A stretch of 64,000 nt of DNA from an uncultured virus (IMG/VR IMGVR_UViG_3300006213_000002) (lineage: Duplodnaviria > Heunggongvirae > Uroviricota > Caudoviricetes), in IMG/VR virus record IMGVR_UViG_3300006213_000002, positions 62,001 through 126,000 of that record. One strand, written 5' to 3'. This document shows, piece by piece, positions 1-64,000 of the stretch. A model generated the notes under the pieces. That model searched no databases. It had not been told where the DNA came from and was given only the letters and a program-made list of their open reading frames with translations. A program made the position numbers and the translations under genes. Each line of letters opens with the position of its first letter. Within the stretch, counting starts at the first letter, position 1.

Positions 1-38
1 AGTAATTATTTACCTAGAGTAACATTATAAAAATATAC

Positions 39-70
39 AAAAGGGAGACTAAATCTCCCTTTATTTTTTT
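39..70 (+). terminator. intrinsic terminator hairpin
   Basis: AAAGGGAGA-ctaaa-TCTCCCTTT followed by a T-rich tract. Confidence 0.7.
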
Positions 71-159
71 TATCCTCTTTTAGATAATTATATATTTTAA
101 ACTTGATACTTAATCTAAAAATTATAAAAATAATTTTATCTTAAGGAGGATTTAAACAT

Positions 160-1467
160 ATGGCAACAAAAAAAGCAGTGGATATAATAGCTGATCAATT
201 AGATATAATGCAAACATTTAATCCACTATCTGTAGCATTGAAAGAAAATGATAAAAAGAATCTATTCAATACTAATGCAATTACAGCATTTATTAGAACT
301 GGATATCCATTAATAGATTATTATTTTGGATCATTGATAAATGTACATGATGAATTAGGAAAATTAATTAGACAAGAACCAAGAATAGGCCAAGCAGCAG
401 GTACATTTAACCTTATAGTAGGAGCCAGTGGTTCTGGAAAAAGTACATTAGCAGAACAAATTGCTGCATATATACTTAGGCAATTTAAGTTAGCAAATGT
501 TATTCATTTTGATACAGAACAACGTACAGATATTAGTAGAATTGAATCTGTAACAAAATTACCAATACAATATTTTGCAAGTAAAGATGGTAGTACTCCA
601 AGATATATGTTAAAAAGTGGAGCAGTTAGTTTATCTATGATACAAGCTATGTTGGTACAAATGGCTGTAACTAAGATAAGGCTTAGAGAACAAATAAAAA
701 TTAATATGGGATATAATGATGAATTTGGTAAACCTGTAATTATACTACCTCCTACCATAGTTATTATTGATTCAATTACATCTGTTATAGATGAAACATT
801 CAATGTTGATAATTCTAAAGAAGTAAAAGATGCAGAAAAGATGAGGAGTAATACTGAAGGAGCAAGAGATGCAAAGACTCTTAAAGGTTTCTTTAAAGAT
901 ATACTTCCACTATGTAAAGAAGCCGATATTATCATTTATGGTATTAATCATATTAACACTAATATGAGTATGAATGCATTTACTCCAGTAGCTAGACAAC
1001 AAAATTATCTTAAACAAGATGAAAGTATACCAGGTGGAAAGACAATGTTATATTATCCGTATAACATTATTAAATTAACAGCTTTGCCATCTGATAACTT
1101 TACAATGGAGAGTGATGGTTTTGAAGGTCATTTAGTTAGATTTGAACCAATTAAATCATCTTCTAATCAATCAGGCAATGATAGTAAGGGTATATCTTTT
1201 GAACAAGTATTTTCATTTAAAGAAGGATTTGATTCATTACGTTCATTAATATTATATGGAAGGGAAAATGGATTCATAGAAGGTAATAAGACAAGATATA
1301 AATTTAAAAATGATCCAGAATGTACTTTCTCATGGAAAAATATTTATAACGAATTAAATGAAAAACCTATATGGAAAAATACTAAAGAAATAATTATTCC
1401 ACATCTTGAAACACATTTACCATGGATAGAAAATAAAGAATTCAATGATTGTCTATTAGATTATTAA
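160..1467 (+). CDS. uvsX: UvsX/RecA-family recombinase
   Basis: Walker A GASGSGKS, FDTEQ, Walker B IIIDSITS, INH, and IPGGKTMLYY resembling RecA GGxALKFY; AAGGAGG RBS. Confidence 0.8.
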   Translation: MATKKAVDIIADQLDIMQTFNPLSVALKENDKKNLFNTNAITAFIRTGYPLIDYYFGSLINVHDELGKLIRQEPRIGQAAGTFNLIVGASGSGKSTLAEQIAAYILRQFKLANVIHFDTEQRTDISRIESVTKLPIQYFASKDGSTPRYMLKSGAVSLSMIQAMLVQMAVTKIRLREQIKINMGYNDEFGKPVIILPPTIVIIDSITSVIDETFNVDNSKEVKDAEKMRSNTEGARDAKTLKGFFKDILPLCKEADIIIYGINHINTNMSMNAFTPVARQQNYLKQDESIPGGKTMLYYPYNIIKLTALPSDNFTMESDGFEGHLVRFEPIKSSSNQSGNDSKGISFEQVFSFKEGFDSLRSLILYGRENGFIEGNKTRYKFKNDPECTFSWKNIYNELNEKPIWKNTKEIIIPHLETHLPWIENKEFNDCLLDY

Positions 1468-1502
1468 AAATAAAGGGTGGTTTAATTCCACCCTTTATTT
1501 TT
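1466..1502. terminator. bidirectional intrinsic terminator
   Basis: AAAAATAAAGGGTGG / CCACCCTTTATTTTT inverted repeat between convergent genes. Confidence 0.85.
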
Positions 1503-1563
1503 ATATTATTTATATGATAATCCTAAATGCAGTATGTTTATTATAATCGACATAATATAAACT

Positions 1564-2412
1564 TTATAAATATTTTATAATGTAACCATCAAAATCAGCT
1601 CCAGTAATTAATATTTGTTCACATAATTTTTCGATTGTATCTTTATCAGTAACCTGTATCGTATTAAGTTTCTTATATGATTTTTCTTTTTCATTATTTT
1701 CTTGGAATAATTGAGAGTATTTTATGGAACCATAATCAAAATCATTAGGTCTATTATATACAAATAAATCACATATTTTTTTGCATTCTTCTTCAGATTC
1801 AGCTAATACAAACATAATATCATTAAATGATATTAATGGATAATGTACTACTAGCCAAATATTTTCTTTAGTATAATAAACCTTATCATCAGAAAAAGGA
1901 ACACTTATAGCACATTTATTATCTTTCTTAAGATTAATAATATTTATTGATGTTTTATAACCAAATTTTGTCAAAACATTAATAACATGATTCGAAGATT
2001 CATTAGTTATTTTATTAGATACATCATCTTCAGATATATTTTCTTTTATTAATTTTGGAAAATTAATAAATTTATAATTATCATGAAATGTACGTTTATC
2101 AAATATATGTATCTTAAATATCATTTCTGCTTCTTCTTGTGACATTGCAAATATGAAAAATACTTTTGAAATTTTACTTGATGGATATGGAGCAACTAAC
2201 CATAGATCATCTCTATAATAAGTAATAGCAACACTATTACTATTAACTACAACTATTTCTTCATTATTTATAATTTTATCATAGCCAATTTTTACACAAG
2301 TACCAAATTTAGTCATAATGCTCAAAGTTACTTTATTAAAATCTTTATTAGCTTTACTTATTTCATCAATATATTCATTTATAATATTATTTAACATTAT
2401 AATTACCTCCAT
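1564..2412 (-). CDS. hypothetical protein with internal two-domain duplication
   Basis: 282-aa ORF; TKFG...LWLVAPYP...FAMSQEEA recurs as TKFG...IWLVVHYP...LAESEEEC; true start may be a few codons downstream. Confidence 0.7.
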   Translation of the reverse strand: MEVIIMLNNIINEYIDEISKANKDFNKVTLSIMTKFGTCVKIGYDKIINNEEIVVVNSNSVAITYYRDDLWLVAPYPSSKISKVFFIFAMSQEEAEMIFKIHIFDKRTFHDNYKFINFPKLIKENISEDDVSNKITNESSNHVINVLTKFGYKTSINIINLKKDNKCAISVPFSDDKVYYTKENIWLVVHYPLISFNDIMFVLAESEEECKKICDLFVYNRPNDFDYGSIKYSQLFQENNEKEKSYKKLNTIQVTDKDTIEKLCEQILITGADFDGYIIKYL

Positions 2413-2468
2413 AAAATAAAAATATTAGAGAGGATTCAAATCCTCTCTAATAAATTTGTATGTTTAAT

Positions 2469-2888
2469 TTATTTTTTCTTCACGGTCTTCTTCTGCGACA
2501 CTGGTTTTGTGTTTTTTGTAGTCTTGTTATTTAAAGGCTTTGTAGGTTTATTCTGATTACTGGGTTTATTGTTAATAAGCTTTGTTTGTTTCTGCCTATT
2601 ATTAGCAGGAATCTTTTCTTCTTTTGTAACCGGTACATCACCCATTACAACATTTGAACATATAGGTCCATTTTCATTTTCACCAGTAACATTAAATGAT
2701 ACTTCAGCTCCTTTATCAAGACCTGTATATATACGACCTTTTGTGATACCAGAATGATGGACAAAATATTGTTTTCCATTTTTGTCTTCAATAAACCCAT
2801 ATCCTTTTTTAATATCAAACCATTTAACTTTACCAGTCAATGTTTGATTTTTGATTGCCTGATTGATTTTGTCTTTCATTTCTCCCAT
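2469..2888 (-). CDS. cold-shock domain protein with Lys/Asn-rich tail
   Basis: TGKVKWFDIKKGYGFI (RNP1) and YFVHHSGI (RNP2), classic CSD. Confidence 0.9.
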   Translation of the reverse strand: MGEMKDKINQAIKNQTLTGKVKWFDIKKGYGFIEDKNGKQYFVHHSGITKGRIYTGLDKGAEVSFNVTGENENGPICSNVVMGDVPVTKEEKIPANNRQKQTKLINNKPSNQNKPTKPLNNKTTKNTKPVSQKKTVKKK

Positions 2889-2913
2889 ATAAATTTACTC
2901 CTCTTATATTAAT

Positions 2914-3696
2914 TTATTTAATTTTCGCCTTTTCTTCGCCTGCAATAATCTGTCTTACATGTGAATTTTCTTCATATTCTTTCAAATAAGGATCCTGAAT
3001 AACTGAAAATTCAATGATATCATTAGAAATCCGATAAATATCTTCAATCTTAATTGTACCATCTACTTTCTTTGTATCTTTATCAGCAAGCATATCATAA
3101 ATAATAGGCTCAATAGCTGCAGAAAATGCAATCCATACAGATCCATTCTTAGCCTTAATTAATTTAGGATAAATATATTCTTTAATATCAAGAATATACT
3201 TTTCATCCATTCCAAATGCTTCTTCAAGATTATCAAGAACTTTATAATCTTTCAACCATTCTTTTACCTTATCTGCATTAAACTTATAACGTTCCACAAG
3301 ATTTTTCATCTCACTATTAACATATTTAATGTTATCAGAAGATGCTCCAATCTTACCATACCATCCAAAGTCTTCATAATTTTCAATAATCTGATGACTG
3401 AATGCAATACGTAATGATGCATATGATCTATGTGGTTCAAATGATTTCTTCTTTTTCTTTTCACAATAGATTGGAACAACCTCAACTTTCACATCTTTAA
3501 CAAAAACACGTGATGTTTCAATCAGAAAATTTTCAATATCTTTTGATGTGATTCGATATGGAAATTTAACACCAACAGGCATTATTCGTGATCTATTCTT
3601 TGGAGCAAACCCCATAAGATCAACTTCCATAGAAATATCATTCACTTCTCCACATGCACCACACACAATGGAACTATTAATTTTTTCTTTATGCAT
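2914..3696 (-). CDS. hypothetical protein
   Basis: 260-aa ORF, AAAGGAGG RBS, N-terminal CGAC. Confidence 0.75.
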   Translation of the reverse strand: MHKEKINSSIVCGACGEVNDISMEVDLMGFAPKNRSRIMPVGVKFPYRITSKDIENFLIETSRVFVKDVKVEVVPIYCEKKKKKSFEPHRSYASLRIAFSHQIIENYEDFGWYGKIGASSDNIKYVNSEMKNLVERYKFNADKVKEWLKDYKVLDNLEEAFGMDEKYILDIKEYIYPKLIKAKNGSVWIAFSAAIEPIIYDMLADKDTKKVDGTIKIEDIYRISNDIIEFSVIQDPYLKEYEENSHVRQIIAGEEKAKIK

Positions 3697-3797
3697 TGCG
3701 TATTCCTCCTTTTATTTGGCAATGTTTATTTTGTTAATCACCTTGTATCATATATAAAAAGTTTTTATTACATGATACAAATAAAGAATATATCATT

Positions 3798-5194
3798 TTA
3801 TTCTATATCTTCAATTATATCATCTGGATTTAATGTATATAATGTTACTACACTGACATGCTTTGCTTTCAATGCCAAATTTAAATCAGCATGTGAAATT
3901 TGTATACCAAATAATCCAGCATATTCAATATCCAACATATAGAATAGTCTACCTGCACACTTCTCACATATACATTCATCTTTGCATGACATAGGTGATC
4001 TCATTTTAACTGTTTTACCTACATATTTATTTATATTATCTTTGGTTAATAATACAAGACTATCACCTTCTGCAATATATGTATATAATACATTATCTTT
4101 ATTCTTTTTAGTAATTTTTAATGGTATAAGATTTTTAGTACCGCAGTCTGTTCCTTCTGCTGCACATCTCATCATCTGTAATAATGCCAAAATCTTCTTT
4201 CCAAGATATCCAGCATCAGCAGTACCAATAGATGCTGGGAATTGAGATGCTAATATACTATTAGCATGTGCAGGTATATCATGTACATCTATACCATCCA
4301 TAAATGATGTACCAATGAAATCATATTCATTAGTAATTTTATTTAATACTGCACCTTTGATAATAGAATTATTTTTATAATTATTAGCAAAATCAAGATC
4401 ACCTGATAAATATAAATCCATACCAGGATCATCTTTTAATAATTCTTTTGCATAATCAATTAATTCTTTACTAATATTAGTCATAACATCTACATTACCA
4501 CTAGCTAATTCTTTTTCATATTTTTTAATTAATTCTTTCTTTTTAGCTGTTATCTCTGGTAAGGGACTTAACATTTTTTCTGATAATGTATGTGCTAACA
4601 TTCCATTCAACCAATAACCAAGATTATCTCGTCTATCTACATAAGCATTAAATTCTTTTTTACCTATTTTATTCTCTTGCCATAATTGAGCAATCAAATT
4701 ATCAAGATCACCTAGTTTACCCTTATTTATAACTTCATTGATATAATGAGTTAAAGATATAACTCCTGATCCTTCTAATAAGAATTTATTCATAACGAAT
4801 CTACCTATAGTAGTATCAATCTTTGGTTGATTATTATAGAAATAATTTGCAGGTACTACAAATTTATCCCATGTATTATGTTTGCATTTAATTTTCTTAG
4901 TAGAATTACCATTAGTACAATCCACTCTATCAGCAAACATTTTTGTTAGAAAAGATAAAGTAAAATTATCTGGATTCATATTTATATAAGTTAAATGATC
5001 TGATTCATTTACTAACTTAGCTTCTTTTCCATCTTTAGTTAATTCATAGAAAGAGTTAAATACCTCTTTAGCTGTTACTTTAGCATTAGTACCTGTTATA
5101 GCTAAACAACTCATTTTAGTACCCATAATCATTTCTGCTTCAGCATTAGCTTCATCAGAATATATACCTCTTTCTGATACCTGATCTCCATCAA
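3798..5194 (-). CDS. rpoC: RNA polymerase beta'-like subunit, exon 2
   Basis: Starts TT GAT GGA GAT CAG (..F D G D Q); bridge helix TADAGYLGKK, DCGT, RSPMSC..CEKC zinc site, trigger-loop-like ALKAKH; spliced CDS 2808 nt = 935 aa. Confidence 0.9.
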
Positions 5195-5216
5195 CATATA
5201 CAAGAAACTTTTTTAT

Positions 5217-5228
5217 TTATATATTATA
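5217..5228 (+). promoter_or_regulatory. intron-internal promoter motif upstream of the antisense endonuclease
   Basis: TTATATATTATA, the same motif found upstream of many non-structural genes in this window. Confidence 0.55.
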
Positions 5229-5303
5229 TTTATCGAGCATATACAGTATAATAAGTGAAGAGATAGTCTACCAGTTGCTTGTGAAAAGAAAAGGAGACTA
5301 ACT

Positions 5304-6170
5304 ATGAAAGAAGATATTATAAAACAAAACCGTGAAATGTTAAAATTATTTATTAACAATAGACCTATAGCAAAAGATTATCAAATTGATAGAAATCATT
5401 TTGGTCTACCATTTGGATACATATATTGTATTGAAAACCTTAAAAATCATAAAAAATATATAGGTTCTACTTATTCTAATTGGACAGGTGTTCCTGAAAC
5501 AAATACTATTGTTCAATTAAGAAAAAGAGCATCTGACTATCTTTATGAATATAATATGATTATGAAAAATAAAAATTTAACCACAGCAAGTAGATTTAAT
5601 AGACCTATTATTCAAGCTATGGTAGCTGAAGGCTTTAATAACTTTATTATGTATCCAATGGCTGAAACAACAAAATTTGATCATAATGAAAAAGAAAAAT
5701 ATTTCATTAACTTCTTTGATACTATTAAAAATGGATATAATATAGTAAGAGGAGGAGCATCCAATAATAGAATTGGAACAAAGTTAATGGCTAGAGATAA
5801 ACTCCTCAGATCTGAAGGTGTTATATGTATCCATGTTAATAATAAAAAGATATTATTTTCTGATTCTATGAAACTCTTTGGAGACTATATGAATAGCTCT
5901 AAAGATATGATCAAAAACTCTGTACGCAAAGGTAGACCTTACAAAGGTTGGTTTATATTTTATATTAATCCTGATAAAAGAGCTTATATCCTAAATAAAA
6001 ATGTATTAGGAGATGGATTGCCTGTAGGTGACCGCCATTCAGATAAATCTAAACAGTTTTATCAGGAATTATATACTACTGTAAATTTATATTTAATGGA
6101 TAATGCTAAATCAGATCAATTTCCAGGATTTGAATTATTACCACCATTAGAATATAAAGATGAAAAATAA
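5304..6170 (+). CDS. GIY-YIG homing endonuclease, antisense to the host intron
   Basis: GYIYCIENLKNHKKYIGST, EKYFINFFDTIKNGYN; AAAGGAG RBS. Confidence 0.9.
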   Translation: MKEDIIKQNREMLKLFINNRPIAKDYQIDRNHFGLPFGYIYCIENLKNHKKYIGSTYSNWTGVPETNTIVQLRKRASDYLYEYNMIMKNKNLTTASRFNRPIIQAMVAEGFNNFIMYPMAETTKFDHNEKEKYFINFFDTIKNGYNIVRGGASNNRIGTKLMARDKLLRSEGVICIHVNNKKILFSDSMKLFGDYMNSSKDMIKNSVRKGRPYKGWFIFYINPDKRAYILNKNVLGDGLPVGDRHSDKSKQFYQELYTTVNLYLMDNAKSDQFPGFELLPPLEYKDEK

Positions 6171-6545
6171 TAAATAAAAAAGTTAATTGAAATTGGACTA
6201 TCTCTTCACCCAAAGAAATATAAAAATAAAATTCTATGGAGAGTGGCACTTCGAAATACAGCATTCCACCATATTCCTACATAACTAGTCTCTACACTTG
6301 TTCCTCGATATCATATCGATTCTTTAGCACGGTATTAAAATCTATCCTATTATATAGGAAATCATTATCTCTTATGAAGCGTATTCGACTGTTTAAATTA
6401 GATATATCGGGCTATTATATATCCCAGCTTATTTAACTTCTACCGTTAGCAATAATAAAATCATATTATCACACCGCTTGTTAAGCGTTCACCACTTTAT
6501 TCTTGTAGAATATTACTATTCTAGCCGACCCCAATTTTGAAATCA

Positions 6546-7956
6546 AATCGGCACCCATACCATCCAGATGTGCATTTGCCATAACCAATGTATCTATAAA
6601 TTGAATGCCCACCTTGTCTTCTTCTGTATTAAAATTAATATCAGGATAAAAAGGATACTCTTTTCCATTAAATATCAATTTAATATGTCTACGTGTTGAT
6701 GATACTCTTATCTTATTAAAATAAATACCCTTGTCTGTACCAACTGGGTATCTGCTAACCATAATATGACGTTTTTCACATACATCAACACATGCTAAAT
6801 ATAATAGATCCGTTACAGTCATTGCTCTATTTAGAACTGTACTTGCATTATTAGGTAATATCACTTTACCTTTCAATATCACAGAGCATTTCTTTACTAT
6901 AGAGCCTTTTTGTAATGGAATTTCAACATCAACAATTAATTTTTTAAATCTATTATCTGGATTTAAAATATAATCATTAATAATCTTTTTAATATTTTTT
7001 TCAGAAAATTGAGCTTCAGCATCTTTTATACTACCTACTACTTCTCTATTCGTTTCTTGATCATAGAAAACTATTGCATTTGGATCATTAATAATTTCTC
7101 TTTGAAAGAAATTAGTTAACCATGCTTCAATAAATGGATAGAATAATGAACAACAATGTGATATTGGTACTGCTGAATGATCCATATCTACCATACTATC
7201 TTCTAATCGCTCATTATTATAATTATTAGATGATATAACTGCTCTAGTACCATAATCAACTGATTTACCCAATAGATTCTTTCTAATCAAACCATGTTTT
7301 TTTGATATTTGATTTTTGAAATAATCTATTATTTCTACTAATGTTTCTTGTACTTTATATTGAGTAGAATATTGTCTATATGCAAATATTCCTCCCTCTG
7401 ATAATAATGCTACTGATCGTAATAATTTTAAATATAAATCATTTAATTCATTTACATGATCACTATTATCAATTGTACCTGCAATAGTTACATCACGATA
7501 TGCAGGAGGACATACTAACATTTTATCAATAAAAACATCATCTCTTTTTAATGTCTTCATTAATTCTTTATTAACTTGATTGGCTGATTTACTTTTACTC
7601 CAATCAATTTCATCCCAATGTTCATATAATTTGTCTATACCTGTCCATCCTGTTTCATCTTCAACCATTATGCCATCGCGTATAATAAATTTTCTTTGAC
7701 CTGAAATACAATATGTGATATTACGTTGCATTCGTTTAATTACTTTATCATATAAATGAGGATGAATAAAATGACGTTTTAATGTAATATATGCAAATGT
7801 ACTTCGTCTATCACTTTTAGATTGACCAAATATATCATGTGATAATAATCCACCTGGCTCAAATGTCATCTTATTTGAAAACAATCGCACAGACGTTACT
7901 TCACGTAATTTATTAACATCAATTAATGTATCAATATCTAATAAATCAATTTTCAT
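6546..7956 (-). CDS. rpoC: RNA polymerase beta'-like subunit, exon 1
   Basis: GLLSHDIFG, FAYITL, CPPAYRD, KHGLIRKNLLGKSVDY, SRYP; ends ...GMGAD at the intron. Confidence 0.9.
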
Positions 7957-8074
7957 TATATTTATCTCCTTTCTTTAATAAACTTTATAATCACTGTAAC
8001 TAAATAAGAGCAATATAAGATAGGACCATATGGTCCTATCTTATATCACATGAATTGAGAGTTGTGAGCATATA

Positions 8075-8548
8075 TCAAATATTAGAAGTTGTCTTTTTCA
8101 TTTTGTAATCATAAACAACTTTTTCAATCATATTGTCTATAATTACTTCTAACTGTTCCTTTCCACCAATGATAGTCAATAGATCACTATCATCATCTTT
8201 AAGTTGAGGTGGTAATGATGCCATTATACATTCTTTAGCAGCATCTAATAATATCTGCTTTTGTTCATCAGTAAGCTTAGGACATTCAATTTTAAATTGA
8301 TCTGCTGTTTGCATATTTGAACCTACTGCTGTTTCTACGATCTTTTGTAATTGCTCCAAAAGCAATGTTTTAATTGTATTCTTTTGTGATATAGATTCAA
8401 GGTCATTTTTTGCAATGATAGAATCTACAATTTTCTTTCCATAGCTTTTAACTATTACGACTGCACTTGAAGCTAATGCTAAAAGCAATGGAATCATAAT
8501 TGAATTAATTAAAATATCTAATACTTCATTAATAGTTTGAGTTGACAT
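8075..8548 (-). CDS. putative holin-like membrane protein
   Basis: Single N-terminal hydrophobic helix, then IVETAVGSNMQT...LTDEQK, reminiscent of LL-H-type phage holins. Confidence 0.45.
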   Translation of the reverse strand: MSTQTINEVLDILINSIMIPLLLALASSAVVIVKSYGKKIVDSIIAKNDLESISQKNTIKTLLLEQLQKIVETAVGSNMQTADQFKIECPKLTDEQKQILLDAAKECIMASLPPQLKDDDSDLLTIIGGKEQLEVIIDNMIEKVVYDYKMKKTTSNI

Positions 8549-8671
8549 AGTTACTATCTCCTTTCTATACTTTGTTATATATTCGTATATGAAATATAAA
8601 TTATAAATCTAAATAATTACTATATTTATTATAAATATAGTAATTATTTAGTATATTGGAGGTATAATAAT

Positions 8672-9310
8672 ATGAAACAATTAAAGGATAATGGTATAAA
8701 AGAATTAATAAGATTAACAAAGAATGAATTAAAAAATAAAGCAAATATTAACCATAACCATGATAGTGTATATAGTAAAACTAATCATACTCATAGTAAT
8801 TATTCATTAACTACACATAATCATGATAGTGTATATAGTAAAACTAATCATACTCATAGTTATGCAGCATCATCTCATAATCATGATGATAGATATTATA
8901 CTGAGAGCGAAATGAATACAAAATTAAATAATAAGCAAGATAAAGTTAAACTTAACATGTATGAAAGTATTGCTAAATATAGAAGTTACATAGATAAAAA
9001 ATTAGAATTTATTCATTTTTATCCTATTAGACAAGGTGCTAAAGGTGATACTTATACATTAGACTCATCAACTAATAATCATTTGATATTTATGGCTTTA
9101 TTTAAAAGTAGCAATAAAGATTCATGTGTAATGATGTATATAATTGATTCAACTACTGGTTCATGTAAATATAGTAATATAATAAACGCTACTGCCAGTA
9201 CTAACTTTTTTAATCCAGGCTCTTATTGTAATTTCAATAGTGATAATAATAGGTTTACTTATTCATTTGATAATGATGTATATGGATTTTTCTTAACTTT
9301 TAATTTTTAA
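8672..9310 (+). CDS. tail-fibre-like protein with HxH repeats
   Basis: HNHDSVYSKTNHTHS twice, plus HNHDDRYYTESE. Confidence 0.6.
   Translation: MKQLKDNGIKELIRLTKNELKNKANINHNHDSVYSKTNHTHSNYSLTTHNHDSVYSKTNHTHSYAASSHNHDDRYYTESEMNTKLNNKQDKVKLNMYESIAKYRSYIDKKLEFIHFYPIRQGAKGDTYTLDSSTNNHLIFMALFKSSNKDSCVMMYIIDSTTGSCKYSNIINATASTNFFNPGSYCNFNSDNNRFTYSFDNDVYGFFLTFNF
8753..8860 (+). repeat. 45-bp direct repeat, period 63
   Basis: 8753-8797 and 8816-8860 are 44/45 identical. Confidence 0.9.
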
Positions 9311-9378
9311 ATCTTATAAAAATAAAATAGGGATATATTTCAATCCCTAAATTATTATTATTGAAGAATCAGTAATAA

Positions 9379-9636
9379 TTACTGATTCTTCATCATTTCT
9401 TCTTTAATTTCTTCATCGATGATTTGATTTGCAATTTCACGCTGTGCATCAAACACTGTTTTGATGATAAGATCTGATACTAATGCCATAAGTAATGAGC
9501 TAATGAATGTTCTAATCCAGTTGTCTTTTTTCATGATCTTTTTAATCACGTTACTTATAGCTACATTGATTGGCCATGCTGATAAACCTGCAATATATAT
9601 CAAGCACTGAATTTTTCTTAATTCCTTTAATTTCAT
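9379..9636 (-). CDS. small hypothetical membrane protein
   Basis: 85 aa, two hydrophobic segments, AAGGAGG RBS. Confidence 0.65.
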   Translation of the reverse strand: MKLKELRKIQCLIYIAGLSAWPINVAISNVIKKIMKKDNWIRTFISSLLMALVSDLIIKTVFDAQREIANQIIDEEIKEEMMKNQ

Positions 9637-9651
9637 TTTAATATCCTCCTT

Positions 9652-10293
9652 TTAATATCCGATTCTTTCTATGATACTGTTTACAAATTTCTTAATTCCG
9701 TTATATAAAGTATTCTGATCATCATCTACAATGATCATTTCAACTAATGATTTAAATAAATCTGCCTCCCCAGAAAAATCCTTTGAAAATTCTTCTGCTA
9801 ATGATCCATCGGATCTTATTGGAGTGATTCTAATATAATCTTTATAACATATGATGTCCCATACCTTCTCATAAGCTGCTTCAACATCAAGTGTATCTCC
9901 AAACATACTCACATGATCATTTGAATATCTTAATTGAAATACTTTCTGATTAATATTATCTGCTGGCATGAATGGAACCAAGATATACGATTTTGTTTTC
10001 AATACAAAATCAATAAATTCCTTAACTGTAACACTGTTTTTCTTTTTAGGTACATTAAGAGAAGGAATTGTTGATGTATGAATTCCATCTTTAAATGAAC
10101 CTGAACAAACAGTAGTAATTGGAGTGTAGTGCATAAGATTTCCATCACAACGTTCAAAATAATTATTATCTACTTTGAATGAAAAATCCTGTATGTTAAA
10201 ATGATCAGCTGCATTTAATACTGCCTCTATGAAATATTTAGAAGCAATTTCCTTTCCAAGTTTCTCTTCAACTGTTATGTCATTTTGATCCAT
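9652..10293 (-). CDS. hypothetical protein
   Basis: 213-aa ORF with AAAGGAG RBS and upstream promoter motif. Confidence 0.75.
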   Translation of the reverse strand: MDQNDITVEEKLGKEIASKYFIEAVLNAADHFNIQDFSFKVDNNYFERCDGNLMHYTPITTVCSGSFKDGIHTSTIPSLNVPKKKNSVTVKEFIDFVLKTKSYILVPFMPADNINQKVFQLRYSNDHVSMFGDTLDVEAAYEKVWDIICYKDYIRITPIRSDGSLAEEFSKDFSGEADLFKSLVEMIIVDDDQNTLYNGIKKFVNSIIERIGY

Positions 10294-10390
10294 AATAAAC
10301 TCTCCTTTCTTTTTATATTATTTTTTATTATAGATTCATAATTATAATATATCATGCAATAAAATAAATATACGATAAAAATAAAGGGGA

Positions 10391-11317
10391 TTAAATCCCC
10401 TTTTCAATTTTGTAGATATGTAATATATTACCGTGCATAGCTTCATTTGGTCCTGCAGTTGCAGTTCCATTTGATTTTACATAACGATTTAAATATTTTA
10501 AATCCACAAGATATTCAATAACACCGGCACATGTACCATGTTTATGAATTGTAAACATGTTAGTTTCATTCGTATCTTTATCTGCCTTTTCATCACCAGT
10601 TATTATAGTGAATGAACCAGTATCAGTTACTATAAGAAACCTTTCTCCTACAGTGCCCTTTGTCTTATAAAATGTACCTAATGCCACAACATAATCATCA
10701 ATTCCATCTACAGAAAATTGTTCTTCAGTTATCTTCCATCTTCTAAATCCATCAGAATCAGTATAACATCTTTCATCTCGATTAAACCTATATGCAGGAG
10801 AATTTTTATTAGTTATAGCATCATATGGTTCAAATGGTTGAAATGATGAATAATCTATATTATAATATTCAGATGGTAACTTCATCTCATATAAGATTGC
10901 ATCATCTTTTATTATAGGATCTCCTATAAATTTTGAACTCAGTTTCTTTGGTGGAATATATGTTAACTTTTCATAATTTATAACATTTTCAGATCCTATG
11001 ATTTCATCATTATGAATAGTAGTAGTTGAATAACATACAATCGGTTTAGATGTAGTTTCTAATAAAGTTTTTTCTACAACTTCTTTCTTTTTTGTATCAA
11101 TATATTCATTGACACATATTCCTGCAATAATTTGTGCTACTAACACTATACTACAGATTATTTTTGTTTTTCTTATTTTCTTATATGTAGTAATATCATC
11201 CTTTCTAAGTGCTATTATTTTTTTTCCATTATCTCTTCTTTTATAACGATAATGGATTTGGTTCTTGTGGATATAGTATCTCGTATTCATATTCCACTTT
11301 CCTCCTATCGTTTGCAT
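10391..11317 (-). CDS. membrane-anchored protein with putative cell-wall-acting C-terminal domain
   Basis: TM segment IICSIVLVAQIIAGICV; C-terminal VVALGTFY..VGERF...GDEKAD resembles the last domain of the 2790-aa protein. Confidence 0.55.
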   Translation of the reverse strand: MQTIGGKWNMNTRYYIHKNQIHYRYKRRDNGKKIIALRKDDITTYKKIRKTKIICSIVLVAQIIAGICVNEYIDTKKKEVVEKTLLETTSKPIVCYSTTTIHNDEIIGSENVINYEKLTYIPPKKLSSKFIGDPIIKDDAILYEMKLPSEYYNIDYSSFQPFEPYDAITNKNSPAYRFNRDERCYTDSDGFRRWKITEEQFSVDGIDDYVVALGTFYKTKGTVGERFLIVTDTGSFTIITGDEKADKDTNETNMFTIHKHGTCAGVIEYLVDLKYLNRYVKSNGTATAGPNEAMHGNILHIYKIEKGI

Positions 11318-11350
11318 TGTTGTTATAACCTCCCTTGTTTCTCACAATAT

Positions 11351-11380
11351 TAGAATATATACTTAAAATTATATATTCTA
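11351..11380. promoter_or_regulatory. back-to-back phage promoter motifs (ATATATTCTA)
   Basis: Minus copy 11351-11362 and plus copy 11369-11380 between divergent genes. Confidence 0.6.
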
Positions 11381-11425
11381 TTAATAGAATAAAATAAATT
11401 TTATGAAATGGAGTGTGAATTATAA

Positions 11426-12232
11426 ATGTCTAGAATTATACAACATAAAAATCCAGAATTAGATATGTTACTGGATTTGAATTATATGATACATCATGAC
11501 AATAAAAAATTTGATTATCATATGAAACATATTAAATTAGTTAAACAATATGCATGCATTGTAAATAAAATGTTAAATTCTCCAATAAGTAATCATAAAT
11601 TATCATACATTGCATATGCACATGATCTTTTTAAAGAAAGATCTTTAGATCCAAATAAACCTATAATATGGAGAAATATAACTATACCCTGTGATACTAC
11701 AAGATATGTTAGAGAGAATCTTGATGTATTAGAGAGATTTGAATTGGATGATTATTTTAATTCAAGTTTACAATATCATGCATTATCATCAGGATTATTT
11801 TTAATTAAGGAATTTAAAATATCTGATAATGAAATATTATATCCTATAATGTTTCATTCATGTCCTATAATAGAAATATATGAAAAATTAAATTCTAAAT
11901 TACAAACTATGATTGACATTATTATGTTAGCTGACAAATTATCATCTAATTATTTAAAAATCAATTATTTAAAGCGAAAAGTACGTATTGATTTGGATCA
12001 AGCTGTATTTGGATCAAATGGTAATGAGTTTAATTACTCATTAGGATTATTGTTAGCTAGAATTTTAAGTCAAGGAAAATCACAAGAAGAACAAACTGTG
12101 TTAGCAACACAATATTATTTTAATAGGTTAAAAAAGATTAACCCATTAATAGGAAATAATATAAACATAAAACAGATAGGAGAGAATAAATTATGGCCGG
12201 AAAGAAAAAGCCAAGTCCTAATGAAGCATTAG
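11426..12232 (+). CDS. HD-domain phosphohydrolase (YqeK-like)
   Basis: H...AYAHDLFKE...YHALSS...IMFHS...IMLADKL metal-ligand pattern. Confidence 0.75.
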   Translation: MSRIIQHKNPELDMLLDLNYMIHHDNKKFDYHMKHIKLVKQYACIVNKMLNSPISNHKLSYIAYAHDLFKERSLDPNKPIIWRNITIPCDTTRYVRENLDVLERFELDDYFNSSLQYHALSSGLFLIKEFKISDNEILYPIMFHSCPIIEIYEKLNSKLQTMIDIIMLADKLSSNYLKINYLKRKVRIDLDQAVFGSNGNEFNYSLGLLLARILSQGKSQEEQTVLATQYYFNRLKKINPLIGNNINIKQIGENKLWPERKSQVLMKH

Positions 12233-12711
12233 ATATATTTAAGGATATAACTGATAGAGCATCATTAAAAATGTTTTATTATAACAATCGGCAAATGATA
12301 TCAAAAAATCCAAAGGGAGCTAATATAATAATTATACCAGATATAGAATTATGGAATATGATATTAGAAAGCTTTAAGGATGTAATTAGAGAAATTGATA
12401 TGTTAGATGTGGATCAATCTAATATGGCAGAGTTATTTAAATATACATCTGATTTATCAAATAACTGGTTAGATTTAGATACTAATAATCTATATCAAGG
12501 TGATGTATTAAAAATAACTATAGATGGTTTTAATTATGAATTGTCAATTAATAAAGGATTAATCCCATTGAAATTACGTAAAGCAGAATACAATAATATT
12601 TCATATAAAATATTTAAAGATGAAGGTTATTTATTAGGACTAAAGAAAAGATTTGATTATCCTTTAGAAGGATATGGATTTACAATAGTAAGAATATTCC
12701 AAATAATATAA
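12193..12711 (+). CDS. hypothetical protein
   Basis: 172-aa ORF overlapping the HD gene end, AGGAG RBS. Confidence 0.7.
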   Translation: MAGKKKPSPNEALDIFKDITDRASLKMFYYNNRQMISKNPKGANIIIIPDIELWNMILESFKDVIREIDMLDVDQSNMAELFKYTSDLSNNWLDLDTNNLYQGDVLKITIDGFNYELSINKGLIPLKLRKAEYNNISYKIFKDEGYLLGLKKRFDYPLEGYGFTIVRIFQII

Positions 12712-12747
12712 AAAATAAAGGGTGGAATTAAACCACCCTTTATTTTT
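12711..12747. terminator. bidirectional intrinsic terminator
   Basis: AAAAATAAAGGGTGG / CCACCCTTTATTTTT. Confidence 0.85.
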
Positions 12748-13853
12748 TATAATTTAATATGGATTTCTTTATTTTTTGCATCAGATAATTTTAAACGTCT
12801 ATGACATGTTGTAGGTTCAATCCATATAGTCTCTTGTGAATTTGGTTTCCTTCTGTAATGGCCTTCTCTTTCCCATTCATCTAATGTATAAATTCTATCT
12901 GAAGAACTTTCTGAATTCATTTTCTTTACATATTCTTTTGCACCATATGATGTTTTAAGAATCCTTCTAATAATAACATTACTTTCTTCTTTAGATTTAT
13001 TCTTATTAGACTTAGAATTATTACTAGATTTAGAATGTTTAGTTTCTGTTACGGTTCTATAATTCTTAGGTCTATCATATAATGTAATCATTATGGAAAG
13101 AAATCCTATTAAAATATCTATTAGTTTTAGCGGTGATTTAAAGAAATCATCAATACCATCATATATATCTGCATATAGATTAGGCATATCATTATTTATT
13201 TTCAAATTTAATGAACTAGTAATAGCTTTTATGCATCCATTAACAAAATTAAAGTTTTCTATATTCCAAATTAATGTAGATAAATATATATCATTACTAC
13301 CAAATGTGCATTTTGAATGTATTTCTATACTGCTATCATATATCTGTATATAAAATATAAATGTGGATTTTAATAAATCACCAGATTCCGTTTTAAATTT
13401 AATAGTCATAGAAAATTGATTACCATATCTCCTAGTCATAGTTGATAATATTTCTTTCAAATTGATATATACAGGTTCATTTTCATTTGTTAAACCTTTT
13501 TCTTCTATATAATTAATAATAAATTTTATTTCTCTTTCTGTAAGATCTATAATAGGAGATTTAGGATTAACTATTTCAGCTTCTTCAGGTACTTCATTAT
13601 TAGATAACCATTCTCTAATTTCATTATCATGTTCATAATCTTTCTTCAATATATAATCAACTAATACAATATCTACACTATCCATATCGGCATATCTAAA
13701 TTGTCTTCGAAATAATGATAATTCTAATTTACTATTAGGAATAACATTATTTATTTCAAAACTACCATTTTTAAATTGACAATATTCCTCACATTTTTTT
13801 ATCATATCTATAGCAGTAAATGTAATCATTGCTGATTCATTTGTTATATGCAT
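12747..13853 (-). CDS. hypothetical protein
   Basis: 368-aa ORF; C-terminal WEREGHYRR...IWIEP segment. Confidence 0.7.
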   Translation of the reverse strand: MHITNESAMITFTAIDMIKKCEEYCQFKNGSFEINNVIPNSKLELSLFRRQFRYADMDSVDIVLVDYILKKDYEHDNEIREWLSNNEVPEEAEIVNPKSPIIDLTEREIKFIINYIEEKGLTNENEPVYINLKEILSTMTRRYGNQFSMTIKFKTESGDLLKSTFIFYIQIYDSSIEIHSKCTFGSNDIYLSTLIWNIENFNFVNGCIKAITSSLNLKINNDMPNLYADIYDGIDDFFKSPLKLIDILIGFLSIMITLYDRPKNYRTVTETKHSKSSNNSKSNKNKSKEESNVIIRRILKTSYGAKEYVKKMNSESSSDRIYTLDEWEREGHYRRKPNSQETIWIEPTTCHRRLKLSDAKNKEIHIKL

Positions 13854-14494
13854 AATTTTTTACGTGATTTATTCTCAAGATAATTCGATACATATCTTTC
13901 TTTTGATGATATAAATATAGGCGTGAAGAAATTTGTGTTCCAACTACATTCTTCATGTTCTTTTTCTATTACATTCATTTCATAATAAATGCATATATTG
14001 TTTATTAGATCAAAATCAAATGTAATAATATTTACAATAATATTATTTTTAATAGATTTATTATTCTTATATGCATTAATAACATAATATACAATATTTG
14101 TCTTATTATAAGCTTTAAAATTTACTCTCAATTCATTTTTATCGTACATATGTTTTTTGAATAAATTTATAATATCTTCTGCAGATTTATCTATAGAATC
14201 ATCATATGTTTGATTCATTTTTTTATCATAATTAGAAATATCATAGAATCCCTCTTCCACTTCAAATGAATGATATGTACTAAGATAAAATGATATTAAC
14301 TTTGTTTTACATCTTTCATTTATAATTTTTCTATGATGTATTGGATCTTTAAGATCTAATTTTGAATATTTTAATTTCATATTAAAATCATTTTCATCCC
14401 AATAAATATCGTCATCAGAACGTAATCTAATACCTTTATTAGATATATTATCTGCTATCATTTTTTTACTGTAACTTTGAATATGTTGTTTCAT
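13844..14494 (-). CDS. hypothetical protein
   Basis: 216-aa ORF, AGGAGG RBS, promoter motif at 14545-14556. Confidence 0.7.
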   Translation of the reverse strand: MKQHIQSYSKKMIADNISNKGIRLRSDDDIYWDENDFNMKLKYSKLDLKDPIHHRKIINERCKTKLISFYLSTYHSFEVEEGFYDISNYDKKMNQTYDDSIDKSAEDIINLFKKHMYDKNELRVNFKAYNKTNIVYYVINAYKNNKSIKNNIIVNIITFDFDLINNICIYYEMNVIEKEHEECSWNTNFFTPIFISSKERYVSNYLENKSRKKLCI

Positions 14495-14587
14495 ATATTT
14501 TTCCTCCTATGAAGTATTTTAAGTATATATTTTTCTTATAACTATAGAATATATAATTACATTAAATAGAAAGGAAGTAAATTAATT

Positions 14588-16021
14588 ATGAATTTAGATG
14601 TTTATAATACTCATATGGAATTATATCCATATACCAAATTAGATTATCCTGTAATAGAAAAATGGTATACAGCAACAGATAAATTTACAGGAGAAGAAAA
14701 ACCATGTGGCTATATAATAGAAGATGGTAAATTATTTTTACCTAGAGGAACTTCAATTAGTAGATTGGAACATATGTGTGATGTGAAAGCTAACTATATA
14801 ATGGAGAGTGATCCATATGAAGAAATGGATTATCAACATTCAGCTTTATATGATCCTAGAGATAAATTACAAGAAGATAGTATAAAATTTCTCCTTGAAA
14901 CCACAGCACAATCCGGCCTTAACTTGAAAATGGGGCTTGGAAAGACATTTGTAACAACATATGCTAGTACTAAATTAAGAGAAAGAACTTTAATTATCAC
15001 TCCTAATGACAGTTTAAAAATGCAATGGATAAATACGTATTTAAAAATGTTTGATTATAGAAGTAAACATTTAATGAACATAACTGGTTCAAATGTTATG
15101 AATGATATTTTAGAAGGATTAATTCCTCCTAGAGATGTTTATTTTGTTAATCATCAAACATTACAGAGTTTTATGACTTCTACTAATGGATTTACTCTTC
15201 ATAATTTCTTTAAAAAATTAAATATAGGAATAAAAGTATATGATGAATCACATTTACAGTTTAACAATATTCTTATGATAGATTTTTATTCTAATACTAA
15301 AAGAACTTGGTATCTTACAGCTACTTTTGATAGAAGTGATAAAACAGAATCTGCTTGTTTTAAGAAAGCATTTACATCAGTAGTAACATATGGAGAAATA
15401 GAATCTAAAGAAGATGAAGTTAAACATATTTTATATCATGTGGTAAACTTTAATAGTCATATATCTCCTAAAGATAGAGCATCTGTTATTGGATATCAAG
15501 GATTGACAAGTGCATCATATGGTAAATATGCTTTTATGAATGATACTAATGAAACTGCTTATAGAATAATTCTTATGATATTAAATATGATGAAAAATGT
15601 TGAAGGTAAAACTTTAATATTTGTACCTTTAATAGATGCGGTTGATAAAGTGGTTAAGAAATTAAAAACTGACTTTAGTGAAAAAAGTATAGCTGCATAC
15701 CATAGTAAAATATCTAAGGATGAAAAAGAATCAGCTAAAAAGAAAGATATTATAGTATCTACAATTAAATCATGTGGAACTGGTCAAGATATACCAGGGT
15801 TACGCGTAGTAATATGTTTAGATCCCATAGCATCTAAAGTAACTGCAGAACAAGTTATTGGACGTATTAGACCATATAAAGTAGATGAGGAAATAAAAGA
15901 CACATATTTCTTTGATTGTGTAGATGTATGTATTCCTCCTCTCAATTTTTGGTTTAGAGCAAGATATAAAAAGATACAGACATTAGTAAAAGAAAGCATA
16001 AATCTTAATTTAGAAAAATAA
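14588..16021 (+). CDS. superfamily 2 DExH helicase (UvsW-like)
   Basis: MGLGKT, YDESH, LTAT, GQDIPGL, QVIGRIR. Confidence 0.85.
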   Translation: MNLDVYNTHMELYPYTKLDYPVIEKWYTATDKFTGEEKPCGYIIEDGKLFLPRGTSISRLEHMCDVKANYIMESDPYEEMDYQHSALYDPRDKLQEDSIKFLLETTAQSGLNLKMGLGKTFVTTYASTKLRERTLIITPNDSLKMQWINTYLKMFDYRSKHLMNITGSNVMNDILEGLIPPRDVYFVNHQTLQSFMTSTNGFTLHNFFKKLNIGIKVYDESHLQFNNILMIDFYSNTKRTWYLTATFDRSDKTESACFKKAFTSVVTYGEIESKEDEVKHILYHVVNFNSHISPKDRASVIGYQGLTSASYGKYAFMNDTNETAYRIILMILNMMKNVEGKTLIFVPLIDAVDKVVKKLKTDFSEKSIAAYHSKISKDEKESAKKKDIIVSTIKSCGTGQDIPGLRVVICLDPIASKVTAEQVIGRIRPYKVDEEIKDTYFFDCVDVCIPPLNFWFRARYKKIQTLVKESINLNLEK

Positions 16022-16058
16022 AAAATAAAGGTGGGATTAAACTCCCACCTTTATTTTT
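16021..16058. terminator. bidirectional intrinsic terminator
   Basis: AAAAATAAAGGTGGGA / TCCCACCTTTATTTTT. Confidence 0.85.
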
Positions 16059-16150
16059 TTATTCATTATCATTATCAGATGTTTCTTCTACTTTTAATTC
16101 GGTATCATAAACATCCCTATTCGTTGATTCATATTCCATATTTTATTCTC

Positions 16151-16864
16151 CTATTCTATACACTGCATACCTATCTTATTTCTAATCTGCTCATCTGCTA
16201 ATTTTAAGTCATCTCCATTTTGTTTTCTTGTGTATAAAATAAGGCCAAATACACGATATGAAAATTTATCGTGCATTTGACTTTCCATTATAGGACTAAA
16301 TGAAATTAATCTATCAGAATTGTTTATTACCATTTCTGACCTTTCATTTTTTATTGTTAACAGTTCCTTTACCAATGTTTTTATTGCTAGATTCTTTCTA
16401 GCTAATACATTAAATTGACTGATAAGATACTCATTAGTTAATGATTGGATAGAATATGAAGTAAATTCATATTCTTTCAAATATATCTTTATACCAGCAT
16501 CAATAATATCATCAGTGGCATATAATTCCATATTTAAAAAAATGCTTCTAATAAATACTTCTATTATAGTCTGATGATCCATTTTAAAGGCCCCAAATAA
16601 ATCTACTGATGCATAAATATCAGCAGATTCTTTTTCCATTTTAGTCCATGTTGTTTCAGGAGCTAAAATCCATGGAACAACTAATGCAGAATGATTTGGA
16701 TTTATTTCATGGGATGGATTAACCTCCATCCCAATCTTTCCAAATTCAGTATCTAAGAAAAAGTGAGTTTGACCTTGGTTAATTTTCTTTTCAGCAAATA
16801 ACACACTTTCTCGAATACGTAACTTAATTGTTCGAATTTCAGATTCATTATTCATCTTCTTCAT
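16151..16864 (-). CDS. hypothetical protein, paralogue of 16848-17855
   Basis: Shared FFL(D/E)TEFGxIG(M/I)E(V/I)N motif. Confidence 0.7.
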   Translation of the reverse strand: MKKMNNESEIRTIKLRIRESVLFAEKKINQGQTHFFLDTEFGKIGMEVNPSHEINPNHSALVVPWILAPETTWTKMEKESADIYASVDLFGAFKMDHQTIIEVFIRSIFLNMELYATDDIIDAGIKIYLKEYEFTSYSIQSLTNEYLISQFNVLARKNLAIKTLVKELLTIKNERSEMVINNSDRLISFSPIMESQMHDKFSYRVFGLILYTRKQNGDDLKLADEQIRNKIGMQCIE

Positions 16865-17855
16865 TCGTAACCACCGTATCCTCTGCTTCTGAATTTGAAT
16901 TTACTATCATGCTGCCTACCATGTTTAAAAGCATTTCCGCTGTAGGAGATGTATCTCCTGATGCCGAATCAACTATTTCTTCAAATTTATCAAGAGCTTC
17001 CTCCTTTGCAGATTCATCCTTTTCGCAATTGATTTCTTCATCTGTAATAAAAGCATATGCCATGGAAAGCAGCTTAACATCTGTAAACACATCATCTTTC
17101 TGGTTTAATGCAAACTTAAATGTATCATTCAGATTCTTATGATATTCCCAAGGCTTTTTCCTGCCCTCTTTGTTTAATTGCAGAGCCAGAATGTTGTACA
17201 GAACATCGAGATACTTTGGATTGATTTCTTTTCTGATGCAATTATAATTCAACATATATTCATTAATCAACTCATAACTATCATATGCATGACAATGTGC
17301 AGATTCCATGAATGTAGAAATCCGATCTGTATGAAGATCCCGATAATCTTCATAGGTACCGTTTAAATTCATTGCCAATAATTGTAGATTGTTAAATCTG
17401 AAGCTCTTGATTTCCTTGTGAAGTTCAGAAGCTGTAAATTTCACTGAAACAAGTGTTTCAACCGCCCTATATAACATCCAAATTGGAACATCTGCCACAT
17501 TCCATTCATCACATGAATAAACATAACTGATTAATGCATGTGATAATGCTGCCCCTACGATCAACTGCAGGAACTTGTAACTCATGCGAGGATGAATGTA
17601 AAAATTGATGTACCATACACCAGGATAGTTCCTGTTTTCAGATGCCCATTTTGTATATGGCCGTTCATCCCATTTCATGAAATCAAAGTAAATTCCTTTA
17701 CCTTTAAAACATAAAGGATTCGGACGTCTGTTAATTTCAATGCCAATGCTGCCAAATTCTGTTTCCAAGAAGAAATTATCCCAATTTGATTGGATCCTTG
17801 ATACTGCCATTTCTACTGCATTTTTGATGTTTAATTCACTATTTGATTTTAACAT
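16848..17855 (-). CDS. hypothetical protein
   Basis: 335-aa ORF, AAGGAGG RBS, promoter motif at 17901-17912. Confidence 0.75.
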   Translation of the reverse strand: MLKSNSELNIKNAVEMAVSRIQSNWDNFFLETEFGSIGIEINRRPNPLCFKGKGIYFDFMKWDERPYTKWASENRNYPGVWYINFYIHPRMSYKFLQLIVGAALSHALISYVYSCDEWNVADVPIWMLYRAVETLVSVKFTASELHKEIKSFRFNNLQLLAMNLNGTYEDYRDLHTDRISTFMESAHCHAYDSYELINEYMLNYNCIRKEINPKYLDVLYNILALQLNKEGRKKPWEYHKNLNDTFKFALNQKDDVFTDVKLLSMAYAFITDEEINCEKDESAKEEALDKFEEIVDSASGDTSPTAEMLLNMVGSMIVNSNSEAEDTVVTNEEDE

Positions 17856-17994
17856 AATAAATTCCTCCTTATTTTTATTTATTTTCTATTATGTCATTAT
17901 TAGAATATATTATTTTTATAGATCAATATACAATGATATATTCTATTTTAGTGTTAACATAAAATTATTGTTTTAATAGTAGGAGGAATTATTT

Positions 17995-18505
17995 ATGTCT
18001 AAGAAAAAAAAATAACAAAACAAACAAAACCTTGATCAGTACTATAAATTCAATCGTAAATCGATTGAATAATATTGATGAATTTTTAGGAGAAATGTCT
18101 GAAACAATTGATATCAATACCGCTCGTTGCTTAGATTATTATAAGAATAATAAAAAAGATATTAAAAAACTTAGAACGAAAATAAGAAAAATTGAAAAGG
18201 CAAATAAAAAGGAATATGATAAAGTCTGGAATGAGCTCAAAAAGTTAAGAAGGGAATTTAATAATTATCGTTATTATTCACATTCATTATCTTCTTTTTC
18301 AAAATCTCCTTTTTCAAAAATACTAGTAGAAGGATTAAAAGGTAAAATAGATCATCCTGTAGATGATTCTACTAAGAAAGAAGGAAATCCAGAAACACCT
18401 GAGGAAACAGTAACTAAAGAAAAAAATGAAAACATAAAAGAATCTTATTGCACATGTAAAAATAATTCAGAAGAAAAGAAATGTTCTGAATTAAAAGCAG
18501 AATAA
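17995..18505 (+). CDS. coiled-coil hypothetical protein with apparent 1-nt frameshift in an A9 run
   Basis: AGGAGG RBS and ATG at 17995 hit TAA after AAGAAAAAAAAA; deleting one A joins the 18032-18505 ORF. Confidence 0.6.
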
Positions 18506-18512
18506 AAAACAT

Positions 18513-18546
18513 ATAAAGAGGGAGATTTAATCTCCCTCTTTATTTT
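18513..18546. terminator. bidirectional intrinsic terminator
   Basis: ATAAAGAGGGAGAT / ATCTCCCTCTTTAT. Confidence 0.85.
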
Positions 18547-18548
18547 TG

Positions 18549-21500
18549 TTATGTTAAATCATATATTACTGGATTTGGAATTATTCTACTTATTTTATTT
18601 TTTGTATTTATTTTAAGCATACTTCTTCCTGTCACATGATATGCAGCATTATTGAGTATATGAACTAATACCCCATATTCATCATATAATCTTGTAGATA
18701 ACCCATACCAATCATCATTAGTAAGTACTGTATGTTCTGGGAAATATGGATTATCATTTATTTCATCACCCCATACTTCATTCATTATATCAATTAACAT
18801 TTGATTTGTTATCGGTATATATCCAAAATGTCTAAATGTTAGAGTTTGTTCTACTATAGCCTTTCCTTCCAATGTAGGTTGATTAATAACTAGAAATTGA
18901 TATGATGGATTTTCTAAATCATTAATTGGATAATCTTCAGGATTAGTTCTTAATAAAACATCATCTTCTATATCAACATTAGGTGGATAGTTTTTGAACT
19001 CAGGATGATCTTCTGATACTTGTTTCCATATAGGAGATAATAAATATTCCTGTTCTTCTTCAGTATAATTATCTTTACCTAATCTACATTCTAATGCTGC
19101 ATCTAAATATGTATCATAATCCCAACCATAATATGGTCTGCCATATGTCGATGTTTCTACTTCATAAAAATTATCACTAAAATATTCATTTGAATCACGA
19201 TTGATTTCTATAATTTCAAAATTCTTTAATGATTTTAATCCATGAAGAATTAATTTAGTTGGTGTGATAATAGTAACTTCATCATGCAGTAATTTTCCAT
19301 TAACCCAAAATTCAAAATATTTTTTGTTTAATGGTTTATTAAGTTTACCTTTGAGATTAATAAAACCATGAGAAGGTATCCTTCGTTTTACATATACAGA
19401 TCTCATAGGATATGGTGTTACACATATATTCATATGCTCATATCTTCTATATAAATTCATAAATGTTACATCTGTTCCATTCTGTGTATTTACAACATGT
19501 AGTGTTGGTTTATTCGTAGATGGATTAATTAATGGAAACCTACCCTTTTCTGTTAATATATAAACTCTATCCTGTGGCACATTTTCATTTTTGATATGAA
19601 ATGTAGGATTCATTAACCATTTAGGTTCTATGAAAGTATATCTCTTTGGTGTCTTGTCTAAAATTATATCATATTCAAAAGGTCTATTTAAATCAAGTTG
19701 AGATATAATTTTAAATTCTTTTGGTAATGGAGCTAATGGGTTAATTACATTATGTATATAACCATCACCAAACACTTCTACCTTTTCAGTTATAAACTCT
19801 ATGACTATTATAGCCATTTGAACTTCAGTCTGAAAATCTTTTTGAAACACATTAAATTCTAATGCTATATTTTCTTCTGGTGCATTAATAAAATGAATTG
19901 GTTTAAATGTTATAATATGACCATCTTTTTTATAATCAGCTGTTACTATACCAAATACAGTAACATCATATTCTGAATTATAACACCATACAGGACCATC
20001 ATGGAAATTAGCTCCTGATTTGCCAATCAATGATTGTAATATTCTGGTATTAGTTTCCCAACCTTGTGTTTCAGATTTATCATCTTTAAATCTTACTTCA
20101 AATAATGATCTATCTAATATATCTTCATAACGTCCTGCAGTCCTATTATAAACTTTAATATCTTCTAAATGTAATTCATTTTTAAAATGCATATAATTAG
20201 CTATCTTAAAGTCCATTTCATAACCTAAGAATTCCCCATTTCTATCAAATCCTATTGTATATGATTCGGTTTGTTCATATGGGAATAGTTTACGTATTCT
20301 AAGATGCCTTCCAGTATGAACTAATGTATCTATAGCCTGTTTATTAACTTCACCTACTATAGTAGTTTTAATACTAAATATAGCATCTTTCTTCAATACT
20401 GCATTTTTCTTTAATGTTTCAGGTGTTTTATTTAAGAATAATTCCATATCATATGAGTAAATTCCCTCTTCATAATAAAATAATTTAAAATTGAATATTT
20501 TATTATCAATATCTTCTGTAACAATTAATTCCCATTTCTCTGAATGTAAATCTTCCCATTCATGTTTTGTCCAATTAAATACAGATATATCATTTACTGT
20601 AATATCTTTGATATATGATGTATTATTCATTATCTTTGGCATAGAAGTTCCTATTACTCTTCCCTCTAATATAGAATTTTCTATATTCATATATGTATTC
20701 TCTGCTCTCCAATCAGCAGAAGGATATTGAGCTTTCATAGTAGGATAATCCTGATAACAATCTATATTCATCCAATCAACTAAGAAATGATTCCAACTCA
20801 TATCACATATCTCAGGTAAATCGTATACAATATATCCATTAGGTGAAAATGTTCTTACCGTATATAATGTTCTATGGCTATTGTTAGTTTCATCTGTTAA
20901 TACTATAACAACCTTTCCAACTTTAATCCCAGGATAATCATTAATATGTTTAGGTATATCATTATAAGTTGCTACTGTAATATCTCCTTTTGTCATAGCT
21001 GAATTTAATATAGATCCATTATGATATTTTTTATTTGTGAGATTATTTGTTTCACCTTCTGAATTATGGATTCTTTGTCTTACTATAGATTGATATTCGC
21101 CTTTTAATGGTTGATTAGGGGGTAACCTTTTTTCATCTGATATAATATTATCAGAGGGAGGTATTACATTTTGTATACCATTCCATACACGCTCATCCTT
21201 TGTATTAGAAACTGAATTATCTATTCTACTACCTTGATACCATCCCTCATCAGAATCACCATAAGTAGTTTTATCTGTAGGACCTGGAATACTGACATCA
21301 GGATATAAAAATTTTTCATTTCTATCTCCACTTTCAGTATCAGTATATCGTTTAGTAGTAATAGTAATATTTGCAAATGATGATGTAGCAGGTTTTGTAA
21401 TTCCTTCTTGTGGTAATAAATCATATTTACAATTATGAAATTCATCATCTATGTTATTCAATGTATCATTAATAACCTTTGCTTCATTACAATCAGTGCT

Positions 21501-24500
21501 TTCATCAATATTAATATTTTCATTTATTAATGCAACTTCTTTAATTCCTTTAAAAGGAGTACCATCCAATTCAGTTACTCTTAACTTTATTGCAAATTCT
21601 CCTACATCTACATAGATATTTTGACCTACTGCATAACCTGCTCCTGGATCTTTTACATCTAATCTATCAAGTCTATATATAAAACTATGGGAATTCGTTA
21701 TATCAAGTTTTGATTTTTGTAATTCCATTAATTGATTTGCATTAATATAAATAGCATCAATACCTCTTGGTTGCATATGATTCTCAGCCAATTCATCTAT
21801 AGTAAAATGTCTGTGAATATAATTTGTTATCTGGTTACCTCCAAGAAATACATCATATTTGATATTCAAATCATGTATATTTTCAAATTTATACATAAAT
21901 AAATCATTTTCATTGAATTGAGGTAATGTTAATATATCTGCTTTTAATGGATTAAAATAAGTCATATCGCCTATACCTATTTCATATGAATATGCATCTA
22001 TTTTTAAACCATTACCAATTCCTACTCTGGTTATAGTTTCTCTAATACCCCAAATTAAATATGGTATAGCATAATTCATCATTGGTTCTACTTCTACTAC
22101 TTCACCATATTCAACTTTCATTACTTGTAATAATATTACATCATTCAATATTATGTCTTCCATATCATGGATTTCATTACCATTTTTATCAGTTGGAAGT
22201 TGAGGTATAATTTCTACTATATCACCTACTCTATATCCTATTCCTGATTCAGCTATACCTGCCTTATGGAACATATACCATTTATCTTTTTGCAATTCTG
22301 GTTTATTTTTGATATTCTTTTCAAGTCTTTCTATAGTAGGATCAATCATAGTTGATATTGTACTAGGAATTGATATTATTTCTGATTTTATAAATGATAT
22401 AAATTTAATAATATTATTAAATTCATCTATAAAATTTTCTATATCAGGATTTATTTCAAAAATATCTAATACATTTTCTTTATAAAATACAATACCTAAA
22501 TTAACTTCAGTTAATATATCAGATAATTTTTTACCGTTTTCCCATGTAGTACCATTACCATAGAATTCAGATAATTTATTTCTGATAAGTTTAAATTTAT
22601 CACTGTAATAAATAAAATCTTTATTTACTAAATCATTATTATTTGCATATTTATAAATGTCTTTAATAAATTCATTTATTTGTGATAATAACTCTCCTAT
22701 AGTAATATGATTTCTTCTTTCCATAAATCGATTACATGATTCTATTAATCCAGATAATGGTTGTATCAATTGATCAACATATTGTTTACTATTATTTGAT
22801 ATATGAGTACCAAAATCATCTAATATATTAGACCATTTAGTTTCTATATCCGATAATGTTTTTAAATCATGCTCGAATGTATTGTTATTATATGAATTAT
22901 ATGATTTCAAATTCTTTCTGATTAAATATAATCCATTCTTTATAGACATAATAATTTGATCAACTATCTCATCATTGATAATTACAGTATGTTTAGAAGA
23001 AATTGCCTTAATCATAATTCCCATTCCATCACCAGAAGTTATACTATCATAGATATATTGTTGCCAGCATGGATCTCTAAAAGATGTTGTTCTATAATTA
23101 ACTTCTGATATAGATGATGCAATACAAATATTATTCTCTATAGAATCAATTTGATACGTACCAAGATTTTTTATAAATACATAATCACCTTCTTGATGTT
23201 TAAATCCGCCTGATACCATTTCTATTTTATCTATTTCATATATATCTGAATATGTTGGACACTGTATATCAGGTTTATATTCTATATTAACACTATCCAT
23301 ATATTCCATTAATACAGTTAAAGTTTTATTAATTTCTTCTATATTAATTAAATATTTATTTTCAGGATTAGTAAAATCTATAATAGATAGAAATACTGAT
23401 TCTTCTGTATTTATAAATTCCATCCATTTACTTATATTATTCTGAATATCATCATATGCATTATTAGCATCTTTAGCATTATTTATGCCTGCTATATATG
23501 ATAATGCATAAATTATCTTAGACAAATCAGCAAGTATAGTAGATAAATATGATTTTTCAGTATCACTGATATTATATTTTTCTAATTCAGATAATAATGT
23601 TTCTATAGTATTAATGCATTCTAATAACTCTTCTCTATATCCTTTATATCTTTCTATTATGACAATAAAATCATTATAAAGCATATATGAGATTTGATCT
23701 AATCTGTCTATAACAGTTTTATCTACTTCATAATCAAATTTTTCGTAGAAATTATTGATTGAATCTTTAAATTCAATAGTATCTGTCATTACATTATCTA
23801 GTGAAGTTAAGAATTCATCTATCTCTTCATATGTATATGATTTTTCTGAATCAAAATTACCATATAATATTGCAGTAGATTGAAATAATTTATTACGTTT
23901 TTCTTTTACATCTACTGACCATGGATCATTAAATTGATTAATATGACCTAATAAAGATTTATCATTAAGATTTACTTTATTATAGACAAAATATGTCTCT
24001 AAATCATTAGTAACTTTCATAAATTTTTCCATATCAAATGTTTGAATAATATCTGACATATGATCTATATGGAGTTTTAATTCTATTATAGAAGTTACTA
24101 TATTTTCAATATCCATTCTCTTTTGAATATATACTTTCTTTTCAATAGTATCATTATAAATATTCATTTGCATACCATTGATTGCATCTGTAAGAGTTTT
24201 ATGTAAAGACAATAATCTTATTATGATATTAATATCATCTATAGAATAAATATCAAGATCCAGATTAGCAGTATTATCTATTACTTCTTTCATATTATTT
24301 TCCATAATAGAAACATATTCTTTCAAATCTGTTATATTAGATATATTAAGATTATAAGATTCCCTATCTAACATCTCTAATATCCATTTTATAATTAAAT
24401 TTATTTCCCTTAATTCATTTTTGATATCAATTTGTGTTTGTTGTAATATAGGTAAAAATCTTTTAATATCAAAAGTAGATCTTGGTCTTTTTATCCATCT

Positions 24501-26765
24501 ATCAGAATAATCATAATCATCCATTATTTTTACTATATAATCAAAATAAGATGGTATCCATGTTTTATTAAGATACATTTCATAATTAGTAATTCTTTTA
24601 TATCCTAAAAATTTTTCATTGATACTTTCTTCTAATTTAGATATAGCATCATCAAAAGGAAATTCATAATGTTCACTTTTTAAATATGTAGCTATACCTA
24701 ATTTGAAATATGGATCCATTGTTTCTAAAAATAATTTGTTAAATCTTTCATATGAAGGATTATCAATTATATACTCTATAATTTGCCATCTAGTATTCGT
24801 TGTTAATAATCCTTTATATATAGATTTTATTCCCATCCAATAGAATTTTTCCATAAAAATATCTCTATAAACTGATACTTGATCAAAATGATATTCTTCT
24901 ATATCGTTATCCCATATAGGAGATGATTCTATAATATCTCTATATTGATCTAATACATTCATAGTATCATTATAAAAGAAAAATGATTTAAAAATTCTAT
25001 TCAGAGTAGGTTCTTTTTCTTTTCCATCTCTGAGTAAATATACATCAGGAAAATGATTTTCTACTATCAAAGGTGATGGTCTCCATACTTTATCATCAGG
25101 GAAATATTCAAATGTCCAAAAATCGCTATTTTCTATAGGTCTTTGAAATCTAACTTTATCTTTATAAAAATCTTTTTCTTCCCATAATACTTTTTTACTC
25201 ATAGAATGAATAATATTTACCATATAATAGCTATCAGCTAGTTCTCTAGGTATAAATATACATGGTGATATCATGAACCAAAAATCAGATTTACCATCTA
25301 CTATATTATCAGTAGGAAATCTATCTAATAAATCACTTGAGCTTCCTTCATTTCTTAATTGATCCATAGCTATTATAAATCTTTTATAGAATTTTTCATA
25401 TTCTTGATCATATTCTATCAATAATACATCTAATAAATCATGATCAGCTTGATGTATTTTTTCCATTATATCTAATAATTTATCAATATAATCATTAAAT
25501 CTATTATCTGCTATATTATCCTCTAATAAATAGAATCTAAATTCTTCTATTATATCAGCACCTTTAATAGTTAAATCTCTAAGATTATTTATATAATCTA
25601 CTAAGGATTCATATGGTTCTTCAAATTCTACAAAAGCATCTGATAATACTATGGGTCTAATAATTTTAGTCCATCCATCAAACTTTTCTTTCATGTGACC
25701 ATTAATATCAACATAAACTTGTTTATTAGTATCATTCTTATTAATTTTTGCATGTTGTACTATATAATTTTTCATTGTTGATACTGGTTGAAAATTAGGT
25801 TGATATGGTCTATATATAACATCTGTAGGTAATAATACTGGATATTCATGAAAGTATTTAGGTACCATTATAGACATCCATAAATATTCTTTCGCTTCTG
25901 AATTAATAATTTTTTTATTAAAATCACTAATAGAATTTAAATTAATATATCCATCCTTTATATTTAAAAATTCTAAATTATCGCCTAATGCATCTATATA
26001 TTCTGCATTATCATTTCTTTCATTAATATCAGCAATTCTATTAATAGCTACCATAATTTTATCAACATTAGTAATTCTACTATCATTAATATAATTTATA
26101 GGTAACAACCAATTCCATTGATTATTACATAATTCTCTACTAATTTTTATTCTACATGAAAAATTAGTATCGAATTTATAGATATAAACAGGATAATTAT
26201 TTTTTACCCAATGATCGTAATAATCAAATCTTATAGTAACTTCATGATCATCTATTCGTAATAAATATTCTGAATATATTCTTTTATTAATAAATAATAA
26301 ACATGCAAATTTGAATATATCCCAATTATTTAGTATATCCTGAATATCTATCCATTTTCTATAAAACTGTGATAATTTAAATTTATCACGTTGAGATGGT
26401 GGTATAAATTGATCTATAGGAATCACAAAATCACATATATTTACATTTTCTAATAGATTTAAATCTTTCATTCTACCATTCCATTGATAAAAATTACAAC
26501 TATCATGATTACTTGCTTTTAGTTTATGACTATTATTCAAATAAATATCTTTTAAAGTATTTCTTAATGCTTCTTCATTAAAAGAATTATTCAATACAGC
26601 TTCATTTCTAAATATAGATGATCTACTACCATCTTTATCAGGTATATGATATCCTTGTTCTATAATATCATTTGTATTGAATAATTGAGTAGCAGTAGAA
26701 GTATATTTATCAAATGCTTCACTATACCATTTTGGATCAAATGGACTCCATCTGTCTCTATCCAT
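18549..26765 (-). CDS. very large putative virion structural protein (2738 aa)
   Basis: Long ORF, helical middle region, three related segments (SGGFKHQEGD, SGIGYRVGD, PGAGYAVGQ) of a kind common in tail/baseplate proteins; function inferred. Confidence 0.6.
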   Translation of the reverse strand: MDRDRWSPFDPKWYSEAFDKYTSTATQLFNTNDIIEQGYHIPDKDGSRSSIFRNEAVLNNSFNEEALRNTLKDIYLNNSHKLKASNHDSCNFYQWNGRMKDLNLLENVNICDFVIPIDQFIPPSQRDKFKLSQFYRKWIDIQDILNNWDIFKFACLLFINKRIYSEYLLRIDDHEVTIRFDYYDHWVKNNYPVYIYKFDTNFSCRIKISRELCNNQWNWLLPINYINDSRITNVDKIMVAINRIADINERNDNAEYIDALGDNLEFLNIKDGYINLNSISDFNKKIINSEAKEYLWMSIMVPKYFHEYPVLLPTDVIYRPYQPNFQPVSTMKNYIVQHAKINKNDTNKQVYVDINGHMKEKFDGWTKIIRPIVLSDAFVEFEEPYESLVDYINNLRDLTIKGADIIEEFRFYLLEDNIADNRFNDYIDKLLDIMEKIHQADHDLLDVLLIEYDQEYEKFYKRFIIAMDQLRNEGSSSDLLDRFPTDNIVDGKSDFWFMISPCIFIPRELADSYYMVNIIHSMSKKVLWEEKDFYKDKVRFQRPIENSDFWTFEYFPDDKVWRPSPLIVENHFPDVYLLRDGKEKEPTLNRIFKSFFFYNDTMNVLDQYRDIIESSPIWDNDIEEYHFDQVSVYRDIFMEKFYWMGIKSIYKGLLTTNTRWQIIEYIIDNPSYERFNKLFLETMDPYFKLGIATYLKSEHYEFPFDDAISKLEESINEKFLGYKRITNYEMYLNKTWIPSYFDYIVKIMDDYDYSDRWIKRPRSTFDIKRFLPILQQTQIDIKNELREINLIIKWILEMLDRESYNLNISNITDLKEYVSIMENNMKEVIDNTANLDLDIYSIDDINIIIRLLSLHKTLTDAINGMQMNIYNDTIEKKVYIQKRMDIENIVTSIIELKLHIDHMSDIIQTFDMEKFMKVTNDLETYFVYNKVNLNDKSLLGHINQFNDPWSVDVKEKRNKLFQSTAILYGNFDSEKSYTYEEIDEFLTSLDNVMTDTIEFKDSINNFYEKFDYEVDKTVIDRLDQISYMLYNDFIVIIERYKGYREELLECINTIETLLSELEKYNISDTEKSYLSTILADLSKIIYALSYIAGINNAKDANNAYDDIQNNISKWMEFINTEESVFLSIIDFTNPENKYLINIEEINKTLTVLMEYMDSVNIEYKPDIQCPTYSDIYEIDKIEMVSGGFKHQEGDYVFIKNLGTYQIDSIENNICIASSISEVNYRTTSFRDPCWQQYIYDSITSGDGMGIMIKAISSKHTVIINDEIVDQIIMSIKNGLYLIRKNLKSYNSYNNNTFEHDLKTLSDIETKWSNILDDFGTHISNNSKQYVDQLIQPLSGLIESCNRFMERRNHITIGELLSQINEFIKDIYKYANNNDLVNKDFIYYSDKFKLIRNKLSEFYGNGTTWENGKKLSDILTEVNLGIVFYKENVLDIFEINPDIENFIDEFNNIIKFISFIKSEIISIPSTISTMIDPTIERLEKNIKNKPELQKDKWYMFHKAGIAESGIGYRVGDIVEIIPQLPTDKNGNEIHDMEDIILNDVILLQVMKVEYGEVVEVEPMMNYAIPYLIWGIRETITRVGIGNGLKIDAYSYEIGIGDMTYFNPLKADILTLPQFNENDLFMYKFENIHDLNIKYDVFLGGNQITNYIHRHFTIDELAENHMQPRGIDAIYINANQLMELQKSKLDITNSHSFIYRLDRLDVKDPGAGYAVGQNIYVDVGEFAIKLRVTELDGTPFKGIKEVALINENINIDESTDCNEAKVINDTLNNIDDEFHNCKYDLLPQEGITKPATSSFANITITTKRYTDTESGDRNEKFLYPDVSIPGPTDKTTYGDSDEGWYQGSRIDNSVSNTKDERVWNGIQNVIPPSDNIISDEKRLPPNQPLKGEYQSIVRQRIHNSEGETNNLTNKKYHNGSILNSAMTKGDITVATYNDIPKHINDYPGIKVGKVVIVLTDETNNSHRTLYTVRTFSPNGYIVYDLPEICDMSWNHFLVDWMNIDCYQDYPTMKAQYPSADWRAENTYMNIENSILEGRVIGTSMPKIMNNTSYIKDITVNDISVFNWTKHEWEDLHSEKWELIVTEDIDNKIFNFKLFYYEEGIYSYDMELFLNKTPETLKKNAVLKKDAIFSIKTTIVGEVNKQAIDTLVHTGRHLRIRKLFPYEQTESYTIGFDRNGEFLGYEMDFKIANYMHFKNELHLEDIKVYNRTAGRYEDILDRSLFEVRFKDDKSETQGWETNTRILQSLIGKSGANFHDGPVWCYNSEYDVTVFGIVTADYKKDGHIITFKPIHFINAPEENIALEFNVFQKDFQTEVQMAIIVIEFITEKVEVFGDGYIHNVINPLAPLPKEFKIISQLDLNRPFEYDIILDKTPKRYTFIEPKWLMNPTFHIKNENVPQDRVYILTEKGRFPLINPSTNKPTLHVVNTQNGTDVTFMNLYRRYEHMNICVTPYPMRSVYVKRRIPSHGFINLKGKLNKPLNKKYFEFWVNGKLLHDEVTIITPTKLILHGLKSLKNFEIIEINRDSNEYFSDNFYEVETSTYGRPYYGWDYDTYLDAALECRLGKDNYTEEEQEYLLSPIWKQVSEDHPEFKNYPPNVDIEDDVLLRTNPEDYPINDLENPSYQFLVINQPTLEGKAIVEQTLTFRHFGYIPITNQMLIDIMNEVWGDEINDNPYFPEHTVLTNDDWYGLSTRLYDEYGVLVHILNNAAYHVTGRSMLKINTKNKISRIIPNPVIYDLT

Positions 26766-26859
26766 ATTATTATATCCTCCTTATTATATTACTCTATGAT
26801 AACGTTATAATTGCGTTTAACAACTAATATCTTTAATATTTATTATAGGAGGATAAAAA

Positions 26860-28023
26860 ATGAGTGAAGTTAGTTTAGCAATGGAAATGAATAAACTTAA
26901 TAGTAGAATAGAAGAATTATTATCTAGAATAGATGAATTGGATAAAAAGGTAACTTCTATAGAATTGAATGAACAAAGATATCTTAAAAAGAATAATCCT
27001 ATATCACCAGCTATGGGTATTAAAGTTGCTTATGATGAAAATGGTTTAATTAAAACATCTATGGGATTATTATCATCTGATCTACCAGAGATTACTATAC
27101 CATCTATTACAGGATTACAAGAAGTGTTGAATAATAAAGCTGATATTAATGATATACCTAATATAGATCATATTAAAATTCGTAGTAATAAAATTTATGC
27201 TACTGGTACTAAAATTAATTATGATGAGAATGGTTATATCATATCATCATCTGAATTATCTACAGATGATATTCCAATTTTACCCATATCAAAAATAGAA
27301 GGATTATCTGATGCTATAGAATTAGCTATGAGTATTAGTAGTAGTTATAATGCAAAACCTTTAGTAGAAGATTTACCTCAGGAATCATTTCCTGCAGGAA
27401 TATATACTAAAGTTAATATAGATAGTATGGGTAGAATAATTGCTGCATCTAATATTACTATAGAAGATATTCCTGATGAATTAGTATCTAAAGTTAATGT
27501 TATAGAAAGTATGATACCTAATTTAGCTAGTCAAACATCTATAGATGGATTATCAGCATCATTAAATAATAAATTAGATAAAAATTTACCTGTAGAACCT
27601 GGTACATATACTAAAGTTACTATAGATAAACAAGGATTAGTTTTATTAGGGAAGAATTTAACTAAAGAAGATTTACCTGATATCGGTATAGATGATATAG
27701 ATGGATTAAGATTAGAATTAAATAATAAATCTACTATAGAACAATTTCATGATTTAAATGAATCTATGCAAATATTAATGAGATCTATCAATGATATAGG
27801 TGATTTAATTAAACTTAAAAATGAATTACCTAAATTAGTTAGCGATGAAAAATTTAGATTATTGCAAGATGAAGTATCATTATTACATTCTACATTTGAT
27901 GAATTAAATGAAAAAATACCTAATGATACGATATTAGAGCAGTTAAAAGTAATAACTACTAATTTATCTAATTTTAATCAAAGATTATCAGTAATGGAAA
28001 ATAAAATGGGAGTGACCGTATAG
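26860..28023 (+). CDS. putative fibre/structural protein with four repeats
   Basis: Repeat K(V/I)x(Y/I)DxxGxI....L...D(L/I)P four times between coiled-coil ends. Confidence 0.6.
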   Translation: MSEVSLAMEMNKLNSRIEELLSRIDELDKKVTSIELNEQRYLKKNNPISPAMGIKVAYDENGLIKTSMGLLSSDLPEITIPSITGLQEVLNNKADINDIPNIDHIKIRSNKIYATGTKINYDENGYIISSSELSTDDIPILPISKIEGLSDAIELAMSISSSYNAKPLVEDLPQESFPAGIYTKVNIDSMGRIIAASNITIEDIPDELVSKVNVIESMIPNLASQTSIDGLSASLNNKLDKNLPVEPGTYTKVTIDKQGLVLLGKNLTKEDLPDIGIDDIDGLRLELNNKSTIEQFHDLNESMQILMRSINDIGDLIKLKNELPKLVSDEKFRLLQDEVSLLHSTFDELNEKIPNDTILEQLKVITTNLSNFNQRLSVMENKMGVTV

Positions 28024-28123
28024 GTCACTCTTTTTTACTTTTTAATACAAAAAATAATTACTATAATAAATCTTATAATAATTTTTATTATTTTTTCTTA
28101 TTAAGAAATACTCCCGAGAATTA

Positions 28124-28310
28124 TTTTACGCAAATATTAGTAGATATATCAATATCTACTAATAGTAGTATGACGTAAATATCTTTAGGATTTTACGTCA
28201 AACTAACGTTTTACGTAAAATATATCATTTAAAATTTGACCTTTTGAAATGGCTAAAAAATTTGTGCGTTAAAACGGCAGGTTCATATAAAAAGTATTTT
28301 TTATATGAAT
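28124..28310. repeat. intergenic palindrome cluster
   Basis: IRs 28136-28147/28152-28163, 28171-28179/28192-28200, palindrome TTTTACGTAAAA 28209-28220, IR within 28282-28309. Confidence 0.8.
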
Positions 28311-28380
28311 TTTATTTATATATTATAATTATATAGATACATATGTTATGTATGAATAAAAAGAAAGAGAGGTTGTAAAA

Positions 28381-29091
28381 ATGAGTAAATTTGAATTACA
28401 AGATAGAGTATTAATTAATACTTATCCTGAAAAAAGAAGAGGAACTATTGTAAAATATATTGAAGAAAATAATTTGTATCTTGTAGATATTGATAGTAAA
28501 TTATGTGGTAATTCAATGTATAATATTAATTTATTTAAAGAGGATGAATTGGAAAAATTAAATATTATGGATGAATATGTAGATAATAAATCAAAAGATT
28601 TATCTATATTTGAGGAACATGATGATTATCTTACAGAAATGGCAACTATTATATTTACCAATAAATATAATATTGCATTTAATAATGAGACTGATAGAGC
28701 TGGAATTGCATATTTTAAAGTATATGATAGCGGTAAAATCAGTACTGCAAAAAGAGTTGCTAGATTACATTTTAAAGATAGTGGAATGGAATATCATAAA
28801 CATGATAGACTTAAAAAAGAGATATGGAAATTAACATTAAATGAGGCTAAAGAAATTATAGAAATATTAAAAATGCCTCATAAAGAACATGATTCATTAT
28901 CAAATTGGGTTATTCTATGTTATAGATGGAATTCAGATAATGGATTAATTCCATATAATGCTACATTAAACTACTATTTAAATGGTAAATTTGATCATCA
29001 AAAGTTCTTAGATGAAAGATTTGAGAAAATGTTTATTCCATCAGATACTCCAATTCCAGATCCATGGATATATAATAATCTAAAGAAATAA
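28381..29091 (+). CDS. hypothetical protein, N-terminal SH3/KOW-like barrel
   Basis: FELQDRVLI...GTIV......YLV pattern; GAGG RBS. Confidence 0.7.
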   Translation: MSKFELQDRVLINTYPEKRRGTIVKYIEENNLYLVDIDSKLCGNSMYNINLFKEDELEKLNIMDEYVDNKSKDLSIFEEHDDYLTEMATIIFTNKYNIAFNNETDRAGIAYFKVYDSGKISTAKRVARLHFKDSGMEYHKHDRLKKEIWKLTLNEAKEIIEILKMPHKEHDSLSNWVILCYRWNSDNGLIPYNATLNYYLNGKFDHQKFLDERFEKMFIPSDTPIPDPWIYNNLKK

Positions 29092-29107
29092 TAAAGGGGG
29101 ATAATAA

Positions 29108-29269
29108 ATGTTTAATATAGGAGAAAAAGTAAATATTAAAAAAGAAGATGATAGTATAATCAACGGAATTATTATAGATTACTATCCATTAAGTAAAAGA
29201 TATTTAGTAAAGTTTGATAATGATCTATATCGTATGATATTAGAGGATTTTATAACAAGAAATGAATAA
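29108..29269 (+). CDS. 53-aa SH3/KOW-like protein (not in ORF track)
   Basis: MFNIGEKVNIKKEDDSIINGIIIDYYPLSKRYLVKFDND..., resembles the N-terminus of the upstream ORF; AAGGGGG RBS. Confidence 0.7.
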   Translation: MFNIGEKVNIKKEDDSIINGIIIDYYPLSKRYLVKFDNDLYRMILEDFITRNE

Positions 29270-29300
29270 AAAATAAAGGGTGATTCAAATCACCCTTTAT
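29269..29300. terminator. intrinsic terminator
   Basis: ATAAAGGGTGAT / ATCACCCTTTAT. Confidence 0.8.
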
Positions 29301-29304
29301 AATT

Positions 29305-29555
29305 ATTTTTTTACAGATATTAGTAACCTCTGTAGGTCCACCGTAGTTTTCGACGTCGGTCCGGTCTTCAATAGCTAATCGGGCACCGTGCAATAAGTGT
29401 TCCATAAAGTTACGCAAACTCTATGCGAAAGTCAGTTGTCCTCCTTAACGATAAATATTATATCTTAATAGATAAATTACCTCGACTCCTATATTCATTT
29501 ATCCAATATAATATCCACGACCATATGGGCTCACCATTATGGATTTAATTATTTA
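29305..29555 (-). ncRNA. candidate structured non-coding RNA
   Basis: GC-enriched island without a convincing ORF, several hairpins, bounded by a promoter motif (29566-29577, minus) and a terminator. Confidence 0.4.
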
Positions 29556-29585
29556 TATACATTTTTAGAATATATAATTTAATTA

Positions 29586-30194
29586 TTATGATATACGATT
29601 TAAAAGGATATCACCCAATAATGTTTTTACTTCTATTCCTTCATCCCCAATTAAATTAAACCACATCACATCTGATATATCACTAATATGTTGATCTGTA
29701 TTAAATTCAAGATATTCTCCTTGGTTATCTACTTTATGTGATCTGATAGTTACTTTAGTCCTATTAAAGAAGCTAAATGATACAATCTTTTTTAGATTAA
29801 CCATATCATTAGTTGCTTTATATAAAATACATCTTAATCTATCATCTGATACTTCTATAACCCATTTAGGAAATCCTTCTGTATTATTACAGAATAACAA
29901 TTTGAAACCTTCCATATTAACATCGCATTGATCAATATATAGAAATAAATCTGCAAATGTAATATTTTTTGTTCCTGTAATATTCATATAAATATCTTTT
30001 ACATTATTAATATCCTGATTAGAATAGTTCATTAATCCATCAATAATATAATCCAAATTAAATTCTTTATTGTATGAATTAATTTTAACTCCAGTAGTAG
30101 GAGTAACTAAACATACATTAATATTTCTCTGCCTAGCTAATTCCATAACTTCATTCATAAACTTTACTTCATTTTCATTCATTTCGATTTTCAT
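29586..30194 (-). CDS. hypothetical protein
   Basis: 202-aa ORF with AAGGAG RBS. Confidence 0.7.
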   Translation of the reverse strand: MKIEMNENEVKFMNEVMELARQRNINVCLVTPTTGVKINSYNKEFNLDYIIDGLMNYSNQDINNVKDIYMNITGTKNITFADLFLYIDQCDVNMEGFKLLFCNNTEGFPKWVIEVSDDRLRCILYKATNDMVNLKKIVSFSFFNRTKVTIRSHKVDNQGEYLEFNTDQHISDISDVMWFNLIGDEGIEVKTLLGDILLNRIS

Positions 30195-30225
30195 ATTTTT
30201 TTATCTCCTTTTTATTTATATTTTA

Positions 30226-30630
30226 TTAATTTAATAAATCAATTAATAAATTCTGAATTGTAGATGCATAAATACCAAAATATTTTATATATTTATCATC
30301 TAATATGCTACGATTTAATTCTGATACTATACCTGGAATTATTTTATTATCTTCTTTATATAATAGCAACAAACCAACATGCTCATCATCTATACCATAT
30401 TTGAAACTTTTCCATCTGAATTGTATTATGGGATATCTGTGATTATCCCACTCTTCTTGTATACATAATGTAACATGTTTCTTTGGTCGTTTCATACTTA
30501 ATAACCAAATTGGATATTGATCTTTTGGTGTTAATATTAAATTTTGATTTTTATCTTTTTCGCAATTGATACAAAATTCTTTTAAATCTTTAAATGTTTT
30601 ATTTGTTATTACATTATTCATTTTAATCAC
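30226..30630 (-). CDS. hypothetical protein
   Basis: 134-aa ORF coupled to the upstream gene. Confidence 0.65.
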   Translation of the reverse strand: MIKMNNVITNKTFKDLKEFCINCEKDKNQNLILTPKDQYPIWLLSMKRPKKHVTLCIQEEWDNHRYPIIQFRWKSFKYGIDDEHVGLLLLYKEDNKIIPGIVSELNRSILDDKYIKYFGIYASTIQNLLIDLLN

Positions 30631-31721
30631 CCTATTAACCCTGGTAAGTTTATTGGAAATTCTAAAAATCTTCTATTATTTAAAGATTCCAACGATTGTC
30701 TATCTTCTTTATCAACTATTTGCATTTTAATGTTATCTATATCTAATTCAGATAATATTGAATATTGTGTATCTATAGAAGTACATTTGAATGCATTCTT
30801 GATATCTTCTCTGTATGTTTCAGGAAACAATTGTATTATAGAATCTAATGACTCAAAATCTTTTAATATTACATTATTTTCTATACCTTGTTTCAATATT
30901 TTCATAAATTTTCCATAACCAAATCCCTTAGCAGATTTAATATTTCGAATTTTACTTCCTTTTATAGATAATAATAATCTATAATACATTTCTGAATTAA
31001 ATATTGATAAATCAAATGGTGATTCATCTTTAACTATGCTTTGTACAGTACAATCTATAGATGATGTTACTTCAAAATTACCATATTTTCTTTTAATATA
31101 AATTACTAAGAAATTTGGATTTAACATATATAATGTATCAAATATATCTCCTGTAATAATAACATTTTTACTATTAGAAAATGTTGATACTATATATGGT
31201 ATAATACTACTATCAAAAGTTTTAGATTTTAATAAATAACAATTATTGACATAAGTCAATATTAATTCTAATTCTGGGATTATAATTTCATTCATTAAAT
31301 TACCCATACTTTTGAATTGTGGATTAGTCATATATCTATTATGATAAAAATTTCTATAATATTTATTATAAATTTCCATCTGTTGTTTATTTTCACTTAA
31401 ATCTGTAAAGTAAAAATATAATTTCACATTACATTTTTCTTTTTGAAAATACATTCTGTAATTAGCCATTAAATTTAATATAGCCGATTCTAATTCTAAT
31501 ACAACTTGTTGTTTCTTAAATTGAATTAATGTATTTAATCCTTTTTGCATATTGAGATTTCTTAATATACATTCTAGATTAATAAACACATTTACATCAT
31601 CACCAGGCAATATTTTATATAGATGATTATGAATATGCTGGTCTAACAGATGCCATTTCAACATAAATGATCCTGCACTAATACCAATATTCACTTTATA
31701 ATTTCCTTCCATTAATATCAT
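30627..31721 (-). CDS. divergent FEN/5'-3' exonuclease-fold protein
   Basis: IITGDIFD and H3TH-like GSKIRNIKSAKGFGYGKFMKIL; directly downstream of primase. Confidence 0.5.
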   Translation of the reverse strand: MILMEGNYKVNIGISAGSFMLKWHLLDQHIHNHLYKILPGDDVNVFINLECILRNLNMQKGLNTLIQFKKQQVVLELESAILNLMANYRMYFQKEKCNVKLYFYFTDLSENKQQMEIYNKYYRNFYHNRYMTNPQFKSMGNLMNEIIIPELELILTYVNNCYLLKSKTFDSSIIPYIVSTFSNSKNVIITGDIFDTLYMLNPNFLVIYIKRKYGNFEVTSSIDCTVQSIVKDESPFDLSIFNSEMYYRLLLSIKGSKIRNIKSAKGFGYGKFMKILKQGIENNVILKDFESLDSIIQLFPETYREDIKNAFKCTSIDTQYSILSELDIDNIKMQIVDKEDRQSLESLNNRRFLEFPINLPGLIG

Positions 31722-31727
31722 TCCTTT

Positions 31728-32708
31728 CTATAATTGATATTCTAATAATTCTATATTTTCTATTATAGTGCCTACATCTTGATATTTTATATTTTGATAT
31801 AAATAAATCTTCTTAAAGAAATATTTATATCGTTTTAATAAATATTTAATTCTCTCTGGTTTTATATTGCTATCTAGATATATCCTAATAATAACATTAG
31901 AACCAATTAAACCCTTCATTATCGCAAAATCTATTGCTCCTATATAATCTGATCCTAATGTTGCTATATATGCACTATTTATACCAGTATTAAAATTTTT
32001 ATATACTGATAATATATCGAATAGCCCTTCAGCTATATTTACATAGATATCTTCTATAGTAAATAAATTAAATGTATTTTTTATTGTATAAAATATTCTA
32101 TTATCTAATGAAAATAATGGTGTTTTCTTCCATGGATCATCTTTTTCAAAACCTCTTGTTAGAAGTGTTGATTTATCATCAGATAAAAATGATATTGTAA
32201 AGTCATTTGAAGGTAATGTATTTTTTGTTTTCTGATCACTAATATATTGAAATAAATTTTCTATCTTCCAAACTATTTTAAATTTATCATAATCTTCTAT
32301 ACTTAATCCTTTTCCTAATCTTTTTTCAATATATCTTATTTGAGGAGAATCTATTATTGGTGTACCTGTAATAATTTCAATATTAGAATCTTTTATACTT
32401 TTAATTTTTGAATATCGTTGATTTTTCATTTCTTTAATATATTTACTTTTAACACCTATTCTTTCCATAAATTCTCTATCTACTTTACCTTTAGCTCCAC
32501 AATTTGCTAAAAAACAATTATAAAGTATTGGCTCATTTGGATTATCTAAATCACATTTTAAATATAAATGCATATCTTTTGGATCATCTTGTTTATCACC
32601 ACAAAATGGACATCTCATTCTATATCTTATTATACTAACTTTTTTGAAAGGTTGACAATTTTTTTCTATCTCATTTATTAAATTTATTTTTAATTCTCTA
32701 TTATCCAT
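31728..32708 (-). CDS. DNA primase (zinc finger + TOPRIM)
   Basis: RCPFCGD...YNCFLANC zinc ribbon; IAEGLFD, ATLGS, YLDSN; start moved to the ATG at 32708 behind AGGAGG. Confidence 0.85.
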   Translation of the reverse strand: MDNRELKINLINEIEKNCQPFKKVSIIRYRMRCPFCGDKQDDPKDMHLYLKCDLDNPNEPILYNCFLANCGAKGKVDREFMERIGVKSKYIKEMKNQRYSKIKSIKDSNIEIITGTPIIDSPQIRYIEKRLGKGLSIEDYDKFKIVWKIENLFQYISDQKTKNTLPSNDFTISFLSDDKSTLLTRGFEKDDPWKKTPLFSLDNRIFYTIKNTFNLFTIEDIYVNIAEGLFDILSVYKNFNTGINSAYIATLGSDYIGAIDFAIMKGLIGSNVIIRIYLDSNIKPERIKYLLKRYKYFFKKIYLYQNIKYQDVGTIIENIELLEYQL

Positions 32709-32744
32709 TATACTATTATTTCCTCCTATTGCATCTATTATAAA

Positions 32745-32775
32745 TATAATATATAATTTAAGATTATATATTATT
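32745..32775. promoter_or_regulatory. back-to-back phage promoter motifs for primase and tubulin
   Basis: TTATATATTATA (minus, 32745-32756) and TTATATATTATT (plus, 32764-32775). Confidence 0.55.
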
Positions 32776-32832
32776 ACAATATAACGTATAATTATATACA
32801 ATATTAATATTAAATTTAGGAGGTACTTAGTA

Positions 32833-33999
32833 ATGAAAAATGTAATGTTGATTGGTGTTGGTAACTGTGGATCTCAGGTTGCTTGTTTAGGAGAAAAATT
32901 ATATCCTACCTTATTTGATGCAATGTATATTAATACAAGTAAAACTGATCTTTCTATGGTAACTGCAGAATCTGAACTTAAATACAAAATTGGTTCAGAT
33001 GAAGATGTTGAAGGTTCTGGTAAAAATAGAACTAAGATGCAAGAATATCTTGAGAAAGATATTGAAAAGATCTTAGGCGATGAAAAACTTGAAGATTCTA
33101 TAATTGATAAGAGTTATGCATTTATTATTACAAGTGCAGCGGGGGGGACAGGATCTGGTGCTTCAACAATTCTTTATGAATTTATGAAAGAAAAATTTCC
33201 TGATACATTCTTTATCTTAGTAGGTGTATTACCAAAACTTGATTCAACATCATTAATGGAACATGGTAATACATTAGAGTTTCTTGATGATCTTTATAGA
33301 GTATTAGGAGATAATGTAACATATATGCTATATGATAATGAATCAACTGCAAATATGGCAGATACAGTTGCATTAGAAACAGTTAACAGAAATATTATTG
33401 AGGATATTAGAATTCTTACAGGCATTGATAATCATCCTACACCATATGAATCTATTGATAAAGCAGATATGGAATCTATAATTACAACACCAGGAAGATT
33501 ACTTGTTGCAAGAATTAATAAGAATCTTACAGAAAAGAATCTTGAAGATAATAATATTGATAATATTGTTATTAAAGCAATTAAAGATTCTTGCCATGTT
33601 GAGACAGATCGTAATAAACATGTTGTTAGATGGGGTATAATCACATATTTTACAAATGAAGTATATCAGCTGTACAAATCATCTTTAACTGCAGTAACAG
33701 AATTTTTAGGAATACCTAAAGAAAGATTTAATCATAATGCAATTAATAATAAGGATGAATCATTGTCATTTATGTATATGATTGCATCCGGTTTGTCACC
33801 TATTAATGATAGGGTAAAGAAAATTACATCAAGAGTAGAATCATTACAAAAGACTTTACCATCTGAAGATACTAACAAATATATTCTTGGAGAAGGTGTT
33901 TCATATGGAATAATGGAAGAAAGAAGAAAACAGGTAAGAAGAGAAGCTGCTCCATCTGAAATTAATAAAAGTTCAGTATTTAATAAATTTAAGAAATAA
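32833..33999 (+). CDS. tubulin/FtsZ-family GTPase (PhuZ/TubZ-like)
   Basis: IGVGNCGSQ, INTS..DL, GSGKNR, signature SAAGGTGSG, YDN, SIDKADM. Confidence 0.9.
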   Translation: MKNVMLIGVGNCGSQVACLGEKLYPTLFDAMYINTSKTDLSMVTAESELKYKIGSDEDVEGSGKNRTKMQEYLEKDIEKILGDEKLEDSIIDKSYAFIITSAAGGTGSGASTILYEFMKEKFPDTFFILVGVLPKLDSTSLMEHGNTLEFLDDLYRVLGDNVTYMLYDNESTANMADTVALETVNRNIIEDIRILTGIDNHPTPYESIDKADMESIITTPGRLLVARINKNLTEKNLEDNNIDNIVIKAIKDSCHVETDRNKHVVRWGIITYFTNEVYQLYKSSLTAVTEFLGIPKERFNHNAINNKDESLSFMYMIASGLSPINDRVKKITSRVESLQKTLPSEDTNKYILGEGVSYGIMEERRKQVRREAAPSEINKSSVFNKFKK

Positions 34000-34077
34000 T
34001 ACATACATAATCAATAGGGCTTATTTATATAGCCCTATTGATTTTATTGTATGAATAAAATAAAAAGGAGAGAAGAG

Positions 34078-36453
34078 ATGTTAAAAACAATTGAGAATGC
34101 TGTAAAGGGTTATGTTGCTAATAAAATAGTTAAAACAGTATTAACCCCATTAGACACAATAGTAGATCAAAATATAATGGATGTAACAACTACTATTGGA
34201 TCATTTATCGTTAGAAGCGTACGAGGAAAATTTCAAAGGTCTATAACATTTACAATCGGAAATCATTATGCAGATAGATGGATGGAAGAAGCTTTATATG
34301 GTATTTTGTATAAATACAACAATATCAAAGGTTCCTCTAGATTAGAATTAACTAATAAAGCTGGTATGTCTGATGGAACTGGAATTTATTATAGACTGGA
34401 TGATGGTACACATAATCTCAAATATAGAGATTATAATATTTTATTAGGTATATCAACAAGTACTACTCCACTGACATCTGGAAGATCAACACAAGCAAGA
34501 ATTTATACAGTGATAACTTACGATTTAGATCCAAAATTTATGGAACTATTTGAAAAAGATATGATAGAACACAGAAATTCTTTATTACAAATAAAGAAGG
34601 ATAGCCCAGTGGTAAATGTTTATAAAGATTATCATGAATCTGATGGTTATACTTACTGGGAAAAAATGATGACTATAAATAAAAGAAAAATAGGTACGGT
34701 TTATCTTCCTTATGATCAGAAAAAGAAGTTAGTGGATACCATCAATAATTTCTTTAGTAATAAGGAATATTATAAAGAACATGGAGTTGCTCATAATCTC
34801 AAGATACTTCTTTATGGACCTCCTGGACCACAGCCTGAATCAACTAACATTCCTAATCCAGATGGATGGGATAAATTAATGAAAGATTTTAAACCTGGGG
34901 ACAAAATATTTACAGAAGATGGTTCAATAACAGAAATAGAAGATATAAGAAAATATGAACCTATGGATGTATATAAAATATATTTTTCAGATGGATCATT
35001 TACAAGATGTGCATTGACTCATAGATGGAATATTATACAAAAAGATGGCTCAATTGTTGATAATTCTGTTGAAGATATTATTAATTATCTTGGTACTACT
35101 AAAGATAATATAACAACATTTGATAATGATTTGTATGTACCAATGGGAGCAGAAGTTCAATATGATCATTCTACTAATTATAAAAATCTACATCCATATG
35201 TTATTGGAATATTAGCTATATGTGGAAGATTTATTGGTAATAATACTAATAAAAAAGTTTGCATTAATACAACTGAATCTGAAATTTTATATTATTTAAG
35301 ACAATATTTCCCGTTAGATATATATTTTGAAAAATATGATGATAACAATAATTGGATCATGATGAATAATTGCAATCCAGTTTATTTGGATGAATTATTA
35401 AAAATAATTCCTCCTGGAATGGTTGTATATAATAATTCAGATGGTTGTGAAACGATTCCATCTAATTATTTATATGATGATATTATGACCAGATCTGAAT
35501 TATTATCTGGAATAATGGATACAACAATTACTGATATAATTAAAACTGATTTGCAAACAATTTTAACATTATCATTTCCAACACCAAATTTATGTTTAAG
35601 TACTAAACGGTTGATGAATAGTTTAGGAGTTAGACCAACCTTTGTTGATGCTACTACATTAACAGTTGTATGTAATTCAAAGGTTTATTCATTTATAAAA
35701 TATAGCAGTAAAAAGAAATTAATAACTCTTAAATACGATTTAACAATTCCTAATTATGTAAGGAATGCATCATGCGAATCTGATTCTGTAGTAAAAATTG
35801 AACGCATTGAGAAAACAAATGAACAGGAAGCTATGATATGTTTTCATGTCAAAGATGAATCTCATACCTATATTACGGAAAATTTTATTTCTACTTGTAA
35901 TACAGGTAAAGATTCTATTGCAAAAATGATTGCATCAGAATGGAATAGAAATATTTACTATATTACAGGTGGTAAAGATGGTAACTTTATTCCAAATGCA
36001 ATTACAGATTCTGATACAGATGATATTAATTACCCATTAATGTTAATATCAGATATTGATAAATATCCAATGTTTATCACGGAACCAAAAGATCTTGATG
36101 AAAATAGTGATTCTGGCAAAGCAGAAAAAGTTGCTTGGAAACAAAAATTTGGATCTATGATAAATGCCTTAGATGGAATACTGTCAGGCGAGGATAGAAT
36201 TATTATAATGACAACTAATCACATTGAAAAGTTTTCTGAAACATTTAGAAGACCAGGTAGAATCGATTTGGAATTATTAATTGATTATGTAACTCCAGAG
36301 GTATTTAGGAAATTTATATATGATAATTTTAATTATGAATTACCTAAAGATATTAAATTAAAAGATGACAAATTAACTATTGCTAAAGTTCAATTTGATA
36401 TTATGTTCCAAAAGATGACAGTAGAAGAAATTATAAAGAAATATATAAAATAA
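34078..36453 (+). CDS. BCS1-like AAA+ ATPase containing an intein
   Basis: LLYGPPG^TGKDS Walker A, LISDID Walker B, INALDG, MTTNH, RRPGRID; start at 34078 behind AAGGAG (34051 also possible). Confidence 0.85.
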   Translation: MLKTIENAVKGYVANKIVKTVLTPLDTIVDQNIMDVTTTIGSFIVRSVRGKFQRSITFTIGNHYADRWMEEALYGILYKYNNIKGSSRLELTNKAGMSDGTGIYYRLDDGTHNLKYRDYNILLGISTSTTPLTSGRSTQARIYTVITYDLDPKFMELFEKDMIEHRNSLLQIKKDSPVVNVYKDYHESDGYTYWEKMMTINKRKIGTVYLPYDQKKKLVDTINNFFSNKEYYKEHGVAHNLKILLYGPPGPQPESTNIPNPDGWDKLMKDFKPGDKIFTEDGSITEIEDIRKYEPMDVYKIYFSDGSFTRCALTHRWNIIQKDGSIVDNSVEDIINYLGTTKDNITTFDNDLYVPMGAEVQYDHSTNYKNLHPYVIGILAICGRFIGNNTNKKVCINTTESEILYYLRQYFPLDIYFEKYDDNNNWIMMNNCNPVYLDELLKIIPPGMVVYNNSDGCETIPSNYLYDDIMTRSELLSGIMDTTITDIIKTDLQTILTLSFPTPNLCLSTKRLMNSLGVRPTFVDATTLTVVCNSKVYSFIKYSSKKKLITLKYDLTIPNYVRNASCESDSVVKIERIEKTNEQEAMICFHVKDESHTYITENFISTCNTGKDSIAKMIASEWNRNIYYITGGKDGNFIPNAITDSDTDDINYPLMLISDIDKYPMFITEPKDLDENSDSGKAEKVAWKQKFGSMINALDGILSGEDRIIIMTTNHIEKFSETFRRPGRIDLELLIDYVTPEVFRKFIYDNFNYELPKDIKLKDDKLTIAKVQFDIMFQKMTVEEIIKKYIK
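34828..35901 (+). mobile_element. intein (358 aa), class-3 type, with degenerate LAGLIDADG domain
   Basis: Starts PQPESTNIP, block B THRW, block F MICFHV, ends FISTCN followed by +1 Thr; removal restores GPPGTGK. Confidence 0.88.
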
Positions 36454-36501
36454 CTAATAAGGGAGAGAATATTCTCTCCCTTTAAAAGAAAGGATAATAT
36501 T

Positions 36502-36669
36502 ATGCCTGGTTTAGTTTTAGCAGTTATAATTGGAGCTATAATAATTTGGTTCACTATATCATTTGCTTTTCCTACTATAGGAAAATTCTGTAAATCTATG
36601 TGGGAAAATGCAGTTGGTATTGATGAAAATAAAAATGAAAAAGGAGAAAAAGAAAATGAAGAAAAGTAG
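36502..36669 (+). CDS. 55-aa single-pass membrane protein (not in ORF track)
   Basis: MPGLVLAVIIGAIIIWFTISFAFPTIGKF...; AAAGGA RBS; overlaps the SPFH start. Confidence 0.7.
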   Translation: MPGLVLAVIIGAIIIWFTISFAFPTIGKFCKSMWENAVGIDENKNEKGEKENEEK

Positions 36670-37605
36670 TAAAATTGTAGGAGCTTATTTTACAGGAATA
36701 ATTATTATTATTGCATTAATTTTCATGCATATATGTTTATCAAGAGTTCCTACAGGATATTGTGGAGTTGTATACTCTATCAATGGTGGTGTAACAGGTA
36801 AAGTTGTTGATCAAGGTTGGCATTGGCATGGTATCGGAGAAAGAATTACTAATTATTCCATTGGAATAGAGCAGTCATATTTAACTGCTACAAATAATGG
36901 TGATTCTCCTGAGAATGATAGTTTCTCGGCTCCATCCTCAGATGGTAAAGGTTTACACAGATGGAATTAACATTTACATATCGATTTGATAGGACAAGAA
37001 TATCTGATACCTTTACAAGATTTAAAGGATTGAGTGGTCAAGAAGTATTAACAACATTTATCAAACCAAATGTTATTTCTTGGACTAAAGAAATTACTGC
37101 AAAATATCCTGTTACTGAAATATTAGGTGATAAACGTGCTGATCTTAATATTGTGCTAACTGATTATCTCAGAGAAAAATTTGATTCATATGGTATTATA
37201 ATTGATTCAGCCATGTTAATCAATATTGAACCTGATGAAGAGATAAAAGCAGCAATTCAGAAAAAGATTACTGCTCAGCAAGAACTTGAACTTGCTAAGG
37301 TACAAGCAGAAACAGCAAGGATAGATGCAGAGAAAGAAAAAGAAGTAGCTTTAATTGAAGCTGAAAAGAATAAGGAGACTGCATCTATTAATGCAGAAAA
37401 AGTTAAAATTGAAGCACAGGGTAAAGCAGATGCTAAACGTATTGCTGCTGAGGCAGAAGCAGAAGCAAATGTTAAGATTGCTCAATCATTAACACCTGAA
37501 TTGATTGAGAAAATTAAATATGAACATTGGGATGGAAAACTTCCATATGTTCAAGGAAGTTCATCATCTATTATTGATATGAAAGATTTCAATGAAGGAG
37601 ACTAA
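36656..37605 (+). pseudogene. SPFH/prohibitin (band 7) protein split by a frameshift
   Basis: N-half TM + VPTGYCGVVY..GWHW..SSDGKGL; C-half MELTFTYRF..AEAEAN..KYEHWDGKLP; junction TTA CAC AG ATG has 2 nt too many or 1 too few. Confidence 0.75.
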
Positions 37606-37697
37606 TATGAATAATAATGATAGATGTTTAGATTGTCTTGAGAAATGTAAACATGCTACTACACAAACCGTATTTACTCGTAGTGAAATATTTAAAT

Positions 37698-37735
37698 AAA
37701 AATAAAGAGGGATTTAAATCCCTCTTTATTTTTTT
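37698..37735 (+). terminator. intrinsic terminator
   Basis: AAAATAAAGAGGGATT / AATCCCTCTTTATTTT. Confidence 0.85.
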
Positions 37736-37814
37736 ATTCATTTTCTATAGTTTTACTCAACACCTTAGTTAAAATTGAGAAAAATATAAAGATAAAATAA
37801 GAGGTGGTGAAATA

Positions 37815-40800
37815 ATGAGTAATACTATTAATGAAAAAACAACTTCATTATCATTTCTAAAACAAGCGGCTAATGTTATTACAAATGGATCTATTAGTTA
37901 TATAAATAAAGTAATGCCCAATACTACAGATACACTCAAAGAAGCAAAAGCTACAGTTAATGAGGTAACATCTACATTTAGTAATACAACTGGCAATGTA
38001 TTTCCTATATTGAGAAAATTAAAATCTCAAATTAGTTATAAAGGAATACTTAATTGGTTTTATGAGAAAGAAGATTCATTTGATTCTGGAGTTGATATAC
38101 CATCATCATATGATGATGGTAGTGATTTTGAAATGGCTGAGGTTCAAATAAATCAATCAGAAAAAAATGCTAAAGAAATTTCACAAACTATAGTTGAATC
38201 AAGTAGACATATGGTAGAAAGTGAAATTGCATCTACGGCAAATCTTACTCATACTATATCTGCTCAAACAGCAGTTATTACTTCTGGATTTGATTCAGTT
38301 AATAAAAATCTTGAAAATATAGCAGAAATAATATCAAAAAATACATCCGCTATTATAGAATTACAAACAGCAAGTTCTAAAGTAGAATTGATAAGCAGAA
38401 CTCAAACAGATGCTGACGAATCACGTAAAAGAATGCAATCGGGTAAATTTAATTTATCTGATTATAAAGCTATATTGAAGGATAATTTTGCTAATAGTGA
38501 ATTAGGTCTTTCTTTAGGTACAGCATCTGGATTACTTAGTAATAGTGGAATGATTAAAGATCTTCTTTCTCCAACTAATCTATTATCAGTTGGAATAAGT
38601 AAAGCTGTTGATAAAGCATCACCTAATTTTAGAAAAAATGCAAAGGCATTAGATGATGCCATTAGTGAAACTATAATGACTTCATTAATTAGATTAGGAG
38701 AAAGTAAAAAGGAAGTATTTGGAGTTAATCTTGGTAAAATATTTGGTATTGATTCATCAAGAGAAAAAATTGATACTAGCAGGCAAACATTAGAATTACA
38801 TGCTACACCATTTGATACATTAACTAAAGATACTATTAATAGTGGTATCACTGGTTATCTTAGAAAGATTTTAGTTGCTGTAGGTGGTGATGATGTAATT
38901 TATGATGCTAGAAGTCGTAGCTTTAAAACACAAAAACAATTGAAAAAAGAATATAGAGCAGAATCCATTAATACAAGTGCTTTATATCAAGCTACTGACA
39001 GAGTAAAACAAAATCTTGGTAATGAAGATTTTACTAAGATGATGTATTCTTTAATGATGAATGATTTAAGTAACAGAACTGGTCCTAATGGTAATGCTAG
39101 AAATCAAATAAATCAATTTAAAAATTTTGATGTTACTTATGATTATCTTAAATCATTATTAGGTAATAATGCAACTTCTACTGATCTCGATAATATCAAG
39201 GTATTAGCAAAACGATTAGGAAGACTACCAACTGGTTATGGCGAGCAAGACATCATGAATCAAGCTGCTAGAGAAGCAATAAAAAGAAATAATAAAATGA
39301 AAGAATATGTTATCAATGCTGATAATTACGGAGTTGATTTATCTTTCATTAATGATAGTACAAAAGCTGATGCTAATACAATAAAGAAGACATTTGGTAG
39401 ATCAGATATAGAAATTAAAAATTCACCCAGTAGAATTTCTACTTTAACGAATATTGATTATACTTATAAAGCTTTATATGAAATATATAGAAGGCTTAAT
39501 AAAGGTATTAATGTATTTAAGGTAGGAGAGAATAATAGAAGATCTAAACCATATACTGATTGGAAAGATAATTATCTTTCCAAACCCTCTGGATATAAAT
39601 CCAAAACTATAAATGATGCTGATACAACTACCAATGGTATTTTAGCAAATATGGGTCGATTAGATGATGGACCTAATCAATTGAGAAATAATACATTGGA
39701 AGATGGAACTACCGAAGAGTTGACTGGTGGACAAAGATTCTCCAGATGGGGTAAACAACGGGGTGGGGAATTTATCAAAGCTATGTTCTCAGGTAATCCT
39801 GGTGATGTGAAACGAGTATTTGGAAATATTATACAGGATGTATCAGGAGTAGCTAGTGACAAAATAAAATCTCAAGCAAATAAAGTTAATGATAAATACG
39901 GTAATGCATCTGGTTATCTTAAACATAAACTATTTGGAACATCATATAGATATACTAATGATGAAGGCAAGGAAGTTGAAATAGAAAAAAATGATAAAGG
40001 TGGTTATGCTGGATTTATTAAAAAGAAATTATTTGGTAAATTAGGTGATACAAATAATTCTGTACAAAAATGGTTTAAGGATGTAGCTGGATATTTTGAT
40101 TATGGTAATAAAGAAGATAAAAAGAACGGTGTTGAATCAAAAAGAAAGAAACTTATATCAACATCTATAGGTGCACTTGGAGGTGGTTTATTAGCTGGAC
40201 CATTAGGTGTATTAATGGGATCAATGGCTGGATCAGCATTCTCAAATTTTAATATTGGCGATAAATTCAAAGAGAAATTATTTGGTAGGGATGATAATGG
40301 TAAAGCTAAAGGTTTATTAACTAAAGTATTTGATAAAATGACAAGGCCCATTACTTATCAAATTAAGAAGACAACTAATTATTTTGGTAATGTATTAAAG
40401 AAAAATATATTTGGACCATTATCAGATTTAGGTTTTGCTATGAGAGAAAGAATGTTACATCATGTAGATGGATTAATGAAGAAAACTATGAATTTTATTA
40501 AGAATTCTTTCATAGGTAAAGCATTCAGTGCTGCTAAAAAGAAAGTTGGAGGTGCAGTAAAAACAGGAGCCAAAAAAGTATTTGGTGGTTTAGGTAATCT
40601 ATTATATGGAGGCTCAGTAGGTACATTAGGTTTGGCTGCTAGGCAAACTTTAAATGCGAATACATTACTACCTAGAGCTGGTTTAAATGGTTTATCAAAT
40701 TTATTGGTTCATAATACAGGTACTTATGAAGTTGATCCAGATACTGGTGAACGTGTATGGGTATCAGGAAAAGATAAACTAAAACAACGTAGAGAAGAAC

Positions 40801-43800
40801 GTAATGCATCAATTAAACGTGATATGGATCGTTATAGTTTATTTGGTGGATATGCCGAATATAATAGAGAACTAGATGCAAAACATGCTACAAATAAGAA
40901 TGAATTAGAGCAATATATAGCTGAAGGAACTCCTAAGATTGTAGAAAATACAGAACAAACAAATGAAATCTTAGATAATCTAACTGATGTAAATAGGGAA
41001 TCAAATGAAGCTTTACAAAATTTAGATCGTAATAGTAGCGAGGTTGGTTCTCTATTTACACATGATCAAGGTATTCATGATAAATTAGATAAATTATATG
41101 CATTCTTAACTGGTAATACATCTACTAATAAACCAAGTAATACTCCTGAAGGTCATTATAAATCAGATAAAAAGGCAGATGATGATAGTTTAAAGAATGC
41201 ATTAGAAAATAAATCATCCAAAGCACCTACTTTAATAGGTGGAGGAAATCAATCTGACCCTATATTAGGTAGCGCTCTAGGTTCAATTTCTACTATTGCA
41301 GCTAATAACGGATTATCTAATGATGAGGCACAAACTACAAATGAGACTATAGCTGAATTATCTAAAGATAAACCTAATAAAAATTCCATATCAGCTAAAT
41401 TACAGAAGATTATTAATATTAATAAAACAAAATCGGATGAGGATGATAAAGATAAAAAAAAGAAAAAATCTTTATTCTGGGATATATTAGGAAAGATTGG
41501 TAATTTTGCAGGAGGATTTCTTGATAAACTTCCTTTAATTTTAGGAGGTATTGCTGCATTTAAACTATTTTGTGGTGATTTTGAAGGTGTAAAGGATGTT
41601 GTTAGTAGAATTGGTAATGGTATAGATTCTATAGCTAGCTTTATTACAGGAAAATCAAAGGATGATGGCACAACAGCAGGAATGAATGCAGTAACATCAT
41701 TAGCAGATATACAATCAGATAGTCCAATGAGTTATGCTATACCTGGAGCTGAATTATATCATAATGAACGAGATTGTGCAGGTAACAGAATTAGAAATCA
41801 AAATGCTACTAAAGCAAAGAATACTATTCTTATTGGAGCTAATCTAAAGAATGCTTTTATGAATAAATGGCATGGTACTAATAATTCTAGTTTTACATCT
41901 ACAATGGCTAGAACTAGAGCTAGTATATCAGGTAGAATTAATAACATTTCGTCTAGTGTTTATAATAAACTTGATAATAGTGTATTAGGTAAATTTGGAT
42001 TAGGAAGAAAAATAAAGAATAAAGCAAGTAAGATTAGAGATAATAGTGCAGCGGCACAAGCTAATCAAGATCAGATTGCAAATAACAATGTTACTACAGT
42101 AGATAATTTGAAATCTAGAGTAGGAACTGCAGCTAGCTTAAGTTTCTTATCAGGAGCTGCTGGTTTAGGAGCTAAAGGCATTGCTAAAGCATTTGGTAGA
42201 GATGAAGAGTCTCAAGACAGATGGAGTAGAATTGGTTCAGGTGGTACTGCATTAGTATTAACAGCTAATCATGGTATGTCTAAACTTACTGGAAAGAAAT
42301 CATTAATTGATTTATTCAAAGAATTAGTAAGTAAGTTATTTAAATACTTAGCTGGAAAATTTAAAGAAAATGGTATACTTAAAAAATGTGCATCTAAGGT
42401 AGATGATATCTTTACTGGATTAGATACAAAAATATTTACTGGTCTTAAAGATAAGATGATAGATATTGTATCTAAGAAATTATTAGAGTTAGGAGTAGTA
42501 TCAAGTGGTGAACAAGCATTATCTGCAGCTACATTAGGTATACCAATTGTAGTTGGTGGCATTAGTGGTTTTATAGATGGTATATGTGGAGTAGAACATT
42601 TGTTCAGTGTACTTCCAGGTGATGCAGATGGAACTATGAAAACGATATCTATCTTATTAAATACTGCATTAGGTGCAGCCGCATTTGTACCAGGTGTTGG
42701 TTATGCTGTAGCTTGTATTGATATTATTGATGCTATTATGTCAGCTATTCCTGTATTTAAAGGAAAAGGTTTAACACAATATTTAGCTGAGCTTTTATAT
42801 AATATTATCAATGGAGCAAAGAATTTAGTTACTGGAAAGAAAGGTAATAAATTAAAAGAAGCACATGCTGAAGTTACAAGAAACACAAAGGCTTATAATG
42901 AAAAATTTGGTACTAACTTAAGTGAATCTGATATTATTGATGCTACGACTAATAAAGGTTGGTGGGATGCTTTATGGCATGGTAAAGCGTATAAAGGTGA
43001 TAATGGTTTACTTGTTACTGATAGAGCTGGAAATTTCCTTGGAAAAGGTGGTATTACTAATGCTTTATTTGGTAATAACAAAATATATGAAAGTGATACC
43101 GAAGGCAATGTCTTAAAGAATCAATATGGAGAAGCTGTAGTTAAAACTGATAAATACGGTCTCGGATCATACAAAAATAATATGAAGATCGGTGACTATG
43201 CTAAGTTTGGATTTAATTCAGCTAAACGTTTCTTTACAGGTGGTGAAGTATATAAGACTGATGAAAAAGGAAATGTCATATATGATGAAAATGGTAATCC
43301 AATTGTAGATCATAAGGAATCAAATATCTTTACGAGAGTATTTAAAGAAAAGAAATTTTTAGATGAAGCTACAACACAGTCTATCAACACTACTAAAAGT
43401 TTTATCAAGAATATATTTAAGAAAGAAACAATTAAAGATGAGAATGGAAATGAAATTCTTGATGAAAATGGTAAACCTATAGAAAGAAGTAAAGCTGGAA
43501 ATGTTATTGTTAAAGCTACTAATGTTATTAATGGTGCATTATTCGGAGGAGTAGGAGGTGTATTTAAAGCTCTTAAGAAGAATGAAAAAGAGCAATATGA
43601 ATTAGACGAAAATGGTAAACCGTTATTAGATGCAGATGGTAACAAAGTTAAGAAAGGAACACTTGGTTCTGTAATTACTAAAGGATTAGGTAAGATAGGA
43701 AATACAGCATTATCATTCTTAACTGGTGGAGCATTAAAAGATACTGAGTTAGTTAAAAGTGTTAAAAATAGTAAATGGTTTGATACTTTATCTAATATGA

Positions 43801-46187
43801 TTAATGGTATTAATAAAGGTGGTCCCGAAAATATTGCTAATAATATAAGCAATGCAGCTAAGAGTATAGCATATAATGCAGCAAATGTTACTAAAGGAGC
43901 ACCTACGACTGAAGGCGGCAATCCATTAGATAAAGAATATAAAATTACAAGTACTTTTGGTCCAAGAAAATATCCTCATACTGGAGAACATCATGGTGTT
44001 GATCTTAAACCTGCTGGAAATATGAATACATATGCAGATGTATTTAGTAGATTTAGTGGTGTCATTGAAGATATAAAGTCTGATGTTCCTAATACAGATC
44101 ATGCAGTTATGTCACAAGATGGAACATGGACTTATGAAGGTAATAATGAAACTGGTAATATGGTTTCTATTAGAACTAAAGATGGATTCTTAATTAAAAA
44201 TATGCATCTGAAACAAGGTACTATACCTACTAATCTTAAAGTTGGATCTGAAATACAAGCTGGTCAGAAGATAGGTGAAATGGGTAACACAGGTTGGTCA
44301 ACTGGTCCTCATTTACATTATCAGATACAAGATCAAAATGGTAATTATATAGATCCAACATATACATTACTTGGAACTCCAAATTCCAAAAATGGAATAA
44401 GTGGCGCAATAAATTCAGTGGCTAATGTAACTGCTTCAACTATAACTGGGTCATCTTATTATCCATCAGCTTCTTCAGATAACCAAACTACATCTGGTGG
44501 TATATTAGCTGAAATATTATCTGTAATAAAGGATGCAGGTAATAGTTTATTAAGTAAGATTACTGGTGGTTTAATAGGTAACTCATCAAGTAATAATTCA
44601 GATGAATCATCAGCATATTCAACAGGAGTAATGTCTGCAGAAAATACTATGTTGACAAATTCTCCTAATAGTGATTGGGTTTCTATAGTAAGAGCAGTAA
44701 AACAATTAGTAGCAGCTCAAGCGCCGGTATATAATCAATCAGGTTATATTAATATTACTTATAATGGGAGGACTGTAAAGACAAGAACTGATTGTACTGG
44801 TATCATAGCTACTATGTTAAAATTCTATGGGGTGTTACCAGAATCAACTAATATTACTTCAAGAGTATTATTAACTGAAGGAGCTATACCAAATGGATTT
44901 ACAAAATCACCTTGGCCAGGTTGGGATAAGTTAGTGGAAGGTGATATTATTAGTAGAGCTGGACATGCAGAAATATTTGCATTTAATAACGGAAATAAAC
45001 ATATGGTTTATAATGGTGGATCTACTAATGCACTTGCATCACCTGGGGCTACTTATACTGGTCATAAAGATGGTTATGATGTTATTTGGAGATGTAATGA
45101 AACTTCATCTATTAACAATTTAATACCAGGAATGTCAAATGGTGTATTAGGAACAGGAGCTGAATTATTATTTCCACAAGAATATGGTCATAATGAAACA
45201 TTTGAAAAAGAAATTCTTAAGGATAAATATGACTCACCTACTCATGGATGGTCTCCTTCTTCAAGACAAGGGCAACTACGAAAAGATGCTATTGCAAATA
45301 ATCGTCTTAAACCACAAAATGCATTTGGTTTAACAAATGTGGCAACTATAGATGATAGAATGCTTATAGCAACAAAAGAAAATATAGGTAACCAATTCCC
45401 TGTTAATGTAGGTGATCATGTAGATGTACAGTTTACTGATGGATCTGTATGGAATACAATGATTGGTGATATTAAGGGTAATGATGCACCACATCCATGG
45501 GGTCATAATAATGGTAAAGATTCTGTAGAAATTATTTATTGGGATTATAAAAATAATTCTGGTAATCAAAGAAAGAAAGTGAATAAACTTGTAAAGACTG
45601 GTGGCACTTATATACCAGGAGCTGCTCCATCTAAAACTGATATAAATAATATAGGTATGATAGGTGGTATTTCTAATAATTTATTACAGAATATAACCAA
45701 TGCTGGTATTAATAAAGCTAATACAAGTATATCAAATGGAACTGGTGGACCTGTAGATTCATCAACTACAATAAACAAACAAAATTATACATCTACTAAG
45801 ACACAAATAACAAAGCCAAAAAATAATATCGTTTCTATAAATAATATTGATAGTAGATCAAAATCAATTGAATCATCTAAGCGAGAAGTACCAACAGCAA
45901 GATCAGAAAGTGCTTCTAATAATATTAGTAATGATAATAAAGAGATAATAAAATTATTATATTCTATAATTGATTATCTTGGTTCAATTGATAATAATTC
46001 TGGAACTTCAAATGAATTACTTAATTCTATTAACAGTAGTGGATTTGTAGATCAAGGTTTAAGAAATGAATTAAGCTCTGCTTCTGAGTTAATAAATAAG
46101 AAAAGAGCTAATAAACATACCATGAATTATAAACAAACAAATCCTGCAAATAATAGAATGATATCAAATTTAGCTAGACCTGTATAA
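37815..46187 (+). CDS. tape-measure-like virion protein with C-terminal peptidoglycan hydrolase domains (2790 aa)
   Basis: Long helical Gly/Ala-rich body with hydrophobic stretches; M23 peptidase HHGVDL...GNTGWSTGPHLHY (about 43910-44370); NlpC/P60-like TDCTG...GHAEI (about 44670-45100). Confidence 0.8.
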   Translation: MSNTINEKTTSLSFLKQAANVITNGSISYINKVMPNTTDTLKEAKATVNEVTSTFSNTTGNVFPILRKLKSQISYKGILNWFYEKEDSFDSGVDIPSSYDDGSDFEMAEVQINQSEKNAKEISQTIVESSRHMVESEIASTANLTHTISAQTAVITSGFDSVNKNLENIAEIISKNTSAIIELQTASSKVELISRTQTDADESRKRMQSGKFNLSDYKAILKDNFANSELGLSLGTASGLLSNSGMIKDLLSPTNLLSVGISKAVDKASPNFRKNAKALDDAISETIMTSLIRLGESKKEVFGVNLGKIFGIDSSREKIDTSRQTLELHATPFDTLTKDTINSGITGYLRKILVAVGGDDVIYDARSRSFKTQKQLKKEYRAESINTSALYQATDRVKQNLGNEDFTKMMYSLMMNDLSNRTGPNGNARNQINQFKNFDVTYDYLKSLLGNNATSTDLDNIKVLAKRLGRLPTGYGEQDIMNQAAREAIKRNNKMKEYVINADNYGVDLSFINDSTKADANTIKKTFGRSDIEIKNSPSRISTLTNIDYTYKALYEIYRRLNKGINVFKVGENNRRSKPYTDWKDNYLSKPSGYKSKTINDADTTTNGILANMGRLDDGPNQLRNNTLEDGTTEELTGGQRFSRWGKQRGGEFIKAMFSGNPGDVKRVFGNIIQDVSGVASDKIKSQANKVNDKYGNASGYLKHKLFGTSYRYTNDEGKEVEIEKNDKGGYAGFIKKKLFGKLGDTNNSVQKWFKDVAGYFDYGNKEDKKNGVESKRKKLISTSIGALGGGLLAGPLGVLMGSMAGSAFSNFNIGDKFKEKLFGRDDNGKAKGLLTKVFDKMTRPITYQIKKTTNYFGNVLKKNIFGPLSDLGFAMRERMLHHVDGLMKKTMNFIKNSFIGKAFSAAKKKVGGAVKTGAKKVFGGLGNLLYGGSVGTLGLAARQTLNANTLLPRAGLNGLSNLLVHNTGTYEVDPDTGERVWVSGKDKLKQRREERNASIKRDMDRYSLFGGYAEYNRELDAKHATNKNELEQYIAEGTPKIVENTEQTNEILDNLTDVNRESNEALQNLDRNSSEVGSLFTHDQGIHDKLDKLYAFLTGNTSTNKPSNTPEGHYKSDKKADDDSLKNALENKSSKAPTLIGGGNQSDPILGSALGSISTIAANNGLSNDEAQTTNETIAELSKDKPNKNSISAKLQKIININKTKSDEDDKDKKKKKSLFWDILGKIGNFAGGFLDKLPLILGGIAAFKLFCGDFEGVKDVVSRIGNGIDSIASFITGKSKDDGTTAGMNAVTSLADIQSDSPMSYAIPGAELYHNERDCAGNRIRNQNATKAKNTILIGANLKNAFMNKWHGTNNSSFTSTMARTRASISGRINNISSSVYNKLDNSVLGKFGLGRKIKNKASKIRDNSAAAQANQDQIANNNVTTVDNLKSRVGTAASLSFLSGAAGLGAKGIAKAFGRDEESQDRWSRIGSGGTALVLTANHGMSKLTGKKSLIDLFKELVSKLFKYLAGKFKENGILKKCASKVDDIFTGLDTKIFTGLKDKMIDIVSKKLLELGVVSSGEQALSAATLGIPIVVGGISGFIDGICGVEHLFSVLPGDADGTMKTISILLNTALGAAAFVPGVGYAVACIDIIDAIMSAIPVFKGKGLTQYLAELLYNIINGAKNLVTGKKGNKLKEAHAEVTRNTKAYNEKFGTNLSESDIIDATTNKGWWDALWHGKAYKGDNGLLVTDRAGNFLGKGGITNALFGNNKIYESDTEGNVLKNQYGEAVVKTDKYGLGSYKNNMKIGDYAKFGFNSAKRFFTGGEVYKTDEKGNVIYDENGNPIVDHKESNIFTRVFKEKKFLDEATTQSINTTKSFIKNIFKKETIKDENGNEILDENGKPIERSKAGNVIVKATNVINGALFGGVGGVFKALKKNEKEQYELDENGKPLLDADGNKVKKGTLGSVITKGLGKIGNTALSFLTGGALKDTELVKSVKNSKWFDTLSNMINGINKGGPENIANNISNAAKSIAYNAANVTKGAPTTEGGNPLDKEYKITSTFGPRKYPHTGEHHGVDLKPAGNMNTYADVFSRFSGVIEDIKSDVPNTDHAVMSQDGTWTYEGNNETGNMVSIRTKDGFLIKNMHLKQGTIPTNLKVGSEIQAGQKIGEMGNTGWSTGPHLHYQIQDQNGNYIDPTYTLLGTPNSKNGISGAINSVANVTASTITGSSYYPSASSDNQTTSGGILAEILSVIKDAGNSLLSKITGGLIGNSSSNNSDESSAYSTGVMSAENTMLTNSPNSDWVSIVRAVKQLVAAQAPVYNQSGYINITYNGRTVKTRTDCTGIIATMLKFYGVLPESTNITSRVLLTEGAIPNGFTKSPWPGWDKLVEGDIISRAGHAEIFAFNNGNKHMVYNGGSTNALASPGATYTGHKDGYDVIWRCNETSSINNLIPGMSNGVLGTGAELLFPQEYGHNETFEKEILKDKYDSPTHGWSPSSRQGQLRKDAIANNRLKPQNAFGLTNVATIDDRMLIATKENIGNQFPVNVGDHVDVQFTDGSVWNTMIGDIKGNDAPHPWGHNNGKDSVEIIYWDYKNNSGNQRKKVNKLVKTGGTYIPGAAPSKTDINNIGMIGGISNNLLQNITNAGINKANTSISNGTGGPVDSSTTINKQNYTSTKTQITKPKNNIVSINNIDSRSKSIESSKREVPTARSESASNNISNDNKEIIKLLYSIIDYLGSIDNNSGTSNELLNSINSSGFVDQGLRNELSSASELINKKRANKHTMNYKQTNPANNRMISNLARPV

Positions 46188-46196
46188 TATATTCAT

Positions 46197-46230
46197 AAAA
46201 GGGGGCTATTAATAGCCCCCTTTTATTTTT
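46197..46230 (+). terminator. intrinsic terminator
   Basis: AAAAGGGGGCTATT / AATAGCCCCCTTTT plus T tract. Confidence 0.85.
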
Positions 46231-46311
46231 CTTTTTAATTATATATTCTATTAGTATAATTTACTTATGTAAAAAGAATAATTTTAATTTCTTCAAGGGA
46301 GGTTTTTTAAT

Positions 46312-47184
46312 ATGGGTGTATTAAGTAATGATCCTAGTTTGATCATGGCTCAACGAATATTAAAAAATAATGTGACTAGTAAACCCACTGCTACATCAGA
46401 AGATGTAGATGCAGAAAAGTTAGCATTTTGTAGAAGATTAGTAGAGACAAGTTTTGCTCTATCGGAAGATTTAGATGATGAAGAAGATGAAGATTTTGAG
46501 GAAGAAGATTATTATGATGAGGAAGAATTAGAAGAATTTGAAGAATATGATGATGAAGCAGAAGAAGAATTATATGATAATGATGAGGAAGAAGAAAATA
46601 TAATTGAGTGGAAGAAATTAAAGAAGAAAGAAAAGAAGAATAAAAAGGAAAATAATAAAAAGCAGAAGAAGATTAAAAGTGATAAAAAGAAGAATAAGAA
46701 AATTAAAGTTGAAAAGACAGCGGAAGAATTGGAAGAAGAAAAGAAAGAAAAAGAATTAAAAATGCGGAAGAAAATGGAAGAAAAGAAGAAAAGAGAAAGA
46801 GCAGAAAAGGAAGCACTTAGAAAAGAAAGTGAGATTCAATTAATTGAACTTGCAGGGCAGAAGAATTATTTGGAAGAAAAATTAACAGAATTAAATCCTC
46901 GGAAAAAGAAACATGCACAGGCTATTGTTGATATAAATATAGCTATTAGAGAAATAGAAGAAGAAATGAGGAGAATAGAAATTATGAGTGGTGTAAAAAC
47001 TCCTAATTTACAACAAGGATCCAAAGTAAAGAGATTCTTTATAAATATAAAAAATAAAGTAAATAGAGGAATTAAGAAATTTAAGAAAGGTTTTAAGAGA
47101 AATAAGGAGATAATTATTACAGCAGCAACTATATTCGTACCTGCTATATTAGGATTTGCTGCAAGATTAATATCAAAACATTAG
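46312..47184 (+). CDS. charge-block protein with C-terminal membrane anchor
   Basis: D/E tract, K-rich tract, coiled coil, terminal IIITAATIFVPAILGFAA. Confidence 0.75.
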   Translation: MGVLSNDPSLIMAQRILKNNVTSKPTATSEDVDAEKLAFCRRLVETSFALSEDLDDEEDEDFEEEDYYDEEELEEFEEYDDEAEEELYDNDEEEENIIEWKKLKKKEKKNKKENNKKQKKIKSDKKKNKKIKVEKTAEELEEEKKEKELKMRKKMEEKKKRERAEKEALRKESEIQLIELAGQKNYLEEKLTELNPRKKKHAQAIVDINIAIREIEEEMRRIEIMSGVKTPNLQQGSKVKRFFINIKNKVNRGIKKFKKGFKRNKEIIITAATIFVPAILGFAARLISKH

Positions 47185-47218
47185 GTCATCCATAAAGGAC
47201 GGCCTAATGTTTATAATT

Positions 47219-48520
47219 TTATTGTGTAGAAGCAATATCATTCAGAAGATGGTTAATTTGTTCACCCATATCTTTAAATAGATCAGATAAAATCGGATCA
47301 TTGATATTTTGAAGATTATTAATATTTTTAACATCGAAAGTTATAACTGCTTTAGTCATATAAATAGATGGTAATAATGAAAATGCTCCACGTTCATCAA
47401 TATCATATCCACCTGTTATATCTCTAGCAGATGACATAAGCATAGCAATAAGATTTCTGGTACTATTTTCAACTTCAGTAATTCTTAACTTATATGCTTC
47501 TAAAGCATTATTAAAAGTTTTAACTTTCTCTTCATCGTCAGAGTAAAACTCGGTAGAAATATTTTCTATAGGGAATTTTGTCTCAAGTGTATCATAATAT
47601 GTTGATGGATAAGCAATAGTCATATAATCTTCTTTAGTATTATTAAGAAGAAATAACATATGCTGTATTGGAATAGATATAACAAAATCAACATATAATG
47701 GCGTATTCAATGATCCAATCTTTTTCAATTTATCAATCATATCATTCTTATTGATATTAAATAAGTTAAATAATACTTCGGATCTATCAACATTGTCATA
47801 TTTATGGCAACCAAGTAAAGCAAACTTAAAAAATTTATTATTATGACATGTATTAAGTGGATTATATTTGATAACGTTAACATATTGAACGTATCTGTTA
47901 TCAAATTGAACAAGAGAAGTGTTTTTGATTAATTCTAATGTAAACAACTTATTGAAACTATGATTTTCATCAAAGATTTGTTGTAATGTATTAGGATAAT
48001 CAGAAACAAATATCTTAGTTGATTCTTCTACTACCATATATGATATAAAATTTACAAATGATACAGGTATCTGTATAGTAAATTTTCTAGATATCATAGG
48101 TAACAGTAATCTTCTAACAGTACCACTAATAATATCGTTATCAGTTTGCATTTGCATGACAAGATTAATATAACTATTAATTGACGCCTCAGCAGCATCA
48201 GCAAACTTAATAGGTGATTTATCATTACCAACAGTAAATTCACCAGGGAAAAATATTTTAAGTTCTTCCATAGATGGAACTTCAGCTTTACTTTCTTCAA
48301 TAATGCGTAATTTATCTCTATAAGTCTGAGTTAATCTAAATAACTCAAATAGATTTACATTATCTAAAGTGATGATATAACATAATTCATCATTAATAAG
48401 TGACTGTAAAGCAAGATCTGATACAATATTTGCATTATTAGTTATAGCCCATGAAATAATGTTATTAGATCCAGCTTCTTTAATTGATACAATATTCATT
48501 ATTTTATCCTCCTTTATCAT
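47219..48520 (-). CDS. hypothetical protein
   Basis: 433-aa ORF; probable start MNIVSIK at 48499 behind AAGGAGG. Confidence 0.75.
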   Translation of the reverse strand: MIKEDKIMNIVSIKEAGSNNIISWAITNNANIVSDLALQSLINDELCYIITLDNVNLFELFRLTQTYRDKLRIIEESKAEVPSMEELKIFFPGEFTVGNDKSPIKFADAAEASINSYINLVMQMQTDNDIISGTVRRLLLPMISRKFTIQIPVSFVNFISYMVVEESTKIFVSDYPNTLQQIFDENHSFNKLFTLELIKNTSLVQFDNRYVQYVNVIKYNPLNTCHNNKFFKFALLGCHKYDNVDRSEVLFNLFNINKNDMIDKLKKIGSLNTPLYVDFVISIPIQHMLFLLNNTKEDYMTIAYPSTYYDTLETKFPIENISTEFYSDDEEKVKTFNNALEAYKLRITEVENSTRNLIAMLMSSARDITGGYDIDERGAFSLLPSIYMTKAVITFDVKNINNLQNINDPILSDLFKDMGEQINHLLNDIASTQ

Positions 48521-48579
48521 AAATGATATATTATATATGTATCAGTGGATAAAAATAATTTTATTAATGGAGGGAGAAA

Positions 48580-48825
48580 ATGTACACAGGAAAGAGAGGA
48601 AGAATTTATGATGAATTTGATCCAGATGATTTAACAAAGAATCAATTGGAACAATTTGCTGATCATTTAGACAATTATCTTGAGATGTTTCAAGATGTAA
48701 TGGTTATTCCAAAAGAATTACTTGATAAAGAAAAAGAAATGGAAATAGCTATTGGATTGGTTAAGGAATTAATTAGTAAACTAAAGAAAGGAAAAAAATC
48801 TGTATTTAAAGATATGGATGAATAA
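48580..48825 (+). CDS. hypothetical protein
   Basis: 81 aa, GGAGG RBS, promoter motif 48524-48535. Confidence 0.7.
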   Translation: MYTGKRGRIYDEFDPDDLTKNQLEQFADHLDNYLEMFQDVMVIPKELLDKEKEMEIAIGLVKELISKLKKGKKSVFKDMDE

Positions 48826-48865
48826 AACAAAGATGAATAAAAATTAATAGGAGGAAATAAATGTA

Positions 48866-49891
48866 ATGACAAGAACAAGAATAATTATTCATATAATTCC
48901 ATCGAAATATGTTGTAGGTGGTAATATTGATAAATATATACCAAATGCAAAGAATTGGAAAATCAGTTCAGTAGCTAATATATTTGTAAATGAAGTAGAT
49001 GGAATGTATCATATTATATTTTATAGTGATATATTTGATCAATTGGAAAAAGATGTATTGATTAACGGCATTATATCATTAATTGAGAATAATATTGAAA
49101 GACCAAAATTAATATCGATATCATATGATTCGATAATATTAGAAGATGGTGTTAACATGTTAACTGTTCCATGTGTAAAAAATATTATTGAATTGCAAAA
49201 TATATTATCTGATGTAATATCAAATAAAGATAAAAGAAAATGGGAATTTGAAATATTACAGAATGTTGTTGATGCAGCAAATTTTTATGTAAAACATCAA
49301 AAGAAATTGAACGAATGGAGAGAAGAACATAAAGATGATAATAAATATAAGAAAAAGATTTCAAATAGAATTTATGACAAACCAGAAATACGACAAGAAG
49401 AACCACAAAGAAGAAGTATTGATCTTATTACAAAAGCAATAGAAGATATGCAAGATTTTGAAGATGAAGATGATAGCGTATTTGGTAAAAATAAAAAGAG
49501 AAAGAAACGTAAGTCTCTTCGTAGTGATAAAAAGAAACATTATTCTTCTTCAAAATTAATAAAAATTAAAGATGCTAAAAAATCTTATAATAGACATGGA
49601 GTTATTGTATCAAGTAAAAAATCTATTATAGAAAGAGATGAAAAGGTTATCAAAGATTTCTTAAAGGATTTTATTCCTGGTAATGGATGGAAAAAAGACT
49701 TGAGAAAAGATCTTTTAGAAAGATGGATGAGCGTCTTTGTTATTACAAAGAAACAACTTAAAAGGATTGAGAAGAGGGAAAAAGAACGAAAAGAATCAAA
49801 TGATAAATATAAAAAGGCAAGAAAAGTAATAAACGTAGCAGGTAGATTAATATCTACACCAATAGATCATTGGAATGATCCTAGTAGATAA
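48866..49891 (+). CDS. hypothetical protein with basic C-terminal half
   Basis: 341-aa ORF, AGGAGG RBS. Confidence 0.7.
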   Translation: MTRTRIIIHIIPSKYVVGGNIDKYIPNAKNWKISSVANIFVNEVDGMYHIIFYSDIFDQLEKDVLINGIISLIENNIERPKLISISYDSIILEDGVNMLTVPCVKNIIELQNILSDVISNKDKRKWEFEILQNVVDAANFYVKHQKKLNEWREEHKDDNKYKKKISNRIYDKPEIRQEEPQRRSIDLITKAIEDMQDFEDEDDSVFGKNKKRKKRKSLRSDKKKHYSSSKLIKIKDAKKSYNRHGVIVSSKKSIIERDEKVIKDFLKDFIPGNGWKKDLRKDLLERWMSVFVITKKQLKRIEKREKERKESNDKYKKARKVINVAGRLISTPIDHWNDPSR

Positions 49892-49902
49892 GGAGGAATA
49901 AA

Positions 49903-50160
49903 ATGAGCCAAGTAATTGAAAACTTAGAAAAACTTACTAATCCTGATAACTTTCAAAAGTATGTATTAGGATATAAAAAGAATGGGCAACCAAGAGCAGC
50001 TTATGATGTAATAAAAGATGTATATATTGAACCAAAAAAGAAGAAAAAGAAGAAACATGACAAAAATAATCCGTATAACACATATTCATTTTATATGAAT
50101 GCGAAGAAGAAAAAGAAGAAACATAAAAAGAAAAACAAAAAATTCTCTTGGCATATATAA
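49903..50160 (+). CDS. small highly basic protein
   Basis: 85 aa with two poly-Lys tracts; AAGGAGG RBS. Confidence 0.7.
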   Translation: MSQVIENLEKLTNPDNFQKYVLGYKKNGQPRAAYDVIKDVYIEPKKKKKKKHDKNNPYNTYSFYMNAKKKKKKHKKKNKKFSWHI

Positions 50161-50233
50161 AATGGATATTATAATAATAAAGATGGAATAATTATAATTA
50201 TTCCATCTTTATTTTTTATGGAGGTATTATGTT

Positions 50234-52099
50234 TTGTTAAAAAGTAGTAATCCTACATTGTTGAATGTAACTTATATAAAACCTAATAAAGAAGATGGTA
50301 CAAAAGAATCTTTTGAAGTAATATATAAAACTGAAACAGGTGAAGTATATAGATCAGAAGAACCACCATTAGCTGATATATTTTTCGTGAAACCTGAATA
50401 TAGAAATTATAATTATAATAAACCTGAAGAACGAATGGAACGCATGGAAAAAGTTCGTGTTCCTATTAGTAAAATTCGTTATAGAATTGCTGAAGAAATA
50501 GGAGAAGAAGGACAAAAATTTATAAGTCAATGTTGTCAGGAAAAAAATTTCTCTAGGTTAAATGAATTATATGCGTGGCCATATTCTTATGGAGCTGATT
50601 TTCAACCTGAATATTATTTCATGAAGAATTGGTATGAAAAATATGAAATAGGAACTCCAAAAATTACAACGGCATTTCTCGATATTGAGTGTGATTCATT
50701 AGAGAATGAGATTGATATGGATAATATTTCTGTTACAGCATATTCTCCTGTCAATTGTGCTACAGTAATTTTGGATGATACTAAAGAAGCATGGACATTT
50801 ATACTGAGACCACGTAAACCATCTGAATTAGGTAAAAGCAAAGAAGATTATATTAGAGCATATAATTTATATAATAAACAAAAATATGATCATGAAAATT
50901 TAATGAATAATATGAATGATTTCATAGATAAACTTCATAAAACTTTTGATGGAAAATATGGTTATATAAATTATCATGTGAGGGAATTTTCTGATGAAAT
51001 TGAATTAATAGCTGATATATTTAGATTAATTAATAAGCGTAAACCAAATTTCTGTTTATGTTGGAATATGAGATTTGATATTCAGTATCTTTATTATAGA
51101 TTACAAGCCTTGCATATTAACCCAGCTTCTATAATGTGTCATCCTGACTTTAAGAATAGTAAACCAAAATGCTATTTTAAAGTTGATAGATCAACTTATC
51201 AATTGGAAAAACAATATGACTACTTCTATTGTAGTTCATATACTATATATATTTGCCAAATGAGAAATTATGCTGCTATACGTAAATCACAGCATAAATT
51301 ACGTTCTGTATCTTTGAATGCTATAGCTGATATAGAATTAAAAGATAAAAAAGTAGATTACCCAGAAGAATCTAACATGACTGAATTCATGTATAATAAT
51401 TGGCCTTTATTTATTTTATATAATGTGAAAGATGTATTACTCCAGTTAGGAATTGAACGTAAAACAAAAGATACTATGACATATTATATGCGTTCACAAG
51501 CGAATCTTACTCCATATAATAAAATATATAGAGAGACACATTTGTTACGAAACGTTCGTGAGCAGTCATTTAATAAACAAGGATGGGTTCAGGGTAATAA
51601 TATTAATATCATCCATATGCGTGATGTAGATGAAGTTGAAAAAGCTTTCTATAATAATGATGAAAATGAAGAAGGTAATGAAAGTTCATTTAAAGGTGCA
51701 ATAAATGCAGATCCGGTATGGAATGATAGGATAGGCATGAAGATATTAGGTATTAGATCAAATAATATCTTTTCAAATCCAATGGATTATGATATGGGAG
51801 CATTTTATCCATCAATAAAAATTGCATCTAATATGGATCCAATTACATTGTTATATAAAGCATCATTTGTAAATGAAGAATTTATGAGTGGTGAATTTAT
51901 CAATAGATCTTTAAATCAACAATATGTAGAAAAAGATAAGAAAGGTAAAACACGTAAATTAGATTTTACTGGTGAAGCAGTAAACACATATGTTAGTGGT
52001 AATATATTAACATTTGGAGTGAATTATCTTAATCAACCATCTATAACAGAAGTTTTGGCTGCTTGCAGAAAGGAATGTAAACGAAAAGAATTAGTATAA
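50234..52099 (+). CDS. polB: family B DNA polymerase, N-terminal subunit (3'-5' exonuclease + motif A)
   Basis: ExoI FLDIECD, ExoII WNMRFDIQY, ExoIII YNVKDV, FKGA, motif A DMGAFYPS; motifs B and C absent. Confidence 0.85.
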   Translation: MLKSSNPTLLNVTYIKPNKEDGTKESFEVIYKTETGEVYRSEEPPLADIFFVKPEYRNYNYNKPEERMERMEKVRVPISKIRYRIAEEIGEEGQKFISQCCQEKNFSRLNELYAWPYSYGADFQPEYYFMKNWYEKYEIGTPKITTAFLDIECDSLENEIDMDNISVTAYSPVNCATVILDDTKEAWTFILRPRKPSELGKSKEDYIRAYNLYNKQKYDHENLMNNMNDFIDKLHKTFDGKYGYINYHVREFSDEIELIADIFRLINKRKPNFCLCWNMRFDIQYLYYRLQALHINPASIMCHPDFKNSKPKCYFKVDRSTYQLEKQYDYFYCSSYTIYICQMRNYAAIRKSQHKLRSVSLNAIADIELKDKKVDYPEESNMTEFMYNNWPLFILYNVKDVLLQLGIERKTKDTMTYYMRSQANLTPYNKIYRETHLLRNVREQSFNKQGWVQGNNINIIHMRDVDEVEKAFYNNDENEEGNESSFKGAINADPVWNDRIGMKILGIRSNNIFSNPMDYDMGAFYPSIKIASNMDPITLLYKASFVNEEFMSGEFINRSLNQQYVEKDKKGKTRKLDFTGEAVNTYVSGNILTFGVNYLNQPSITEVLAACRKECKRKELV

Positions 52100-52198
52100 A
52101 TATATGAGGGGCCCTGTATAACCCCCCCCTCATACTTTATAACATATTTTTATGATATATTATTATATCGAAATAAAAATAGGAAGGAGTTTATAAAG

Positions 52199-53758
52199 AT
52201 GGCAAAATATCAAGATGATGTATATGACCATTTAAAATCTGATATTGATAAAATTAGAGTAAGATTTAGGCAATATATATCATATTCAAATGAACAAGGA
52301 GCAAAGTCTGTAGTAGACGAGATAATTTATAATGCTCTTGATGAATGTAAGAATCCAAGATCTCCAGGTGATACTATTCATATTGTAATGGATGATAGAG
52401 ATGGATTTATTACTGTGACAGATAATGGTAGAGGTATACCTACTAATTTATTAGAGGAATTATTTACATCATTAAATATGGGATCTAATATTAATACATC
52501 AAATAAATCAGATTTAAAAGTAGAAATATTGGGTCAAAATGGTACTGGAACACTTGCTATATGTGGTTTAGCAGAACATGTAGAGATTACTTCATATAGA
52601 GGTGGTACAGAAAATATTAGTAAGACATTAATATTTGAAGAAGGAAAAAAGATCCATGAAGAAGAGCATAAATGTGATAAAAATAAACATGGATTATGTA
52701 TTAAATATAAACCTTCTAAAGTCATGGGTAAAAATACTAAAATAGTTTGGGATCCAGTCCATAAAGGATTATTAGATTTACAGTATTTAAATCATAATAG
52801 AATAAAGATAGATTCTGTTCATTATGATAAAAATGGAGATTATACTGAAGAGAAATATAAGATCTTAAATTTTGATGATATTTTATTACGTAATGATCCT
52901 GAGTCAATTACAAGTAGTAAAATATTGATCAATATTAAAGATGATAATATATTAGAAGAATTTGAAGATATGTCTGTAAAAAGATTTTTAGATATGGATA
53001 TAGCATTTGCATATGTAAATAAGTTAAATCCATATATAGATAGTTTTTCAAATTCAAACAATACGGTTGATAATGGCGATCATTTAGATGGTGCATTGGA
53101 AGCTATTTGTAGATATTTTCAATTAGCAACAAAGAATATGCTATCAGAGAAAGAAAAAGAATCTCTTGATATCAAATGGGATGATGTTAAAACAGGATTA
53201 TCTATAGTAGTATCTTTACGTACTGATTATGAAAGATTATATACTGGACAGACTAAACATAAAGTTGTTAATGGAGATATTAGAAAGATTATAATTAATC
53301 TTACAATAGAGGCGTTAACATCATATTTTAGTAAGAATAATAGTCAGTTAAAAGAATTATGCATGATAGTAAAGATGAATGCAAAAGTACGTCGAGAAGG
53401 TGATAAAGTACGTACAGCAGTAATCAAAAATACAATAACTAATTGGTCATCATACAAGATGAAAAATTATGATCCGTGTACAAGAAAAGGAGTTAAGGAA
53501 TATAAAGAAATATTTATTATTGAGGGAGATAGTGCAAAAGGTAGTTTAAAGAATGCTAGATTTCCTGAATTTCAAGCACTATTTAGTATACGTGGCGTTA
53601 GCTTGAATGTTTTCAAAGCAACTATAGATCAAATATTTGGTCCTAAAGGTAATAAAGAATTTACTGATTTAGTAACTATATTAGGATGTAATGTAGGACC
53701 TAAATTCGATTTAAGTAAACTTCAGTTTAGTAAGATTATTATAGCATCAGATGCGGAT
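52199..53758 (+). CDS. gyrB: DNA gyrase/topoisomerase II subunit B, exon 1
   Basis: EIIYNALDE, DNGRGIP, GQNGTG, GQTK, EGDSAKG; ends IIASDAD. Confidence 0.9.
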
Positions 53759-54965
53759 AAATTATCTATGTCCGCTTAAAATTCTTTTAATTGCTGGGAG
53801 TTCTTGTTAAGTTAATTCAACCGCGGTATTATAGTAATATAATATGCAGCATATATCATAATGGATATAGGATGGTAAAATCGAATTAAATAGAGATAAT
53901 CAGCAAATAATTATATTGATTCTAATTTTAATTATAAATTACTAAAGAAAGGAGGTATATAATAATATGAAATATAATAAATCTATGTTAAATAATGCAT
54001 ATAATGATTTATTACAAGAAAAAGATATTAGATCTATGGAATTATTTGATAAACATTATTGTGAATTATCAATAGCAGAAATAGATAAATTAGAAAAATA
54101 TATGTATGATTTATCTAATCCTATATGGAAACCTATAATGATAGATGGTAAAGATAGTGGATATAAGATTAGTAATATAGGTACAGCAGTTGATTCAAAT
54201 AATAATGAATTAAAATATTATCAAAATTCATCTGGTTATTTAGTTATCTGGATTCATATAAAAGGTAAACGTAATAATGTACCTAAATCTATTCATAGAT
54301 TAGTAGCAGAATCATTTATTCCTAATCCTGATAATAAATCAGAAGTGAATCATATTAATTGCAAACAAAATATGAATTGGGTTGGAAATCTTGAATGGGT
54401 AACGCATGAAGAAAATATACGATATATGATAAATTGTGGTAATCAAGTTATAGGAATGAATCATAAAAACTCTAAGTTTACTGATGAACAAATACATTTA
54501 GTTTGTAAAATGCTTGAAAATCCTAATAATGATATTAAAACTATTTCAGAAAAAACTAAAGTATCACTTAGAACTATTCAAAATATAAGATTTTATAATG
54601 GGTGGAATCATATAAGTGGATTATATAATATAAATAGATCTAAGTATGTTAAAGGTCCTAAATTTAGTTATGTTTCTAAAATAATATCCGATATGGTTAA
54701 TAACGGAAAAACAAATTCTGAAATACGAAATAAATTGCATGAATTAGGTTTAGATTTAAATATAACAAGTAAGAGTATTAGTGATAGAATATATCATATA
54801 CGAAAATTAGAATCAAATAAAACTTCATCGACTATCGAAAAGCTATGATATAGGATTATTAACCATATCAATATAGTTAGTAGAGTATACTTATAATAGT
54901 AGAAATGAAGGACATTATGAAGATATAGTCACAACATTTATAGAAATATAAAGATAAGATAATTG
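53759..54965 (+). mobile_element. group I intron (1207 nt) in the GyrB TOPRIM motif
   Basis: P1 GCGGAU/GUCCGC with U.G; P10 AUCUAU/GUGGAU; AATTGCTGGGA 53789-53799, AATCAGCA 53898-53905, TTCATCGACTA 54824-54834, GAAGATATAGTC 54919-54930; terminal G. Confidence 0.92.
53967..54848 (+). CDS. intron-encoded NUMOD4-HNH homing endonuclease
   Basis: WKPI...YKISNIG (NUMOD4-like); IHRLVAESFIPNPDNKSEVNHI...NLEWVTHEENI; AAGGAGG RBS. Confidence 0.9.
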   Translation: MKYNKSMLNNAYNDLLQEKDIRSMELFDKHYCELSIAEIDKLEKYMYDLSNPIWKPIMIDGKDSGYKISNIGTAVDSNNNELKYYQNSSGYLVIWIHIKGKRNNVPKSIHRLVAESFIPNPDNKSEVNHINCKQNMNWVGNLEWVTHEENIRYMINCGNQVIGMNHKNSKFTDEQIHLVCKMLENPNNDIKTISEKTKVSLRTIQNIRFYNGWNHISGLYNINRSKYVKGPKFSYVSKIISDMVNNGKTNSEIRNKLHELGLDLNITSKSISDRIYHIRKLESNKTSSTIEKL

Positions 54966-55886
54966 GTGGATGGATTATTTATTAGAAGTCTACTTATGGC
55001 ATTCTTCTTTAGAGTATTACCAGAAATTATTTTGGATGGTAGATTATATATAGCAGAACCACCTCTATATAGAGTTGATAATCCAAAAGATCCATTTGTA
55101 ATTAATAAAGAAGATTATAACAATCGATATGTAAAAGAGTGTATGAAATATTATCAGATAGGATATCCTATTATAGATAATGGAGTAATAGTTGACGTTA
55201 ATATTTTAAATAAAAATGATATTAAAGAATTATTATCTGATACATCATCTTATGTTAAAGACATAGAATTATTAGCTAATCATTATAGGATTAATGAAAG
55301 ATTATTTGAGATAATAATTGAAGAAGTAGCATTAATGAATATCGATGTCAATTTATGTGCAGATATACAGAAGGATATTATTGATAAAATCAATATACAA
55401 CATCTTGTGACAAGAATACAAGCAGAATTTCCAGAAGTATATTATGATGACAAATTTAAGTTAATACGAGGATCAATAAATACTGTTAGACAATTAATTG
55501 AATTATCACCTAACATAATTAAGAAGTCTAAAGTAATAATTAATTATATTATAAAATGGAAAACTGCACAGACTAAATTAGTATTAAGAGATAATAAAAC
55601 AAAAGCAGAAAGATTATTATCATTATTAGAATTATTAAAAGTTTTAAGAAAATATCAACCTGATATCAAGCATCGTTTTAAAGGTTTAGGCGAGAATGAT
55701 ACAGATGATATACGAAAGACTATTATGGATCCTAATACTAGATCACTTATAAAAGTAAATATAAGTGATATAGAAAATGATGAAAAAATCTTTCAGATGT
55801 TAAGGGGTGGAACTGCACAAAATGCATTAGATAGAAAAAATATGATGCATAATTATAGTATACCAGTCGAGTTAATTGATACGTAA
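54966..55886 (+). CDS. gyrB: DNA gyrase/topoisomerase II subunit B, exon 2
   Basis: VDGLFIRSLL, AEPPLY, RFKGLGE, MDPNTR; spliced product 826 aa. Confidence 0.9.
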   Translation: MDGLFIRSLLMAFFFRVLPEIILDGRLYIAEPPLYRVDNPKDPFVINKEDYNNRYVKECMKYYQIGYPIIDNGVIVDVNILNKNDIKELLSDTSSYVKDIELLANHYRINERLFEIIIEEVALMNIDVNLCADIQKDIIDKINIQHLVTRIQAEFPEVYYDDKFKLIRGSINTVRQLIELSPNIIKKSKVIINYIIKWKTAQTKLVLRDNKTKAERLLSLLELLKVLRKYQPDIKHRFKGLGENDTDDIRKTIMDPNTRSLIKVNISDIENDEKIFQMLRGGTAQNALDRKNMMHNYSIPVELIDT

Positions 55887-55966
55887 AATTATAATTGTAT
55901 ATATGATAATAGGATATTTCCTATTATCATATATAACATATTTTATTTGAATGGAGATATTTTATT

Positions 55967-56410
55967 ATGAAATATAATGAAATAAAAGGAATGAACCAAT
56001 GTGGTATAGATGGTTTACCAGAAAGATATAATGATCATGTATTGGTCTTAGATAAACAATATACAGTAGGATCATTATATAAAGAATTACATGAAGAACA
56101 TATAGAACAAAAAGTAATTAGTTTATTCTGTATTAAAGATCAAAATCATAATGATATTGCATATAAAACAACTTTTCCTAAAAATAAAGATTTATTTGAT
56201 CCAGAAAAGTATAAAGATATTTTAGATATACCAGTAGATGATTGCACATATGAAGAAGTTAGTTTCAATGGTAATTTTAAAAAAAGATTGTATGTTATAA
56301 ATAGAGAACCAGATAAATATGGTAGTCTAATGTTTAGTAAAGAATTTGATAAATATGCTAGTAGTGATACATCACATATAATATATGCACTTTATGGTGA
56401 TAATATCTAA
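55967..56410 (+). CDS. hypothetical protein
   Basis: 147-aa ORF, GGAG RBS. Confidence 0.65.
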   Translation: MKYNEIKGMNQCGIDGLPERYNDHVLVLDKQYTVGSLYKELHEEHIEQKVISLFCIKDQNHNDIAYKTTFPKNKDLFDPEKYKDILDIPVDDCTYEEVSFNGNFKKRLYVINREPDKYGSLMFSKEFDKYASSDTSHIIYALYGDNI

Positions 56411-56457
56411 AATTATATATTCTAATAATGTAAAAAATTGAAAGGAGATATTTTATT

Positions 56458-57258
56458 ATGCCAAGAAAGAAACTTGAAACACCAGAAGAAGAACTTGATA
56501 TCAAAAAGGAGGTAAAGAAGGAAACATTCATAACACGTTGGTTCAATGATTATGCAGTTAATAACAAAGAAGAAATGAAAATTATTTGCGAATTAACTGC
56601 AAGATCTGTATATGAACAATTTACATTATATGTAGAATCAAAGAATTATGAATTATATGCAGCTGTATTCTATGCAACTTTTACAACAATTCTTGATTTT
56701 CTTAGGGGAAAAGAAAATAAGTATAATAATTTTACTATTGAAGTTGCTAATAGCATAAATATAGGATATAGTAATAGCACAAATGAGGACAATGAAAAAG
56801 TAGGTAACTTTATGCCTATATTGGAGTATATAGGTACAAATATGAAAGTTGTTGACAATAGTCCTGAATCTGAAAAGAAAAAGGATGTTAATAGAACAAA
56901 AACGAATTGCATGAGATGGAAACAAATTAATGTTAAACAAAATATCAATTTCGTTTCAGAAATACAGGAAACTGCATATGAACGTATCAAGAAGGAATAT
57001 AGAACTGATATGAGAACATCAGAATGTGTAATTCCTATATTCTGTATATTCATGGATAACATTATTCATGTTATCAAATTAAAATACCAAGAATTGGAAG
57101 GCACAGATGTATCAGAAGTGTCGATGAATGTATTAGGATTATTTGATATATATTATTCTTTTAATTCAGAAGATAATATTGAAATTATAGAATTCCAACC
57201 TAATATAAGAATGAAGTTGGCATTGAAAAATGATGTTGCAGCTGGAAAGGATGAATAA
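56458..57258 (+). CDS. hypothetical protein, possibly tandem HU/IHF-like fold
   Basis: 266-aa ORF with RBS and promoter motif; C-terminal VSMNVLGLFDI...IEFQPNIRMKLALK loosely matches the HU pattern. Confidence 0.6.
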   Translation: MPRKKLETPEEELDIKKEVKKETFITRWFNDYAVNNKEEMKIICELTARSVYEQFTLYVESKNYELYAAVFYATFTTILDFLRGKENKYNNFTIEVANSINIGYSNSTNEDNEKVGNFMPILEYIGTNMKVVDNSPESEKKKDVNRTKTNCMRWKQINVKQNINFVSEIQETAYERIKKEYRTDMRTSECVIPIFCIFMDNIIHVIKLKYQELEGTDVSEVSMNVLGLFDIYYSFNSEDNIEIIEFQPNIRMKLALKNDVAAGKDE

Positions 57259-57266
57259 TAAAAATA

Positions 57267-57626
57267 ATGAATAAGAAAATGAAATATTCTACTAGAACGA
57301 GAGAAAAAAATATATTAAGTAAACTTGGTACAGTTGTTCTAATGTTAGTTGTATTATGTATAGGATTTCTACTTATATCATGTATGACAAGTTCAACTGT
57401 AAATGCCTTTGGATCAAGAGGCAATAAAGCAGGAAACACTTTTGATATGACATATACTTATGATAAAGCTTATATCAATACTTTCGATGGTAAAATTGAA
57501 GTTGATGTTAAGAACTGGAGAGAATGGGACGACGGAGAAGGGTTAGTAGAAGTAATATCTACAACAGGAGTTCACTATTATACATCATATGAAAATGTTA
57601 TACTGATTAATTCTGGTAAAAATTAA
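57267..57626 (+). CDS. membrane/lipoprotein-like hypothetical protein
   Basis: Basic N-terminus, hydrophobic segment ending LLISC. Confidence 0.65.
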   Translation: MNKKMKYSTRTREKNILSKLGTVVLMLVVLCIGFLLISCMTSSTVNAFGSRGNKAGNTFDMTYTYDKAYINTFDGKIEVDVKNWREWDDGEGLVEVISTTGVHYYTSYENVILINSGKN

Positions 57627-57628
57627 TA

Positions 57629-57660
57629 TAAAGGGAAGGTATATACCTTCCCTTTATTTT
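57629..57660. terminator. bidirectional intrinsic terminator
   Basis: ATAAAGGGAAGGT / ACCTTCCCTTTAT between convergent genes. Confidence 0.85.
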
Positions 57661-57670
57661 TTGTATTAAA

Positions 57671-58408
57671 TTACATCCATTTATCATACGGAAGATCCAA
57701 ATGAAATGTGTCTCTAGCTTTTTCTAACCATGTTTCCTTTTTATCCTTTGCATTAGCATAATCATCTATTTCCAAATTTAAATTTCCATGAGCAGATGGA
57801 ATATTTTTATATCTTTTTAAATTATTATATAACATAATTTGCACATCATATGTTGCTAATTCTAAAAATGAATCATAACATCCATCTTCTATAGTTTCTC
57901 CATTAGGTTCATGATTACATGCTACTTCAAATGTTAATATAGTTTTAGGAAATCCATATAATTTAATTTTATTATTTCCTAAATATTCAAATGTAGGTTC
58001 TGCTCTCATTTGACCTGCTAACATCATATATGATTGAGCTGTTATTACACCTTGTACTGATCGATTAATTCCATAACCAGGAGCTACATCACCATATGTA
58101 CCCCTTGTATTATGAAATGGCATTCTAACATCGACTACATATTGGATTGGAGTTAATGTTAATGCAACTGGTAATTGGTATATACTTTCTCTTTGATCTA
58201 TAACTTTTAAATCTGTAATGCTACAATCTCCAATCCTAATCCATGGAACAAATTGAGAATATTGAGGTATCGTTACAGCAGCTATAGTTCTAAATAATAC
58301 TTGTTCTATAGGTATAATTTCTTTTGTTGTGGCATCTTTAAATGGCAATCCTAAATTATATAATCCTTCACTTACAATTATTGAATTTATAATTTTATTC
58401 ATATTCAT
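57671..58408 (-). CDS. putative neck/head-completion protein
   Basis: C-terminal LKRYKNIPSAHGNLNLEIDDYANAKDKK resembles T4 gp13-type neck proteins; start moved to the ATG at 58408 behind AAAGGA. Confidence 0.5.
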   Translation of the reverse strand: MNMNKIINSIIVSEGLYNLGLPFKDATTKEIIPIEQVLFRTIAAVTIPQYSQFVPWIRIGDCSITDLKVIDQRESIYQLPVALTLTPIQYVVDVRMPFHNTRGTYGDVAPGYGINRSVQGVITAQSYMMLAGQMRAEPTFEYLGNNKIKLYGFPKTILTFEVACNHEPNGETIEDGCYDSFLELATYDVQIMLYNNLKRYKNIPSAHGNLNLEIDDYANAKDKKETWLEKARDTFHLDLPYDKWM

Positions 58409-58514
58409 ATTTAATTCCACATCCTTTCTTATATTATTGAATATTTCATATAATGTATTATATATTATAATATTGAAGTAAAGATGAAATACATATGAAA
58501 AGGAGAAATTCATC

Positions 58515-58622
58515 ATGAAAAATATTTTAATTGCACCGAAAAGAAAGAAAAAGATTATCGTAAATGATAATGCTGCTTTTCAAATCCGGCTCAATAAAAT
58601 TTTAAAGGAAGAGAAAAAATAA
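58515..58622 (+). CDS. 35-aa basic peptide (not in ORF track)
   Basis: MKNILIAPKRKKKIIVNDNAAFQIRLNKILKEEKK; AAAGGAG RBS; promoter motif 58458-58469. Confidence 0.55.
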   Translation: MKNILIAPKRKKKIIVNDNAAFQIRLNKILKEEKK

Positions 58623-58652
58623 AAATGAATTTAGTGAAAAGGGGAATGAATT

Positions 58653-58859
58653 ATGGAATATGCATTTTCAGCTATGAGAGGATTAACAAAAAAAGATGTA
58701 AAGGTAATATTTAACATTGCAAATGATCCAAACAATGTTAAGACAATTCAATCCGCAGATGTGATTATTTATCCGAACGGCGTTGTAAGAATCAATGATC
58801 TTAAGGATATGCAGGAGATTATTTCCAGTATTAATAATGTTACGATCTTTTCAAAATAA
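58653..58859 (+). CDS. small hypothetical protein
   Basis: 68 aa, AAGGGG RBS, followed by a terminator at 58876-58907. Confidence 0.65.
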   Translation: MEYAFSAMRGLTKKDVKVIFNIANDPNNVKTIQSADVIIYPNGVVRINDLKDMQEIISSINNVTIFSK

Positions 58860-58906
58860 AAACTGAATAATGAGAAAGGGTGATTTTAAAATCACCCTTT
58901 ATTTTT

Positions 58907-59458
58907 TTATAAAAATACTGGTTTATTTTTTGTAGAATTTCCCTTTAATACTTTATTAGCATTATATCCGCTCATATTAAGAAATTTTTCCATCATTGGA
59001 TGAAATCTATTATTCATTTCATCTATAAATTTATCTGTGTATTCTGTTATCATTCCAATATATTGCGAATCTATATCTTCTGATTTCAAATTACTAATAC
59101 ATTCATTAATATTTTTAATGGTATTATTTATTCCTGATATATATGATTCTATAAATTTTGGTATTTCATTATATTTATTTTCTGTATCTTCAAATAATTG
59201 GGTATCAATATACCCAATACCAGCTTCATATATAACTTTATATGGAGATGAATTTTTATTGTTTGATTCTTCTATTATGTATTTACAGCATTTATTTACA
59301 TACTCATTAAATCTATCAAATGCCTCATTAATATTAAATAATGTTATTTTGTAATCTTTTATATTTAAACCCCATTCATTTGCTAATTCATTTATAGAAT
59401 CCATCATACCTCGATTATATTTTTCAAGAAATTCTTTTATAGCATTATCAATTTTCAT
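58907..59458 (-). CDS. hypothetical helical protein
   Basis: 183-aa ORF, AAAGGAG RBS. Confidence 0.7.
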   Translation of the reverse strand: MKIDNAIKEFLEKYNRGMMDSINELANEWGLNIKDYKITLFNINEAFDRFNEYVNKCCKYIIEESNNKNSSPYKVIYEAGIGYIDTQLFEDTENKYNEIPKFIESYISGINNTIKNINECISNLKSEDIDSQYIGMITEYTDKFIDEMNNRFHPMMEKFLNMSGYNANKVLKGNSTKNKPVFL

Positions 59459-59768
59459 ATATTAAAACTCCTTTCTTATAATAAACGCTTAAATTATATA
59501 CACGTTTCTAAATTCAATGATATATTATTAGTGTAGATATAAATAAAATTATATCTTATTTCATATATTTTTTCTTTATATTAATTTACTGCTACTTTTA
59601 TAAATAATAAATTTCTCCTTTCATATTGGATTATATATAAATTACTCCAAATATTATAAGGGTAGCAGTAATTAATATTATATGAAATATTAATTTTGAA
59701 ATAAACATGAATTATTTTCATGCTTATTAATATATTAATAAAGTTTTAATTTTAAGGAGGAATTTAAA

Positions 59769-60026
59769 ATGAGTAACATTGAAGAAAAGTATCTTTTAAA
59801 AGATGGAGAAACAGTGCCTGAGGGTTATGTTGTAAAAACATGTGAAGTATGTAACAGATCATTTGCAATGCCTGCAGATGTTGCAGAGAAATCAGGACCA
59901 ATTTGTGAGTCAGCTGAGTGCAAAAATGAATATGAAAGAAGATGCATAGAGCAAACAAAAGCTCTTATGAAATCAGATACAGCAACGCAAACAGAAGCGG
60001 AAATCAAAACAGCACTTGGAAATTAA
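59769..60026 (+). CDS. small Cys4 zinc-finger-like protein
   Basis: CEVC...CESAEC; AAGGAGG RBS. Confidence 0.7.
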   Translation: MSNIEEKYLLKDGETVPEGYVVKTCEVCNRSFAMPADVAEKSGPICESAECKNEYERRCIEQTKALMKSDTATQTEAEIKTALGN

Positions 60027-60089
60027 ACATATAAAAGAGTGGGATATAATTCTCACTCTTTTATTTTTGTTGTTAAAGGAGAAAAGTAT

Positions 60090-60839
60090 ATGGGAAACAA
60101 TAATGAGTTAAAATATATAACAGAAGAAGAATTAGATAAAATTTTTAAATTTTGGCCATTTAATTTATTACATGAAATATTTGGTGTAAATATTGATTGT
60201 ATCTATACGAATATTAATAATATTCATACAGTATTAACAGCACCTGATTTGTTAAGTGAAAAAGAATTAGATGTAATATTATATAGATTTAAATCATATA
60301 TGATATTTAGTGATATTGCAAAAAAGGTGAATGTTACTAAACAAAGAGTGACTGAATTGCAAAATCATGCAATATTTAAGTTAAGAAGAATAATGAATTT
60401 CGATTTGAAGAGCATTGATTATAGAACGTATAACGAGATTAATGGAAAATATAATACATTACTTAAATCATATAAAGAATTAGAAAAATATGAAATCATA
60501 GGAGAGGATATAAAGGAAAAAAATAAATCTGAAATGTATAAAGACATTAATATTGCAACTTTAAGACCAAAAATGTCTAATAGGTTGTTTAATTGTTTAT
60601 ATAGAGGAGATATATATACAGTATATGATCTAATTAATATGGATATTTATAGAGCTATGAAAATTAGAAATTTTGGTTTAAAAACTTTTGAAGAATTATT
60701 AGTAATTCTTAAAGCAAATGATTTAACTTTAAAAAGAGTAAGAAATAGAAAATATGAATATGATGATATATTAAATGCTTCTAAATTATATATAGAATTA
60801 ATTGGTAAATCACCATTTATAGAAGAGGAGGAAGAATGA
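60090..60839 (+). CDS. sigma70 region-4 HTH fused to an RNAP alpha-CTD-like domain
   Basis: LSEKELDVILYRF...FSDIAKKVNVTKQRVTELQNHAIFKLR (sigma4); MSNRLFNCLYRGDIYTVYDL...KIRNFGLKTFEEL (alphaCTD); start at ATG 60090. Confidence 0.8.
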   Translation: MGNNNELKYITEEELDKIFKFWPFNLLHEIFGVNIDCIYTNINNIHTVLTAPDLLSEKELDVILYRFKSYMIFSDIAKKVNVTKQRVTELQNHAIFKLRRIMNFDLKSIDYRTYNEINGKYNTLLKSYKELEKYEIIGEDIKEKNKSEMYKDINIATLRPKMSNRLFNCLYRGDIYTVYDLINMDIYRAMKIRNFGLKTFEELLVILKANDLTLKRVRNRKYEYDDILNASKLYIELIGKSPFIEEEEE

Positions 60840-61165
60840 GTTTTAAAATAAATAATACATTAAAAGATACCATTGATATGAAATCAGTTTATACAACTTT
60901 TATCGTATGTGATTCTCCTGATCAGTTAAAATATTTACATAGAAAATTTATGGATCTGGTATTATCAACAGACGAATTCTTATATGCTAATAAAGATTCT
61001 ATTATGACAGATGATAGACATAAATATGTATTTTGTTTTTATTCTAATTATGAAAATCTTAACCGTGGTATTGGAATGAATCAAAATAAAATTACTGGAA
61101 TAATTTTTGAATCTATGATGAATTCATTTATTAATGGAGGAAGCAAAGAATGGGCAAGTATATAA
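60836..61165 (+). CDS. hypothetical protein
   Basis: 109-aa ORF translationally coupled on both sides. Confidence 0.65.
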   Translation: MSFKINNTLKDTIDMKSVYTTFIVCDSPDQLKYLHRKFMDLVLSTDEFLYANKDSIMTDDRHKYVFCFYSNYENLNRGIGMNQNKITGIIFESMMNSFINGGSKEWASI

Positions 61166-61761
61166 CTGAAGATGACAAAGAAAAAATATTAATGTTATGG
61201 CCGTATAATCTCAGTAAAGTTATATTTAAAGATGATAACCCATTAGAAATATCTTTAACAGGATTAGATTTAGCATTATCACATTTAGATGTAGATAAAA
61301 TTAAATTAATTTTATTACGTTATCGAGAATACATGACTTATGATAAGATAATGAGTATAACTGGATTAGAAGACGTAGATAAAATTAATGAAAAAATTCA
61401 TATTGCTATAACAATATTAAGATCATATGCTGATTGTATTAAAAGTAAATCAATAAAAGAATTTGAATATCCTATAAGCAAAACTAAGATACATTCAGAT
61501 ATATTAAATATAAATTTATCTGTTATTGATATACATCCTTTAGCTATATGGGAATTAAAACAAAATGGAATTGATAATATTCTTAAATTAACTAAGATGG
61601 CACCACATGAATTATGGTACACTAAATATATAGGTCAATCTAGATTTATTAAAATATTAGAATATTTAAAATCCCATGAATTGTCATTATCATGTGACGA
61701 TAATGTTGAACTTAATTATCGTAAATCTTATAAGATTTACAAACAATATTTTTCAGATTAA
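61150..61761 (+). CDS. divergent paralogue of the sigma4-alphaCTD fusion
   Basis: Shared KYITE...WPxNL start; LILLRYREYMTYDKI; LKQNGIDNILKL...KYIGQSRFIKI. Confidence 0.7.
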   Translation: MGKYITEDDKEKILMLWPYNLSKVIFKDDNPLEISLTGLDLALSHLDVDKIKLILLRYREYMTYDKIMSITGLEDVDKINEKIHIAITILRSYADCIKSKSIKEFEYPISKTKIHSDILNINLSVIDIHPLAIWELKQNGIDNILKLTKMAPHELWYTKYIGQSRFIKILEYLKSHELSLSCDDNVELNYRKSYKIYKQYFSD

Positions 61762-61808
61762 AAAAAATAAATATGAAAGGGTGGTATTATTATACCACCC
61801 TTTATTTT

Positions 61809-61970
61809 TTATCCATATTTATATCCAGGCTGATTAGATTGAGCATTCAAAATTCTATTTCTAATTTCTGTATCAATAAGATCTTGACGTGCTTTTTCTT
61901 GTTGTGCTTTAACAGCTTCCTGAATTTTCTTTTCTTCTTCTGCTGTAAATTTAATTGTTGAATTAGCCAT
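61809..61970 (-). CDS. 53-aa helical protein (not in ORF track)
   Basis: MANSTIKFTAEEEKKIQEAVKAQQEKARQDLIDTEIRNRILNAQSNQPGYKYG; AAGGAGGTG RBS; terminator at 61777-61810. Confidence 0.7.
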   Translation of the reverse strand: MANSTIKFTAEEEKKIQEAVKAQQEKARQDLIDTEIRNRILNAQSNQPGYKYG

Positions 61971-62158
61971 TATAAACACCTCCTTTTGTTAATCCAATTA
62001 TTTCTTTTTTGATTTCTTTCTAACAAATATATTCTCTTGTTATTTTTATTAGTTTCTTCTTTAATAATATCAAGAACACTTGTTATACTACTCTGTTTAG
62101 TAACATATTCATGTAATTCTTGTGAATTTGGTATTGTAGTTTTAACATGTTTAATCAT
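61970..62158 (-). CDS. small hypothetical protein
   Basis: MIKHVKT... behind AAGGAGG; promoter motif 62213-62224. Confidence 0.55.
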   Translation of the reverse strand: MIKHVKTTIPNSQELHEYVTKQSSITSVLDIIKEETNKNNKRIYLLERNQKRNNWINKRRCL

Positions 62159-62302
62159 TTTTATTTTCCTCCTTTCTTTATTATAATAAAAATATTTCTC
62201 AATGTATATTTTCAAAATATATAATTATTTATTCACGTATATTATAGTAACATATTTAATTTCTACCATTTAATTTAAATAATAAAAAAATGAGGTGATT
62301 AA

Positions 62303-62752
62303 ATGGATAATACTATTATTGGTTATGATACAACATTTGAATTGAACGAATTTAATCAACCAAGGATACGTAGTGAAATAGAAACAGTAAAAAATACTAT
62401 TCTTTTTATTTTATTTGCAAAACCTGGATCATATCCATCTATACCCTATTTAGGTATGGATATACAAAATACTCTATATTCTTTTTATGATGAATTAGAT
62501 ACATCTAAGATGGAAGATGATTTAATTCAACAATGTGAAGCATTACAAGTATTTTTTAATAAAGGAGATATAGGAATAAAGAAAGTAAAATATAAAGGAA
62601 AAATACCTTCATTACTTATTCATATAGAAGGTGAAGAAACATATCCTGAAGGTTATATGAAGAATCCAATAAATAATATTAATCGTTATTTAATAGGATT
62701 AACTTATAATGAACTAAATGAAATGTTAGTGAATATTAATAGTGAAATATAA
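62303..62752 (+). CDS. baseplate wedge gp25-like protein
   Basis: VKNTILFILFAKPGSYPSIPYLGMDIQNTLY matches the gp25/GPW pattern. Confidence 0.65.
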   Translation: MDNTIIGYDTTFELNEFNQPRIRSEIETVKNTILFILFAKPGSYPSIPYLGMDIQNTLYSFYDELDTSKMEDDLIQQCEALQVFFNKGDIGIKKVKYKGKIPSLLIHIEGEETYPEGYMKNPINNINRYLIGLTYNELNEMLVNINSEI

Positions 62753-62767
62753 AGGAGGTTAATTAAT

Positions 62768-63490
62768 TTGGTTACTAATAGAAAATATATAGAAAAGTTA
62801 ATATATGATACATATGATGCATTAGATCCATCTGGTACTAATACTCAAAAATATAGATCTATATTAGAAAATTTATCTGATAAAGAATTTGAAAAGTTTT
62901 TTAAAGATTTTTTAAAAGACGAACATGAAAACTTTGTGTTAGATATTGTAGAGTTAGAAAGACCAATAAAAATGGAATATTGTCAAAAAGCAGCTAAAGT
63001 TGTTGGTATACCATTAATGGAATATGTATATATGCCACATCTTACTATGGATAAATCTAATGTAATAGTATCAAAAGAAAAATGTCTTGTAGGATTTATG
63101 AATATTAAAAGACCACAACAAATGGTTTATAAAAAGAATTCATTATCCATATCAGATGAAAAACGTTCGGCTACTACTGGTCAGGTTGTAGCTAAAGATA
63201 AAAATGCACGTGATAGTGATATTGAAGCTTCATTGTTAGTATCTTTAGGAGCAAATAAAATACTAGCTGAGTTTCATGGACCAAGAGCTGATGATATTAT
63301 AATGAAACGACAAATGAATCAAAGTATAAAGAATAAGGGATATGTAATATTAGATGAATTAGAGAATCTTCCTACTAACAAGGTTACTCTTAATACTGTA
63401 AATACATATTTATTATCTATGATGCTTAAGTCAGATCTTGTATCAGATACATATATTTTACCTAAAACATCTGAAGAATTATTTACTTAA
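62768..63490 (+). CDS. rpoB: RNA polymerase beta subunit C-terminal fragment (phiKZ-type split RNAP)
   Basis: VGFMNIKRPQQMVYKK ~ VGYMYMLKLNHLVDDK; SATTGQV ~ SLVTQQP; RDSDIEASLLVSLGA ~ RFGEMEVWALEAYGA; RADD ~ KSDD. Confidence 0.8.
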   Translation: MVTNRKYIEKLIYDTYDALDPSGTNTQKYRSILENLSDKEFEKFFKDFLKDEHENFVLDIVELERPIKMEYCQKAAKVVGIPLMEYVYMPHLTMDKSNVIVSKEKCLVGFMNIKRPQQMVYKKNSLSISDEKRSATTGQVVAKDKNARDSDIEASLLVSLGANKILAEFHGPRADDIIMKRQMNQSIKNKGYVILDELENLPTNKVTLNTVNTYLLSMMLKSDLVSDTYILPKTSEELFT

Positions 63491-63571
63491 TATATTTTAT
63501 TTCTAATACTATATTATTAAGCTTACAATAGCGGGATAATACAAATAATATTTAAAAAGGAGATGACAAAA

Positions 63572-64000
63572 ATGGCAAGTTTAAGAATTCAGGTTCTTGG
63601 AACAGGATTAATTCCTAGAGGTTTAGGATTAGCTCCTAGAAAAGAGCCATTCCCTGCAGATTTTACATTAATTGGAACTATAATGGCTACAAATGGATTG
63701 AAGATTAATTTCTTGAATCCTACAACAAATAAGTTTGTTGAGCTTACAAATAAAAATGTAAAACAAATGTGGGATAAATATTCTGATTATGATTTTACAG
63801 GATCAAATAATGTGCCTGTAAAAGAAACAGTAAAGAAACCTGTTGTAGAAAAAACTACAACGCCTCCAGTTGTACCTGTTTCCAATGATTCTAATACTAT
63901 AGAGAAAGAGAAAGAGGAAGATAAACCTGTTGTAGAGGAAGAGTCAGTTATTAAAATAGAAACTTCTGATGATAATACAGAATCTAAAGAATCTGATACC
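63572..64000 (+). CDS. hypothetical protein, truncated by window end
   Basis: MASLRIQVLGTGLIPRG... open to 64000; AAAGGAG RBS. Confidence 0.7.
   Translation, partial: MASLRIQVLGTGLIPRGLGLAPRKEPFPADFTLIGTIMATNGLKINFLNPTTNKFVELTNKNVKQMWDKYSDYDFTGSNNVPVKETVKKPVVEKTTTPPVVPVSNDSNTIEKEKEEDKPVVEEESVIKIETSDDNTESKESDT

Follow-up and report, generated by a model that had tools for sequence, protein, structure and literature searches.

Group I intron at the catalytic motif of a jumbo phage RNA polymerase gene, with a predicted homing endonuclease cassette on the opposite strand

The endonuclease genes of phage introns are textbook examples of genes nested in the sense orientation inside a ribozyme. Expression and splicing are normally reconciled by hairpins over the ribosome-binding site and by internal promoters. 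The closest described systems are the following. In the td intron of phage T4, the gene of I-TevI has its own late promoter within the intron and is untranslated on the pre-mRNA (PMC2988022). The AR9 intron gene g190 has an early promoter of its own inside the late gene g189 (PMC5312081) and lies in the sense orientation. In phiPA3, the homing endonuclease gp210 is encoded in an intron bordering conserved aspartates in the virion RNA polymerase (vRNAP) gene gp211/209; the enzyme nicks the intron-less allele of phiKZ and gives a competitive advantage, and the accessible parts of the report make no mention of an antisense layout for gp210 (PMC11620839). This interference with phiKZ was the precedent named in the first-pass annotation of the present DNA, and it was cited correctly (PMC11620839). 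In Didymium iridis, the I-DirII gene of the intron Dir.S956-2 is antisense to the ribozyme and has its own promoter (PMC3679873, PMC3073962). The freely accessible literature that was searched offered no report of a phage or bacterial group I intron whose endonuclease gene lies antisense.

The locus analysed here lies in a stretch of 64,000 nucleotides (the window). Its host gene encodes vRNAP beta' in an AR9-like jumbo phage that occurs in mouse-gut metagenomes, and the main parts of the locus were as follows.

6546..7956, minus strand: exon 1 of the virion RNAP beta' gene (AR9 g145 homologue), ending in ...GGT GCC GAT T
5195..6545, minus strand: group I intron of 1351 nt, from splice sites and covariation
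3798..5194, minus strand: exon 2, beginning with TT GAT GGA GAT (first letters TTGATGGAGAT at 5194)
5304..6170, plus strand: intact GIY-YIG homing endonuclease gene of 288 aa, from PHROG matches, homologues and a structure model

Exon 1 matched positions 8-483 of the 539-position profile phrog_2986 (E 2.1e-72), and its tblastn matches were AR9 g145 and other AR9-like jumbo phages. In exon 2, the beta'-N family went on for 49 aa (phrog_2986 positions 486-533, E 0.0079) and was followed by an in-frame fused beta'-middle-like part (phrog_2962, E 6.6e-61); this exon aligned to exon 3 of AR9 g145. A megablast search of 3700-8000 against GenBank phages gave no match. The insertion point was located in the Phe codon of GAD-F-DGD, behind its first base; this Phe belongs to the magnesium-binding catalytic motif DFDGD. 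On the minus strand, the 3' end of exon 1 was GGTGCCGATT, at 6546. The predicted junction of GGTGCCGATT with TTGATGGAGAT would read GAT TTT GAT GGA GAT and restore DFDGD, in agreement with the first-pass claim that the intron splits this Phe codon.

The stretch from 6545 to 5195 on the minus strand was confirmed as a group I intron by sequence comparison with homologous introns. The RNA elements assigned to it are listed below.

6524..6552, minus strand: P1, exon GCCGAUU (6552-6546) with the internal guide GGUCGGC (6530-6524)
6506..6523, minus strand: P2 hairpin UAGAAUA-GUAA-UAUUCUA with a GNRA loop, from covariation
6190..6505, minus strand: ribozyme core, from the RNAalifold consensus, pair counts with the P7 pseudoknot, held-out sequences and a weak RF00028 alignment
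6496-6490 with 6248-6242, minus strand: P3
6292-6286, minus strand: 5' strand of P7, GAGACUA
about 6241-6210, minus strand: P8
6209-6195, minus strand: J8/7 and 3' strand of P7, GUGAAGAGAUAGUCC

A P4-P6-type domain and a P7.1-like hairpin were also contained in the core. The consensus comprised 13 helices and 84 pairs, with 98.5% of the cells paired. Both sides had changed in 25 of the 84 pairs, most of which were counted on the same four sequences from which the consensus structure was derived; this number was reached in 0 of 500 shuffles, and slid controls gave 1-6. Moreover, three homologues outside the structure derivation retained 75-79 of the 84 pairs when added to the alignment. Three of the seven pairs of P2 were changed on both sides among four sequences. 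P7 was invariant in sequence, and hence its support comes from its motif; GUGAAGAGAUAGUCC aligned to the RF00028 consensus.

The only Rfam match of the intron was RF00028 at 6175-6335 on the minus strand, which was obtained in a 500-nt scan and a genome scan only and scored 19.6 bits against a gathering cut-off of 50. The scan of 4000-8000 at E<=1 and that of the whole window at the gathering score returned nothing, and none of the seven RF00028 matches in the whole phage genome reached the cut-off. A plus-strand RF00028 match (5143-5291, 14.4 bits) was explained by a 14-nt copy of J8/7-P7, and no plus-strand core was present there. The single-sequence fold of the intron was no better than those of shuffles (z -0.14). 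Thus, the check with group I intron models proposed in the first-pass annotation did give a match on the expected strand, but at a sub-threshold score. The core was accepted because covariation supports it in place of this score, and the earlier placement of the ribozyme on the minus strand at about 6190-6545 was borne out on that ground.

The ends of the intron were in agreement with this structure. Its last base on the minus strand was G, the complement of c5195. Among the seven homologous vRNAP introns, a terminal G was present in six, with A in its place in L149/L141, and the 5' exon ends in U in six of the seven. In P1, the exon U formed a wobble pair with a G of the internal guide. This U.G pair was retained in four aligned homologues with compensated adjacent pairs, L147 fitted too, and L153 appeared to have C-G in its place. 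The compensatory pairs in relatives (GCGGAUU/GGUCCGC, GCGGAUU/GAUCCGC and GGGGACU/GGUCCCC) accompanied silent changes in the exon. By eye, UCAA in the P1 loop can pair with the start of exon 2 and is a candidate for P10.

A gene may also be cut by a free-standing endonuclease gene into two halves that are translated separately, with no splicing, as for nrdA/mobE of Aeromonas phage Aeh1. The endonuclease has expression signals of its own and an ATG is present at 5132, 20 codons into exon 2, both of which would suit such an arrangement. However, no Shine-Dalgarno sequence was seen before 5132, and the break falls within a codon of the catalytic triad. Furthermore, the adjoining 350 nt show a group I fold with 25 compensatory pairs, and P1, P10 and the terminal G are as expected of such an intron. 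The annotation of the homologue AR9 g145 joins three pieces, and one of its introns is 5 nt from the present site. A split gene of this type is scarcely credible here, and a spliced intron is preferred.

Downstream of the core, two perfect inverted repeats that cross each other were present.

6170..6184, minus strand: 5' strand of the closing helix, AACUUUUUUAUUUAU, from the perfect 15-bp repeat and duplex prediction
5206..5220, minus strand: 3' strand of the closing helix, AUAAAUAAAAAAGUU, 10 nt before the terminal G
5255..5268, plus strand: J8/7-P7 copy, GTGAAGAGATAGTC, which forms a perfect inverted repeat with 6196-6209 and would lie in the 5' UTR of the endonuclease transcript

First-order Markov simulations produced a perfect repeat of at least 15 in 6 runs out of 500. 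Closing helices that differed in sequence were obtained by duplex prediction in all four introns tested. In the ORF-less homologue L156, a P9 hairpin with a GAAA loop follows directly after P7 and is itself followed by the 3' splice site; this simple hairpin sits near the point where the cassette of the window begins. The analogous helices in three relatives and in a paralogous intron support the first-pass proposal that the 15-bp repeat loops the cassette out.

The 14-bp repeat (5255-5268 / 6196-6209) was absent from the first-pass annotation. No variants were found at its sites in four sequencing runs. By eye, the tails of L131, L132 and L135 lacked the 14-nt copy, as did the upstream sequences of L147, L149 and L153. 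An IMG/VR scan with the 14-mer GTGAAGAGATAGTC gave at least 118 loci, mostly by chance. The copy in the loop might base-pair with the catalytic core and so impede splicing.

The flanking of the ORF by perfect inverted repeats of 15 and 14 bp raises the question of whether its orientation is an assembly artefact or one state of an invertible segment, in which inversion is mediated by the crossing repeats and a sense form exists too. A minor form could escape notice, since rare variants are lost from contigs. However, single contigs from three independent studies had the same orientation and were colinear with the window over 4900-6800; they differed from it at 7-9 bases and had neither indels nor joints that change strand. 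A fourth run covered the stretch in overlapping pieces of the same sequence, and a second IMG/VR record was 100% identical. Moreover, six other contigs, 30-50% diverged, had the same orientation, and the 14-bp repeat was absent from them by eye. Inversion or misassembly, the latter named as a risk in the first-pass annotation, is considered very improbable, and the antisense orientation is taken as real.

The ORF at 5304..6170 was intact and antisense to the intron, as first described. It matched three PHROG homing-endonuclease families (E 2e-9 to 2.5e-8). An alignment of seven homologues, all intact and 284-291 aa long, had 66 invariant columns and pairwise identities of 42-61%. The GIY-YIG motif residues G38-I40-Y41, Y52-I53-G54, R75, E131 and N146 were invariant in the seven, and we take them to correspond to Y6, Y17, R27, E75 and N90 of I-TevI. 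The AlphaFold2 model (pLDDT 83.7) had the GIY-YIG fold: the best three Foldseek PDB matches were the I-TevI catalytic domain (probability 1.00, target-normalised TM 0.72-0.78), with E values of 3e-3 to 7e-3 and none at or below 1e-3. The Pfam family SegE_GIY-YIG matched all seven family members and GIY-YIG matched three, all below cut-off. A sequence profile search of solved structures gave nothing at E <= 0.1 except weak unrelated matches, and tblastn against GenBank phages gave one weak match, in Streptococcus phage Javan406.

Two putative expression signals were located before this gene.

5216..5235, plus strand: early-promoter-like motif of AR9 type, TTTATATATTAT-(6N)-C/G, with a predicted transcript start near 5234-5235
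5290-5296, plus strand: Shine-Dalgarno sequence AAAGGAG, 7 nt before the ATG

AAAGGAG-type words were the most enriched upstream 8-mers in the phage genome. The gene has a ribosome-binding site of its own, as had been claimed. The early-promoter consensus of AR9 is AAATATATATTAT-(6N)-G (PMC5312081). As a motif match only, ATTTATATATTAT-(6N)-C at 5215-5234 shared 11 of the 13 AR9 consensus letters, with C rather than G/A at +1. The description of the 12-mer at 5217-5228 as a window-wide promoter motif held in part. The motif was present, and its core TATATATT was enriched genome-wide, with 37 of 87 occurrences within the 11.4% outside crude gene calls, and the non-coding copies were mostly 37-100 nt upstream of start codons; however, the raw 12-mer with up to one mismatch was not enriched in the window (21 against 17.8 +/- 4.1 expected). 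Upstream of the seven homologous cassettes, the motif was clear in three, weak in one and absent in three. A sigma-70-type promoter scan found 20 sites, not clearly above the 13.7 +/- 3.6 of shuffles, and a terminator scan found no terminator-like site. The idea that promoters of opposite temporal class serve host gene and cassette (an early cassette within a late gene, and the reverse) was dropped: a match to AACA-(6N)-TA was seen in the cassette of the phage's own non-virion polymerase (nvRNAP) gene and not in L133, and no late motif was recognisable upstream of the vRNAP gene. The sequencing run X3, guessed to be RNA, behaves as DNA.

The survey of endonuclease orientation suggested in the first-pass annotation covered 29 IMG/VR loci related to exon 1. 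The antisense cassette recurred in seven, and 11 were intron-less; intron-less alleles were also found in LPJP1 and BpSp. In addition, the nvRNAP gene had at its DFDGD site a 51%-identical endonuclease paralogue inside an unrelated ribozyme. This cassette had the same orientation and position as that of the vRNAP gene and was flanked by an analogous 27-nt repeat, 81% complementary; A, not G, precedes the inferred 3' exon of that intron. The nine antisense cassettes found in distinct contigs or genes all look intact: six as ORF calls, a seventh as a reading frame of 291 aa and two by full-length tblastn only.

The orientation may nevertheless be without function, as a backwards landing in a tolerant peripheral loop that was then inherited and copied as a unit. 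The identity of the cassette roughly follows that of the host gene (GIY 45-61%, exon 1 47-70%), which fits one old insertion and subsequent descent, and the promoter motif is not conserved in three of the seven cassettes. Moreover, AR9 obtains separate early expression from a sense intron gene, g190. Uncoupling therefore does not need the antisense layout, and the first-pass claims that the orientation itself uncouples expression, possibly with early expression against competitors, are conjectural. On the other side, the nine cassettes look intact while the essential exon protein changed by 30-50%, and an unrelated ribozyme carries such a cassette at the same place and on the same strand. Furthermore, the HNH genes in the other introns examined of this genome are all sense, including that of the topoisomerase (gyrB-like) intron in the window, which had been noted before as a sense gyrB intron gene. 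A functionless orientation is possible but on the whole doubtful, and an adaptive reading of the antisense orientation is no more than plausible.

The following arrangement is proposed. The first ~350 nt of the intron would fold as the ribozyme, with P1, P2, P3-P8, the P7 pseudoknot and the P7.1-like hairpin. Directly after P7, the 15-bp long-range helix would pair with the intron end and close a loop of ~950 nt, bringing the terminal G and the 3' splice site beside the core. This loop would carry the full opposite-strand cassette, i.e., the early-promoter motif, the Shine-Dalgarno sequence and the GIY-YIG gene. The pre-mRNA would be transcribed through the cassette and would self-splice, by which DFDGD is regained. 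The endonuclease would be transcribed apart, from the other strand, probably early and by the injected virion polymerase, and may cut the intron-less D(F/Y)DGD alleles of co-infecting relatives, leading to homing or interference. Because the intron would have no sense ORF or ribosome-binding site in the pre-mRNA, ribosomes could not disturb ribozyme folding, and nuclease synthesis would be wholly independent of the host gene. This reading, a mobile-type group I intron with an antisense cassette in the vRNAP beta' gene, with this anatomy and the predicted splicing and homing, is considered highly probable.

A broader combination of ideas is unlikely as a whole. The cassette would be a mobile module of its own that moved between unrelated ribozymes at the DxDGD codons of both RNA polymerases, for which the J8/7-P7 sequence and the DGD-coding exon possibly served as homology arms. 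It would have been kept intact over deep divergence as an early weapon against co-infecting relatives. Opposing transcription, together with the 14-nt copy in the leader, would time or limit the splicing of the late polymerase gene.

A whole clade of gut jumbo phages uses the other strand, and does so in each of its two RNA polymerases at the catalytic aspartate motif; the nuclease has remained intact over a divergence of up to half in the polymerase protein itself. The locus is a natural system for asking whether strand separation offers another way around the conflict of translation with ribozyme folding, whether the splicing of an essential gene is influenced in turn by antisense transcription, and whether phages retain long-lived intron nucleases for use as weapons, as shown for phiPA3. 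It is also a warning for annotation: standard models miss such introns, the Rfam threshold finds none of the intron-like matches of this genome, and an intron may be present even where the gene lying between two gene halves is on the opposite strand.

Among the known systems, intron 2 of AR9 g145 with g146 resembles the present locus in its homologous host gene, its position in the catalytic motif and its encoded endonuclease. It is inserted between DYD and GD, 5 nt from the site here. The AR9 intron endonucleases g146 (Hef-like), g147, g190 (HNH) and g271 (HNH) are all sense, whereas a GIY-YIG gene lies on the opposite strand here. The phiPA3 enzyme gp210 is an HNH nickase of a chimallivirus, whereas the present element encodes a predicted GIY-YIG enzyme. 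Dir.S956-2 shares a group I intron, an antisense homing endonuclease gene and an own promoter with this locus, but it belongs to eukaryotic nucleolar rDNA and relies on a Pol II promoter, a spliceosomal intron and poly(A). I-DirII is a His-Cys box enzyme. The antisense layout there overcomes a Pol I/Pol II problem that a phage does not face. I-TevI is likewise a GIY-YIG intron endonuclease, and its catalytic domain is the best structural match to the protein here. Its gene, however, is sense, and on early transcripts this gene is silenced by an RNA hairpin over the ribosome-binding site. In the present cassette, strand separation would do the job of this hairpin.

On the minus strand, exon 1 ended in GGT GCC GAT T at 6546, the insert started at T6545 and closed with a G (the complement of c5195), and exon 2 began at 5194 with TT GAT GGA GAT. 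The joined exons encoded G-A-D-F-D-G-D, and the intron limits in the first-pass annotation (5195–6545) were exact. An uninterrupted DYDGD was present in the intron-less homologues of LPJP1 and BpSp. The four introns first aligned, namely, that of the window and those of the IMG/VR loci L131, L132 and L135, all ended in G, and their joined exons gave DFDGD or DYDGD. In total, a terminal G was present in six of the seven homologous virion polymerase introns and in L133 (the non-virion polymerase intron of a relative). At L141 about 1215–1225 (the same place in L149), in the remaining virion polymerase intron, and at L129:4874–4884, in the non-virion polymerase intron of this phage, A rather than G preceded the only exon start restoring DxDGD. 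In-frame stops just upstream rule out an alternative splice site in these A-ending introns.

The minus-strand ORFs 6481..7956 and 3798..5132 belong to one gene. ORF 6481..7956 matched PHROG 2986, an RNA polymerase beta subunit family, over profile positions 8–483 of 539; the first 49 residues coded past 5194 matched positions 486–533, and the remainder matched PHROG 2962. In tblastn, identity to the beta'-N subunit of AR9-like jumbo phages was approximately 30–33%, with relatives in Listeria LPJP1, Yersinia phiR1-37, Bacillus BpSp, AR9/PBS1 and Staphylococcus jumbo phages. The AR9 homologue, g145, carries an annotation as a subunit of the virion RNA polymerase. The beta'-N gene of AR9, LPJP1 and BpSp stops approximately 55 codons past the DxDGD motif, whereas at 3798–5194 one reading frame joined beta'-N to the beta' segment that comes after it (PHROG 2962). 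At 7990–8030 (minus strand), between the upstream gene and the polymerase gene start, a T-rich run came after a hairpin (AAGATAGGACCATATGGTCCTATCTT). This element looks like a terminator, and a separate promoter for the polymerase gene is therefore probable; none was recognised upstream.

The window corresponds to bases 62001–126000 of a 135-kb IMG/VR virus record, and a 289-kb IMG/VR contig showed 100% identity to the window across the 11.4 kb that were compared. The stretch occurred in 20 public runs from 10 studies, most of the runs being labelled as mouse gut metagenome. Region 4900–6800 was covered by colinear single contigs from three independent studies, which had 7–9 base differences from the window, no indels and no strand-changing joint, and by overlapping pieces in a fourth run. 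The cassette had the same orientation in all three studies, which speaks against a misassembly; rare variants would escape such a contig comparison.

A 4-kb Rfam scan at E≤1 gave no match, nor did a scan of the whole window at the gathering score. For the group I core annotated on the minus strand, the only RF00028 match, at 6175–6335 (−), stayed below the cut-off (19.6 versus 50 bits) and surfaced only with a short stretch or a genome-level scan. This alignment set GGGUGAAGAGAUAGUCC on the J8/7–P7 consensus. The single-sequence fold of the intron was not better than shuffles (z −0.14). The assignment to group I was decided by comparative evidence. IMG/VR was queried with an alignment of two endonuclease paralogues and later with the conserved ribozyme block and exon 1, and homologous introns were found in six further contigs. 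The U.G wobble of P1 was retained in the four aligned introns, and the adjacent pairs covaried with silent exon changes (exon/guide: GCCGAUU/GGUCGGC, GCGGAUU/GGUCCGC, GCGGAUU/GAUCCGC and GGGGACU/GGUCCCC). P2 retained its GNRA loop with a different stem sequence in each. RNAalifold gave 84 pairs for the four sequences, 26 of them with compensatory change. In the recount, with two spurious pairs swapped for the P7 pseudoknot, 98.5% of the cells were paired and 25 of the 84 pairs were changed on both sides; neither value was reached in 500 shuffles, and slid controls gave 1–6 double changes. Because the pairs were counted on the alignment that had yielded the structure, four held-out sequences were added. 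The numbers of retained pairs were 79/84 for L147, 75/84 for L149, 76/84 for L153 and 56/84 for the more distant ORF-less L156, in which P1, P3, P4 and P5 were intact. The elements were ordered as P1, P2, P3, two extra hairpins, P4 to P6, P7, one hairpin, P3', P8 and P7'; the single hairpin located between P7 and P3' is reminiscent of the P7.1/P7.2 insertion of subgroup IA. P10 was read by eye in several members: in L132 it was AUGACG/CGUCAU, directly 5' of the guide, in L135 ACGAUGG/CCGUUGU and in L147 AUGAC/GUCAU, whereas the window had a weaker UUGA/UCAA. The RNA structure of the intron and its conservation were demonstrated at the level of sequence comparison.

The sole long ORF within the intron was 5304..6170 (plus strand, 288 aa), with AAAGGAG 7 nt upstream of its ATG, in agreement with the intact GIY-YIG gene and ribosome-binding site annotated at first pass. 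The longest minus-strand ORF wholly within the intron had 36 aa; those of 48 and 52 aa overlapped the cassette ends. Three PHROG homing-endonuclease families matched the protein (E 2e-9 to 2.5e-8), and the Pfam GIY-YIG models were sub-threshold. The three best PDB matches of its AlphaFold2 model (pLDDT 83.7) were all to the catalytic domain of I-TevI, with a probability of 1.00, a target-normalised TM of 0.72–0.78 and E values of 3e-3 to 7e-3, none being ≤1e-3. Seven aligned homologues were all intact (284–291 aa, pairwise identity 42–61%), and G38, I40, Y41, Y52-I53-G54, R75, E131 and N146 were invariant. The intact state of the nuclease gene and the cassette anatomy were established from sequence.

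The perfect 15-bp inverted repeat reported earlier (5206–5220 / 6170–6184) is real; a perfect repeat of at least 15 occurred in 6 of 500 simulations. In the intron RNA, the bases 11–25 nt past P7 pair with those 11–25 nt before the terminal G, and the helix closes a loop of 949 nt. A helix of other sequence was found at the same place in the three relatives tested, 0–7 nt from the 3' splice site, and the cassette of the paralogous intron was bracketed by a 27-nt, 81% complementary repeat. In ORF-less L156, a 6-bp hairpin with a GAAA loop directly followed P7 and was followed by the splice site; L149 and L153 retained such a hairpin, with the cassette located after it. The cassette is therefore in the P9 region, as originally proposed. 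The original finding did not mention another perfect repeat, 14 bp long: 5255–5268 (+) is a copy of the J8/7–P7 sequence 6209–6196 (−), crosses the 15-bp repeat and falls within what is predicted to be the leader of the endonuclease mRNA. Both of its arms (5255–5268, 6196–6209) were invariant in four runs examined. By eye, this copy was absent from the six other homologues and present in this phage lineage only; within the pre-mRNA, it might act as a competitor of the catalytic core.

The orientation of the endonuclease in homologous introns was surveyed as follows.

Insertions at 29 IMG/VR loci encoding a relative of exon 1
7/29 loci: intron with antisense GIY-YIG gene (in 7 distinct contigs, this phage included)
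11/29 loci: intron-less
5/29 loci: near-identical ORF-less homologous intron, ~330 nt, inserted one base upstream
1/29 loci: ORF-less intron of another type, ~190 nt
1/29 loci: ORF-less insertion after DFDG
2/29 loci: ~970-nt intron (sense 196-aa ORF, in L161 only)
1/29 loci: ~1.8-kb insertion with a sense 503-aa ORF
1/29 loci: too diverged to read

Within this ribozyme family, the GIY-YIG gene was antisense in every carrier (7/7). The ORF-less ~330-nt ribozyme (L156:4598–4936, also L157–L160) resides in the virion polymerase beta' gene of more distant phages; its insertion point is GAT|TAC, and its P9 is a simple hairpin capped by a GAAA loop.

A paralogous GIY-YIG gene (51% identical, 284 aa; L129 4956–5810) was found outside the window, antisense in the last intron of the AR9 g270 homologue, which encodes beta'-N of the non-virion polymerase.

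Last intron of the non-virion polymerase gene
L129:4873–6553 (= G000:C1 about 24872–26552), outside the window

This intron was preceded by a 14-nt mini-exon, CTAAATGCAGACTT (L-N-A-D-F), and followed by GAC GGA GAT, and is therefore at the same DFDGD codons. Its ribozyme had no significant DNA similarity to that of the window; only the endonuclease coding part aligned (68% over 607 nt). L133 had the same arrangement, with compensated P1 pairs. The L129 intron also carried a sense 119-aa HNH-like ORF bearing the TATATATT motif, and the HNH genes of the other introns examined in this genome were in sense orientation. At 52199–55886, a topoisomerase II large-subunit (gyrB-like) gene was split by an intron with, as annotated, a sense endonuclease gene (HNH, 293 aa, 53967–54848), a J8/7–P7 word at 54920 (+) and only a partial RF00028 match.

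The window-wide promoter motif of the first-pass annotation held in part: the copy at the cassette was present and the core TATATATT was enriched, whereas the 12-mer as a raw count was not. The core preceded 23 of 119 crude gene calls, and 37 of its 87 occurrences fell in the 11.4% of the genome outside such calls, typically 37–100 nt upstream of a start codon. The extended motif, TATATATT(A/C/T)T-(6N)-G/A, equals the AR9 early promoter consensus, AAATATATATTAT-(6N)-G, which in AR9 is read by the injected virion polymerase (PMC5312081). For the copy at 5215–5227, the predicted start was near 5234, with C at +1. Of the seven homologous cassettes, three had a clear copy of the motif upstream, one had a weak copy and three had none. 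At 5228, where the spacer past the motif starts, C was present in four of four runs examined versus A in the window, the A allele being the minority among them.

The pre-mRNA would be transcribed across the cassette and then spliced, and the nuclease would be produced from a separate plus-strand transcript, possibly early, and would cleave intron-less alleles. Intact nuclease copies persisted while exon 1 identity among relatives fell to 47–70%, an argument for selection acting on the nuclease. This persistence fits continued homing or competitive use, as demonstrated for phiPA3 gp210 (PMC11620839). The antisense orientation itself may be adaptive; an intron of the pre-mRNA without ribosome entry would make control fully separate. 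The orientation may as well be a frozen accident; this neutral view is less likely than not, but clearly plausible. The antisense layout is unnecessary for separate early expression because AR9 g190 achieves this in sense orientation (PMC5312081).

In the homologous AR9 gene, the intron lies at a distance of 5 nt (DYD|GD), and its endonuclease gene is in sense orientation, in contrast to the antisense GIY-YIG gene here. No antisense endonuclease gene in a phage or bacterial group I intron was found in the literature searched. Jumbo-phage polymerase genes with an endonuclease-bearing intron at the catalytic aspartates are already known, in phiPA3 (PMC11620839) and, by record annotation, in AR9. 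Didymium nuclear rDNA group I introns likewise provide known cases of antisense endonuclease genes that have a promoter of their own (PMC3679873 and PMC3073962).

Follow-up and report, generated by a model that had tools for sequence, protein, structure and literature searches.

A stretch of 64,000 nucleotides (hereafter the window) from an uncultured Caudoviricetes virus, a jumbo phage of the mouse gut, carries a 14-nucleotide element, GTGAAGAGATAGTC at positions 5255-5268 of the plus strand, that is the exact reverse complement of 6196-6209, a strand of the catalytic core of a group I intron. It lies in the 5' leader of a homing endonuclease gene encoded antisense to that intron. The reading that we favor, at a probability of roughly 0.45, is that this 14-mer is a private, young copy, templated in inverted orientation on the P8-end/J8/7/P7' strand of its own intron, and that it is tolerated rather than selected. 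Judged from the sequences, the repeat looks like a lineage-specific oddity rather than a general splicing switch. The intron family to which the element belongs is a more solid result than any reading of the repeat.

A group I intron in the catalytic motif of an RNA polymerase gene

The host gene codes for the β′ subunit of a jumbo-phage RNA polymerase (RNAP), and its closest annotated relatives are the virion RNAP β′ halves of phage AR9. Exon 1 (6546-7956, minus strand) matches PHROG 2986 (E 1.3e-73) and aligns with BpSp gp212 and the SA1 β′ protein, while exon 2 (3798-5194, minus strand) matches PHROG 2962 (E 5.8e-61). The former ends in ..MGAD followed by U6546, the first base of the junction codon, and the latter begins with UU GAU GGA GAU.., giving F-DGDQVS... 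Predicted removal of the intron thus creates the junction GAD-F-DGDQVS, to be compared with GGDYDGDTVS and GADFDGDMIS in the uninterrupted genes of BpSp and SA1, respectively. By this alignment the intron interrupts the GAD|F|DGD catalytic motif of the jumbo-phage β′. A megablast search of 3700-8000 against phage records returned no match.

The intron spans 1351 nt (5195-6545, minus strand), with the 5' splice site after U6546 and G5195 as the omega-G. P1 (6524-6552) is formed by the exon sequence GCCGAUU (6552-6546) and the internal guide GGUCGGC (6530-6524), with a U.G pair at the splice site; an alignment of eight homologous introns shows compensatory changes at two of its pairs (columns 6-7/37-38). 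The P2 hairpin (6506-6523) is capped by a GUAA loop, and each of its seven pairs is compensated in one or more of the eight sequences. The 5' strand of P3, AGUGGUG (6490-6496), has its partner at 6248-6242 (columns 67-73/382-388; two compensated pairs), and P8 (6209-6240) pairs 6240-6232 with 6217-6209 (columns 390-398/597-605; eight of nine pairs compensated). The R element GAGACUA (6286-6292), invariant in all eight introns, supplies the 5' strand of P7, GACUA (6290-6286), which pairs with UAGUC (6200-6196). Between P8, closed by G6209, and this last strand lies J8/7, UGAAGAGA (6208-6201). Along the intron the order is therefore the 5' strand of P3 (6496-6490), the 5' strand of P7 (6290-6286), P3' (6248-6242), P8 and the 3' strand of P7 (6200-6196). 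P3 and P8 covary; P7, R and S (6196-6209, the core strand that the leader element complements) are invariant in 8/8 sequences, so that the alignment holds no covariation evidence for P7 itself. Overall, the consensus structure of the eight introns has 83 predicted pairs, 42 of them with compensatory changes.

Downstream of the core, a long-range P9-like stem joins a 5' arm at 6170-6189, which shares bases with the complement of the endonuclease stop codon, to a 3' arm at 5201-5220, with the omega-G 5 nt further on. This 20-bp stem (18/20 paired, -13.0 kcal/mol) has equivalents in three related loci (L015, L017 and L018). A single splice rule restores the motif G[AG]D[FY]DGD in six of seven loci, the U at position -1 and the omega-G being likewise present in 6/7; in L019 the rule fits only with a shifted phase.

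The intron escapes standard detection: no Rfam family reaches its gathering score in the window. Two cmscan runs on the region and four of the loci, with E allowed up to 10, did not list RF00028 (gathering score 50 bits) and returned only unrelated families at chance level; in the genome search RF00028 scored 19.6 bits (E 6.5e-4) over 6175-6335 of the minus strand.

The antisense endonuclease gene and its leader

The loop of the P9-like stem contains, on the plus strand, a gene for a probable GIY-YIG homing endonuclease of 288 amino acids (5304-6170) with homologs in 13 loci. Its translation shows the motif ..GYIYCIEN..KYIGST.. and matches PHROG 5123, 'homing endonuclease with GIY-YIG motif' (E 2e-9); the Pfam profile PF19835 gives 18.5 bits (E 0.0025), below the cut-off of 25. 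As read from the sequence, a Shine-Dalgarno element, AAGGAG, lies at 5291-5296, and the adjoining GAGACUA (5294-5300) repeats the R heptamer.

Candidate promoters of the gene fall within 5215-5252 (plus strand), namely ATTTATATATTAT (5215-5227) and TATAAT (5247-5252). The former resembles an early promoter when judged against the AR9 consensus as given in the accessible part of the source (PMC5312081). A promoter consensus scan was uninformative, with 33 promoter-like sites against 30.0 expected. The corresponding terminator scan found one terminator-like site, on the other strand and upstream of the endonuclease gene, and none on the plus strand anywhere in 4800-8200, including the stretch past the endonuclease stop, which makes read-through plausible. 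Elsewhere in the genome, a search with the promoter-plus-leader motif (AGTATAAT, TATAATAAG) returned nothing that resembles the context of the 14-mer. The sequence TATATATTAT occurs 12 times against about 16 expected and is not enriched; from their flanks, most of these occurrences appear to precede a ribosome-binding site.

The 14-nucleotide inverted repeat

The 14-mer has exactly two sites in the window, 5255-5268 (+) and 6196-6209 (-). The arms are 100% complementary over 14 nt with a spacer of 927 nt, and the repeat crosses a second inverted pair, that of the P9 arms (5201-5220/6170-6189; 20 nt, 90% complementary). All its pairs are Watson-Crick with no G.U, its edges are sharp and its flanks are without similarity. 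A near-copy with two mismatches at 54917-54930 is the S element of another intron. The leader copy reproduces the S of its own intron, a GAGAUAG variant, in place of which three sister introns in the genome carry GAUAUAG; in two of the sister introns S is followed by a U, as in the leader copy.

Chance does not explain the repeat. Perfect inverted repeats that reach 14 nt within 1500 nt number 24 in the window, mostly terminator-like hairpins, whereas 100 simulations of it under a first-order Markov model gave a mean of 4.0. The 14-mer has six G/C positions in a genome of 26% GC, and inverted repeats with at least five G/C averaged 0.08 per simulation, with any present in only 8 of the 100.

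The description of the repeat in an earlier note on this DNA, made from the sequence alone, is borne out on each point. The inverted copy is exact; it precedes the Shine-Dalgarno element and the start of the endonuclease gene at 5304, as befits a place in the leader; and the eight-intron alignment confirms the other arm as the J8/7-P7' strand, with the addition that G6209 is the last base of P8. The coordinates likewise follow the order given there for the intron RNA: S, first stem arm, antisense endonuclease gene, anti-S (the leader copy as it appears in this RNA), second stem arm.

Related introns and natural populations

Sequence comparison shows the intron to be a member of a conserved family: group I introns inserted in the DFDGD motif of jumbo-phage RNAP β′ with an antisense GIY-YIG gene in a P9-like loop. 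In the 12 related loci and in a paralog within the same genome the gene is antisense already, and the complement of S lies 5-33 nt past its stop codon. Ten relatives with this layout have a readable leader (L014-L019, L023, L024, L026 and the in-genome paralog, which is 51% identical). None of the ten has a leader copy of its own S, the best matches being 9-10/14 and at unrelated places, and none has any other exact leader-to-core complement of at least 10 bases that contains G/C. The energy of the leader-to-3' duplex gives no consistent signal either, as it falls below z -2 against 200 shuffles in only two of 11 loci (the window and L015).

By these comparisons the inverted copy is private to one lineage and not ancestral, and the intron family works without any such copy; a splicing switch is accordingly not part of the family's working. 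The available relatives have 45-61% endonuclease identity and none was found at 70-95%, so that the absence speaks to ancestry only and does not thereby exclude selection within the copy's own lineage.

The phage lineage is widespread: 20 runs from nine studies contain 0.86 or more of the sampled words, and two runs, both from one study, are possible sources of the record. The repeat can thus not be strongly harmful. Among the public runs listed there is no RNA data set. In contigs of four other mouse-gut runs (four studies), from which rare variants drop out, we saw no inversion and no variation in either arm; with only six variable sites in 1.7 kb, a population comparison of the arms is without power. 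An apparent joint that skips from 5394 to 6091 (1742 other letters between, 21-letter side) carries no weight, coming as it does from short stretches that match another contig.

Viral contigs yielded no donor for the leader. A leader-context search there returned 58 exact 16-mer stretches, of which one is the same phage and 57 lie in unrelated sequence with flanks at chance level, most of them within one recurring conserved stretch.

Origin and possible functions of the repeat

The exactness of the repeat, its sharp edges and its purely Watson-Crick pairing fit copying rather than stepwise selection for pairing. The copy most likely arose in a templated DNA event, for example when the strand or template was switched in the course of replication or of mending a double-strand break; no microhomology that might have primed a template switch is visible at its edges, which counts against this reading. 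In the pre-mRNA it would be a potential trap for P7, presumably dodged through the order of transcription: the ribozyme core would be transcribed and able to fold about 940 nt ahead of anti-S, whose own first fold may be a hairpin with the nearby complement of the ribosome-binding region. As an inevitable side effect, the copy would pair with the antisense of S in the endonuclease transcript. Several observations count against an accident. An intron in an essential gene should pay a price for a perfect complement to its core, as the predicted duplex of S with anti-S has -21.6 kcal/mol against -4.4 for P7; that the repeat is nevertheless intact in all four runs argues mildly for youth or for a benefit. 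The pair is also predicted with high probability on both RNA strands. Further, the copy pairs with the ribosome-binding region, an arrangement that regulates T4 intron endonucleases according to the part of the source available (PMC2988022).

The best functional rival, possible though doubtful, is a selected clamp in the endonuclease mRNA. In the nascent transcript the 3' half of the copy, UAGUCU, would pair with the AGACUA beside the Shine-Dalgarno element and mask it; in the full transcript the antisense of S, 26-39 nt past the stop codon, would replace this hairpin with a 14-bp helix between the 5' and 3' UTRs, freeing the ribosome-binding site and closing the ends of the mRNA. Since S cannot change, its antisense would be a fixed 3' partner. 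Fold predictions agree with both states: the leader hairpin has -10.4 kcal/mol (200 shuffles, z -2.06); in transcripts that end before 6196, positions 5293-5300 are almost fully paired (P at least 0.95, leaving at most 0.05 for the unpaired state), and the mean probability of being unpaired over 5291-5297 rises from 0.27 without the 3' element to 0.63 with it. The UTR helix itself reaches P 0.91-1.0 with four assumed transcript ends when the transcript runs past 6209, and the lack of plus-strand terminator-like sites in 4800-8200 suits such a transcript. There are precedents in the sections of the sources at hand: T4 intron endonucleases are known to be controlled by hairpins over the ribosome-binding site (PMC2988022), and in AR9 an intron ORF within a late gene is served by an early promoter of its own (PMC5312081). 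The support, however, is thermodynamic prediction throughout, and a start about 7 nt after TATAAT would leave part of the 14-mer outside the RNA. Only two of the 10 relatives have leader folds nearing that of the window (L014, z -1.72; L026, z -2.84), the hairpin adjoins the ribosome-binding region in L026 only, and 5'-3' complementarity is not consistent across them. Moreover, the hairpin is an automatic outcome of placing S beside the GGAGACUA ribosome-binding site, a site that another gene in the genome also uses. The earlier note had proposed that the leader folds back on its own 3' extension so that it cannot hybridize to the intron core; of its three inferences this has the most in-silico support, owing to the predicted helix, but a 14-nt mask cannot shield an antisense stretch of about 375 nt. 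We regard as unlikely a selected device that would join both strands, in which this 5'-3' clamp is combined with an action of anti-S on the β′ pre-mRNA. On the mRNA side ribosomes would load only on transcripts that extend past the stop codon; on the other, the core would be shut once the intron is complete, or splicing would be tied to the level of antisense endonuclease RNA. The absence of any G.U among the 14 pairs would then be explained by the requirement for pairing in both transcripts.

On the pre-mRNA alone, the note's splicing switch would have anti-S capture S, break P7 and cross P9, so that splicing and β′ output hinge on the masking of anti-S, for instance by the antisense endonuclease mRNA or a local hairpin. 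We consider this improbable. The competition is thermodynamically possible, with the duplex predicted to be stabler than both P7 and the P9-like stem (-13.0 kcal/mol), and in a pseudoknot-free ensemble of a 1392-nt precursor S:anti-S (P 0.49-0.53) and P9 (P 0.31-0.42) are mutually exclusive; this fold model ignores the P3-P7 pseudoknot and tertiary contacts and hence overrates S:anti-S as a competitor. Comparative support is nil, as neither a copy nor an analog occurs in any of the 10 related introns at the same site. The core, moreover, folds about 940 nt before anti-S exists, the first splicing step is independent of P9 and of anti-S, no trigger is evident, and it would be risky to gate an essential catalytic subunit with a 14-nt trap. 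The third inference of the note, a reverse capture or an invertible segment, is disfavored in both forms, the relatives being antisense without the copy and the contigs of the four runs containing no inverted joint. It is quite improbable that the repeat acts in DNA, whether as inverted protein-binding sites flanking the endonuclease gene, such as an I-TevI-like operator, or as a recombination site inverting 5269-6195. One arm does lie 3 nt after TATAAT and 28-41 nt after the AR9-like early promoter motif, and I-TevI represses its own promoter via an operator that resembles its homing site, as stated in the available portion of PMC2988022. Yet the similarity of the leader to the exon junction is at chance, the best local score being 8.0 against a shuffle mean of 8.87 (252/300 shuffles scored at least as high; 263/300 for the 14-mer with its flanks). 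An inversion of 5269-6195 would leave the P9 arms as direct repeats and destroy P9, and there is no recombinase gene among the ORFs examined beside the intron; the contigs without an inverted joint would, as noted, lose rare variants. It is very improbable that the copy is the relic of a block of S, P9 and endonuclease taken over in inverted orientation from a sister intron. The copy does stand immediately before the endonuclease gene, the place that S would occupy if the gene had formerly lain downstream of S in sense orientation, and shares its following U with two sister introns, but it has the S variant of its own intron, which the sisters lack. Nothing else matches its flanks, similarity there being confined, among the 58 viral-contig matches, to the same phage. 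With the 12 loci and the paralog already antisense and the copy kept in none of the 10 readable leaders, an ancestral capture would require total decay in all lineages but one and perfection in that one.

If the repeat is a tolerated accident, as we favor, it amounts to a natural experiment: an essential intron carries a perfect 14-nt complement of its core in a phage that is still common in mouse-gut data sets, which bears on how strongly co-transcriptional folding guards ribozymes against competitors made afterwards. A selected copy would represent a new link between homing-endonuclease expression and the host ribozyme, with the unchangeable core as the fixed pairing partner. The intron family itself is one that Rfam's gathering threshold misses.

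Comparison with known systems

In the fold-back inhibition (fbi) of hok/sok, the 5' and 3' ends of a harmful protein's mRNA form a long-range helix that governs the ribosome-binding site and closes translation until the 3' end is processed. The fold-back predicted here would instead open the ribosome-binding site, and there is no homology to hok.

The T4 introns td (with I-TevI), nrdB and nrdD are similar in being group I (IA-type) introns in essential phage genes with a GIY-YIG endonuclease gene in a peripheral loop, as far as the accessible text of PMC2988022 describes them. It further states that expression of these endonucleases is limited by their own promoter and by a hairpin over the ribosome-binding site, and that translation within the intron can disturb splicing. 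The predicted leader hairpin in our case likewise includes the Shine-Dalgarno element. In contrast, the T4 endonuclease genes are sense-oriented, whereas the one here is antisense; the T4 operator mimics the homing site, while the repeat here copies the ribozyme's S and no homing-site mimic was found in the leader; and long-range 5'-3' pairing is not described for T4 in that text. More generally, we found no description of an inverted ribozyme-core copy in an endonuclease leader in the literature searched, part of which was available as partial text, though this is not proof of absence.

A homing endonuclease in a putative group I intron of a jumbo-phage multisubunit RNAP gene is also known from PhiPA3 gp210, but there it is an HNH enzyme in the β subunit gene, and the available part of the source describes neither an opposite orientation nor an inverted core copy (PMC11620839). 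Nuclear rDNA L2066 group I introns share with the window an endonuclease gene on the strand opposite to the ribozyme; they differ, by the accessible part of PMC9548176, in lying in eukaryotic nuclear rDNA, with His-Cys box endonucleases, spliceosomal introns and Pol II signals.

The close comparisons in Bacillus phage AR9 are g189/g190 and g145, the N-terminal part of the virion RNAP β′, which is joined from three pieces and has the intron endonuclease genes g146 and g147. These lie on the strand of the host gene, unlike the gene in the window, and the N- and C-terminal halves of β′ are separate genes in AR9 (g145 and g264), while in the window predicted splicing joins them in a single reading frame.

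The inverted pair

The 64-kb window covers bases 62001-126000 of a viral record of 135 kb. In it, the sequence GTGAAGAGATAGTC has two exact occurrences, one at 5255-5268 (plus strand) in the leader of a homing endonuclease gene and the other as its reverse complement at 6196-6209, upholding the earlier note's claim of exact reverse complementarity. The repeat finder reports these arms as 14 nt long and 100% complementary with 927 nt between them, and also a second inverted pair crossing them (5201-5220/6170-6189; 20 nt, 90%). The G+C content of the genome is 26%. The window itself has 24 perfect inverted repeats of 14 nt or more with arms within 1500 nt, versus a mean of 4.0 over 100 Markov simulations of its sequence. 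Those with at least 5 G/C averaged 0.08 in the simulations and were present in 8 of the 100; hence, the 5255-5268/6196-6209 pair is real and not a chance match. The window's 24 repeats are mostly close-spaced terminator-like hairpins, and the A+T-rich long-range ones lie within chance expectation.

The host gene and the ribozyme

The 288-aa GIY-YIG endonuclease ORF (5304-6170, plus strand; PHROG 5123, E 2e-9; Pfam PF19835 below its cut-off) sits between two long minus-strand frames related to phage RNA polymerase subunits, 6481-7956 (PHROG 2986, E 1.3e-73) and 3798-5216 (PHROG 2962, E 5.8e-61). In Bacillus phage BpSp and Staphylococcus phage SA1, the uninterrupted homologues have the sequence ..ALG[GA]D[YF]DGD[TM][VI]S.R..; in the window, exon 1 ends with ..MGAD plus one U and exon 2 starts with UU GAU GGA GAU; this comparison therefore places a group I intron of 1351 nt at 6545 to 5195 (minus strand). 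With the intron removed, the exons once more read GAD-F-DGDQVS, which is the magnesium-binding catalytic motif of beta'. One splice rule (U at -1, G as last intron base, F or Y as junction codon) is obeyed in six of seven homologous loci, the exception, L019, fitting with a shifted phase. A 289-kb viral contig carries the same locus with an identical endonuclease. After splicing, the N- and C-terminal halves of beta' form one reading frame (3798-7956, minus strand), whereas in AR9, BpSp and SA1 they are separate genes 45-100 kb apart. Among annotated genes, AR9 g145 and g264, each labelled as a virion RNAP subunit, come closest to the two exons. AR9 g145 is likewise assembled from three segments, around two endonuclease genes that lie on the sense strand, in contrast to the antisense gene of the window.

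Rfam at gathering scores gave no match to the window's intron, RF00028 was absent from the matches listed by two permissive scans, and the genome search returned a weak 19.6-bit intron match at 6175-6335. The structure was accordingly based on a comparison of eight homologous introns, which align well and yield a consensus fold of 83 pairs, 42 of them with compensatory changes. On the minus strand, this fold comprises P1 (guide GGUCGGC pairs with exon GCCGAUU, with U.G placed at the splice site), P2 capped by a GNRA loop, P3 (6496-6490 with 6248-6242), P8 (6240-6232 with 6217-6209) and a hairpin between P7 and P3', which we take to match subgroup IA introns. The R element GAGACUA (6292-6286) and the S element are invariant among the aligned introns, and the helix order P3, P7, P3', P8, P7' is that of the group I pseudoknot. 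The 14-mer divides into G6209, which closes P8, followed by J8/7 (UGAAGAGA) and the P7 3' strand (UAGUC); the previous identification of 6196-6209 as the J8/7-P7' strand is thus correct. The second inverted pair forms a P9-like stem (18 of 20 pairs, -13.0 kcal/mol), which starts 6 nt past P7, ends 5 nt ahead of omega-G and encloses the entire antisense endonuclease gene; shorter equivalents occur in the related loci L015, L017 and L018. Additionally, at 6199-6220 (minus strand) the P8 3' strand (UAUUUCUUU) can form a local 9-bp hairpin with J8/7 (GAAGAGAUA). S is paired in this way in the minimum-energy fold computed without pseudoknots, and the hairpin might represent a second core misfold.

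Phyletic distribution and population data

Relatives of the endonuclease are encoded at 13 loci in viral and metagenome contigs (one identical, 12 at 45-61% identity), and the phage's own genome has a paralogue (51% identity) within an intron of its second beta'-like gene. The gene is antisense throughout this set, with the complement of S a short way past the stop codon (5-33 nt in the ten measured). None of the ten relatives with a readable leader has a copy of its own S there (best match 9-10 of 14, at unrelated positions), none of them has another G/C-containing leader-to-core complement of at least 10 nt, and leader-to-3' duplex energies are distinct from those of shuffles in just 2 of 11 loci. 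Because of these absences the copy is, by sequence comparison, private to the window phage's lineage. It reproduces the window intron's own S variant, GAGAUAG, while three sister introns in the genome have GAUAUAG, and its flanks resemble nothing in 2.9 million viral contigs apart from the same phage. In a metagenome relative (L024:1918-2360, minus strand), the DFDGD-site intron has its 5' splice site ~30 nt beyond the end of another intron's S; hence, the two introns are parted by a very short exon.

Twenty public runs, spread over nine studies and for the most part carrying a mouse-gut label, contain at least 0.86 of sampled words; two runs of one study may be the source. Contigs from four other gut runs of four studies differ from the window over 1.7 kb at six sites only (5228, 5398, 5632, 5668, 6240 and 6254), none in either arm and too few to speak on selection. 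The lineage that bears the repeat is successful and, in studies dating from 2018 to 2025, nearly clonal.

Origin and possible function of the copy

The match is perfect and all Watson-Crick, its edges are sharp and it is restricted to one lineage. Hence, the most economical account (probability about 0.45) is that a young, templated event would have copied the core strand of the same intron in inverted orientation, a copy which folding order may let the phage tolerate. The observation and anatomy in the earlier note are borne out; its interpretation is not. Its reverse-capture relic is unlikely, as antisense orientation is common to all relatives and the copy to none. An invertible segment is likewise unlikely: the contigs of the four runs, which can conceal a rare inverted form, have no strand-changing joint, and inversion would turn the P9 arms into direct repeats. 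An I-TevI-like operator mimicking the homing site is not supported either, since 252 of 300 shuffles scored as high.

The main functional alternative lies in the endonuclease mRNA. The leader alone is predicted to form a hairpin (-10.4 kcal/mol, z -2.06), in which the copy's 3' half pairs with AGACUA beside the ribosome-binding site (AAGGAG, 5291-5296) and 5293-5300 are paired with P >=0.95. In RNA reaching past 6209, a predicted 14-bp helix between the 5' and 3' UTRs (P 0.91-1.0) would replace this hairpin and expose the site, mean unpaired probability over 5291-5297 rising from 0.27 to 0.63. This would make a coherent clamp, with a logic akin to that of the hairpins by which T4 intron endonucleases are regulated (PMC2988022). 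However, each of its elements is a prediction, it is not conserved among relatives, and the hairpin arises automatically wherever S adjoins a GGAGACUA site; we therefore consider it doubtful. No terminator-like site was found on the plus strand in a consensus scan of 4800-8200. A splicing switch in the beta' pre-mRNA, with anti-S capturing S in competition with P7, appears unlikely. The competition proposed earlier does exist on paper: S:anti-S is computed at -21.6 kcal/mol versus -4.4 for the P7 strands, and in the pseudoknot-free ensemble of the 1392-nt precursor S:anti-S (P ~0.5) and P9 (P ~0.4) are mutually exclusive. However, this model leaves out tertiary structure and the pseudoknot, transcription passes the core ~940 nt ahead of anti-S, neither element is required for the first splicing step, no trigger is evident, and the family presumably splices without the copy, which relatives lack.

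Upstream of the endonuclease, candidate plus-strand promoters are TATAAT (5247-5252) and ATTTATATATTAT (5215-5227, then G 7 nt on); the latter is similar to the consensus AAATATATATTAT-(6N)-G given for AR9 early promoters in PMC5312081. The decamer TATATATTAT, resembling the core of that consensus, is found at 5215-5227 and 11 other sites in the phage's record, and is not enriched (12 occurrences versus ~16 expected). For most of the 12, a ribosome-binding site and start codon follow within ~90 nt (flanks read by eye), one such case lying within another intron, ahead of its sense ORF (27511 of the record, minus strand).

The intron family and other introns

As a result, the intron family is more durable than the copy. 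It interrupts jumbo-phage beta' genes at their DFDGD motif and has an antisense GIY-YIG gene in its P9 loop. It is present in both beta'-like genes of the window phage and at least 12 other contigs, and is missed by Rfam at the gathering threshold.

The second beta'-like gene, with an N-terminal zinc-ribbon motif, lies outside the window (G000, contig C1, 24700-29200 of the phage's own record, minus strand) and has three group I introns. One (~28.55-28.25 kb) is without an ORF; another has a sense ORF (27467-26725) whose start is HNH-endonuclease-like by eye; the third, likewise at a ..DGD.. motif, has a sense 121-aa ORF as well as the antisense GIY-YIG paralogue (24955-25809, 51% identity to the window's). 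Within the window, at 58440-59870, two more perfect 14-bp long-range inverted pairs, which cross each other (58440/59678 and 58715/59857, the latter with 5 G/C), surround a 183-aa ORF without known family; no intron features were seen there. The topoisomerase II large-subunit gene (52199-55886, plus strand) is split by a group I intron with a sense HNH endonuclease gene (53967-54848) and an S element at 54917-54930; the perfect 14-bp inverted pair flanking its ORF (53916/54803) probably forms the closing stem of the ORF loop.
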